A stretch of 64,000 nucleotides of DNA from Epiperipatus broadwayi. Its lineage: Eukaryota > Animalia > Onychophora. The stretch is taken from positions 4,092,001 through 4,156,000 of the forward strand of contig JAQFVV010000003.1 in the NCBI GenBank assembly GCA_028023455.1. Reading direction: 5' to 3'. The notes under the pieces were generated by a model, which was not told the DNA's origin, ran no database searches, and was given only the letters and a program-made list of their open reading frames with translations. Each line of letters starts with the position of its first letter. Positions within the stretch are counted from its first letter, which is position 1. This document shows positions 1 to 64,000 of this stretch, one piece after another. The position numbers and the translations under genes were made by a program.

Positions 1-50
1 AAAAACAAAGAACTAGGAACAATACAAATATTGAGATTACTCAGATAATA

Positions 51-260
51 ATGCCAAATATGCCACAATTTACTCAGAATAATATTGAACAGAAGAGAAA
101 TCCAGGAAGGTCTTCAAAAAACAGAAAAAAGCTAAAATTAGGAGAAATTATGTTTGATAACATAGGAGAACAGTATCGAATGGACAGATATATTGATGTT
201 GAATCTGAAAGTGAGTTTGAAGATGCCCAAGATTTACAATTGATAGATAGCCAAAGATAA
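51..260 (+). pseudogene. Probable C-terminal part of ORF1 of LINE copy A
   Basis: Basic-then-acidic low-complexity ORF ending 59 nt upstream of ORF2. Copy B has a similar acidic stretch and short spacer upstream of its ORF2. Confidence 0.5.
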
Positions 261-319
261 GTATAATTAAAGATAAAGTAAATTCAAAAAAATTCAAAGT
301 AAAAAGTAAATCTATATAA

Positions 320-3300
320 ATGAGAATTAAAATCCCTTCTTTTAATGTACGGGGTTTGAATTCAATAGGAAAAATATTTAAGTTGAAACAATGGATCAAG
401 AAAACAAAACCTCATATAATGGGACTGCTTGAAACCAAAATTTATGCAGGGTCACAAATTTATCCAGCAAATTTCCTAAATAGTGAGGGCTTTGTTGTGT
501 GTTCAAGAGTCTACCTCTCCGTCGGTCGGGATGAGTCTTTTGATAGCTACTGCTTGCCAGTTTACCAATTTTCAAATCATATACATTGATACAAATCTAT
601 TAATAATTATTTTATTTCACAAAATAATTAAAATAAATGTAATCTTTGTTTATATGCCATTACAAAAATATAAAATAAATACAATAATTGCCACAATTAA
701 TTCAACACTGGAATCTACAGCTAATCCAACAATTTTGATCGGAGACTTCAATGTAACATATGACGAGTTTGTAAATAAGTGGATACATAAATTATCAGTT
801 CCACTGATGGGTGCAAGGCGTTTCTGAGTTGAAGATGCTGTTTCAGTTCATAAATGGTTGATTTTCAACATTAATTGATTTTTGTTTTTACTCTCCGGTG
901 TTTCATCATCTGATAAGCGTGAAGTTAATCCTGTCAGCAATTTCTGATTACTCGACTCAGTTCATATCAATTGACCTCAATAATATACAAGTCTCTAGAC
1001 TGTCATTAACTAGAACAATAAAAATGTTGATTCCAACATTAACATCCAAATTTATTTTTTCAGAGACTTATGTTATGTGGAATTCAATGACCTTTAATCC
1101 AATTCAGCAATATTTAGCTTACATTAATATCTTGTTAACATTAATTATATAGTGAAAAATCAGCCACCTCCCTCAGGGTTTTGAAACTTGCAGAACAAAT
1201 TCATAAATATCTTGTGGTGATAACTCGTACTCATCACACACAGAAACATATACATATTTTAACAAATGCTTATAACAAGGCATGTGAAATGCTAAAGAGC
1301 TATTTAAAAAATAAAAAAAGGAGAATATGTCTAATGCATCAACACACATAGACTCGGCAATACATTAGATAGGCACTGGGGAGGGCACCTGAAATCAAAA
1401 TGCCATTAGCAATTAAAAACATCAATGAACCATTTACTGGAAATAATATGATCTTACCAATTCTTAACATTTTTAAAAATAAGCTGGGGCCAGAGAAATT
1501 GACACAATACCAGCCAAAAGTATTTGGAATGGCAGAGATTGAATCACCATATTTAACAGATGATTTTATACTGAAAATGAATGAAATTCTCAACAACTGT
1601 CACACAGGAAGCCCTGGAATTCAGCTCTTCAAATTAAAACACCTTGACAAGCTAACTGGCAAATGCCTGTTCCAGCTGGCTAATTATTTATCACAGGGAA
1701 TAATAACAATGGAGGGGATTAATACGATCGTGATGGTGCTGTTTAATAAAATAAAAAAAAAGAAGCCCATCCTTTTGTTATCAGAGATAAGGACAATATC
1801 AATGGGTTCATTGCCCATAAAGATTTTAGAAAAGTAATTAAAGATAAGATAAAACCGTTTATTTTGCCGATGATTTCTCTAGCTCAATTTGCAAAAAAAC
1901 ATTCTATTTTGACATCGGTTAGAGAAAAGAAAAGATATGGCCTGATTGTTGTACAGCTGGATATTGCTTCAGCTTTTGACAATGTTAATATATCTGTACT
2001 GTTGATATTATTGAATGACACTCAAATGCCAAAATCACATATATATGTTATAACAAATTTACTCTTAAATTGTGAGCTTCATATCACTCTAAATGGCAGA
2101 AATTCACCAGCTTTCACACTTACTAAATCACTTTCACAGGGGTCTCCACTTAGTGCCATCTTATTCATTTTATATATAAATCCTCTTCTTGATTGGCTAC
2201 AATAGGCATTTGAGTGAATGGAGATCCCGGGTATGGGTCAAAAATTGATCTGCATTGCATACATGGATGATATTACAGTTTTCCTGACATTAAACAGATA
2301 CCAAAACTACAGATGATTTTAGAATACTCAAAGAAATTTAAACTAGGTTTCAATCCAGAAAAAACAGCAGCATGGACCCTTTTCATGGGAAGGCCATGTA
2401 CATCCATCTGTCAGGCAAAGACAGGGTCATTCCTTGGGTTTCCATTTTATCTGGAAACTACTGGCATGAGATGACATTTGGAGAATAAATTGAAAAATGA
2501 AATCCAGCAAATAGCAGACTCTCTAACCAATACCTATAAGTTGGTATATTCTAAGATTCAATTAATTAACAGTTTGATGACGATTAAGATAGTTTACTTT
2601 ATGCTGGTGATTGCTTTCTCAAAGGTTTTTATCTCTAAAATTTAGACCATTTGCAATCAGCTACTATGGTCAAGAAAGTCATGGCGATATCAATGGCAAA
2701 ACTATGACAACCACTGAATAAAAATGGTTTGGGGTTAGATGATATCAGTATTTTTGACAAACCAAGAATGAGAAACAACATAATTGATATTGTTAAACAA
2801 TTTCCTAAAATTAAGCAGCTCATAGAGGCTGTTCTAACTGATAAATTACCACCAAAAAATTTATCACATTTTGAACAATTAATATATCATTGTAAAACAG
2901 AATCAAAAATCCCAGAGCAATTTATTAATAAATACAAATACTGGGAAAATAATGAACTAATAAATGAAGATAATAACACAATTGCTTTGGAACCAATACT
3001 GGGAATTAATAATAAACAACTGGTGAAAAGGGTATAAACGATGGGCCTTAGGACCAAAGTTTTTCATTTTTCTGATAAAACTTAACTTATCTGCATTACC
3101 TACCACATATTTTCTTTGCCATAGAAGATTGTATACATCACTTGATTCCTTTTGTGGGTTATGCCATCAAGCTGAAGAAATCCTATCACATCTGATATAT
3201 CATTATGAGGAATTTAGGCCGATCAGAAATCTGATAACTAGCAATTACAAGAAGTCTAATGTAACAATGCACCAATTAATTTCTGATTTAGAGAGGGATT

Positions 3301-3495
3301 AACACCAAATGTCAGAGCAGAAACCCTTGTGCTCTATGCATACTGATGTACTAGATAACCTTCCTAATTGGTAGCAATTCCAGGAGACATTTGACTACTT
3401 TTTCAGATAAACTTGCAATGATACAGAAAAGGGATAAGATACTGGCCAGACCTGACATTTATGTGGCCATCTGGTTATTACTTATGATTAAATCA
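320..3495 (+). pseudogene. Disrupted ORF2 (APE endonuclease + reverse transcriptase + zinc-knuckle-like C-terminus) of LINE copy A
   Basis: ORF fragments 320-589, 483-827, 1400-1837, 1864-2205 and 2729-3037 carry consecutive EN and RT motifs in different frames. The end coordinate is approximate. Confidence 0.85.
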
Positions 3496-4050
3496 ATGTT
3501 ATAGTGGCAAAAATGATAAAACTCTTAGGAACTGGTATAGTGTGGTTTTTTTTTTTGAAAACCTGAAATCATGAAACCTCAGTGAATTCTGGGAACAGGA
3601 CACATTTAAAAGGAACATAGGACCAAAACTTGGGAGTTAGATCTAATAAGATCTTTGTAACACCAATTTGAACATTGTAATTTGGAAAAATAAAATATTA
3701 TAAAGAAACTTAGAAGTATAAGCATGTCAAATTAGCAACAAGGACAATTTAGTAACAATTTCCCCTTTCTGCTATAAGTGATTGATTTGCTAATGGGGTT
3801 CAAATGATAAATTATATCACGAACCATTTGAGACATAAAATAAAATGAATATTGTGTTATACCATTTGGACTGTTGATCTAGGCGGAATGGACAATCTGG
3901 AATATTATATGTAGACACGAACTATGATTTAAGCTCCTGTAAATCTATAAAGAACTCTAACAAAAATGACAATGTAAATATTAAAATTTGTTATCAAACT
4001 TGTAGCAGTGAATTTGCTATGTAACCACTAACATTGTATTCTTTTGAGAC

Positions 4051-4503
<453 letters not shown>

Positions 4504-4636
4504 TCAGCAGCAAATGGTTCACCTGTTCAGAGTCAAGATAACAAGCTTCAGAGTTTTACATTTAGAAAGTACTAAAAACCTAAAGCTGAAAAGGTGAAAA
4601 AACTTTTCTGTACACTCTTTGTTCAATTCAGAATTA

Positions 4637-4765
4637 ATTCACATCTTTTTTCAATATTCTGTGATAATTTTCATTCAAAATTTTAACAAAAATCAAATTA
4701 TTCGCATCTTTTTTCAATGTTCTGTGATAATTTTCATTCAAAATTTTAACAAAAATCAAATTATT
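4637..4765. repeat. 63-bp tandem duplication
   Basis: ATTCACATCTTTTTTCAATATTCTGTGATAATTTTC... at 4637 recurs at 4700 with 2 visible mismatches. Confidence 0.9.
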
Positions 4766-4914
4766 AAATGGTAATTTTAAATACAATAAGGCAACAAATA
4801 TATCATATGACCAGATGTCTTCATAGTAGTTCTACAGAAAGCAGTTAACTTGTTCACAGTCAAAATTACAAGCTCCAATGTTTTACTTCAAAAGTACTAA
4901 AAATCTAAATCTGA

Positions 4915-5878
4915 CAAGATGCAATTCATCCTGAATAGTATTTTTCTATTTTACCAAGATTCATTTCTGGCTGATTACTATTTTTCCATTTTTCCAATAT
5001 GGAATTCAGGATAAACTAGTATTTTTACATTTTCACAAAATGCATTCATACTAACTTATATTTTTCCATTTTTATAAGATGCAATTCCTGCTGAACTAAT
5101 ATTTATCCATTTCCCCAAGAATTAATTCTGGATGACTACTATTTTCCTAAGATGCAATTCATTTTGAATAGTATTTTTTTTATTTTACCAAGATGTTATT
5201 CATGTTAACTATTATTTTTTCATTTCACAAATTCCATTTTACCTAGATGAAATTCATGCTGAACTAGTATTTTTCCCATTTTTCCAAGATCCAGTTTCTT
5301 CTTCTTAGTATTTTTCTCAAGATGCAATTCATGCTAACTAGTATTTTTCCATTTTCTCAAGATGCAATTCATTTTAAATTCATATTTTTTTTCATTTTCA
5401 CAAGATGCAATTCATGCTGAAGTGGTATTTTTCCAAGATACAATTCATAACTAATGTCTTTTCATTTTTTTAAGATGCAATTCATACTAACATTTTTCGA
5501 AGATGCATTTTATGCTAACTAGTATTTTTCCTAGATTCAATTTAGGCTGATTACTATTTTTCCATTTTCCCAAGATGCAATTCATGCTGAATAGTATTTT
5601 TCCATATTTCCAAGATGCAATTCATACTAACTAGTATTCTTCCATTTTTTCAAGATTCAGTACTGGCTGATTACTATTTTTCCAATATGGAATTCATGCT
5701 GAACTAGTATTTTTCCAGTTTCACAAGATGCAATTCATGCTAACTTGTATTTTTCCCATTTTTCAAAGATGCAATTCATGCTAATTAGTGTTTTTCCATT
5801 CTCCCAAGTTGCAATTCATGCTAAATAAGTATTTTTCCATTTTCCAATTCATACTGACTAGTATTTTTCCAATTTCTT
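4915..5878. repeat. Degenerate ~40-43 bp minisatellite array, about 20-23 units
   Basis: Recurrent unit resembling CAAGATGCAATTCATGCTGAACTAGTATTTTTCCATTTTC. Confidence 0.85.
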
Positions 5879-6258
5879 TTCACATGGAAGTTATGTAACA
5901 AATGAACAATAAGATTTAGCTATGAGAACTATAGTACTCTCAACAGCAGATGAGCTCAATTTTCATGGAATCATATGTCAATCTAATACCAACTTCAACC
6001 CCTCCATATTTTTTCATTCATACTATCATGTGTTTCTATGTATTTTTCTCAATATCACATTAAAAAAAAATACTATGTAAATCTAATTTGATATGTATCT
6101 TGTTATGTAATATATATATTTTCCTTTCAATTACTGTAAATTATGTTTTCTTTCCTATCAAGATTGTATACTTTTATTACATATGTAGTATCATGAATCA
6201 ATTTGTATTTAAGACCTCATGTTTTGAAATGTAATTTACGTAACACTTTTTGAGTCTC

Positions 6259-6316
6259 AATAAAGTTTATCCTTTGAAACAAAGACAACAACAACAACAA
6301 CAACAATAATAATAAT
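6259..6316 (+). repeat. Conserved retroelement 3' terminus with triplet tail
   Basis: AATAAAGTTTATCCTTTGAAAC followed by (CAA)n(AAT)n. The same 22-mer occurs at 8085 and a variant at 9041. Confidence 0.7.
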
Positions 6317-7587
6317 GCTATTTTAATATACATTATTTGTATGTGTGTGCACGTATATATCAAGATCAAAGTCTAGAAAATAAAATTTTTTAATCTAAGA
6401 TAAATGTAAATATTGTAACAAAGATAGTTGTAAAACATTTTAAAATGATCATTAGATGTGCAGTGTTTAATGATTGTGTGGAGATTTGAGAGAAATATCT
6501 CTGGATCTCGTTTTTCTATCTGAGAAGGAATTTTCAAATGAAACATTATTTGTGTTTGTAATATTATTTCTTACTTCCTCCATCGGGCTAACTTCCGACG
6601 AGTACATGACAAAATCAGAAGCTTTGTGACTTTACGAGGTATTAGCTTTTTTTTCTAAAGATTGGAGATGGGGAATCACTATCACTACTTTCATATTCTA
6701 TAATTTTGAGTTTCTTTGGATTGTTATTGTACTACTGCTCGCTAAATGGTACGACATTGTCAAACCGAGATCATGGGCATTATTGAAATAAAGATCTACA
6801 GTGGCTCCCTTTCACAAAATGGACTTCTCCATTCACAACACACCTTTAGGATACAAAAAACATTGAATATAATATCCACATGTGCACAAAATTCCCATAT
6901 TTAGAAGTTTCTGCCAAGATTAATCCCATGGACAAGCCTCTTCCTCTTCAGAGATATCTGAACACATTACTTACACCAATATTATTAATCCACAATTTCT
7001 ACTTCAAACCACCAAAAGCCAAAAATAAATAGTGACAAGTTCATCAATTTCTACATCCAAGTCATGATGATGCACAAACTTCACTTTATATCACTAATAA
7101 ACAATTGTAAACAGTGGTCACTTGAACAAAAATATTTTGACTGTCTTCTAAAGATAAATCTTTGACTCACTACCCAAACAACCTTTTTTTGAAAAATAAA
7201 CTCCATCATAAGTGAAAGAGACATGAGGATCACAAATCACATTAAGTACATTAACACTTGGAATATTCTACAACTAATATAAAAGTACTGACAAAAAAAA
7301 AATAAAACCATACCTAACATGCATCCTTGTGCCAGCATTGAAGTCAACTTACACAAATAGAACACATTATTGTTTTAGTTTAGTTGGAGTATATCTAATT
7401 GTATACAATCTTATTATTGAATGAGCACCCTCCCCCTCGATTTGTATTTTGATTTTTTTTCATATATAACATTTCTTGGCCTATTTTTTAAATATTTTTT
7501 GTTTGTTAACATATACAATATATTGATGAAATCATTTTACATATGCAGTTTCATGAACCAATTGATATGTAAGAACTATGTTGTCAA

Positions 7588-8041
7588 CAAAGCAAAGCAA
7601 AACTCCATCCTGTGCTAAACAGAGTAATCAATGGATGCCAGAAGGCTTGTGCATAAAATCCCTATCTAATGCCTACTCATCCAATATCCCCAGACTAGTT
7701 TCTGGCTTGTGGCCTTCGTCAGTGAGGAGCTTTGGATCTGAGAGCACTGCATCTAGATCTTAGGATCTTATGCAACCCTCTAGCAACCACCTTTTATCTC
7801 TACTTAACTACAAAACTATGAGCATGAAATTGGAGAACACAAAAAATATTTTCAATCTAAGCTAGTCTGGGGATATTGGATGAGTAGGCATTAGATAGGG
7901 ATTTTATGCACAAGCCTTCTGGAATCCATTGATTACTCTGTTTAGCACAGGTGGCACTACTATATGGAGTTTTGCTTTGCTTTGTTTATAAACAATTATG
8001 TGCTAGTATTGGAGATGTGATCATGTGATGCTTGCTGGTTT
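7588..8041. mobile_element. Non-autonomous Penelope-like fold-back element (family U3) with 14-bp TSD
   Basis: Inverted arms ~7588-7699 and ~7862-7984; a 57-nt tail on the right arm only; TSD AACTATGTTGTCAA at 7574-7587 and 8042-8055. Contains an HHR. Related copies at 30243-30400 and 39903-40085. Confidence 0.8.
7687..7728 (-). ncRNA. Minimal type I hammerhead ribozyme motif (PLE type)
   Basis: Minus strand reads UCCUCA-CUGACGA-A-GGC CACAA GCC-A-GAAA-CUAG-UC-UGGGGA. Stem I has 6 bp (one GU), the core is intact, and stem III is the palindrome ACUAGU with a GUC site. An extra A on each side of stem II is non-canonical. Confidence 0.75.
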
Positions 8042-8084
8042 AACTATGTTGTCAAATGAAACTTGTGTAACCTTTTTGAATGCT

Positions 8085-8146
8085 AATAAAGTTTATCCTT
8101 TGAAACATCATCATCATCATCATCATCATCATAATAATAATCATAA

Positions 8147-8207
<61 letters not shown>

Positions 8208-8208
8208 T
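8085..8208. repeat. Retroelement 3' terminus with (CAT)n(AAT)n tail abutting an inverted (ATT)n tract
   Basis: AATAAAGTTTATCCTTTGAAAC at 8085-8106, then CAT/AAT triplets, then (TAT/ATT)n to ~8208. Confidence 0.75.
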
Positions 8209-8589
8209 ACGTGTTCTGGACTGCTGTATCTACAGATGCAAACCAGGTTTAGTTTATAAGGTTAGGTTGCGGTGAAGGACTAGCAATTTCCATGGTAGTG
8301 TGGCAATTATCTGTGTGGTCTACAATAGTATGAGATCAATATCTTATTTTTTATTTTTTAAGATGCTGGATCTTCTTTGAGTGACCAGATTTTCCTCTTG
8401 GTTTCATTAGTAATGTGGGTTGGGGAGAGTGTTGGTGTCAATAGAAGACATGGCGGGATTGCTTTTATAATTGGTACAACCCTAGCATACCTGCTTTCTG
8501 GTGCATTTGAATAGATGAGTATTCCAGAGGGGGGGGCAATAGCTTTGTTAAAATTGGTTACAATTATTAGGTTGAAGTTACTTTTATAT

Positions 8590-9040
8590 ATATAAACCTA
8601 CAAGTACAGATTGCCCATGTAACAATGGCAATCTAAGCTATGTAAAACCCTTGTAACTAATCCACAGCATATAAAAATTCATGTAATCTTATGTAAATAA
8701 ATAAATCAACTTGTACATATATAAACCTACAATTACAGTTTGCCCATGTAAACACAGTAGTACTCCATGCCATGTAAAACATTTGTAACTAATCCATAGT
8801 ATAAAAAATCTTGTAATCTCATGTAATTCAATAAATCAACTTTTACATATGTAAACTTACATCTATAAATTGCCCATATAACCACAGAAATCCAAACTAT
8901 ATAAAACCCTCATAACTAATGCATAGTATGTAAACATTCCTGCAAAACAATAAATCAATTTTTATACATGTAAACCTACAAATACAGATTGCTCATGTAA
9001 ATACAGCAATCTAAGTTATGTAAAACACTTGTAACTCTAA
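8590..9040. repeat. Degenerate ~120-129 bp tandem repeat (about 3.6 units) ending in a LINE-type terminus (9041-9115)
   Basis: Unit starts (T/G)TAAAC(C/T)TACA...TTGC(C/T)CAT(G/A)TAA near 8590, 8719, 8847 and 8967. Followed by AACAAAGTTTATCATTGAAAC and an ACT/GCT tail. Confidence 0.75.
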
Positions 9041-10284
9041 AACAAAGTTTATCATTGAAACTTACTATTACTACTACTGCTGCTACTGTTGCTGCTGCTG
9101 ATAATAATTATTATTATCAGAATCATCCTCTGATTGACTTCTTTGATTAAATAAATAAAATTTCTTTAGAATAACTTAAGCTTTCTTGTTTTTTTTTTCA
9201 AGCTACTCAAGGGCATATTCGTTATTGCAATAAAGACTATCTATTTCGTTTTCTTTTTCACTACCTACTTTTACAAGTATTATATCCTTTTAAAATAAAT
9301 TAAAACATTTTTTGATATGACCAAATAGGACATTTTGTCTTGGTTACTTATGCTTCTAATAAAAGTTCTGATTTAATCACATCAAGAATCGATTTGAGGT
9401 TTTTTTTTTTTGTTATTCTTAAAACTCAATGCCAGTTCAATAGTTGAAAAACTTCAATATTCTTTTTGTTGCTTTTCTTTAGTATTTAACTTTCACATGC
9501 AAAGATTAATTCAGATTTTTACTTTTAAAGACTTGATCTTCAAAAAAATCCTTTTCAGAGTTTTCAATGCAACTCTGCCTAGCATTCGTGATTTATTCCG
9601 TACATTAGATGAGCAATCTTAAAGTATTAAATTGGGATAAGATACAGATGAGACATAATGTTTTCTTAAATTATTTTATTTAATTAGTAGAAAGAAAAAT
9701 ACTTAAATAAAATGTAAAAAAAAGGGGAGTTGGAACATTTTTAGTGAAAAAAATACTTTATTTCCCTTTTCTTTAAGCAAAAATTGTACACTACTTTAAT
9801 TAAACAGATTTTTTTATTGATTCTTATATTCTCTTAATTCTTCAATGTATAAATAAGTATGTTAACAGAAATATTTATTTAAAAAAAAAAGATAAGATTG
9901 GAAGTAATATAACATTAATAACAACAAAATGATTTTGCTATCTTTTTTTAAAAAACAGAAACTGAAAATAAACTAGGGGATTCCTTGAATATTTGTAAAA
10001 AAAAAAAAAAAATTATTTTATTGTTCTATTTTCTGAAATTTTTTATTGATAAGTACGTAGAAGTACGTAATGAATTCAAGTTTAAGGAAAATAATTTTTT
10101 ATATCTAAGTATTTTTAATTAAAAATATATTTGCTATGTTTTAAAGGATTGAATTGAAATAAGTAATTGTTATTTGGATGATTACAAATTGATTTTTTAA
10201 TTAACTTAATGATAAATAGAATAAAATCAAAATTTAATAATTGTGAATGGGCTCACATAATATAACATTGTTTAATATCATTTT

Positions 10285-13044
10285 CAATCATTAAAGATCT
10301 AGTATAGAATAACCTCTCCAAATTTAATCCAGTTATTTTGATCCATAATTTCTCTTTTCCACATCTCATTAGTAAACTTTCTCATTACATATGAACTCTT
10401 TCTAGGCTTTTTACAATCTCTTGGGATCCAATTTGTGGTATCTATCTATTGTCTTCCCTTCAAGCAATATGTTTAATCCAATTTCTTAATTTTTTCAATA
10501 ATTTGTTCTTTTTAATCATATATTTCATTTTTGATCTTTTCTTGTTATACCCAGTTCACTTTGTTATGTAATTCTTCATTGTATTGCTCTTCCATGAAGC
10601 ACCTAAATCAGATACATATATAAGAACTGGTGAAATGCATTTATTAAAAATCTTTCTTTCAAACATATAGGTTTATATTTTTAAATATTAAATTACTTCT
10701 ATCAAAAATATTTGATCCAAGGTTCATTCTATAATCATTTTCATCCATTATGTTTTCATTTATATTAAAAATCTGTTTAAGGTAGTTGTAGTTTGTTTTT
10801 TTAAATACATGATTATCAATTTTTATGTTCATCTAAAAAAAGTACATTGAACATTACTTTAGTTTTTTAACATTTTTCTTTAGTCCTGCTTTGTTACTTT
10901 AATCCAATAACTTTTGCAACAATTCCTGAAACTTAAAAGCATTACTTACAAAACAAATAAACTGTAATATTTAAACAGCATTAAACTGTTGCACATGCAC
11001 TTTGCAGATTTTAACTATAAATGACTGAATACTAACACTTCAAACACATGACAAAGTCTTTGGAAAAGATAGAGTGGCCCTCTATCTTTTCCAAAGACTT
11101 TATCATGTGTTTGAAGTGTTAGTATTCAGTCATTTATAGTTAAAATTTGCAAAGCACATGTGCAACAGCTTAATGCTGTTTAAATATTACAGTTTATAAA
11201 CATCGTGCTATATAAAATAATTGATTTAAAACAAACAAATATAAAAAAACACACACATTATTTGCCAAATATGAATAACTTAAATAAGATCCATGCATTT
11301 TTATTTCATTAGCTATCCATTTTAAGTTGCACCATTATAAAATATTTTGAAAATGTGAAATCACTATGTTTTAGCCTCTTATCAATGTTAATTTTAGTGT
11401 CATCCCATGAACCAGTCATTGCTATTGCATTCTGATAAATATTTTTAAGAATACACCAATATCTTATATCTTTAAGGGTTAATGTTTTAATCATTATAGA
11501 AATTCTTTTTTGTGATCTATATATCCAAAGCATAATAACAACTCATATTTATTGGTCCTTTGTATAATTTCTTTCAATATTGAATGTGATCCATTATGCT
11601 GAAATCTCTTTAAAATCTAGTTTGTTGGTTTTGATTGTTTAAAATCCAAAGTTTTCTATATACAAGTTGTAATTATCTTGGTAAATATTTTGTATAGAAT
11701 TGATAAAAAATCTGATATATCTATAATTTCTTATATCCTCTTTATTATCTTTTAAAATATCAATACTCATATTGCATTCTTTCAACCATCTGATATATCT
11801 TTATCATTTAGATATTTGGTATGCAATATTTGCCAACAATTTTCTTATTTCTTCATCTGCTTTTTTAAAATATTAATAATTCTATACTTTCTTGAAGCTT
11901 TTGATTTCTTCAGAGATTTAATTCTTTATTTAAAGTGCTGGACAATTCAAAAATGTAGTAATTATAAGAGATATTTTGTTTTCTTATTCTTTTTTACTAC
12001 ATAATTCTTTATAGAACTCTTCTGTACATTTCATTTTTTTCTCCTTACTGTTGAAACAATTTTCCTTCCAATACCAAGATGTTATTTTACACTTTTGAAA
12101 CTTTTACTCTTCTATAGCTTTCCTTGCCAAATCACAACTATATTTTCTTATATCGTTATTAATTCTTTTTCATACTATTTTAAAAAAAACTCTAAATATC
12201 GAATTTCTTAATAGTTTAAATTTTTTTTTATATTCCTACTTCTTCATACATTGCTATCTCAGTAGAAAATTTATTGATAAATATCTTTATTGTAGTTTTT
12301 AATGAAATATCTTACTGATTACAGTGAAAGTCTGAACTATCTTCCAATTCTGTTAATATTTTAAAACATTTTTCAAAATTCTAATTTAAATTCATTGGAG
12401 TGTTTCTAAAGTTCAGAAAATGCAATTCTCAATACTGCCTTTCTTAATAATTATTGTGCCTCCAGTTTTGCACTAACACATATTTTACATCTCACTAGTT
12501 GATGATCACTTCCTATGTTGAACCCAATAAGAACATAGCAAGATTAATAATATTTTTTATTAATTAAAATATTACCCAATTCTGCTGTATTGTCATTTGG
12601 ATGTTTCCATGTTTCTTTCCATTTAGCTTTTAAAAAAAAAAAAAAAATTCAAAATATATAGTTGTCATTTTTTTTTAACATTTCACAAGTCTGTGTCTTC
12701 TCTTGTTTTTATAACCACAAGAAAATTTATCTACAATACTTTCATCTTTCAATTGTTTACCAATTCTAACTTTAAAATATTTCATGACAATTTTAATGTT
12801 GTTTGATCTGATCAAAAGCATTTTGTACACTCATATAAAATTCTCTCTTTCTGCATCGCAATGAGAACTCGATAAGGCAAAAACTTGAATTATCTGCATT
12901 TGGTGTCTCCCATTAATTTGACTAATTATTTCCGTAATGTTGTTTTTTCACTTTTTATTTGTAATGAATCCCACTACAGTTGTACTTTCTATATTTGTGC
13001 ACTTGTAATAAAATACATACATATTTTTTAAATTAACTAAAATC
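10285..13044 (-). mobile_element. Decayed RTE-clade LINE (3' part of EN, RT, C-terminus), copy 1
   Basis: Minus-strand remnants: VGFITNKK*KNNITE, KETWKHPN, NIGSDHQLVR, LKNIYQNAIA (ORF 11309-11533), KIFNKCISPVLIY, HIA*REDNR and WIKFGE. Their order matches RTE ORF motifs. Heavily mutated. Confidence 0.7.
10957..11230. mobile_element. Near-perfect 118-bp-arm hairpin element with one-sided tail (family U), inserted in RTE copy 1
   Basis: Arms 10957-11074 and 11080-11197 with loop TGGCC; tail AAACATCGTGCTATATAAAATAATTGATTT. Homologous to the array at 52583-53418. Confidence 0.85.
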
Positions 13045-13054
13045 TTTGTCTTTT

Positions 13055-16000
13055 TTTTTTTTTTTTTAAAGAATATAGACTTTATTTTATATAAAGTGTT
13101 ACAAATGAATTTCTCTAGACAACAAAAAAAATCTAGTATAAATTTACATTTTTACTAATAACTTCCTGAATTTCTTGTACTAAGAACCAGTCCATGTGGA
13201 TAGGTAGATTTCTTTGGGTGCAAGAAGCTTATCTTTTTTTCGAATAAAATTAAATGTATCTCTAATAAAAAGTTGTGAGTCCAATGGAGAATTGGTTATA
13301 ACTATATGACATCTAAGTAACCATATTGTGTGGTTAATAAATATGCATCTTCTGATATTGCAGAAATTAGCCATTTTAATATTATGAATGATATCAAAGA
13401 GTTCTGGATTGTGATTATTGAAATAATTTTGAATTATATATTTTACTTCTCTTAGTCCCGAGCAAGAAACAAGAATATGATCAAATGTTTCACTATCTTT
13501 TTTACACAAAATACATAAGGAATCAATCCTTTTAAATCCTCTATTTGAAACAAGGAAATCGTTGGTAGGAAGTGAAGATAGATTTATTTTAATGATAAAA
13601 TCAATATATTTAGGCATTAAATACCATTTTCTCATTTTATTAAAAAGATTGATATTAGTCACTTCAAGATAACTAGGAGGGCATGTCAGCTGAGGATTTA
13701 TCATTTTAAACGTGTCCCAATATGTGCTTATTATTAAAAAGAATTTCATTTAAATCCATTTGTTTATCAATAAGTGAGATGAGAAGTTGTAGCCAATTTT
13801 TTTTAATATTCGGGGGAGGCGTATCTGTGGGAAAGATTGTATCAATAATGTTTTGGTAATTGAAGTCAATCTTGATGTAGTAGAATAAATTAACTATATT
13901 TTTAATTAATAATGTATTAATTGAATGTAAACCTAGGCCATTAAGTATTTTTGGATTTTGCATTTTACGTATACTGATACAGACCACTTTTTTTTTTCCA
14001 AAGAAGGCCAGAGCACAATGAGTTAATTTGCGAAGTAAATTTTTTAGTAGGGTTTAAAATCGGTAAATAATAATTAATTCTGCTGAAAACAAGAGAATTT
14101 AGTAAAAGAACTTTATCATATAAAGATAAGTAAATGCTTTTTAGAGAATCTATTATTTTTTTTGTTGATATAATCAGTTTGTCTTGTAACATTTTTCTCA
14201 TTTTGTTTGGTGAAAGGTACAGTGGTATACCTAAAAAAGGTTGAGGTTTTGATGAGAAACATGCAGGGACATTTTCTCCTGAATGAAGTTTCCAAACTGC
14301 AGATTTCTCTAGATTAAAATTTAATTTGTATTCCGATGAAAACTTTTTAAGGATTTTTTCAAGTTCTGGTAGATGTTTAGCTGATGGCAGAATTACAACA
14401 TCATCCATATATGCAAGATGTTTTATTTCTTTGTTTAGAAAAGGAACAAAAACTCCAGGAAGTTTTGTTTCCATTTCTATGAGAAGGGGGTTAATATAAG
14501 CAATGAATAAAAGTGCACTCAAGGGTGAGCCCTGAGGAATAGAAATTGATGGTTTAAAGCCAGGTGCAATTCTACCATTGAGTGTAATGAAAATTTCTCT
14601 ATTAAATAGAAGATTCTCTATCATAGTAAGATAGACGGAGGGAATTCCATATTGTTGTAGTGTTTTCATTAATATTTCAATTCTTACTGAATCAAATGCT
14701 GCTATAATATCTAGTTGTACAGCTATTGGCTTTGATTTTTTTCTTAATTCTAATGTATTCTGTTAAAATTTTGAAAAGGCAAATTGCATGCATTGTGGAT
14801 GAACCTTTCTTTGCATATTGAGTAAAAGAAATATTATCTAAAATGTTTTGTTGAATCTTGTCTTTAATCAGCCCTTCTATGATTTTAATAAGAAGAGGAG
14901 TCATAGAGATAGGTCTTATATTTGATGTAATAGAGGGAAAGACCTTTCTTTTTTAAAAAAGGCACCAATGAAATAGGGTAGAGGCCAGGTATGTCTTGAC
15001 AACTTGAGGCTATGACGTCAATGACACCTTTTATAATTGGAACAGTAAAGTGAGCCAAATGTGATAGTACAAATTTTGGGAGGCCATGAGAGCCAGGATG
15101 TGTTTTTTCAGGAAGTCAATTTAATTTGTTTAAAATTAATTGCTCAGTTATTTTATGATCATTTTTTTGATTATTGTTGAATATGGTTCTAATTTGATTG
15201 CCGAATATTGTAAAAAGTTTATTGAAGAAGAAATTCCTAATAATCATTAGCATTGAAGAATCAGCATAGTTGGCTCCATTGTCTAAAATGGATAAAGATG
15301 TAATAAGTTTTGGTTTTGATCCTAATGCCCAACGAATATAACTTTTAGTCCAGGCATGTCTACTGGCTAGAAAAACTTTAGATCTCTTAATAGAAATATT
15401 TTCAGCTAGTGCCCTTTGTAATTCTTTATATTTAATTTTAATTTGAAGTATTTTATTAATATTAAGTGTCGTAGAGGGCATTGAATTCATTATGGCAGAC
15501 AGAGAATCCATTTCTTTTAGTATTTTACATGGTCCATTTTGTTTTCTACAAAAATAATTGGTTATGGCTCTTAGAATTTCAGTAAAAGTAAACCAGGCAT
15601 CAATTGGTGGCCGAGATAAGATATTTGCCTTGTGAAAATAAATGTAGGCCTCAGAAAAGACAGCCTCGGGAGTTGTAAATTTATTAATTAGTCGTGATGT
15701 TCTTGAAAGACCATCAATAATACTAATTGGCCCATTTATGCAAAGCAAAATTTTTAAAGTTAGGTGATCAGAGAAAAAAACATGTTTTAGAGATGTTTCA
15801 ATCTTGAAATGTATGTCAGGAGAGTAATAAATCAAATCTATAAGTGAAGAATACTGTTTTGTGTAGAAAGAATAAGCATTATTATTAAAGAAACCTTGAG
15901 CTGACATGAGACCATAATTAATTTAATGTAAATATTTTCTGTCAAATGTGTGATAAGGAAGATTAAAATCGCCCAATAGAATAGGTGATGCTGAACTATG

Positions 16001-16567
16001 ATAAAGAGCCAAGTTATTTATATTTATTACTTTATAAATCATATTACTATTATTTTGTAGATAGAGATATATTACATTTAGGTTTGTCTGACCAAATACA
16101 AAATTAACTATTATAACATTTGAATCTAAATGGATAATATTAAAGGTTGTAAATTTAGAGATGCGATTTACTATGAATGCAACTCCTCCTGATGGAGAAT
16201 TTGCTATGGAGAATTTAAATAGACCTAGTGAAGATAAAATTTCTGATATTTTGCAGTTGCTGTTTATATGTAATTTAGTTTCTGCAAAGAAAATAATATC
16301 TGGTGTTTCTTTTAAGAAAAAATCTTTTATAGCATAGACACGTTGTAAAGAGTTTAATCCTCTTACATTTATACCTATTATTTTAATTTTCATTGAGTAT
16401 TGATAAAAACTAGAATTTTAAAATATAAATTAAATTTGATTAGGCATCAATGGAAAAAATGAAAGAATCATTCCAATACATCAAATCCAACTAAGGGTGA
16501 GAATTGGAAATCACTCTCTTTGTCTTCTACCACTTCAGGTGTTAATAAATTAAGATGTGACCCTGAA
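13055..16567 (-). mobile_element. L1/Tx1-like non-LTR retrotransposon copy B, 5'-truncated, with poly(A) and 10-bp TSD, nested in RTE copy 1
   Basis: TSD TTTGTCTTTT at 13045-13054 and 16568-16577. Minus-strand AATAAA (13081-13086) and A17 tail (13051-13067, overlapping the TSD). ORF2 ATG at 16393. Confidence 0.9.
13180..16393 (-). pseudogene. ORF2 of LINE copy B (APE-EN, RT, zinc-knuckle-like domain) broken by several frameshifts and stops
   Basis: GINVRGLNS, FAETK, LGDFN, IDLI and FSDH (EN); IRPIS, QLDIIAAFD, PQGSPLSALLF and AYMDD (RT); CILCKKDSETFDHILVSC (C-terminal). Confidence 0.9.
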
Positions 16568-16577
16568 TTTGTCTTTT

Positions 16578-16690
16578 CTTCTAACTTCCTAAAGTCCAAC
16601 AATGTCCCATTTAAAATTATGCAGTTTTTCCAAAATTCCTTGTTTTGAAAGTGATTTGCAATTGTAGGTACCTAAATAAAATAAAATTTC
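16578..16690 (-). mobile_element. 5' (EN N-terminal) piece of RTE copy 1, separated by the LINE B insertion
   Basis: Minus strand translates GTYNCKSLSKQGILEKLHNFKWDIVGL*EVRRK, an RTE-type EN start. It joins to 13044 across the TSD. Confidence 0.7.
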
Positions 16691-17809
16691 ATCATCGAAA
16701 GGCAGCCTATTACTGCAATCAGGAGATTCTTAGCATCTTCTGCCTCTAGTTACCAACTACTACATTGGCTGGAAATTTACACTCTTAGGAATAATATATC
16801 ATTTTTTTTGTCTGACATGATTATAAATATATATAAAACACATACAAAAATCATTCACACACATTCACATGTCTTTCAATTTTAAATAACTGATATTTCA
16901 ATTAAAAATTGTTAGCCAAGTGAGCTGAAAGACCATGATGTTTCTTGATTTTAAACTCAGTTATAAAAAGCCAATAAACTGACCATACTAGCTAATGCAT
17001 GTTGATGAAAAACCATCCATATTTTCATTTACTATATGAATAATCATATAGTAATAACAGTTGCAAATTCCTAATATCTGTTCCATATGTTTTTGTTGTT
17101 GCAGTTATTTCTTCAGTAGACCATTTTAATTAAACAAAAAAAAAAGATTTTTGTAATAACTAATTCACTAAAGAATAAAAGCCTGTCCAATATATTTCAT
17201 ATGAGAAGGTAATATTCACCAGGTTTATCAATTATTTGATAGAGAGGATTAGAATTTTCCAATTTTGTGCTACCCTCTAGTTAAAGATAGCTATGCACAT
17301 GTACTATGTTGGATAGTTAGTTTGTTTGCTATGGGCCAAATACATGAGAGGAAACTCTTAAGTCTCTTAAAAATAGTTTTATTTTACTATTTAAACAGGT
17401 AATGGGCTTGTTATGTGGATATGCTTTTGCTCCACAATGCATTTCTAAATAATTATAAAAGCAGCTGTTTTATGACTTATCTCAGGAAACAAAATTGACT
17501 GGCCCAGACATGCTGATATTAATTCATAACAAATATCTTGACTGATGGATTTTTTGTTGACAATCATTTTTGTGTTTTTAAAATAATACAGTTACACTTT
17601 TCTAACTTACTGAACATTATCTATATTTTCCTTTATATATTTATATTATAATAGTAGGGAATGAAAATTTATTGAAGCCCCACATTAAGAAGTTTTGACT
17701 TGCTCATTTTATATACTAGTGGGCATAATATTAAAATATTTAATCTACAAATCAAAGTTTATTTATGTCAATTTACAATATTTATATTTTATGAACACCA
17801 TAAAAATAT

Positions 17810-17897
17810 TTAGCTAATCTATTTCCCTAATAAATTTCTCTGTGCTTGTTACTTTAGCTAATCTATTTCCTTAATAAATTTCTCTGTGCTCGTTACA
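17810..17897. repeat. 44-bp tandem duplication
   Basis: TTAGCTAATCTATTTCC(C/T)TAATAAATTTCTCTGTGCT(T/C)GTTAC at 17810 and 17854. Confidence 0.85.
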
Positions 17898-19319
17898 TTA
17901 GTCCTTGCAGAAAGCACACTGGAAATGTAAGTTATGAAACACAAATTCAATTATGCTGATAATAATAAATAGAGTACATGATGAAATTATATTGCAACTC
18001 ATCAGAATAGTTAATATTCATAAATATTTATCAAATCCAAAATAAAAGAATGAGAACCACTGAAGAAATAATAATAGTGTAATTTTATTACAGAAATGTA
18101 CATTAATATAATAATGTATAACAATTAGCAACAAAATAATTAAACAACAACAAACATAAATGCCTGATATGGATAACATCTTCAAAATTTTATTCAATCT
18201 ATCTCAAAAATTTTATTGAATATTTCTGTAACTTAGTAATTTTTCTATTATATTTTAAAAAGAAAATATTAACAAGATAAATATCTTAAAATTATTTTAT
18301 ATGAATTGGAAATAAAATTTATATTTCATTGATCAAATTAATATATATTTGGAAGATAATGCTAAAACAACAGCACATATTATTTTAATTGTACTTTCCA
18401 AGTATTCATATTAGGTGTTTGTTATTTGTAGTATATGGATTTATGAAATGTTTTGAATTTGGTCAGAAATATTGGATATTTCCAAATTGATTGTCTCCCA
18501 AATATTCCTTAAAATATTTATAATGTCATGCCATAAAATATTTCTTTAAATTTGATTTTCACTTATTATTTAAAATAAATACAGATATGCTAATTTATAA
18601 CTTATTGTGGCTAATGTATATTAAGATTATCATATGTATAAAATATATATTCTCTAAATTTAATGAGGTAATATATGTGCTTAATTTATTCATGAAATAT
18701 TGAGGTCTTCATCCTCTAATATGTTATTTAATAAGTCATTATCAATGCAATATTTATTAATTATTTAATAAAACAATGTCATATTTATTCCTCTTATAAA
18801 AAAATTATATATCTGCTCAATTTCATGAAATATTTATATTAATCTGGGAATAATATTTTTATTTTGATATGTGTTACGCTTGTTTAAAATTAAAATATGC
18901 ATTAAAAAATTAATCTACAGATGCATTATTCTTAAGTTTATTCATGCTTATTTTAATAAATATAAATAATAGATGTAAATATAATGCAATTGAATAAGAA
19001 TATTTATGCTTAATTGTTTATGTAAGATTACATGTATCAACAAATGTATATTTATTTTTTCATGATTTTAAAAAATATTATTGTTATGATTAGTTTTATT
19101 TTATTAACTATTAAATCAAGAAAGAATGAAAATTAAAAAAAATACTGCTCTACAATTATCTTTAACAATGAAGGAAAAAATAACAAAATAATATTACCAT
19201 TTGCATTATTCTATTTTACGTTATTAATTGCATGACCCTTTTTTTCTTATTTATCTTCCTTTGATCCAATGTCTTTATCCAATTGTGATGTTCAAATAAT
19301 TTATTCCTAACATATTGGT

Positions 19320-19680
19320 TAAAAAACAATTCAAAACAAAGCAAAACTCTCCATATAGTAGTGATCATGTGATGTTTAGTGGTTTAACATATTGGTTACT
19401 GCATTAAATAACTTCTGATATTTTACATTATCTCAATACCTAAATAAATAATATATCATATATAACTCTTACCCATTTCTTCTTTCTCCCTCTATATTTT
19501 GCTTCTTTTTATATTTCACTATAAACTTATCAACACTCCTTTAACACTTTAAGCAAATAATTTTATTTATTATAACAGTTTCGATCTGACGAAGACTGCT
19601 AGTACAGTCAAAACTGTTATAATAAATAAAATTATTTGCTTAAAGTGTTAAAGGAGTGTTGATAAGTTTATAGTGAAATA
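19320..19680. mobile_element. Penelope-like fold-back remnant with 70-bp arms around an HHR core
   Basis: Arms 19512-19581 and 19611-19680. The centre reads CTGACGA-A-GACTG CTAGTA CAGTC-AAAA. The left extension ends in AAAACAAAGCAAAACTCTCCATATAGTAGTG, similar to the U3 terminus. The left boundary is approximate. Confidence 0.7.
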
Positions 19681-21883
19681 ATATATCCTTGATGAGATGA
19701 GATAGATTTAAATTTCTCTAAAAATCCAGCCAAAAAAAAAGAAGATAAATGCTTGTTCCTTCTTCTTTGCTTTCTTTAATACTCCATTTTGTTCAGAAAT
19801 ATCAATATATATATATATTATTTTTTTATGAATTTTAAAGAACAAACATCTGATAATTTTGCCACTATGAAGTCTTATTCTATTGTTTTAAAATAACTGT
19901 ATAAAGCATTGCTATATCATATTCTTCTGTTCAATAAAATTAATTATCATAAATAAAATGATCAGTACCTTTACAAATTAATATTTTATAAAAAAATAAT
20001 TCATTTTTTTTTATAATTAACCAGAATAATTGTAAAAAAATTAATTTATTATTTATTATTATATATGAATAAACTTATTGGTTTGAGTGTGTAAGTATTT
20101 ACATTCATTTAATAGTGACATATGTGTCTTTACTATTTCCTTAAACTAGTTTTATCATTCATGGTTAAAATAAAAGTTGGGCTACAAAATTAAAAGAAAA
20201 TTATTTACCTATATTGATAACTTACTGAGTTAATTATGTTTAAAGTGGTTAATGAAATAGATTTGATACATACCTTTTTTTTATATTATCATTTTATCTC
20301 TGCTTCAAATTATACATGTACAGTATTCATTATTAAAAGATGTGATATAGGATCTCAAATATATTTTTCCACAGGTCACAATATGCTAGTTAGAATAGCA
20401 TTAAAATTTTTCACCTTCATCACCTGATAGACACACAAAGAGAAAAAAGGAACTTATCTTATTTTTATGCATAAATTATTTAAATGATGAATGTTTTTTT
20501 TTTTATGTTAGTGATTCTATATTCTAATTATTATTTTATTAAAATTGTGTGGGCAACAACAAATGATTTATCACTTAATATTAACTAACATTGGATTAAA
20601 TTAATTGCTTATTTATTTTCTGTCTCACTTTTTTACACTTGTTTTCCGCCATTTTGATTAATGCCAAGCCATTACATAAACATATGACACTATCAGTCAT
20701 CTCTCTGTGATAATGGGATTGTTTGTCCTTTAACTACATCTACAGCGGGACTAACTTTAATCATTTTATACTTTTTTTCCATAGTTGATTTTTGTTTTTT
20801 TTTCTTCTGAAATTAGATGTCCATACTCACTTATCAACAGTAACTAAAGATTTTACATTCTAATAAAAATATATTCCAAATTCAGTATTTAAATTTTTTT
20901 TGAATAAAACTAAATTAAAATTTTTTTTTTGAGCTGCATGAAAAAATAAACGATTTGGCAAAATTTTATAATACCAGAGGTAATTAAAAATATTAAAATA
21001 AATAAAACAATATTTTACTTAATTCTTCAATAGCATTACATAGCAATATTTCTCTTTATATATAACAATGTAATTATTGGTTAATTAAAATAAACATGGC
21101 TAATCTCCAGGGCTGCTGCAAGGTTTGTAAAGTGTTTTATTAAATTAAAATGTATCCATTTAAAAGATTAAGTGGAAAAAAGCTTCAATTTAAATCGTAA
21201 ATATAAAAGTATCAATCTAAAATAATGATAAATACATCATGGAAAAGATTTCTTACAAAAATTATGAATTCAGTACTAAAGTATATCTTACAACTACTGT
21301 CAATGAAAATTGCATACTAAATATAAAACATGTTTATAATGATGAATATTTTATTTTTTTATTCTTTAAAAAATATCAAAATCCACTGATTCAAGGACTA
21401 TAGATAAATATTCTCTTCACCATTGTGAAGGTTGTATAATATTACACTCATTTTTTTCTTCACAGTGCCACTTTAGACATTCACAAGAATAACCATAAGC
21501 ACCTGTTACATTCTTTACTTTACAGTTAAGAATAATTATATACATATTTAATGAACAGTATTATTTGGTTATCTGAATTGGCTAAGAGCCAGCTACAGAA
21601 AAGTGCCACCTGGATTTGAACTCAGATTCATAAGGTTGTCAAATGAATACACTAATTACTACACGAGAATTTATTGAAGCATTTTCTTAGTCAGATAATT
21701 AACCATTAACAGCATAATATTGGTACATTCAGTATTCTGCTAAAATTAGAGTAAGGGCTATTCTACAATCTTATGTTAATTCTATTTCTAATGAAATGGT
21801 CAACTCTGACTTTGATGCAACTAACAAATGCAGCTTTGTAGTTTTTGGAAATGTGTAACATTTTTAGCTGTAAAAGAGGTCTT

Positions 21884-21972
21884 GCATTGGTGGTCAAGAG
21901 GTCAGCGCGACTGCCTTGCACTTGCAGGCAGTTGCCCGGGTTGCGGGTTCGCGTCCAGGCCGATGCTATGAC
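21884..21972 (+). mobile_element. tRNA-like short element (tRNA-derived SINE or tRNA pseudogene)
   Basis: A-box-like TGGTCAAGAGGTCAG and B-box-like GGTTCGCGTCC; 7-bp acceptor-like stem GCATTGG/CCGATGC. A homologous copy lies at 49210-49296. Confidence 0.7.
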
Positions 21973-24849
21973 ATTTAATAATAAAAAAAGAAATTATTAA
22001 TTTTGTGCTTTTATGAGAAGTAATTTATTCCAGAGCCATCTATTGACAGTATGAATAATCAGTGAGTATGTTTCTGGAATATTTTTCTTCAAACCTAATG
22101 CACTATTACATCCAACAATTAACTTCTTTATACTATTAAGCTAATAATAGCCTGAATTTAAAAAAATACTAAGATTTTGGATCCATCTGTTAGTTAATAT
22201 AAAATTGATCACTGAAATATATAGCCACAAACTGGCTAGAGTATTTAAGGCCATTAGCTTGATACTATAAAGGAATTAACAGTGATTGCTAGATATGAAG
22301 ATATATCAAGTCCAAACCTTAATAAGCACCAATGATTATCTGGGGATGTGAATGATAGCATTACCATTTAGTATCTATTGATTACTCCATTTTACAATAG
22401 TTGGATCCGCTAAAGAGTAAATAGAATGAATTATAAATCTTAAAAGTATATGTTAAGTTGAAGTAGAAAAAGTCATATAGTTTTGTTTCCTAATATATGC
22501 TATTTCATTATTCAATTAATATTTGTCAGAACTGTTAATGAAACAAAAACAAGAAATAGAAAATATAATTAAAGGCACCAGGTGATATTTTTTCAGCTGG
22601 CTTCTAAAATAGAGAAATGTTATTATAATCCTTGAAATGATATTAGTAATTACAAAATTTGTTCACAAGTTATATCTGCCTTATTTAGTCAACAATAATA
22701 TTATTCCTTAACAAGAAAGGCTAATTGCCTAAAACTAATCTATAAATATGGAGATAAAATATATTCAGAGAAATAATACTTTAATTTATTTGATATATAC
22801 CTTGTCATATTTTATAGCTTTCAAAAACTTGAATTATTTTTATTTAAAAATTATTTGTTTTTACTGAAAACTTCTAAAGTCCAAATTTGATTTTCCATAG
22901 AATATTAAAAGTAAAGCACTTCAACCAACCTATCATTTATTAAATGTTATCAAACATAAGACATTTCAGATGATTAATGATTTATTTCTTATCTTAAACT
23001 GTTTTCTAGAGCTTTTTATGTGTGTTTTCCCTCTTTATACTTTTATAGTAATAATTTTCACAACATGCTTTTCTAATTCTTTCTATTCTTAAATGTACAC
23101 ACCTCACTCATATTTACTAAGACACATCTTATTTCAAAATTGTCTTTATCCTTCTTTTGCAATGCTGGTCATATATTGTAGTTTCATCTAGAAATACCTT
23201 TGACTTAATGTTCAGCCCTTAAAGAACAATATTAAAAGATATCCTTTCTCATCCAAATACAGAAGATCAAATTTTAATATCTTTACATTTATCACTATTT
23301 ATTTTGAATAAGAGATTTATCCTTTGGCAAATAATCCTCAATAAAAAAAACCCCTCAAACTTTGCTCACTAACAATTATTTTTATCATTGGATCTACTGC
23401 TAGAAATAATATAATGAATGACAAGTAATTTCTTCTGCAAATTTAGGGTTAAAAATGTCTACAAATAAAAATTAATAAACATTTGTTTTACATTTTCTAT
23501 TTTGAACTTAAACAAAAACCGATTTCAATTTAATTACGATTATAGTATTGTGGTCAAGTGTCAACATATTAAAATTTGCTGCATAAATATTACTAATTCA
23601 TTTATATAAACTTTCATATTGTGGAACTAATAATTTGAAATTTAATTATAGTAACTGTTTGAACACTATTGAAGTTGTCTATTAATAGTTAACATTTGAT
23701 TATAAAGAGTGTCTGTACCATCACTTTATCAGACCCTTAAAAAATTACTTTTACAGCTTTGTTACATATTTCGCAATTTAAAAACTGTTGTGATTTTGTG
23801 GCATCCTTGAAAAAGTTTCTCATTTATGAATACGTTGATGAGAAACATTTTTTCTGAGAACCTTTTACTTTTCAAAAACTTGAAATGGCTACCATATTAA
23901 CTATTGAAACCAAACACTGGATATCCATTTGTTACTAGACTGTAATGAAGTTGGACAATATTGTTACCTACTAATGCACCTAGATCTCTTAGGAACATTC
24001 TATTTTTTACTTGTAATTGCTGACTTTCCCTACATCATGAAAACTAAATACTAATTTATTTTAATTTTAAGCATACTAAAACAGTTCTTGACTCTACTGG
24101 TGTAGTTATTACGTTTATTTTTCACTTAAAAAATTGTAGTGACTTTCTCACTAAATCAGTTTTACCATTTTAAATACAATAATTATAATGTGTCGCATTA
24201 AAGATGAATGATAACAAATAACATAAAAAAAAAAAAAAAGAACAATTACCAATTTATAGTGGTTTAAAAAGTAGCAGTAAAATTCTGCAACAATATTATA
24301 AAAATACAACGTGACTTCAAACCTAGATTGCAATCATTTTAAATATAAAGAACTTATATATATCGAAATTAATACGGTAATTAAGAAATATGGCTGCAAT
24401 AGTTTTCGTTTGAAAATCTTTATTTGCAGACAGCTTCTATAAGGCAATATATTATATATGGGAGTCTTTGCAAGAGATAATTCTGGAATGAGCGCTTTTT
24501 TACGAATGTAAACAAGTGACAGTTTTAAAATGATTTGAGGGATACAGAATTTTAATTATAGGAAACTTAAGTACCAAATTTTTTAATATTTAACAATAAT
24601 AATACTGTTCACCCCCTCCCTATGCAATTCGCAATAATTTCATTGTATTAACAACAAATGGTTAGCATATTCTTCCGCACACACCAGTAACAAAACACAC
24701 GTTCGCTCTCAAAAACCTAATTTAGAATAATCTCGACATCAACAATTTTAAATTTCTTTATTCTTCTCAAATATAAATAAAACTACAAATTAAATTTCAG
24801 TCCATTTTTAAAGCCACAAACATCAGGTCAATAAATTATGTTAGAAATT

Positions 24850-25905
24850 TGTGTGTCATAGAAGTATTTAAATACCTTCAAGTTCAAAAAGAAACTATTA
24901 ACCGGTAAAATGCCGGTTCTAATTAATCACATAAAATCGAAAGTAAAAAAAAATACATTGAAGTATAAATTAAATAATTGTTACTTAGAAAGGTGCAAAG
25001 CAAATGTTAAATTCTTCCCGACTAACATTTTTTTTTTTTTTTGCAGCTATCGATTAAAAAAAAAAGCCGCATAACCTAAGCCATTGGGCGGGGTTGAGGA
25101 AAAATAAATTTAGAGAATGATAGAATATCGTTTAATATTTATTATATGACATTACAATAATTCTTAAATAACTGCTAAATTTATATAATATAAATAAAAG
25201 TATATATTTGCATCGAATAACAAAAAAAGCTTTCATTTCTATCTTGAGGAAAAAAAAATCTTACACTATGCCCCACCCACTATATACTACCCCTATCTTC
25301 GAATGAACCGGCTTAAAATTGTCACGTAATTACTATGATGACGAGAGTAATTTCTTTAAAATCAAAAATAATTTTATTTTTATCCTGTGCTTTAACTAAA
25401 ATATGGTGTTAGTAGTGAATAACATCTTTGTATTAAATAATTTCAAATTTTTGATATTTCAGAAGGTTGTATATGGTGAACTATTTTTTTAAGATCTCAG
25501 TTTTTGGTGAACTACTTTATTGATCACGTGATTTGAGCAACTAATTCGTGATGCCCGTCTAATTTTATTAGGCAGGATTTTCTAGGCAAAGATGTATAAT
25601 ACTTCTACCAATAAACCTTTTCTTAGAAAGTTATATAGGTTCCGGCTTAAAATGAGGATGCCTTTTTAAAATATATTAGAATTCTAAGTATTTTTATTAC
25701 GTTAGAGGGCGCAGAATGCTTGCATTTTGGGGAAACGACGCAAGCGCGCTGATTTTTTTTGTAAGAAACCACATGGCGTGAGGAGAGCAACATTAATTTT
25801 TATTGAAATTTTTTTTTTTTTTTTGAATTTAATACTCCTCAAAATTCTTACCTTATACTATTTAATTGTATGTATATATGCTGAGGAAATTTTATATTAC
25901 AAAAC
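24850..25905 (+). promoter_or_regulatory. Putative promoter/5' UTR region of the FAM120 gene
   Basis: Local CpG enrichment relative to the flanks; DRE-like TATCGATT (~25049); palindromic E-box ATCACGTGAT (~25523); CCGGCTTAAAAT twice (~25308, ~25642). Motif function is inferred. Confidence 0.5.
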
Positions 25906-26623
25906 ATGGGTATTCAGGACCTACAAAAATTTATAGAGACTCAATGTCCGAACGCCTGCGTACCAGTCGATTTGTTAAAAATTGCCCGCGCCGTTGCTGT
26001 AAGAAAAAAGGGTAAGAATATTACAAACAATCGGCTTTGCCTCGTGGTTGATGGAGAATGTTGTTTAGATAGACTCTATGGAGGTTATTTTTCTGATTGG
26101 GTTTGCGGAGGACAATGGAATCGCATGGTGCAGTTTCTCGCTGTATTAATTCAAACGATTCAAAGCAACAATATCGAGTTAGCAGTATTCTTTAATGGCG
26201 GACTCGAAGTGCAAAAGATGAACGAATGGGTGAAATTACAGGCTACCGAAAGACGTAAAATCAATCAAGTTTTAAAACATGTATTAAATAAGGCAACACC
26301 TCCTCCCAAAGTATGGTGGACTGCTCCTGTATGCCTGACGACGTGTCTTCGAATGGCTCTTCGCCATTTGAGCGTAACTGTAGTTTGTACGATGGATGAC
26401 CACCATCAAGAAGTGATCGCGTATTGTCGGGAGAATAACTTTCACGGTATTTTGGCCGAGGATGCAGAATATGTTATTTTTGACCCACCCCGTTTATTTT
26501 CTTCGGAACAACTAAAATTAACTTATAAAGGTAGCCTGGAGACCAAAGAATATATTCTTGATGAAGTAGCGAAGGCCTTGGATCTTCATCCTAATCGTTT
26601 CTGTGTGTTTGCAGCACTTTTGG
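25906..26623 (+). CDS. FAM120A: First coding exon of a FAM120A/C-like protein (constitutive coactivator of PPAR-gamma-like family; N-terminal PIN/XPG-like domain)
   Basis: Intact ORF MGIQDLQKFIE...LVVDGECCLDRLYGGYFSDWVCGGQWNRM...KATPPPKVW...DDHHQEVIAYCREN...FAALLG, recognisable as the FAM120 N-terminus. Donor G|GTATGA after 26623 (phase 1); the ORF-track extension to 26649 is intronic read-through. Orthology to A versus C cannot be resolved. Confidence 0.92.
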
Positions 26624-29600
26624 GTATGATTATTATTTTATATTATTGAATTTCAGAAATTTTATATACATATGCCGTGTGTGTGTAAAATTTACGGATT
26701 GTGTTTATAAAAATTGTATCATTTATAATAGACTAATATAGTGATATGTAGTTTTCGTTAATATTTCTAGATGCGCTAATACAAATAAACTGGAAATTGA
26801 AACTTCTAGTAAATAATTTTTATAAACAAATGTGACGTAAACACTTTATGCATAATATTTTTAAAAAAAAAATAAATCTTTTGGTAGATCTATAGAAATA
26901 TTTTTTTAGTCTAATTTCCAATCGAAATTTATCTCGATAGTTAACAAATTTGATCTCGTACATCTTAGTGTAAGGTTATTTTATGTTCTGAAATCCAGAT
27001 ATTTATGTTTAAATGATAGCAAACTACTGCTATTGTTGACCCAGGGTATTGTTGATTTGGGCCTTATATTTTTATCAATTTTTCGGTCAGAGAATTTAAT
27101 AATTTTCAAATTCATTATCAGTTAGTTAATTTCACATTACAAAATGTTTGGAGATTGCGAGCTGAACTCCATTTTTTTTGTTTTATATTTGTCTCTGCTT
27201 GAATGTATCGCAGGTTATTGTAGCAAGAAAATTTTAAAACCAATTCTAAAATAAATCATCTACAATTAATGTGATTACTGTTATATACGCCTGAGTAATA
27301 ATACTTTTTGGCTTCCATTAACTTTAGATTCTTCATTGGCTGATAGCTAAATCTGCCTCTACAGTATTCTATTAATTAATAGTATTTTTTTTTTACAACC
27401 AATTACCAATGTCAAGCGATGTCATATGTAAAGTTGCTTATTGAACTTGTCTTTAAGGGATATGGCTTAATGTTGGTTTTTAAAATTCGTTAGCAGATGT
27501 AAAAGTATATTCTAAAGAGAATACTATGAAATATTTAACGCTTGGTTTTAGATTATATAATTTTCAAACAAATATATTTTGTGATATCAAATGGCATATT
27601 AAAGAAAAATTTTGGTTCTAATAATGTATACTCAAAACTTCTGATTTAGAAATGAACAATACATAAGAGTTGAGATTAAGTTATAACAATTTTTCAATAA
27701 TTCCAAGTTAACAATTTTTTAATAATTCTAAGTTATAATTCGGTGTCAGGGATGCTAGTGGCATTGGAATTAAATCGACTTGTGGCATATATTGCTTAGC
27801 ATATTATTTAAAAAGAAAGAACCAATTGTAGACATGGACTGGTAAATACTGTAAATTGTAATTATTAAACTTTAAACCAATTAAGTTTGCTCAGACAAAT
27901 TTTTATAGTATATTGTCCAGTATTAATGAATAGTTTAGTACATACATTTCTAAAGGTTTGAATTCATTGTGTGGGCCCTTTGATTGTTTCTGGTTCTGGG
28001 TGCCTTCAGATATCTTTTAGAATAATTATAGTGAATATCATTGGTTTTTGTTATTGTTAAATAGTTGCACCTTAAACACATTTTAACTAATATTTCATAA
28101 GTTAAAAAGATGAAATGCACCTGCCTTGATTTTGATTATTGATTATCAAGCCTGTCTTATAGAGGATAAATTATAAATATTTTTATAATTTTTGGAATTG
28201 CTTTATTAGATATTTGATTCTTGGATTTGTTTTGGATAGATTAAGTACATATTAAAATAGATTCATTAATCATAAATTTTCGTTTACATAGCTAGTATAG
28301 TAAATAGTACCATTTGTAGTATTTTTATTTACAGTTATGCTTTTTTTCATTGTTGTGTGGCAGTAAAGTAGTATGGTAGTTGCTATCAAGGTTTTTATTT
28401 TCTGTTTGTTATTGTTTGCTCACAGTAGCCTATTGTAATCTCCTTTGAACTTATATATTTAAATGTTGGATATATTTGCTTATTGTTTATTTAAAATAAA
28501 TTGCCACATAAGCTATATAGATAGTACTTCAATTAATGTAAATACATTTGGTAAGAAATAACTTATCCAATACTAGATTTTGAATACTAGATGTTTTTTT
28601 GTCACAGATTATGTTCGTTCTTTAGTCTTAAAATATTGATAAATAGTTCAGTGTTTCTGTTATTCATAGTTTTGTCTTACAATTCTGAAAATAATCTTTA
28701 ACAATTTCCTTGAAATGTCCCATCACTGCAAAATTTTTATAATTCTGATAACTTTTTTTTCATTTTCTTCTAAATGTAATTTTAAAAAGTTTCCAATATT
28801 TATTTTTATCTTTTATTAGTCATCCAAAGTTTATGCATCATTATGTAAAATTATACAATTATCAAATGGCTTAACTGTTTTGGGAGTTGATAAATTCGAG
28901 CTTTGAAGTAACAGCTGAATACGATTCATGAACTTCAAAAATGTCAGCTACTCTACCATTGCATTAAACTACAGAGAGCATTAGACAAAATGTTTGACAT
29001 TTTTAAATGTAGGTTCAATATGTATAATCTCTTAATTAAAAATTGTCATTATCTGTTATTAAACTATTCATTATCACAAACTTGGTCCATAACTTGCTAT
29101 TAGGTGCCATCAAAGAAATTTTAATTTCTGATTATATGGATAGTAGCAACTTGTTTCTTAATATAATAAAACTAGTGTAGTACTATGGAGATAGCTATTT
29201 TTTTCTCTAGCTGTTGGAAGTAATTTTTATGCTGTTGGTGTGATTGATCAGCTGTTGATGTGTCTTGCTGCACAATATAGATAGTAATAAGAATTAATAA
29301 TATAGATAGATAGTAGTAAGAATTAATATATATATAAAACAACTGCATTATTTTCATCCCCAAATTCTTAACATAAAATCTTTTTAACTATTTTCACTTA
29401 TTGTTGCTGAGTAATCACAAAATATTTCTGCCTTAATTTGTCAAGAAGTTTTATATTTACTTGCAAGAGCTTTTGAAGTTAATTGGAAGCTGTTCCTGAG
29501 AATAGTTTTAGGTGACAGCTACTCTAAATTTAATTCAGTGTTTTGGCCTAAAAGAGGATATTTCTTTTCATATAGAAATTTTGAAACTTGATGAAGTGAA

Positions 29601-30242
29601 TGGTACTATTGATTTTTACTATTTACTTTTTATAAAGCACCTGAAGTGTTTAAATAATCTTTTTCATAACTGACTTATTTTATTGAATTATAAAAGGAAA
29701 GTTAAAATAAATAGTTGGAACTTAATTTTTTTAATAATTACATGAGGTAAATAAGTTTAGTAAGAAAATAGATGTTACCCAAGATTTTTTGGATCTAAAT
29801 TTTAATATTACAAATATTTTTCCGATAAACTATTGAAATAACAGTGCCTTGGCAGTAAACAAATGGTGTTTAGATTAATCAGTTTCTTTATGAATGGTGA
29901 ATTTATTATTTTAACAAGTATGTAACCATCACTGTTGCATGACATATGTATGTAAAATTTTAGACATGTATTCAAATCTAGATATTTGTATATATACTCC
30001 TCTTCTGTATCTTAGAAACAGTTTGTACCATTATTCTAATTCTTTTAATATCTTTATTCATTGAAATTGCTTAGTTCATTCTGTGGCAATTCCAGGTTGA
30101 CAAAACAAATATTAACCTCACTTTATCTTTCTAAATCTCTTATAATTTTTATAATTTTATCTAATGTCTTATGGATTTTTCATTCCAAACTGTTTTTCAC
30201 ATAAACTAAAATATCACATGATCATTTCATATGCTTACACAT

Positions 30243-30400
30243 GCTCCTCACTGATAAAAGCCACAAACTAGAAACTAGTCTGGAGATGTTGGATGAATAG
30301 GCACTAGATAAGGATTTTATGCACAAACCTTCCTGCATCCATTGATTACGAAGGCTTGCACTTGGTGGCAGTACTGCATTGAGAGTTTGATTTTCTTATT
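30243..30400 (+). mobile_element. Family U3 PLE-like repeat copy with decayed HHR (30245-30286)
   Basis: TCCTCA-CTGATAA-AAGCCACAAACTA-GAAA-CTAG-TC-TGGAGA. G8 is mutated and stem II is broken. Downstream sequence matches 7862-7984. Confidence 0.75.
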
Positions 30401-31639
30401 ACGTAGTTCATTTAAGGTAGCTAACTAGTCATATTTAGTATATAGAACATTTTTTTATACCATATATTTTTTATACTATTTTATCATTCTTTGATAATTA
30501 TCACGTGATATCGAAATAGTCAAGTATCTATATTTGATTTTACATTTAGTTGATGCTTTTAAACACTGCATGGAATTAGTGAAACCATATTGGAATAATT
30601 AATGGATAAATTTAAGTTTCACTTTACGGATTGTCAGAATAGATAAATTTTATAATAAAATAGAACAGAAAAATAAAATCTGTAAATGAAACATTTTTTC
30701 ACCTTACATTAAATACTTTTTTTTTAAAATTTATGTAAAATAAACCTAGCATTTTTCATTTATAGCATTAGAATGTATATTTTAATTTTGTACAAAGAAA
30801 TGTAAAAATAAACCTTGTAGCTATTGATATAGTTAGACTTCTACATTTAAAGATTTTATGGATTATAGTTGATGCTTTTAATAGTGAAATGACCATTATC
30901 TAGTATTTTTTTGGGACATTCATCTCAGTTCACTGCTGGTTATTTCTAGTATGCTTTCATTAGTTCTATATAATGATTAAAAATGTAAAACAATGTAAAT
31001 ATCCATACTCAATCAAGCTTTATTATTCCATTTTTTAAGTCTTGAGTTAACACCCCCCCCCCCTTTCCCAACCATAAATCTAGACAAGCTTTGTGTTTAT
31101 TTTCTCTGTTTATCAAGTTTCTACACTCATTTCTTTGAAATGGTTTCAATTTTTTAATGGCAAACTGTATATATAGCTAAAAAAAATTTTGCAGCTTAAG
31201 AAAAAATTAAGAAAGCCATGATTCTGGAGAATTTGTATTGTAAGTACAGAGAAAATTAAAAGTATATGTTTTTTAAACTATTTAATATGATTATAGCCCT
31301 ATTTTGAATAAGAAAAATTTCTGAACTTCAAATTGCAAAATGAAGTTATAGAGCAGAGCAATATCTCTTTCAAATGGATTTAAGTGAAATAATTGTCAGC
31401 TATATTCCTAGAATTTCCTGTTAAAAAATTGTGAACAATAATTTTTTATCTATAAAAATATTGAATGCTTTTTTTTTTTTTATATTTATACTTATGTTTT
31501 TTTTATTCCCATCTTTTTATTAAAAATCTCACATTAGCAAACATATTCGCATAGCAGATTTTCATATTAGAACATTTATAGCATTTTTCATTAATTACTC
31601 CCCCCTTTTAAAAAAACATATTTGCTCTTATTTAAATGT

Positions 31640-31890
31640 TTGAATCCTGCAACCCCAAGATAGGATGTTCCGAAGCCAATAATTGCAAAAGAAAAACCGA
31701 GGAGGCTTATTTTATTATCAGTGATAACAATGCCATAAATAGATGCGATACATGTTTTTCTATTTCGAGAAAATGGACAAATTAATTTGCATTCGCATAT
31801 TTTATTATTTTATAACATTACAGCAATGTTTATAACTTATTTTGGCCATGAATATGATGGAAAACCTCGAAAGTACTAGGCCTAAATTGA
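31640..31890 (+). mobile_element. Penelope-like element 3' remnant (GIY-YIG C-terminus + HHR)
   Basis: 31660-31785 translates IGCSEANNCKRKTEEAYFIISDNNAINRCDTCFSISRKWTN*, which aligns with ICSETNDTKRKVREAYYIVSDPSAINRREACFSLSRKWST* of the PLE at 48445-49080. Confidence 0.8.
31841..31886 (+). ncRNA. Variant-core (A3-U8) minimal hammerhead motif
   Basis: UUUGGCC-AUGAAUA-U-GAUGG AAAA CCUC-GAAA-GUAC-UA-GGCCUAAA. Stem I is GGCC/GGCC, stem II is GA(U)GG/CCUC, and stem III is the palindrome AGUACU. It lies 63 nt after the GIY-YIG stop. Confidence 0.65.
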
Positions 31891-32639
31891 TTTGATTTTT
31901 TTGGTTGCTACTTGCAGCTTCTTCTTCAGCAGGTAAATCGCTTTTATATGCTAATATGTCTGATTGTAATTATAATTTATGTCAACTTCAATATCTGCAC
32001 ATACATTATTTCATAGATAATCCGGAGTAGAATTTATTTGTCACTGAGCTTTCTTAAAAATTTTACAAATTAAATTACATAATTGTTTTATAAAAACTTC
32101 CATGATATTATTACATAGTGATTCTTTTAGTTAATCAGTTTTGTTTTTAATGTCATTGCATATAATTTTCATTTATATCATATATATTTTTTATTTGAAC
32201 AGTTTTTTTGAGGCTTTTGTCCATACTTAATTCTTTCAAAGTGGATCATGAGACATAATTTCACTATCTTTAATCACCAAATATAATATTTTGAGTTTTT
32301 GATTGGGATCTCAACCAAAGTTATTTATATAATCTTTATTTTTTGAATGAAATATATGTCATTAAGTGTTTGAAAATTGGCTCTAGTAATGATAAGAATC
32401 AAATATTCAAATATTTGTTGCAAGTTTGTCATTTATATGGACTTAAAATTCTTGATTGCAGTATGGGGAGGTTTTTTTTTTTTTTTGCTTTCTCTGCATA
32501 TCTCGCACAAATGCAAACAAACTTTTTTTTTTTTTACAATATTTAATAGAAAATATTAATAGTTATTCAAGGAACATGATACTGAAGTGATTTTTAGTTA
32601 AACTATGATATTAACAGCAGTATCTGCTATATTCTAGAG

Positions 32640-33001
32640 CAAGGGTTTCCAATCCTATGCCCGCGGGCACCATAGTGCCCACAGACCATTTTATGTGTGC
32701 CCGCCACTATCCGAACACGATAAAAAGTTATTTATCTGATACAAATAAATTTAATTTTTAAAATATCTTATAAATTATTGTATTATATTGTAATCAAATT
32801 GTAGGGCATACTATACTTTTACAGCATAAAAATATAAACGTTAATTATGTTAAAATTTTATTTTTGAAATATTTTTTTGTACATTATGTGTATTATTAAC
32901 AATATCCAACTATAAATTTACATTGAAAAAATAAATGGTGCCCGCCATCTGGCCGGTATTATAGAATGTGCTCTTAAATGCAAAAAGGTTGGGGACCCCT
33001 G
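32640..33001. mobile_element. hAT (Charlie-like) MITE
   Basis: Imperfect TIRs CAAGGGTTTCCAATCCT / AGGTTGGGGACCCCTG and 8-bp TSD TTCTAGAG at 32632-32639 and 33002-33009 (NTCTAGAN preference of Charlie-type hATs). Confidence 0.88.
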
Positions 33002-33585
33002 TTCTAGAGCCATGTGTAAACTAACATTACCTAATAAAGATTAATATTTGAAATTAGTCTGGAGATATGGTTGGCACTTCCTTTTGGGTCTATGTTAATC
33101 ATGTTTACATAATTGACTTTTGAAATGATAAGAGTGAATTATTACTCTTAATGCAGATATTAATTATGATGATTTGCTTTTACTATGATTTGTCAACCAC
33201 ATTTGAAAAATCTAAAAACTAGTATTTTATAAAATTTGAATTGAGAAAATGAATCGTATTAATTGAAAAATCTAAAAATCCCTTTTTTTTTTGGTAAATC
33301 TGAAAAAGTACTTGTGAAAAATAATGTGAATATATGTGGAAATTAAAAACTATTAAAGCTGATATGACTGATTTTCAACCTTTTTTTTTTTTGTGCGTAC
33401 TCTTTGGCAGCTCCATAATTTTTACTTTTCATATTAGATGTTTTTAATTAATACTAATTGCTGTTATTTTAAATGTTTATGCTTAGTTAAATAAGTAGTT
33501 CAATAATGGGATTAAAAACAAACTGCATATATTTTACATTCAAAATTCAAAAGTCAATGAATTCAAATAAATTGTTTATAGATTA

Positions 33586-34550
33586 TACCTGGGTCTCGTT
33601 TTATGCGGTAGATAGGTTCCACAGAAAACCCGCATTAAAAAAAAATCGCACAAAATTAGACTTAACTTATCTTGAAAAATGGGGGATAGGGTCTGTTATT
33701 TTCAGAATTCGCATAAAAGCAAAGCAACAAAGAAAATAGGGTCTGTAATTTTCAGAATTCGCATAAAAGCAAAGCAACAAAGAAATATTACTTTAAAATT
33801 CGCATTAAAAAAATAAGCAAGTAAAGTATGACTAATAAAAAATTTCAAATATTTGAAAAAAATTAATACAAGACAAACTTTTTTTACTTTTTTTTATTAA
33901 CAATATTTAATTTTACATTTTTCATACATATTTTAATCATTACCGCTAGCGTTCGTTTGTAAACTGGAAAGAAATCAGATTCGATGTGACGTATTATAGT
34001 TTCTCCTTAAACGAAGTCAAGAATCTCAGCAATTATGCTGAGAGAAACCTGTTTGCCACTTTATTTTTATTCGTGATCTGATGTACAACTAGATGCTTGT
34101 GTTAATGGTTTTCTGTTTCTATATTAAAAAAATGAGATCTAAATCAAAACAAAAAGATTATCATTAGAAAGATTATTTTCAGTTTATAAAATCTTTGTTT
34201 TTTAAATCTAAAAGATTATTTATTTCTGTTATATATAACAAAATATACGTTTTAAAAGTTTAATTTTTTTGAATATTTATTGTGATATTTTTATATGTAA
34301 GTATAAATCTATTATTATTATTTACTCATTAGTATAAATAGGTTATTTACATAGAAGCTAAAATTCTAAATACAGCTTCAGGCCCATATTTACGTTAGCT
34401 ACTAATATAAGGTTATATTTCAAGTTATTAATAATTTAAATTTCTTGATATCTAATAAATATAGTGAAATATGAAAGATATTAATAAGAAACATTAATTG
34501 CATAACTTCAAAATTGCATTAAAATAATTGCATAAAACGAGACCCAGGTG
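33586..34550. mobile_element. Tc1/mariner (pogo/Tigger-like) non-autonomous element
   Basis: TIRs (T/C)ACCTGGGTCTCGTTTTATGC at both ends, flanked by TA. Internal ~50-bp tandem duplication at ~33686-33785. No transposase ORF. Confidence 0.85.
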
Positions 34551-37460
34551 TATATGTAAAAAAAAAAAACCCACATTAATTGATATATATGCCTTTTACC
34601 TTCATTCAATTTTTTTTTTAACTTATCCTTAAATGTTCTTGGGAATATACATATTGCAAATTAAGTAATCTGATCTAAAACCAGTCATTTTTCATTACTA
34701 AAAATAAACCAAATAAATATATACAATATATCATTTTTATATTAAAAGCATTATAGTAATCTTGTTGCTTAAAATAAAAAAAAAGTATATTTTGATGTTT
34801 TTATGAAGAATTTTTTTTTTTTCAAAGTCAATTTGTCATGGTTTACTGTACTTGTGATTGATTTCAGTCATGAGACAAAGGCCTATAAGTTAAAGTGATA
34901 AAAATTGTTATATATATTTTATATCTATAATTTTTTTTTTACGCTAATAATAAATCATTCCTCATATTTGACAATTCAACTACTGCTAGAATTAATATTT
35001 ATAAGCTTTTGTTGAAATATATGTACATTTTGTATTTGAAAATTTTGCATTGTAAATAATATTTCTATGAAAATTTTTTGATCTCTTTAGGAAATTTTTA
35101 AGACTGAAAAAAATAATAATAATTTTTTTCAATTAGATCCCTTAAAGAAAAGATCTAATCTTGAAAATTTTAAAGCACTGTTTTACTCTTATGCTGTCAA
35201 GTTTGAAAATATTGAATAGATTTATTTAGGTATATTTAGTCTAAGGAACACTTAGAATTTAGAAAGAATACTGAAATAAAAGGTGCAATTGGAATGATGA
35301 CTATAGTTAAAAAAATTAAATTAAAAGAAGACAAAAATAGTAATGTTTCTTTTATCTTAAAAAAAAATGTTTATAGAGGATGTGGAGCTCAAAAATATGT
35401 AGTAAGTCGAAAGTTATTTGTAAGATTTAGTACATAAAAGAAACATATAAGGAGATTGTGTCTGGGATATTGGTTACCATGTTTGATCTATTATTTGCAT
35501 AATTTGCCAAACTAGTTCTTATAATATATTTATGTTTATGAATACTAAGAATTATTAATAAAATAGTTAAATAAGATTAATGAAATTTGTAAATTCGAAA
35601 GAAAATAAGTGTAAGTGTAAAATATGAAAATAAGATTGATTAATAGAATGTTAAGAGTGGTGGTTGGGCAGAAAATTGGTCAACTAAAGAATAAGAAATG
35701 CTTTGATTAAAAAACGCTTTTTTTATTTTGTGGCCTGTAAAAGTTGGAATTTAAAAAAGTGGTTAATGGTTTTTGGTTTTTTATGAGGAATAGACACTTG
35801 AATGATTAGAAAAGGGAAGAGTTGTAAATTTAGAAAATAATGGGAGAATAGTTTGGAATGATTAAAATTAATTTTAAAAAGATAAAGTAAAGAGAATTAT
35901 TTGCTGTCAAAATTATGAAATGGAATAGAAGAAAAATTATCTAGTCAGAAGTCTAAGGCATGATTGTTAGATTGATTTGTTAGGCAGGTTTTTTTTTTTT
36001 TGTCAAAAAAAATTACTAATTTTTCTTCAAACAGAAAAAATAAAAATTTTTTTTTTTCTGATAACTTTGAAACTTATAATCATTGTTGCTATCAGTATAT
36101 TTTTTTGAGTATATTTTAGAATTGAATACTTAATATTTTTTAATTTTTATGAACATGCTATGAAATTAACATTACACATATTTTTAATACAGCATTTTTT
36201 AAAGCAAAAAGATCAGGAAATTTTATGAGGAATTGTATCACTTAAATTTCAAGATTTGCACAACTTTTTAAATCTATTATTTTTATCTTTTAGGTAAAAG
36301 ATTGTTTAAGGATGAGCAGTCTAATATAATTCCAAAACAAAAAAATGAAGCAAAACTAATGAAAACTGAAGTTTTTTTTATATGAATAATATATTTTTAA
36401 GAATTGCTAAGTTTGATCAATGCAAGCATAATTTATAGTGCAAATAATATGTATTTCGAGTTTTAGGCATTTGTACTTCAATTCAAATTGTCAAAAAAAC
36501 AGTTATAAATATTTTAATATTAGCAATGTTATAGCTAATAATTTATTAAAAATTAACCTGCTTATTTTTTTTTTTTTGTAATGGTAAGTCTATTATAGAG
36601 AGTATAATAGTGCTATAATTAAAAATTAATTTGCTAAAATTGAATTTTTAAAATTGTCCTCGATCAGAGATAGTTATATTGAATTTTTCATATTTTTAAC
36701 GTTAGATTTAATATTACATATCTATTTTGATCTTAATATGTTTTCAAATTGTTTTCATGTTTTATATTTTTATATCAAGTAATCAGTAAATTTTGATATT
36801 ATAATTTACTATTAGTAGTCATTCCATTTTATTCAGATAAATATAATCTTCAAAATATTTGTCAACGTTCTTACAAATCGTATAACAAAGTACAAAACGT
36901 GTAAGAAGTAAATAGCTAGTTAGTATCTGTAACAGTGCAAAGAAACTACAATACTATATATATTTTGTCTCATAACTGGGAACATTCTGATGTTGGAGCT
37001 ATGTTGGCATTATTCAATATATGGATATGACGACATATTTAGAAGCACATAATTCTTTTTAAGAGTGGAAAAATAATCAAATTTTTTGCAAGTATACACG
37101 AATATTATAAGTAATATGCCATATACTGAATTAGTGTCATAATTTAGTACACAGAAATGTTTTGCATTCAATATGTAACACATGCTAAATGATATAGCTA
37201 AATTCCAAATAGTATAACTAAGAAATAAATATTTAGTCAGGAACTTTTGCTCCCCTCTCCCCCACCTTTGAATAGAATGACGCATTTTAAAATTAAATGA
37301 CACATAACCATGTGTTGAATGGGACTAATGCTCTTATCTCCATCATTGTTTTGAAATGGATCATTAGTAGTTACATGCATGTTTGTGATTTGATTATCTG
37401 AATTGTTATATATATTTGAGTTTACATCTATAGATATATTGCATATATGTGAATATGTAC

Positions 37461-39479
37461 TGTAACAATTTACCCCTATTCTGTGTACGTTTACGTTTTT
37501 AAAATTATAATTTAGCTGAATTCAAACCTTTACTTTTATCAAACCAAATTTTCTACAGTTATTCTTTCCGAGGGTGAATTTTTACAGTGACGCATATATA
37601 TTACTAACGGCACTTCCCATACGAAGTTTTCCCGAAAACAAATCGAGTCATTCACCCCTTACGCGAAGTTTTCCCGAACTTTGGGTCATTCAAAGGGGTA
37701 AGTGAAGCAACCGACAGCAAAACACATACACATCAGATAATGAAATCGAACCCTCCCAGCTTTAACTTAACTTTAACTAGACCTCTACGTTTATGGACAA
37801 CGAATGTATTTTTTTTTTGTTCGTTGCCAAGTTCCAAACTCGTTATTCAACAAGAATCGTAGGGTCCATTAAATATTTATTTGATTCAGCCTTTTAATTA
37901 GTTGCCCGTCTTAATGCTCAGGGTGTGGTAGCGCCATGCACCGGAGAAGAAACGAAAGGGAATGCAATTTCAAATCAATTCGTTCTATATCTTTCTATTT
38001 CTGCTATCCCATTAAAGTTTAAACTAAATCTTTTACAATCCTCATATACTTTGCTATCTAATCTGTCTCGCTATACGTTAAATTCACACCAGCACGCACG
38101 TGTGTAAGATTTTGGAACTCATAACTTCTATAATGTGTATCGCACTAAATCAATAATTTAGCTACAGATCTACTATTACTTATTTAAAAAACACAATCAA
38201 TAAATGGCACAAATATACATATAATAAATATTTTAATGAAATATTCAGGAGAAGACACTAAAAAAAATATTCAATAATACAGGTATAGTATGAAATATTC
38301 TTGCAATTAGGTTGGATTAACTTTAAAAATTGAAAATGGCATAATAAGTGTATATTTACCGGTATAGTATAATTTGAATAACTGGCGTATGTGTTTCCGA
38401 GTGCACTCGCAAAAAGATTCTGGGAATCCTACCTAGGCAAATATGGCGTCCATCGCTTCCACTTACATTTCATTCCTTTAGTCCCTCTAAAGTGGCGTAT
38501 TCAATCTTCTGCTCTTTATTCTTTCGGCTTAATTCCGGAATGGCATACGATCTTCACTGGATTCAAATAGCTTTAGTTATGTAGGGCAGTTGGATATGTT
38601 GATTGTAGAATATATTAATGTGGCATATTAAAATGGCTGGAGTCCGAACACCGACCAAGCACGATGGTGATTCTACCCCATGCGATCCATGAGGTCACTC
38701 ATATATGTAGTTTAGTTCGCACAATTTGCTTCTCCAACTTTCTTCTTTTCAGCTAATAAATTTTCTTCAACTAAAATGTAGAATATCTTACGCATAAGAC
38801 TAGCAGAGTTTAACTGTCCGTTTTTTCAAATTAATTAATCAATCCCAGTTGCCTCCCACCTGATCGCTGGTATTCCTTTGTTTCAAAAATAGATTTTCTT
38901 ATAAAAATATCAAACAAAAGGAAAACCACTTAGCGATCTTGACTTTTACTTCTCTCTCTTTTTCTTTTTAAATTCCTGAACTTTTAATTACAAATCCTTT
39001 TGTCAACTTTAACCACACAAAAGAGATCGAAAAATAGTTCAATAACTAATGGCATTCCATGTTCATTTTTCTTAATCAAAATTATTTCTGAAAAATCCAT
39101 TTAATTAAAACAAACACACACACAAAAAAAATATATCCATCCAAGCAGTTGGATTTTGCTTTCTTTCTTTTTCTTTCTTTTTATTGAACAATGGGATCCA
39201 TTTTGCCAATTCATTCAGGAAGTTTATACTCACAAAAGAAACTTTTCTTTTACCTGCTTTAAAGTCTTCTAAATTTCTACTTTCCTGTTCTCAACAATAT
39301 CTACCTACATATACGTATGCCACTCATAACATATACCCACACCCCTCGTTCCAGAAAATACACGTGCGTTTGGTATGTGCGACTTTTATAAATAATTATC
39401 TAATACTAATAAATAAAAATTATATACAACTACATTCTCGTTCCTTTTGTAACAGGGTTTGAACCCAGTTTCTGTTACA
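37461..39479. mobile_element. 2,019-bp insertion with TGTAACA..TGTTACA ends and 4-bp TSD (solo LTR-like or Ginger-like)
   Basis: GTAC at 37457-37460 and 39480-39483. CpG-richer than the flanks. Duplicated motif CGAAGTTTTCCCGAA..GTCATTCA near 37620 and 37665. Confidence 0.65.
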
Positions 39480-39902
39480 GTACATATTGCATATATCAGT
39501 TGTATGTACACATGGATTCATTCCCTACCATTTTATTTGTAATTTATATTGTATAATTATGCATTTTTCAAGTTTGGATTATTTTTTTTTTTACATTTTT
39601 AATTTAAATACTTCCCTATCTGTTGAGTGAGATTGATCTTTAATGACACATGAAAGAGCTCAAATTATAGAATGAAATATGTAGTGTTAAGGGTAGTTGT
39701 TAGGATGCTAATATGGTGTACACTCCAGCTTGAAGCTGCATAGTAATACTTTTCCATTGAGCAAAACAAAGTAATTGATAAAAAATAAAATGTCTGCATT
39801 TATTCTTGAAATTATTGCTGTAAGAATATACTAAATAAAATCAAGAAAATCATACATTTTGAAATAAAAATAATTTTATTTATCAAAACATCAATTATTC
39901 CC

Positions 39903-40085
39903 CCAAAACAGGCAAAACTCTCTATACGTATTGCCACTCAGTGCAAGCCAGAGTAATCAATGGATGCCAGAAGGCTTGTGCATAAAATCCCCATCTAGTG
40001 CCTACTTATCCAATATCCCCAGACTAGTTTCTGGCTTGTGGCCTTCATCAGTGAGGAGCCTTGGATCTGAGAGCACTGCACCTTT
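39903..40085 (-). mobile_element. Family U3 PLE-like repeat copy
   Basis: Highly similar to 7590-7752 and contains an HHR at 40016-40057. Confidence 0.8.
40016..40057 (-). ncRNA. Minimal type I hammerhead ribozyme motif (PLE type)
   Basis: Minus strand reads UCCUCA-CUGAUGA-A-GGC CACAA GCC-A-GAAA-CUAG-UC-UGGGGA. It differs from the 7687 copy only at the variable position 7. Confidence 0.75.
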
Positions 40086-43000
40086 GCAGTTGACTATTTT
40101 TTGTTTTTATTTAATATACATTTTGCAATGGTCTACTTTTTTGCTTTGTTCTATTTAACATAAATTTTGTGCTTGTTTTTATTTGAAACGTTGCTTTGAG
40201 TGGCTTAATTTTTGGAATTTATTTTCTTATGGATTTGCATTCAGCCTCCTACATTGCTTTCATTACAGTGCATCACTTTGTATTATTTTTTGTTTCTTTT
40301 ATTTAATACATATTTTTATAGAAAATATATAATTTTTTAAATTTTATTTAATATATTTATATAGACAAATTTAAGAATATTGATTTTTTTTTTTTTCAAT
40401 AATAAGTACTATGTGGATCAATCATGTATGTTGACTGTACTATATTAGCTTTATTGTTGATTTCTTTGTGTTGATATTGATAACGTTATTTATTTTTTTA
40501 GTTTCACGCTTGTTTAAATTTTGATTTTTGTTAATATATATTTATCTCTTTTTTATTTATAGTAATGATACATAAACTTATTAAAATTTGTGATGCAATT
40601 TTAAATTTGATGTTAGAATAATGATAAAACTATAAGCAATGGAAAACACCAATTTGTTAACTCAGTAATGAATTGCTGTATGAGCTAATACTTCCTATCC
40701 TATGTGATATCTGTGATGAATATATAACTAGATATAGTTAAGAGTTTTAATGGATGTCCCATAATTAGCCATCCACAAAAAAAATTTTGGATGGTAGCAC
40801 TACTAATGAGTTTAATAAATGATACCAGCAAGGTAAATCAGATAAGTTAATAATATAATTTAGAAATGCTAATAAAGACGTGTGACATGAATTGAAATCT
40901 GTGTTTCTGCACGTCTTTCAGATGATGAAATACCAATAATAAAAGCTACATGATTTATCTAAGATTTCATTTACATTAGTACTATCATCTATCGTAGAAT
41001 GAAACTATATTTATGCATTGTATAAAACAATAAATTTTCATCTTATTGATATAGATAAGAGATTTCTGGTTTTTGAAGTAAGTGCCTTTCTACCTGAAAT
41101 AAAAATCTGGCCTTTATGCCTTCAACTTTTCAAATATCAAAATGTATATTCTGGTAGGACACCATTCTTAGGGTTTGGGTTATATTGCCATCTAGTGATA
41201 GTGTCTTTTACTATACAGTCAATATATCAGAAATCAATTCTAGAAGTTTGGTTGTTTTTTAATATTCGTTGACTCTTAACTATATCATTAATTGATGCCA
41301 ACATAATTAATTATATAGTTTTGATAATTCCATTTTTTTATCCATTTTCTTCTGAAATCTGCAGAACTTATTGTTATTTCCTGTAATTGCAATTTCAATT
41401 TTATTCATGTATAACAGTGTTTTAATAGCACAACTTACAGTATTAAAGTGCACTCCTATGATTTTGTCATCTTATTACAGTACACAGTAATGCATCAATA
41501 TGTGAACTACTAATCAATATATATATGTTAAATGAGTCCAAGAAACCACACTTGTGAATATTGTGGGATTTTTTTATTCATATTATCTTATTTGATAAAA
41601 TATTCTTTTATATTTTTTTGGACATACAAATTTTTAATGAAGAGAAAATAAGTTTTTAAATGTGCACACATCGATTTCAAAAATTATTTTCATTCTATTC
41701 TAGAGCCATCTATTATTGAGTAATCAGTGGTCATAGGATGTTTAGTCTATATTAACCACGACCCCAGAATGTTACGGTTTATCACTATCAGTTAGGATTT
41801 AGGATAGGATTAAAAGATGGAACTATTATATTAGCATTTATCTTTTACTTACTGATAAAGATAAAAATCAAAAGAATAGTCTGAGAATGTGGATAATAGG
41901 ACACTACCATCTTATGTCGATTACTAAAACATGCAGTAGATGGTTCAAGATTAGATTGAAGTAGACTGAAAATTTTTTTTGTATGTTTATCTAATTATAA
42001 ATATTTTTTTAAATAGCATATAGAATAGTAAGGATTTCATGTCAAAAGTATGCTTAAATAATATGTATTTGAATTTTGTATGTATTTTATGTTGGAAAAA
42101 TAGATTTCTTAATATGTGCTTTCAATATAATCATTTCTTAAGTTTTTAATGAGACTTCCTTTCAATATAATCATTTCTTAACACAGTTTATTATACCATT
42201 TTTTTTTAATTCTGCCTTTTTATACACATACATATAAAAACCTATAGGATTAATGGATCTGCTTGTTATGTAAAAGGGGGGGGGGTGAGAATTTTTAAGC
42301 AAGTTTAGGTTGTTTTTTTTTCAGTTAGATGGTTTATAGTCAAATATTTAACCATCCATTTATTGGTTGTAAAATTGATATCTAAATACTGTTATTTAGA
42401 GGATAAACTATGAAAGTAAAGTCTTATTAATTGGCAATTGACTGGCTTATGACTATTTTCTTTCATTGTTTCTTTGTAGAGGGATGTTGTATAAACATCT
42501 GCTCTGCAGGGTAGTATTTGGAATTGTTTAAGTATAGAAAACTACTAAATCAATATCAATTTTTTAATGACTCATTAAAATGATCACTACTTAATTGTCA
42601 GAAAGATATTAATACATTGAATGCCAACTATAATTTGTAGACAGTTTCTTTCAATGTGTCATGCCCACAATCATTTGTGAATTTGAATTTTCCTTTTATT
42701 ACCCTAATTCTAAATATAATTATCATAAATAAATGTAAATAAGAGGATAGTGATATGCTAAATAAGAAAAAAAAAATCGAAACGTTGAAAAACAATAATC
42801 CACAAAAATCCAAAAATATTTTGGGATAATATTTTGATACACACAAAAAAAGTTGAAATTGTACAAAATTTTTATGTTATAGCAAATGAATTAATTAAAA
42901 GTTTTTAACATTATAATGTAGGCAATGTAGCATTTAAATGAAAAAGATTATAAATACTGTTCATATTAATTAAGTTGTTCTGATTACAGCCAATATATGT

Positions 43001-46000
43001 ACGCAACTTAAAAGTATGATAATTTAAAAAATATATATATATTTCCAATATGCAGGTCCTTGCTTGTGTGTATCTTACTATCTTAGATTCAATGCCAAAT
43101 AATTTTTTTTTTTTTTTTTACATTATTGTATGGCAAATAATGTAGAAACTATATTGTAATGGAAACACAAAAAAATAAAATTTTAGTTTGCAATGGTCAT
43201 TGATTTAAAGGCAACCATTTTCTGCCTCGAAGATTACATTAAAAAATGATTGGAAGATTTATATATTTTAAATGGATGATCAAATTATAATTGACTATTC
43301 TATACAAATGTTAATAATTATCTTTTAATATGCAAAAAATTTCTTTTCAAAACTTATTATATAAGGTGAAGTTTAGTAATCTTTGATTTAAATTTTTTAA
43401 CAATTTTTTTTCTTTGAATAAAGTAAAATGAAAAGAACTGCTTAATGTAAAAGCAACAAATAGCCTTCAAAGTAACCAATCTTATATGTTGTCAGCTACC
43501 TTGTTCTCCAAGATTATTTTTAAAGGGTCAGTGAATTGTTTCATCTTTAGCTTTTTTATATGAACATATTCAAAATATAGGTGCAAATAACTGAACATTT
43601 TAAATAATAATAAATTTAATTATGTATTAGAACCTGTTTGTTTACAGATTTAAGAAATTATTAACAAGATTTAACTTGTTAATTAGACACTAATGATAAC
43701 TTGTCTCATCAGCATTGCCAAACAAAGGAGAAAAAAAACCCTATAATTTAAATATTTATTTCCAAACAGCAAAAAATACAATCAAATACCATGTGCTACC
43801 AAAAAAACTAATATGCAGAAAAATAAGAATTGCATTGGGTATAATATTTCTGTAATTTTCACTACACCATTCTCAAATAAGGCAGGGACTGGTTTATATC
43901 TGCTTTTAACAACTTGTAGAGGGGTGTAATCATAAACATAAGACCAAAAACATGAAAAAGAACTATGATATCCTCCACAAGCACAAGGTGCTATTAGAAT
44001 ATATAAAGCATTTTAAAATTTATGATTGTTAATGTTGGAATAAGTAATTTATTTGTTTATAATTCAAGGGTGTAGCTTAGCAATTTTTTTCAATTTTGAA
44101 CATTTCAAAATTTTATTTTAAAATAAATATAGATTGGTTTGCATAAAAATTAGTCTACTATATATTTCATCATTAACCTCCATGAAAGTTTTAGATGCTA
44201 AGTGACAAGATAACTTTCATTATTATTATTTTTTTTTAAAGTTGTTAGAAAAGAGTTGATATTATAGATATGGAGTCTGGCAATATTTACTAGAATTGTC
44301 AAAATGGTATGAAAGAAAAATATTTTTTTTTCATTAATATACAAGTGGAATCTCATTAATATTAATATGAAATGCTAGATTGTGGACATTTTTTTATTTT
44401 TTATGTTAACCCGAATTCTGTCTCAAACAAAAGAGAAGATACAAATGAATAAAAACAAAATAATTGCATTCTTTATTAACTTATTTTAATTTTAAATGGC
44501 TTTTTAATTTAATTTTTATTAAAGTATGTGTAAAGATAAATGAAATTAAAAAAAAAAAATGTTGATGGAACATGTAATTTATCAAAATTTGAAAAAAAAT
44601 GTCTTTTTTCCATTTAGAGCAAAATACGGAGGGCTCGGGGGTCTGTAAGAAATGTCATAAAAATCTATAGTATTTAAAAAACTGGTGCTATTCTCAGGTT
44701 ACGAATAACGAATAAGCAATTTTCAACTATGAATATATCCTGCTGCCTTATAAAATAAAATGTTGGTTTATCTATCTACTTTTATCTCAGATTCATGTAG
44801 GGCCATATTGTTAGCAGCCTTTCCTGTTAACAGTCATCTTTTTATAGCAATTGTGAGAATGGTACTGTGTGTTTGTACAACCTATATCCATCTAATTCAA
44901 TGTATAGCAATTGTGACTCCAGTCTTTTGTTTTTATTTTTTTATTTATCACTAAAAAATGACAGGGACAGGTTTGGTAAACTGGGAGTCTTTAATTGTGA
45001 TCTTTGTATGAAGCGATATAATCATTAACAGTTTGTGTTTGAATTGGATTTGGGAAAAGAGTTCGAACGTTGAAAAGATATTAGTTTAGAGAGCCCTACT
45101 TAGAGATCTTGGTTATCATGAAAGTTGAAGGACTAGTTATAGTGGTCTAAAAAATAGCTTTCGCATAGACTCACTAGCTTACTATGTCTGGCAATTCACT
45201 TATTAAACTTAGCAATAGAAAGAAGAAATAATTGTTAAGTCAGCAATGTTTATGATATTCGTAATAGAACTATTTTTTTTTCTTCTAAATATAGGTATAT
45301 GAAAGATGTAAATTTTAATTGGCAGCAAGCTCTCCAAGATCTGAATAGAGAATAATTTGTAGCTAGATTGTCTAGATTTAAAATTGATATAGTTTCTTCT
45401 AGTGAATTTCATCTTTCATAGAAAAGAAGTTTAATTGGATAGTTGGCTAGTTGTGATTTTTTTTTTTCAGAAAGGTAGATTATCCAATCAAAGGGACTGC
45501 ATGGGTTGGGATCCACTGGGATATATAATTTGGGATCTTTTATTGAAAATTATAGCTGCATTAATGAAAAGTTAATATTAAAACATTTACACATTGGCTA
45601 TGCTTCACAGTTTTTATTTAATCAGGTTAGTATTAATAATCAGTAATATTAAAATATCAATCCTTTGGAGATTTTAATATAATTATTGGTAGTAACAGCA
45701 AACCTTGGCTACAGATCATATTCCAATTATATTTAAGAAATTTGATATGTGATAGGTTTTGTCAGCTCTCTGTTAAGCAATAAAATTGCTAATTTGGACT
45801 TTTTCTCATTGAAGCATGAAATTTTTTTAATGACTATGTAGTGGACACAAGTCTTTTTTTTGGGTTCACTAAAAAAAATTTGGCTAGTTTTTGATGATTA
45901 TCCTACTATTATTGATTTGATTAAAAGGAAAACTGGCATATTTATTAATATGGGTTGAGTACTATATTTTTCTATTAAATTTCAGTTTGGTTTTTTTTTT

Positions 46001-48444
46001 GTTTATAGCAGAGATACATCATGAACTATGATTTGAATCTCATATTCTAATTAACTCTTGAAAAATTCCTATTAAAATGCTCCATTTTCGATTTATCAAA
46101 ATTTAAAAGAAAAGCCTAAATTTTTTTTTAAATATTAGAATAGATTTTAATGAAATAAAGTTATTCTTGAAATGTTAATAACTATTATGAGTTTGGATTT
46201 CTAAATATAATAAATATGTTATATTTAATTTTTTTTGAGGCAGGATCTAAATAACCGCAACAATTAATATGTCATGCTGTGGATTCATTTTGTTGTAGTA
46301 TTAATTTTTTTATTATCCAATATGGGTAGATTGTGTTTGACAAATTAAAGAGCAAAATTACGTTTACTTTATATAACAAATTATGATTCATTGAACATGG
46401 AATTATTCAATTCATTTACATATATAAAATTTGAATAGTGCTGCAATGAATTTTTTATTTTTATTTTTCTAATAACAATTGGATTGAACAAAAAAAAAAA
46501 TTATTGTTTATATAAGAAATATTTATTGATTTTGATAATCAAAGGCTTATCAATACTGTATTAGCTCTTGAAATATCATGCTGATGAATTGATAGATTTC
46601 AGGAAATAAAAAAAGACTGCTAAATCCGTAATACTCTCCCTCCTCCACCTATGATTCAAGGCAAATTATCTTAATTACAGAAAAAATAATAACATGGTTT
46701 TCCATTTGGACAATTGTGAAATTGTCTGTTATTATTTAGTAATGGAAAACAGTCAGTAAATTACTGAAATGTATTAAGCTGACATTTAAATTATTCATTG
46801 TAAAAATAAATATCTTGTTTGCATGTATATCTATGTATGTTTCTGCCAATGTTTGCTTAATATTATAATATTTCAATGTGGGATAGTCGATAAATAATCA
46901 CTAAAATAATTAATAATTTAGTCTTGTACAAAATGTTCATTCAAATCTGTGAATAATGATGTATGCATGTGTTTTGATTTCACAATTATAAAGAAAATAT
47001 TTACCCAATTCCAAACAATATATTATTTTTTTAATATGTGAAGTGTTGGTCTAATTTTTCAATCACACCCATTTTCTTTCAGTTTTTCAAAGAAATGAAA
47101 AGCAGAAAGTAACTGGATTCTGGGTGAAATATAACTTGCTATAATTTTAGAAATAAATAGATATTCAATTTCTTATAGTTGAATGTATTGAAGCAAATGT
47201 TACATCATTTAATCAACTGATGAAATCATTCAGTTGTTCTACTTCATGGTACTTTTTATAATCATTCAAAATTGGATTTTAGTATTAAAACTTTATTTTG
47301 TATTAGAATTTAATAAAGTGAAACTTGATTTGTTAGAAATATGACTGTAAATGAAAAACATTTTAAAACGTCGTATTTGAACTTGCAAATGTAGAAAAAA
47401 TCAACGTTTACTTAAGTGAACTTTCTCTAATTGGATAGTACAAAAAAAAAAGCTTTGTTAAATGGATATTTCTTTTTGAAGCACGAACATCTAAATGTGT
47501 AGTTTTCTGTTTTTCATTATGATTGAATATGTTAATATATTTTTAAAAATTAAACATTTTCAAATAAAATCATATTGTTAATAGTATATATTTTTCTGTT
47601 TTAAATAATATTCTGCAAGCATAAATTATGAAAACGTGACAATTCTTTTGCTGATTGCTAAGAACAAAGATATTAAGTGTTTGATTACTCTCACAATCAT
47701 TGCACTAGTAGATGTATTTGTATACTTTGAAGTTTATTTTGACAGATTTCTATAGACATCTGCTGTCTTCAGATTTTTTTAAAAACTAATCAATACAATT
47801 TTTTCCATCAAAATGAACACAAAATTGGCAAAATAGTGCTACAAATAGCCAAAGGGGAGCAAAGGAAAGTTGAAGATCGCAACAGCCCTCTCATTAAAGA
47901 TCTCCTCTTATTGAGGGCTATTAGTTCTCCAAAACTCGTTAAGCAAGAATATCGTATGTAGAATAAGCATTTATAATGGTTGTCTATAGTGAAAATATTG
48001 ACCGGTTACTCCAGCTAAAAAATTACACTAACACAATAAGTTGGGAGTATTATATTAAAATAATAACTTATCGAGTATATGTATATATAAAAATTAAAAA
48101 AACCCTTAATGTAAGTTTATGTAAACTATGCTGTGTGTATTATGCAGGTATTCAATTAAAATATGTATTTATCCACTTTGTTTCCCAAACTCAAAAGATT
48201 TTTTTTAATTTTTTTTTGGGTCGTATTCATTGCTAAGATCACTTTAAACAGAATTTGTTTAAAAAAATGCTTAATATCGTGAAAAAACAATGTTTTCACT
48301 GTCAAAAGTCCAGCAAAGTAGACCGAGAAAGTAAAACTAAACTAGCATCAAATAATTTTTTGCTCTTTTGTACAACTGTTTTGTTGACTGGAAAAAAAAT
48401 CCATACTGAAGTTTTATTTTTTTAAACTCTACAAGAAAGAAAAC

Positions 48445-49080
48445 AAACCGAGAATCCTAATCCCATACATTCACTCAACAGCCCAAAACCTCATTAGTAA
48501 ACTATCAAGTGACTTCGAAGTCGCTTTCCGTTTACCTCCCACCACCAATAGACTGATAAATAACACCAAAGACGATCAAACCTGAACTCACCCCTCAATT
48601 TGTGTACAAAATCATCTGCCCCCAAAGAAACTGTATGGCAACATTATGGAGAGACCAAAACTAACATTGCTACCAGAGTAGCTCAACACAGATCCCTTTA
48701 TAACAGAACCAAAACAAAGCTTGAAGGTAATTCGGTTTTCGTTGAGCACGAGAGAGCCACTGGACACGCTTTTCTACCCACCACAGCCAGTGTCATTTGC
48801 TCTGAAACAAACGACACCAAACGCAAAGTTAGGGAAGCTTATTACATCGTAAGTGACCCATCAGCAATCAACAGAAGAGAGGCCTGCTTTTCCCTATCTC
48901 GAAAATGGTCCACGTAACATCTGCATATAAATTTGCATAAAATTTGCATTAATATTATAGTTATTAATCGAATACAAGTCGCCATGAATATGGGACTATA
49001 AACTGTCCCGAAAGAGCTTGGCGGTAAATTTTAATAATTTCACAGACAATTAATAGCTTCATTATCTGTGCGCAGAGCAC
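48445..49080 (+). mobile_element. Penelope-like element 3' fragment (RT linker + GIY-YIG endonuclease + 3' UTR HHR), frameshifted
   Basis: KPRILIPYI...FEVAF...NNTKD; VYKIICPQRNC then, by frameshift, YGETKTNIATRVAQH...EHERATGH...RKVREAYYI...INR; stop at 48917. Confidence 0.88.
48978..49025 (+). ncRNA. Variant-core (A3-U8) minimal hammerhead motif
   Basis: GUCGCC-AUGAAUA-U-GGGAC UAUAAACU GUCCC-GAAA-GAGC-UU-GGCGGU. Stem I has 5-6 bp and stem II is a perfect 5 bp. It lies 67 nt after the GIY-YIG stop. Confidence 0.65.
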
Positions 49081-49209
49081 ATATATATATATATTAATTT
49101 ATTTTAAATGTTAACGAAGTAAAATCTTAACTATATTATATTACATGAAATTATTTAGAATTTAAAAAAAAAAAGTTTAATAACTTATTTAATTTTTTTT
49201 TTCTCATGT

Positions 49210-49296
49210 GTCATAGCATCAGCCGGGAAGCGAACCCGCTCACCCGGGACAACTGCTTCGTAAAGCAGCCGTCGCTGACCTCTCGACCACTAATGC
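49210..49296 (-). mobile_element. tRNA-like short element, second copy
   Basis: Minus strand reads GCATTAG-TGGTCGAGAGGTCAGC...GCGGGTTCGCTTCCCGG-CTGATGC-TATGACA, homologous to 21884-21972. Confidence 0.7.
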
Positions 49297-51319
49297 TTGA
49301 AATAACTTATTTAATTGATCATTAAAATTTGTTATTTATCATTAGTGTAAGAATAGTAAAATTAGGGTACTAAACATTGTCAAAAGACTACATAAAAAAA
49401 AATACGTACTAAAAAGAAAAAAAAATGTGTAATGCATTTTGTGTTGCATATTGTAATCAATATTTATCACTTTTTTTTTTTTTTACAATATGTACAATAC
49501 AGATCTAAATAAAAAACACTTTATACAGTATATAAATACATACGCTAGCAGTGAAATTTTCTTTTGTCATGAGATGTCGCATTTTATTAAGTTTGGTAGC
49601 CATGGTCTTTGAAAGACATAAAAAATTTTTTGATTATGTGCCGTTGAACCATTTAAATAAATATTAAAGATATGAATCTTTCAGTTTATCTGTATGCAAT
49701 TTTACATAATTTTAATGTGCGATAACATTATATGATGTTTTAACATTGAGCAAATAGATTATTTTTTAATTTAGATTTAGTAATTTTTGATCATACAAAG
49801 TTCATTATGATAACATTTTTTTCTCTTCAAAATAACAATTATGATAACTAAATTACAATATGATGAACATTATTTTACCATAAGCAAAGTTACTGTTAGT
49901 AAAAATTTTAAACCATAAAAGTGAGTAAATACAGTGTATAGTTTTTAAACTAATGTACACGTTTTAGAATTTAATATATTAATGTAAAATACAATTTCGT
50001 TTATTATACTGAATGAAACACTTTTTTGGAAACGGTAATAATTAATACTGAAAATCTTTACTTTGGATATATCATTATTGAAAGTGATTGTCTTGCAAAG
50101 ACATACAATGAAAATAAAATACTGTACATTCATTAGTTGTATTTGTTTATAATCAAAATATTGTATACATCACGATTATATACTGTATTGTGTACTATGA
50201 ATAAACTCTGTAGTGTACAGTTTCAGTATGAGTCGTTATTTTGCATTTGGATGATGTAGTGTTCATAACTATTCTATGACATCATCAATCTTACAAAAGC
50301 CAAAAAATTTTTTTTTACATTTTTTTTAACGATCGTTACAGTGAATAATCAAAATAGTGGGTACAAATTTATGATGATCGCTATTGTGAATCTTCGCATA
50401 AAGATTAAGTGCTAAGCAGGGTATAGGTATACTTTGTAATTATTAATAGCTTAAATGATCAATGAATAATAGAAGGTAGTGCTTATTCATATTTCTGTAT
50501 AAGAGAAATGTGATTGCTGGATATGTAGATATGAGTTCAGAATTCTTCATGATGGTCAGTAGAATCAGAAATTTCTTTTGTATTGTAGATATAGCACTAT
50601 CATCTAATATCCAAAATTATTTAAACTTAATAACGGAGTAGAGAAATTACTGCTTGCAAAAATTGATGATTAATGTTTTTAATTGTCTTATAGTTTCTAT
50701 TTGTTTTTAACACTAGTTGTTTGACTATGCAACACAATTAATTTGTAAATAGAAAATATTTTTTTATGATTTAATGATCTGACTACACAACATATACTCA
50801 TTTCTAGATTGTTTGGTTTTAACATTGCAAAATGTTTTGTAAAGAAAAGTTTTTGAATTTATTGACCAAATTCTTTTGTAAAGTTGGTTCTGAAAGGAAA
50901 TCAATTCTTAAAAAAGAACTGAAATTCCTTGTATTATGAAATTGTTTTAATTAACCACTTAAGTATTCTTTGTTTATTGTTTTCTTTATTTGTAGATGAT
51001 TATATCTTAATAATTCATTTTCTTTCTGATTTCAGGAAAAAAAAAAAAAAATCTTGAGAAAACACTGGTTTGTTAATTTGTTTATAGACATAATCAAGTT
51101 TAGATATTTTATGCTGATTTGTGAAATTTGAAGGACCCTAAAATTTTATTAAGTCATAAAAAGATTATTTTTTTTTTAATCAAAGTTTAAAAAAAAAAAT
51201 TTAGGGTAGTTGAAAAAGTTTTGTAATTTAGATTTGATGAACAAATCTGCTTTTCACATTATGTATTAATTTGATTAATTTGAAATATGAATTATTCAGC
51301 TTAAAATAATACATATATT

Positions 51320-54300
51320 TATTTATATTACAAGATATATCCACATTCCACAAACAATTTGAAAATGAATTAAGTTTACAAATTATTCATCATGTCATTT
51401 TTAAAGAGAGTATTATGCATTCATATATATGGATGAATTCATTTCTGGTGACAAATGAGAGAGAATACAGGCTTGTTAATATATAGAAAAAGATAAATCG
51501 TATATTATGAAATATTTCTTGGAGAAAAATGCTAAATGGAAATGAACATGGAAACATCCAAATGTGAGGGTATAGCGGAATTGTTATATTTTGACTAACT
51601 GAAAGCATATATTTTAAGATTATGTTCTTAATAGATTTGACTATTGATTAGTGAAATATAAGATGGGTTAATGCAAAATTAGAGACTAAAAGTATTAAGA
51701 AAGCTTGTGACACTTGATAGCCTTAACTTTTAGAAACACGACAATGAATTTAAATAAGAATTTGCAAATTATTTAAAAGTATTAACAGATTAGATTGAAG
51801 TCAATAAGATATTTGATATTCTATTAAGAATTGCAAGAAAGGTAGTTTGTATAAAAAGTAACAATTTAACAATAAATTTTCAGTTGAGATGACCAAGTAT
51901 AAAGAAAAGAATGAATATGAAATGGTTTTATAATCTATCAAAAAGAATATCTCGAGTTTTGTTTTAAAATGGTAGAAAAAAGAATACTGATATGAGAAAA
52001 TATTAATCGTGAATTGGCAAAAAAAAAAAAAAAAAGCTATAGAAGAGAATAAAAATCTCAAAAAGTGTAAAACATTTTGGTATTGGAAGAAAAGTTGTTT
52101 CAACAATATGATAGAATTATTATTAAAAAAGAAATATGAAATACATGGAAAAATTCTATAAAAATTATGGAAAAATTCTATAAAAAATTATGTAGTAATA
52201 ATCATGAAAACAAAATATCCCCTCTAAGTTGTCAAATATTTAACTCAAGATGAATCTGAAATTAAATCTATGAAGAAAGAAAAGCTCCAGGAAATGGTGG
52301 AATTATTAATATTTTAAAAGAAACAGTAACTAACTACCTCCCACTGAGTTATGTAATGTAAAAAATCACAAAAAGGATAGAATGGTATCACATTATATTT
52401 AAGTTCTATTGTCACATAAGCTTAGTTTTAAACTTAATTTTTGACTTTGTTTTTTAAATTGTAGGGTGAATTTTGGCTATTGTTTTAAATTATATGCCGA
52501 TGAAATACCCTCATCATTAATATATTTAGACGATAATGGATTTTTCACAATTTCTAAGCATTAATTAATATATTAGTTTTAAATAAGTCAATTATTTTAT
52601 ATAGTGCGATGTTTTTTATAAACAATAATATTTAAACAGCATTAAACTGTTGCACATGCGCTTTGGATTTTTAAATATAAAATGAATGAATACTAACACT
52701 TCAACCACATGATAAAGTCTTTGGAAAAGATAGAATGGCCATCTATCTTTTCGAACCCAAACACTTTTGTATGGGCGAATCTTAAGTGATTGAAAGTTAA
52801 AGCGTGAAGTTATTAAATAATCACTTTAAATTACTTTTACATGCTTGAATGAATGATGCTGGTGAAATTTATTAGAATTTACGATACATCATTCACGCTT
52901 TCACTTTCAAACACTTAAGATTCGCCCATACAAAAGTGTTTGGGTTCGAAAAGATAGATGGCCATTCTATCTTTTCCAAAGACTTTATCATGTGGTTGAA
53001 GTGTTAGTATTCATTCATTTTATATTTAAAAATCCAAAGCGCATGTGCAACAGTTTAATGCTGTTTAAATATTATTGTTTATAAAAAACATCGCACTGTA
53101 TAAAATAAATGACTTATTTACATACATTTAATTTCAAATAAGAATGACGTATAATCGTAAATTCTAATAAATTTCACCAGCGTCATTCATTCAAGCATGT
53201 AAAAGTAATTTAAAGTGATTATTTAATAACTTCACGCTTTCACTTTCAAACACTTAAGATTCGCCCTTACAAAAGCGTTTGGATTCGAAAAGATAGATGG
53301 CCATTCTATCTTTTCCAAAGACTTTATCATGTGGTTGAAGTGTTAGTATTCATTCATTTTATATTTAAAAATCCAAAGGACATGTGCAACAGTTTAATGC
53401 TGTTTAAATATTATTGTTTATATTAGTTTTAATAAATGTAACAATAAATAATCAATTTTTTAAAATATCTGTAATTGAAAAGCAGAAATAATTACCTCCC
53501 AATGAGTTATGTAACTTAAAAAACTATAAAAAAAAAAAAAAAATTATACCACAATCTATCTTTAAATTCTGTTATATGTGGTATCATTCTATTTATAATA
53601 ACTTAATGGGAGGTAGTTACTTGTATTTTTCAATTACAATTATCACGTTGATAAAGATGTACCAGATGATTGGAAGAATGTTGCAGTAATATTGATATTT
53701 GAAAAAAAATGATAAAAAAGATATTAGAAATTGCAGACCTACTAGTCTTCTGTGAGCTCTATATTATAATTCGACTTCAGTGCACTTAGATTCTAATCAA
53801 ATCAAAAGAACAAGATGGATTTAAAGGTGATTTTAGCATAGTAGAACACAAATGAATGTCTTGCTATTAGATTTTGGATTTGTAGATTATGAAAAGGCGT
53901 TTAAATTGATTAAAACTGGATCATTAAAATATAGACCCAAGATATACATCTGCGATTAGATTGCGTGGTTAACATCAAAAAGAGTGTGTGATAGTGGTTT
54001 CATATCTCCAAAACTTATTACTATGCTTTTAAAAAAGTATTTTGTGGTTTAAAATGGAAAGTTAAGAGAGTAAAAGGAAATGGAGATTGACTCATCTAGA
54101 TTTTGCAGCCTCTGATTGTTTTGTAAATAATATTTCAGAGCCGCAGAAAATGTTACAAGAGTTATCAGATAAAAATAAGAAAGTACGTCTAAAAGTAAAT
54201 GCTAAAAAGTCTAAAGTAAGCATTCACTGGATTTTCTCACATGAAAATAAATATTGATAATGGATGGATTAGAAGTTAACAAGTCCAAATATCTTGGTCA

Positions 54301-54770
54301 GATTACTAATACAGATGGAAACATAGTGAATGAAAATAATCAGAATTGCATTTGGATGCTTTTGATGGAAATGATTTCATATTAAAAAGAAATATGGCTG
54401 TGTGTGTGAAAAGGAAGTTTTTAATAGATTTGTTTTAGCAATTCTTACTTAATACTGTAGAGACTTAATATCACTGAACAAAGTATAGATGTATATTAGG
54501 AATATCAGAGATTGAAAGAGAATAAACAGGTATCACTGACATTGAAAGAAACTGAAATGGAAATGAGCTGGAAATATTGTTAGAAAAGATGATAATAGAT
54601 GGACAGTTGAAGTTTTAATCCCAACACTGTAAAAGATCTAGAAAGCAACGACATATTAAATGGATGTATGAAATAAGGAAACTTGTTAAAGTAATGTGGA
54701 AAAGGAGGGTACGGATTGCAGAAATTGAAATAAACTTGCAATGGATTGGTAATGATTGAAAAGTTTATAT
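51320..54770 (+). mobile_element. Decayed RTE-clade LINE, copy 2, interrupted by hairpin elements
   Basis: Remnants KWK*TWKHPN (~51535), VPDDWKNVAVILI..KKDIRNCRPTSL (~53655-53750), VDYEKAF (~53880), KYLGQI (~54285) and DNRWTVEVL (~54590). Boundaries are approximate. Confidence 0.7.
52583..53418. mobile_element. Family U PLE-like array: one inverted unit with tail, then two direct units; 14-bp TSD
   Basis: Inverted unit ~52583-52886, partial direct unit ~52894-53120 and direct unit ~53145-53418, which lacks the last ~38 nt. TSD TATATTAGTTTTAA at 52569-52582 and 53419-53432. Copies are nearly identical. Confidence 0.85.
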
Positions 54771-55843
54771 ATCTATATAAATGTTCTATATGTTCCTTTT
54801 TTTAAATTTGGAAGAATATGTATATCTGCTTAGAATTTAGTCGTTTCATGTTTTAAAGAAGTTAAGAGTTTAGTTTTTACTTATGTTGAAATATCTGAGG
54901 ATGTGTCCGAGATAAATCAATCAGCAAAACAATCACTAAAATAAAATAATTGGTTAGTTTTTTTCACTGCTCTTGATGCACAATTCATATATTTAGCTAC
55001 TAGAACAATAAGTTACATAACTGCATTAAAGAATTCTTAATTCAAAAATCACTCACTAGATATCTAAATGCAATTGCCTTCATGATTATTTGGGGTGGGG
55101 GGGTGGGGTGATTTGAAACTGGATAATATTGATGACATATTTCAACACAAATATTTTTTTTTTTTAAAAAAAAAAATCAATATATGATAATGTAATAGAA
55201 CATGTAATTCAATTTTTTATTTAAAAATTAATGGGCGAACTTTCATGGAGAAAATATTACTGGTACACTTAAGTCTATTCCTTTGCAGTGCCTTTTTGTT
55301 TTTGATCATATATTTCTATCACATATTAGAAAAGAAATTACCTCACAGAAATTGTAAATTTCTGGATATAATTATTACCTAAGTACTCACATCAAGATCC
55401 CCTTTTTGGATATTCACCCAAAATTTTGGATATTCACCCAAAATCTACAATACAATTATGGTGTAAAAAGTCAAATTCTTATGACATCCCAAATAAATTT
55501 CTTTTTTCTGATCTTACAATAAAGTTATCTGGATTTGATTTTCTTAGTTACAACCAGTGTCTCATCAACAGATTCAGGAAAACCACGATTACTGTGCTCA
55601 CTTGTTTCATAAATAGAATTATCAATCACTGATCTTTGTAAATGTGTGCCAAATAAAGGTACAAACTGCATAGTTAATGTTTCCTGAAGGTTTGTGGTGA
55701 TGGTGTTTTAGTTGTATTTTTATATTGGACTATTTCCATCATCTAATATATGTATTGAATGTCTTTAGAAAAATTTAACTTTATTTAAATATTCCAAATA
55801 CATCCAACTATTAGTAATAGCATGTCAAACAGGTTAGTATTTG

Positions 55844-55886
55844 CACAACATTTCGAGAGGTATTATTCTCCCCTCTTCTTCAGGCG
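55844..55886 (-). ncRNA. Minimal type I hammerhead motif, core intact but stems I/III decayed
   Basis: CGC-CUGAAGA-A-GAGGGG AGAAUAAUA CCUCUC-GAAA-UG-UU-GUG. This fits an ancestral GAAACGUUGCG with two CpG-type transitions (inference). Confidence 0.6.
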
Positions 55887-55904
55887 TTACTGGTCTGACC
55901 AGTG

Positions 55905-55992
55905 ACAGTATTAGCATGGGATTCAAACCTGGGTCCTTAGATTCTTGATTATTGAATTTTAAGGTAACACTCTAACCAACAGCCATCCTGTC
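55905..55992 (-). mobile_element. tRNA-derived SINE-like fragment inside the PLE 3' UTR
   Basis: A-box-like TGGCTGTTGGTTAGA and B-box-like GGTTTGAATCCC on the minus strand. Confidence 0.45.
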
Positions 55993-58079
55993 AAAGGCAA
56001 CAGTCAGTAGAAACTTCATATACTTATCTATGAGATGTTCCTCCTGATTTCTCCACTTTTTTCTAAGAGCAAAGTTGATTAGTGGTTTCCATACATTATG
56101 TCAAAATTGGAAAAGAATAAAAATCCTTAACCATTGTCATGTGAGCAGCTTCTTTAAACTTTCTTCTTTGTACCTTTTCTTCTCTTACCCAATATTTTTG
56201 TATTTTCCCAATTGAACATATGTTCAGTGGTACATACAGGGTCTGCTACCTTAGTCACATCTGTTTTCTCTCTTCTAATCATCAGTTTATGTTTTTGTAA
56301 GTGCTTTTCAATGGGATGATTGGTCTCATCAATGTATGTTCTTCCACATTCACATGGTATTTCATAGTTGCAGTTTTTTCTTTTCAGCATTTCAAGTTTA
56401 GGGGTTTGTAGATTTCTTGTAGTGTAGTATGGCTCTGGAAAACTTCTGATGTTATACTGATTGCAGATTTTCCTTAATTTGTCTGCTATTTTTGGAATGT
56501 AAGGGTACACTACAGTACCAATAATTGTCTTTTCTCTTGATGGTTCTTTTTGTTGTCTATTTAACGTTTTATTAACAGCTGATGGATAACCATTTTTCAT
56601 AAGAATTCTAGTATAGATTTTTTCTTTTTCCAAATTGCTGGTTTCTGAACAAACTTCTTTTGCTCTGTTCCATAGTGATAGTATAACTTCATGTTTTGTG
56701 TTTCTGGTGTGACTGAATGTATAGGCTAGGTATTTCTAATTTTTATCTAGTGTTGATTTATTGTTTAGTTGTTGGGAGCAAAGGGTGGGAAGTTATGATC
56801 ACATCATTTCTGTGCTTATTGATTATAAAAAGCAGTATATTTGATAATTAGCTTCTTAATCAGCCAGGCTAGGCTCTTAACTAGCATTAATTACAAATCA
56901 GAATTTTATGTAAGATTTATTTTATTTGTTTAATTAAAAAAAAAAAGAAATCTGACAAATTTATTGCTTGTGAATTCATAAGTTTGAACATTGGAAGTGA
57001 GAGAACTGAAATCGAGCCTAAGATCTTGCTCTCCAAAGTCTGACTATATCATGCAAAGCATTTGCTTTATTTGAAAATGTAGTATAAAATATTTCTATAA
57101 GCACACATAATTATATACTCTTAAGCAAGTAGGAATTATAGCAGTTCTATATTTTATAAATCACCATAAGCGCTAAATATAAGTTATTTACTTTATTTGA
57201 AAGAGTCGTACAAAATTCATAATCATTAAGGCATCGCTTTTGCATAATTAGTACATACATATTTTTCATATATTTTTAAATTTCAATGTAATACATAGAA
57301 GTAAGTAAAATGTGGAGCTATTTCCATGTAATACTTAAAAACATGTTTAGCAGTGGTATAACTAGGAAACTTAATTACAATTGACAACCCTAAGGCTAAA
57401 CTACTTTACTCTAGTATCTCATAATAGTATTTTTGTCTTGAGTTTACTTAAGAACAAAAGATGCTATTTCCATGTAATAACTAGATATGTCTAATTAAAT
57501 TCAAGACGTAATTATTGTGTATTGAGTATTACTTAGGATTAATTGTCAAGAGTAATTGGTTTCCTAGCATCATCATTGTAAAACATGTAAGGAAATAACC
57601 CCTTACCTTGTTTACATCATAATAAAGTCATAAAAATATTTAAAAGTAATATATATATACATACACACTATATATCATTAAATCATTAGAATAGTGGTAG
57701 AATGACAGACACCAAAGCTATTAATATATATAATCACACCTCCCACTTTCATTCCCAATGCTCAAACTTTTTATGAATTACCAAGAAATAAACCAATTTT
57801 TTTATTTAATAATCAAAAAAAAAAATACTGTTATTGTAGCCAATTATTACAATTAACATTAAACCGTTTTTTTTTTTAAACATACTGTAATTCCTACAAT
57901 ATTACAATGACAACATGGAAAAGATAATATATCTAAGTGACAATAAATTATCTGGAATTACTGTTAGATGCAAGGCTTTGTATCTTGTCAGCAATAAGTT
58001 TTTAAAAAAAAAAAATTTTTAAACTAATTTCTAGTTACTGAATGTTAAGACTAAATTTAGCAATACTACTGTAGTTTAT

Positions 58080-58683
58080 AGTCAAAATAAGTCATAGATC
58101 AATTCATAGATCACATGACCCTATCTCTTAAGCTTGTAAATTATAAACAGTGAGGGTTGCCAATTCCTCTACAAGCTTTATGATAAATGCTTAGCCAGAG
58201 CCAGCTAAGCATTTATCATAAAGCTTGTAGAGGAATTGGCAACCCTCACTGTTTATAATTTACAAGCTTAAGAGATAGGGTCATGTGATCTATGAACTGA
58301 TCTATGACTCTTATTTTGACTATTTATAGTCTCTGCCAAAAGTCTTATGCAATTTTATATTGCTATGACTACTAATATATGGTATGGCTGAAGATCTATC
58401 AGCCCCATATAGCTATTTGAGTTGGATAGCTGGGTTTGAAGACATGTAGATGTCTGAAAATTTCAATTTTCCACTCAATAGATAACTTTTAGATAAGTGC
58501 TTGGCTTTGGGTTGGTATTTTTAGATCTAGTGTCTGAACCTACCCTGACACCTCTCTGAGTGCCAAAGCACGAAGCCATGGTCAGGGGTTTGGGGAAGGG
58601 TTCCTGACAGAGATATTTTAAGTGCTGGCTCTGGCTAAGCATTTATCATAAAGCTTGTAGAGGAATTGGCAATCCTCACTGTT
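58080..58683. mobile_element. PLE-like fold-back element (family U2) with 13-bp TSD
   Basis: Near-perfect hairpin arms ~58080-58195 and 58204-58321 (loop CAGAGCCA). A third, tail-less direct copy of the arm lies at ~58620-58683. TSD TACTGTAGTTTAT at 58067-58079 and 58684-58696. Confidence 0.85.
58551..58588 (+). ncRNA. Inactivated hammerhead-like motif
   Basis: CCUCU-CUGA[3-nt deletion]-GUGC CAAA GCAC-GAAG-CCAUGG-UC-AGGGG. Stems I and II, a palindromic stem III and a GUC site are present; the core is damaged. Confidence 0.5.
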
Positions 58684-60911
58684 TACTGTAGTTTATGTTT
58701 CACTTTTTTTTAATGAACCTTAACATGAGTATATAGGCACATACTCAAATGTGATTTAGTTGGGTAAAAATTTAATCATTTTCATTTTTTATAAATCCTA
58801 TCAATTGAATTAATTATGTATATAACAATCAACTATAAGTTTTATTGATTTGAAACCTAAAGCATCAAAGATATGATGGAAGAATATATATGCTTACTAA
58901 CATTTTCAAATAAGGAATTAAAATTTGCTCTATATAAATAAGATTCAAATGTATTTGCATCTGATTTTGTATTGTTATAGTTTACAATTCAAAATTGGCC
59001 ATTACATAAATCTTTTTTTTTGTAAGATTATTAGGTAGTGATTCAGTACTTTGATTTGTATATTATGCTTTAGCTTTTTAATAATAAATTCGTGCATTAA
59101 AAATAAAAATGCTCATGTAGAACATAAATTCCAATAATATTCAAAACCTTAAGTGTATTTTTGATGCAGATCACTCTTCAAAAGGCAAACACTTCATTGT
59201 TAATTATGGAAATTTAACAATATAATGTATGTATTTTATAGTGGATGTTTTGCATCAAATATTGATTTAAAGTTTTGAATTACAAGTATATTTGTAATTG
59301 ATCTGTATGAATATCATTTCTATTAATGCAAGAATTTTATTAGTTTAAAGAACTCGACTTGTACTGCTTTTTAATAATGTATACAATTTGATCGTAACAT
59401 GCACATTTAAATAATATGGTTTTATAAAAAATGAAATTATATATTTTTAAATAAAAAAATATCACACTATTGTTTATAATTTTTATAAATAATGTTATGT
59501 GTTTATTATTGACAGTATAAAGCTGCATATTTAATGCTTATATGTAAAGCAGTGATTTCCAACATGGAGCCCCCCCCCCCCATGTTGATTTTTTTAAAAA
59601 TAATTTGAGAATAAGTTACTAACAGTGCATTTTTTTGAGTTATTAACAATGAATTTGAAAGTCCACTAATTGTTCTTATATCTTATTATTTATAAATTAC
59701 GCTAAAAATGTTCTTTAAATTTCCCTCTTTCCACATTGTCTTCTCAGTGTTATTTCTATTTAGATAACTTACTTATCTCTCCATTGTTACTTTGAACAAG
59801 TTAAGTGGCTTGAAACTCCATTGTATTGCAACTATTCTTTCATTTAATGGAATTTTTAGGCTTCCTCCATGTGAATAAGAGTTCACTTTTTGAATAATTA
59901 TATCATGGATGGGGATGGGTGTCAGGATTTTGAAGATGCTTAGATAGGGCATGATCAAAAAAAGATTGGGAACCATGATATACAGATAACCTTTTGTCTA
60001 AACAAAAAAACCCCCCACTATCTGACATGTATTCAGTGCAAAAAAATAGATATAAGTCATTATGGCTTTCAGTTATTGTCTCCTACTTTTTGAACATCTC
60101 TTATGATGTATTATGTTTATTTTTTTATTTTATTTTTTTTCATTTTTAACATCATATCTAATATATAATATGCATCTGAATGGAAATTAGATTGGAGTAA
60201 AGTTGCTTTCAACTAAAGTAAATAGAATCTGTAGCTTAAGCATTGATTTTGCTCAAAATTCAAACATCATCATAAATGAAATTTTAATTTTTGTCTCTTA
60301 TTCTTTATTTAAAATAAATAGGTTTTTTTAAAATCTGAAGTAAATGTTTTGATATTCTAAATAAAAGTTTAAGAAAAATTTAGTTGTATTTTGTGCACAG
60401 TATACACAGCATAGGACTTTTTTTTTTTAATGTTTAATTATACATTTGAAATGTAAGAATGAATGCTGACTTTAATTTTCAGAAATATGTCAATATATAA
60501 GTTGATATTTTTTTTTTTGTGGTGGTGAGAATCTGGGCAATCTTTAGTGAAGAGCAAGATTACATTTAACAGTCTTTTGTCTACCTGTTGAAAGTCATAA
60601 ATATCCTAAGATTTCTAATTGAAACTAATATCTTTATGTAGATCTAATACTTAGCCAACTACTATTTAATGTCCACTGATTATTCAAGCTTATATTATAT
60701 GACTTTGGAGTAAAATAACTAGAGATAATTATTTCCAAAAGAATCTCAAAAGAAATGTCTATCACTTAATATTTATTAATTACTCAAACTTATAATATAT
60801 GGCTTTAGAATAAAATAAATAGAATTATTTCAAAAAGAATGTCAAAATAAAGCAATTGTACACAATTCATTGATATAGACATTTATATTTTGGAACATGG
60901 TGCATACTCAC

Positions 60912-61543
60912 TAAATATGTATTTGTTAACTTTATGTAAGTTAACATACTTAACATGTATATAATGTTTTTAAAATTTAGATAGTTTAAATACTTAGTTA
61001 TTTCAAATTGATTTTAAGAAGAATAAAATTGATTTCCTAGTTTAATGTTACTTTGATGTACTATATAGTTTACTTCATATGAGTCTAATTGAAGTTAAAC
61101 ACAAAATTACATTTTAACAAATATCTTTTAAAGGAATATCTTGACATATATTTAATTCTATATATATGCATGAATGTATTTATAAAATATTTCACAATTG
61201 AACATGGACTAATAATGAAATTTGTGATAAATATGTATTTGTTAACTTTATGTAAGTTAACATACTTAACATGTATATAATGTTTTTAAAATTTAGATAG
61301 TTTAAATACTTAGTTATTTCAAATTGATTTTAAGAAGAATAAAATTGATTTCCTAGTTTAATGTTACTTTGATGTACTATATAGTTTACTTCATATGAGT
61401 CTAATTGAAGTTAAACACAAAATTACATTTTAACAAATATCTTTTAAAGGAATATCTTGACATATATTTAATTCTATATATATGCATGAATGTATTTATA
61501 AAATATTTCACAATTGAACATGGACTAATAATGAAATTTGTGA
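60912..61543. repeat. Apparently perfect 316-bp tandem duplication
   Basis: 60912-61227 is repeated at 61228-61543 with no mismatch seen by eye. Confidence 0.9.
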
Positions 61544-64000
61544 TCTCATCCTAGAAAAAGTACTACATATTTCATTGCTAGTCGAAGTACTCCTCTTGGG
61601 AAGTTATTCATGTTGCCAGCACTTCACTCTTTAAAGTAATTTTGGAGCTCTTTCTGAACTGGGCATAAGAGCTATTATATTTTATACTTGATATTCTAAA
61701 TCTCATTTTTGGGTAAAGGAAAAAAAAAAACATTACGATCAAATCATATAAATAGGGAAGGGTGTTCCAAAACATTTGTTTACTGGCTAAAAACTCCGTC
61801 ACAGTGTTATGGAGTGAGTACATCATGTGAGTTGGTGGAGAAAAATTCAAACTGTTTTAGTCTTTTTCATGCAACATTTTCAGCACTTTTAAATAGTGAA
61901 CATGATCAACAGTTAGTTTAGTCGATACAAATTCATAATGAACAATCTTTTTGATATCAAAAAAGGTTAGCAACATTGTTTTGGATTTTGATTTGAACTA
62001 TTGAAACTTTTTCGTCACAGAGAATTGTCTGATTTATATTATAACTTAGTTTTGTTTCAGAATTATATTGATACATCTGTTTCATAACCAGAGATAAAAC
62101 AGCCCAAAACATTATATTGCCTCTCCAAATCATCTTAGCAAACTTTAACTCAGCTTTTGTTTATTGATGAATTGGGGGGGGGGGGGCATTTTAGCACGTT
62201 TCTCATGCCAAGATTTTCAGTTAAGATTTTTTTGTTTCTGTATCGATGTTTACTTTGTCTGCTATACTTCTCTCTGTCAGCTTATTATTTTGGCTCATAA
62301 TTTGATAAATTTTTACAAGGTTTTTGTCAATTTGATTGTTACTATCCTCATGTGCCTTCTTTAGTGACAGTTTTTTTTTTTAAAAAAATGTATAATCCAT
62401 TTGTATACTCTAATTTTCTTCATAATGTTAGTCTTATAAATGTGGACTAAATCTTGCCAAATTTAACAAGAAATTTAATGTTTGTTCATTGCTCTAATTC
62501 AAGTTGTAATATTCTCATGATGGCACACAAAACATATATAATAACAATAAAAAATGCTCAGCAAGACACCTCTACTTATCGATACAAGCAAATACCAAGA
62601 TTATGAAATTTTACGAAGTTGTTTGCACGGTGCTGCAAGTGCACAATGGCAGATTTGCACACTTAATTTTCTCGGCTCTCATAGGAATGTGTCATTAACT
62701 AATCTGTTGCTTTTATTGCAGAATATGAATGATTAAAAAAAAAAACTAAAAATTATTTTTCATTTTAAGTTTTGTGCAATATAAACAATGAAATAATATT
62801 TATATTTAAATCACTGTAAAAACAAAATTTTATGAAGACCTAGAATATATCTATACAAGTTTGCAGTAATATAGAAAAAGTATTTATATAGAATTATTTA
62901 AATAGTATTTTCTGTTAACATTGTGCTGCTTATGCGTCTTAATTCATGAAGACATGCCATTCAAAAGTATCTTCTTAAATAACTTGACATCTTGAAGTTT
63001 GTTTTTTCATTCTTTAGTCAGTTTAATGTACAATCACAGTATTTAGAGCTGTATTAAAAAAATTTATTAAGTTTTTTTTTTTTTTATTAGTAAAATACAA
63101 ATATATTATAAAATGTATCTAGAATATATCTAGCTTGTTACTGAAAACATTTAATTCAGTTATAAGTTTTGCTAGCCATACATGTTTTTTAAAACAAAAT
63201 TTACTTCAGATTTCATTTATATACACATAATTTATATAGGCATGTATGTATATTTTATGACTGAATTTTCATTGTTATTCTTATTGTTATTGATTAGTAG
63301 CAGTTAATATCAAGAAATAAAAGATCACATGTAAGTCTTCAGTATTATTAGTTAATAGCAGATTTTTTTTTTTATGTATAATAAATGCAGATTATTCACT
63401 GAATCTCAACTATTTGTGGTAAACATTCAGGTATGCCTAATTAATAATTATGATGTAAATACATTTAAACAGATATTTTAACGATATAATATGAAAATAA
63501 AAAGTAAAAATGCTTATCAAATGTATTTAAAAAAATTTTAGATATAAATTTTTATAAAATTTTTGCAATATCTGAACATTTTAGATAGCTAAATAACTGT
63601 GCTAGCCTTTTCCCCCCTTCCCACATTCTTCAGTTAATGATTTACTTCCGATTTATGCAAAGTGGGAGTATCTATTCCTTTATTGACAAGTGAAATTTAT
63701 TAAACACAAAATAATATATTCATTTGTGGAAGATATGCTTTAATACTGTACAGCAACAATAAGTTGTTTTTTTAAAAATAGAATCTCGATATCTGCTATA
63801 TTTTGTACATCTTACATCACATATAATAGCTCTTGTTTTGTTGATAAACTTTGATTAGAATAGAACACATATTGCTTAAGGAACTGCTTGCATACAATCT
63901 TTTTCAACATACCGTTATATATAACAGACACTTATATATAGTATACTCATAAAAATTGTAATATAAACACTTTTTTTAGAAATAATGTTATTAATTATAA

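Follow-up and report, generated by a model that had tools for sequence, protein, structure and literature searches.

Minimal type I hammerhead motifs were described in the terminal repeats of Penelope-type elements (PLEs) of metazoans (Cervera and De la Pena, 2014; PMC4209133). These motifs have as a hallmark one unpaired nucleotide between A9 and G10.1; they cleave poorly in vitro even with a canonical core and show very low activity. The same study reported a U3-A8 covariation of the core in the Cercyon PLEs of Schistosoma mansoni, with about 1,300 matches that are missed by a CUGANGA descriptor. Perreault et al. (2011; PMC3088659) likewise reported natural U3-A8 hammerheads and noted in vitro activity of 3/8 covariants. 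In the Poseidon PLE ‘PAc’ of Anolis carolinensis, cleavage is lost with either of the single exchanges C3G or G8C, and combining the two recovers part of it (Frangieh et al., 2024; PMC11167929). Cleavage of the PAc hammerhead requires the PLE protein. Hammerhead-dead PAc RNAs are nevertheless still inserted in vitro, and no RNA-seq ends were observed at the site (PMC11167929). Naiad PLEs proliferate without canonical hammerheads (Craig et al.; PMC8557442). PLE hammerheads are thus poor cleavers in vitro, dispensable for insertion in the one reconstituted system and absent from one whole clade.

We analyzed a window of 64,000 nucleotides from Epiperipatus broadwayi, and all coordinates given here are positions in this window. 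The segment at 48978-49025 on the plus strand reads GUCGCC AUGAAUA U GGGAC UAUAAACU GUCCC GAAA GAGC UU GGCGGU. A sequence-only reading had proposed a hammerhead here, and its coordinates, letters and stems were all found as given. The 5' strand of stem I (GUCGCC, 48978-48983) pairs with the 3' strand (GGCGGU, 49020-49025) in 6 bp, made up of four G-C pairs and two G-U wobbles. The core box AUGAAUA (48984-48990) stands in the place of the canonical CUGANGA and supplies A3, U4, G5, A6, A7, U8 and A9; it is the same in a second copy discussed below. An extra unpaired U at 48991 lies between A9 and G10.1. Stem II with its loop UAUAAACU occupies 48992-49009; its arms GGGAC (48992-48996) and GUCCC (49005-49009) form 5 bp, the first of which is the G10.1-C11.1 pair between G 48992 and C 49009, as likewise found in the second copy. 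G12, A13, A14 and A15.1 follow at 49010-49013, the stem III insert GAGC at 49014-49017, and U16.1 and U17 at 49018-49019. From the hammerhead numbering, the cleavage site is predicted between 49019 and 49020.

Stems I and II flank the core and both ends of the motif lie in stem I, which is the type I layout. All invariant core bases, namely U4, G5, A6, A9, G12, A13, A14, A15.1 and U16.1, are present, together with an H17 (here U). The pair C3-G8 is replaced: position 3 is A (48984) and position 8 is U (48989), so that the pair is still Watson-Crick. The unconstrained minimum-free-energy fold of the 48-mer consists of exactly stems I and II (-17.6 kcal/mol, z = -3.2), and only one of 200 shuffles folded as well. 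By these features, the segment is a genuine type I minimal, dimer-type PLE hammerhead motif with an A3-U8 core.

How does this motif compare with the described systems? Like the minimal hammerheads of Cervera and De la Pena (PMC4209133), it is placed behind an RT/GIY-YIG ORF, has an open stem I within their range of 4-6 bp, and carries the unpaired nucleotide after A9, the G10.1-C11.1 pair and a 1-bp stem III. The very high copy number and the heterogeneous but compensated stems of those hammerheads recur in the present lineage, and their short palindromic insert corresponds to the GCGC of the family majority and the GUAC of the second copy. The locus differs from them in its core, which is AUGAAUA and not CUGANGA, and in the non-palindromic insert GAGC of the copy at 48978-49025. 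The U3-A8 hammerheads also show a Watson-Crick covariation at 3/8, and Cercyon, too, is a high-copy PLE missed by canonical descriptors; here, however, the orientation of the pair is reversed, with the purine at 3 and the pyrimidine at 8. PAc resembles the locus as a PLE-borne hammerhead that depends on the 3-8 pair, but its natural pair is the canonical C3-G8 and its G3-C8 swap was engineered. Moreover, the PAc hammerhead overlaps the start of the ORF, unlike the motif at 48978-49025, which lies behind it. The analogous natural U3-A8 swap is accepted as a hammerhead in the literature. A full-text literature search for ‘hammerhead’ together with A3-U8 returned no paper naming A3-U8 in a natural hammerhead, a prior mention being possible. 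Work by Lunse et al. in 2017, by Przybilski and Hammann in 2007 and by Nelson and Uhlenbeck in 2008 reportedly showed that Watson-Crick exchanges at 3-8 keep a reduced, context-dependent activity.

The motif is carried by a 5'-truncated PLE insertion of about 700 bp (48424-49120, plus strand, with an approximate 3' boundary) that is nested in another repeat, as seen from empty sites and sequencing depth. Contigs of the DNA run X1 connect 48423 to about 49141 without an intervening PLE and represent paralogous empty sites. Depth rises about a thousand-fold, from 13.7 in unique flank to 10^4-10^5 inside the PLE fragment. The flanking segments 48381-48423 and 49141-49190 are part of another, moderately repeated element, and in several DNA contigs the two flanks are joined via 20-33 other letters, again as paralogous sites without the PLE insertion.

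Inside the insertion, a decayed coding remnant of a GIY-YIG endonuclease (48424-48917, plus strand) was recognized by three-frame translation, phmmer and reciprocal tblastn. One open frame spans only its last 105 codons (48600-48917). Upstream of 48600, three-frame translations show the endonuclease coding sequence scattered across three frames and interrupted by stops. This truncated copy lacks the RT part and retains only the decayed endonuclease end. The PLE fragment at 48424-49120 is a relic, truncated and frameshifted; selection on the motif would therefore have acted on source elements and not on this copy. The frame ends in the TAA at 48915-48917, and A3 lies 67 nt beyond the last base of this codon, precisely the distance between stop and core that had been noted beforehand. 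The spacer between the stop and the hammerhead (48918-48977, plus strand) holds two ATTTGCAT motifs, at 48931 and 48942.

For the 105-aa frame, Pfam gave no match and a word-indexed protein search gave no relatives. An exhaustive protein search (phmmer) retrieved six distant PLE-like proteins with E values from 1e-4 to 8e-4. Of three relatives examined with a gene table, one shows RVT_1 (weak) together with HTH_animal, and another shows HTH_animal. The contigs of four of the relatives contained no clean hammerhead, and one of them contained a degenerate motif. This motif lies at 1100-1150 of a JGI metagenome contig (L004), behind a distant PLE-like ORF, and reads GC CGGACGA A GACCGAC..GUUGGUC GAAA AUUU GC. 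It has G for U at core position 4 and is either decayed or another core variant. A conserved hairpin 3' of the hammerhead was considered as a possible RT initiation site; this idea was dropped, as the folds of the two copies were neither significant nor homologous.

Within the window, nhmmer found a single relative of the PLE fragment, with an envelope at 31633-31969. This copy (copy A; we refer to the hammerhead at 48978-49025 with its element as copy B) consists of what little remains of the GIY-YIG C-terminus (31633-31786, plus strand, by tblastn, nhmmer and translation) and an A3-U8 hammerhead at 31844-31882 on the plus strand, GGCC AUGAAUA U GAUGG AAAA CCUC GAAA GUAC UA GGCC. The distance from the GIY-YIG remnant to the hammerhead is about equal in the two copies. 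The protein C-termini had been described as homologous yet diverged, and tblastn agrees, with 53% identity over 47 aa between copies A and B. Copy A also carries, at 31844-31882, the stem I and stem II sequences that had been listed as differing from those of copy B. The octamer ATTTGCAT occurs eight times in the window, and three of these occurrences (31785, 48931 and 48942, all on the plus strand) fall into the spacers of about 60 nt between stop and hammerhead of the A3-U8 copies. Apart from the octamer, the spacers of the two copies cannot be aligned. The terminal repeat of the PLE may thus have kept the octamer as a promoter-type element.

We compared the two copies segment by segment against shuffled sequences. 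The last 141 coding nucleotides are identical at 82 positions (shuffles 77.6 ± 3.9), the spacer from the stop to stem I at 37 (shuffles 35.4 ± 2.5) and the 60 nt downstream at 34 (shuffles 32.4 ± 2.6). The hammerhead, with 32 identical positions (shuffles 23.7 ± 2.2, +3.8 sd), is the sole segment above the shuffle level. Two contiguous blocks, GCCAUGAAUAUG (12/12) and CGAAAG (6/6), are unchanged between the copies. The stems contain compensatory changes: in stem I, pair 2.4-1.4 is reversed between the copies (C-G versus G-C), and in stem II, a G-C pair at 10.2-11.2 of one copy corresponds to A-U in the other. The sequence-only reading had suggested a conserved fold and variant core combined with a turnover of the stem sequences, the pattern of selection, and the saturated flanks and compensatory changes bear this out. 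Since the flanks are saturated and the hammerhead is conserved with compensatory stems, the comparison, which comprises two copies plus one contig depth table, argues for purifying selection on the hammerhead fold in both lineages' source elements. Copies A and B share the A3-U8 state by descent; it arose once, before the lineages split, and was not gained twice.

Contigs of four public runs were aligned to 48350-49250 at a likeness of at least 80%. In one DNA run, 16,242 contigs match this region, 1,070 of them at a likeness of at least 99% and 4,257 at 95-99%. The hammerhead lineage is a very high-copy family. Among the best 40 of 174 differences from the window, a single one falls inside the 48-nt motif, namely 49015 A>C. 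The C at 49015 makes up 71% of the depth in DNA run X1 and still more in X5 (89%) and X8 (93%); in X7 its share is only 5%. The stem III insert of the family is mostly GCGC, and GAGC is a private mutation of the copy at 48978-49025. The contrast GAGC versus GUAC that had been drawn between the two copies thus holds for the letters of this copy and does not describe the family, whose majority insert is GCGC. No majority difference affects the core (48984-48990) among the same best 40 of 174 differences. A3 and U8 are the majority state in the family, which does not imply invariance, as contigs drop rare variants.

The insert matters because PLE minimal hammerheads are thought to act as dimers that pair via a palindromic insert (PMC4209133). 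With the adjoining bases, the family insert (AGCGCU) and that of copy A (AGUACU) are perfect palindromes, and that of the copy at 48978-49025 (AGAGCU) is not. The predicted dimer of the window sequence has -36.1 kcal/mol versus -35.2 kcal/mol for two monomers and forms no helix III. For a second prediction, a single letter of the read table, the C at 49015, was substituted into the 48-nt motif; the predicted dimer then adopts the double-hammerhead topology at -42.1 kcal/mol versus -35.2 kcal/mol for two monomers. The AGUACU helix III also forms in the predicted dimer of copy A (-18.6 versus -12.8 kcal/mol), and one canonical-core copy from the window is likewise predicted to form a double hammerhead (-22.2 versus -17.8 kcal/mol). 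According to these folds, the private C-to-A change at 49015 broke the palindrome needed for the dimer.

Is the motif transcribed? The run X5 is labelled as probable RNA, and its data consist of assembled contigs only. In X5, the final stretch of the element (approximately 300 nt, with the hammerhead) has about ten times the depth of the coding part; in the DNA run X1, it is the endonuclease region that exceeds the hammerhead region in depth, by about five-fold. This suggests that the 3' ends, or non-autonomous relatives sharing them, are transcribed. The X5 contigs, which have no end-specific resolution, displayed neither a drop in depth at 49019/49020 nor a position with many molecule ends. 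At least one X5 contig spans 49019/49020, and two contigs end at 49020 and 49021. We rejected these two ends as evidence of cleavage, since de Bruijn contigs of repeats stop at branch points, and the ends are 1-2 nt off, coexist with a spanning contig and form no end cluster.

Taken together, we consider it probable that the locus represents a Penelope-type minimal hammerhead with an A3-U8 core that was kept by selection in source PLEs, the copy at 48978-49025 being a relic. In a very high-copy PLE lineage, the core pair C3-G8 would have been replaced by the isosteric Watson-Crick pair A3-U8. Stem III would be too short on its own, and two copies would pair via the palindromic insert to give an active double hammerhead. 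In the source elements, the motif would sit in the repeat behind the endonuclease gene, and selection would most likely preserve it because the transcript has to fold into a hammerhead. Its probable purpose would be a slow self-cleavage after U17 (H17), with help from a partner copy and from the protein that the element encodes, and this self-cleavage would process transcripts of tandem copies. The copy at 48978-49025 itself is dead: it is truncated and frameshifted, has no partner hammerhead nearby and carries a palindrome broken at 49015.

Several observations support this explanation. The exchanges at positions 3 and 8 jointly yield a Watson-Crick pair, and all other invariant core bases were kept. 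Among the best 40 of 174 differences, the sole change within the motif restores the palindrome and the predicted dimer. Canonical-core hammerheads of like architecture occur in the same window. The published U3-A8 covariation (PMC4209133; PMC3088659) and the PAc double swap (PMC11167929) lend further support. On the other hand, an A-U pair is weaker than a C-G pair and PLE minimal hammerheads are poor cleavers, both of which speak against the explanation, as do the insertion of PAc RNA that lacks an active hammerhead, the success of the Naiads and the depth profile of X5. Catalytic competence of the A3-U8 core is plausible, and we would place it about halfway between likely and unlikely; cleavage as the selected function is likewise what we infer. 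The wider proposal, that A3-U8 is a naturally selected and catalytically competent core sustaining a PLE lineage of thousands of copies, strikes us as evenly balanced.

The leading alternative is a conserved non-catalytic, protein-binding fold. The fold including the 3-8 pair would then be kept as a binding or assembly site for the RT-endonuclease or for a host factor, and cleavage by the A3-U8 version may be absent altogether. We regard this as unlikely. In its favor, PAc cleavage needs the PLE protein, so that the protein contacts the hammerhead RNA region, PAc catalytic mutants insert in vitro, and RNA-seq showed no cleaved ends (PMC11167929); the X5 profile around 49019/49020, without depth drop or end cluster, and the very weak in vitro activity of PLE minimal hammerheads (PMC4209133) fit as well. 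However, the retention of the other catalytic-core bases together with a Watson-Crick 3-8 pair is what the geometry of the active site demands and exceeds the needs of a generic protein-binding hairpin. The palindromic insert was moreover kept through a double change, GUAC versus GCGC, which fits the dimer ribozyme model.

Considerably less probable still is neutral drift, in which a dead hammerhead would hitch-hike on a successful PLE, its core changes having been fixed by chance and the likeness of the copies reflecting recent ancestry. The dispensability of the hammerhead for PAc insertion in vitro (PMC11167929) and its absence from the prolific Naiads (PMC8557442) would be in keeping with such drift, and the copy at 48978-49025, with its frameshifts and broken palindrome, is itself decaying. 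Recent ancestry is hard to reconcile with copies A and B being saturated everywhere else and identical at the 12/12 and 6/6 contiguous core positions, and their stem differences are compensatory and not random. It is also improbable that two neutral hits would yield a Watson-Crick pair exactly at 3/8 and leave the other core bases unchanged.

A chance match in AT-rich DNA has a negligible likelihood and is refuted by the homologous second copy and the depth of the family. We defined a strict A3-U8 descriptor, which allows 0-1 extra nucleotides and up to 8 nt of insert and asks for GAAA, U-H and no fewer than 4 bp in each of stems I and II; it matches once in the window, at 48978-49025. Dinucleotide shuffles of the window gave 0.08 matches each, with a match in 8 of 100 shuffles; this background, together with the lack of an Rfam match, is what a chance origin has in its favor, and taken alone, without its context, the motif is only suggestive. 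A GIY-YIG stop no more than 100 nt away, and the recurrence of this arrangement, with about the same spacing, behind the GIY-YIG remnant of a homologous element, make chance negligible, and thousands of near copies in public contigs weigh against chance too. Outside this family, a 20-base pattern common to both copies was found 23 times in public metagenome contigs, and none of the 23 unrelated matches had both stems. The sequence pattern thus does not by itself bring the stems with it. The same pattern had no match in the viral contigs scanned.

The Rfam hammerhead models gave no match to 48978-49025, neither at the gathering score nor at E values up to 10. They likewise missed, at E values up to 10, the canonical-core PLE hammerhead at 40016-40057. 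Since this control is missed too, the negative Rfam result is uninformative; the models do not cover the minimal architecture.

The step past the published U3-A8 covariation is modest. Its main value is that nature has here performed a compensatory-mutation experiment on the core of a retrotransposon hammerhead: the core pair was changed on both sides and the rest of the core, the stems and the dimer palindrome were kept, which argues that the active fold is selected in vivo. The forms C3-G8, U3-A8 and A3-U8 offer a natural mutant series for the study of selection on the active fold. If the A3-U8 core were indeed competent, evolution would provide direct evidence for the importance of the active-site 3-8 pair, and with it of cleavage or ligation, in the life cycle of PLEs, despite the dispensability of the ribozyme in vitro. 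Standard descriptors would then overlook large ribozyme populations in animal genomes. Searches based on CUGANGA as well as the Rfam models miss such motifs, so that animal hammerhead counts are underestimated.

The window's canonical-core hammerheads, at 7687-7728, 40016-40057 and about 55843-55888, all lie on the minus strand. They share an extra A after A9 and the GAAA, have the core CUGAYGA or CUGAAGA, and belong to element families other than the A3-U8 PLE lineage. Those at 7687-7728 and 40016-40057 are near-identical (UCCUCA CUGAYGA A GGC..GCC A GAAA CUAG UC UGGGGA) and resemble the motif at 48978-49025 in architecture, with a 6-bp stem I and a palindromic CUAG insert. Both sit in ORF-less elements, the one at 7687-7728 in a fold-back element. 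The stretch 55843-56735 on the minus strand contains a third PLE fragment (tblastn 56190-56735). Behind it come a tRNA-like block that includes a B-box-like GGTTTGAATCC (about 55900-55985, minus strand) and then a minimal hammerhead with the canonical core CUGAAGA and a weak stem I (about 55843-55888, minus strand).

Close to the PLE fragment, 49195-49300 on the minus strand is occupied by a very small tRNA-like SINE (about 106 bp), whose low-coordinate end carries a T-run. At 49214-49297, ARAGORN predicts a tRNA of undetermined type, and a weak Rfam match (26 bits) is tRNA-Sec-like. The SINE is flanked at 49179-49194 and 49301-49316 by a perfect 16-bp direct repeat, AATAACTTATTTAATT, which is likely its target-site duplication. 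Its word depth in a DNA run exceeds one million and is far above that of the adjoining PLE.
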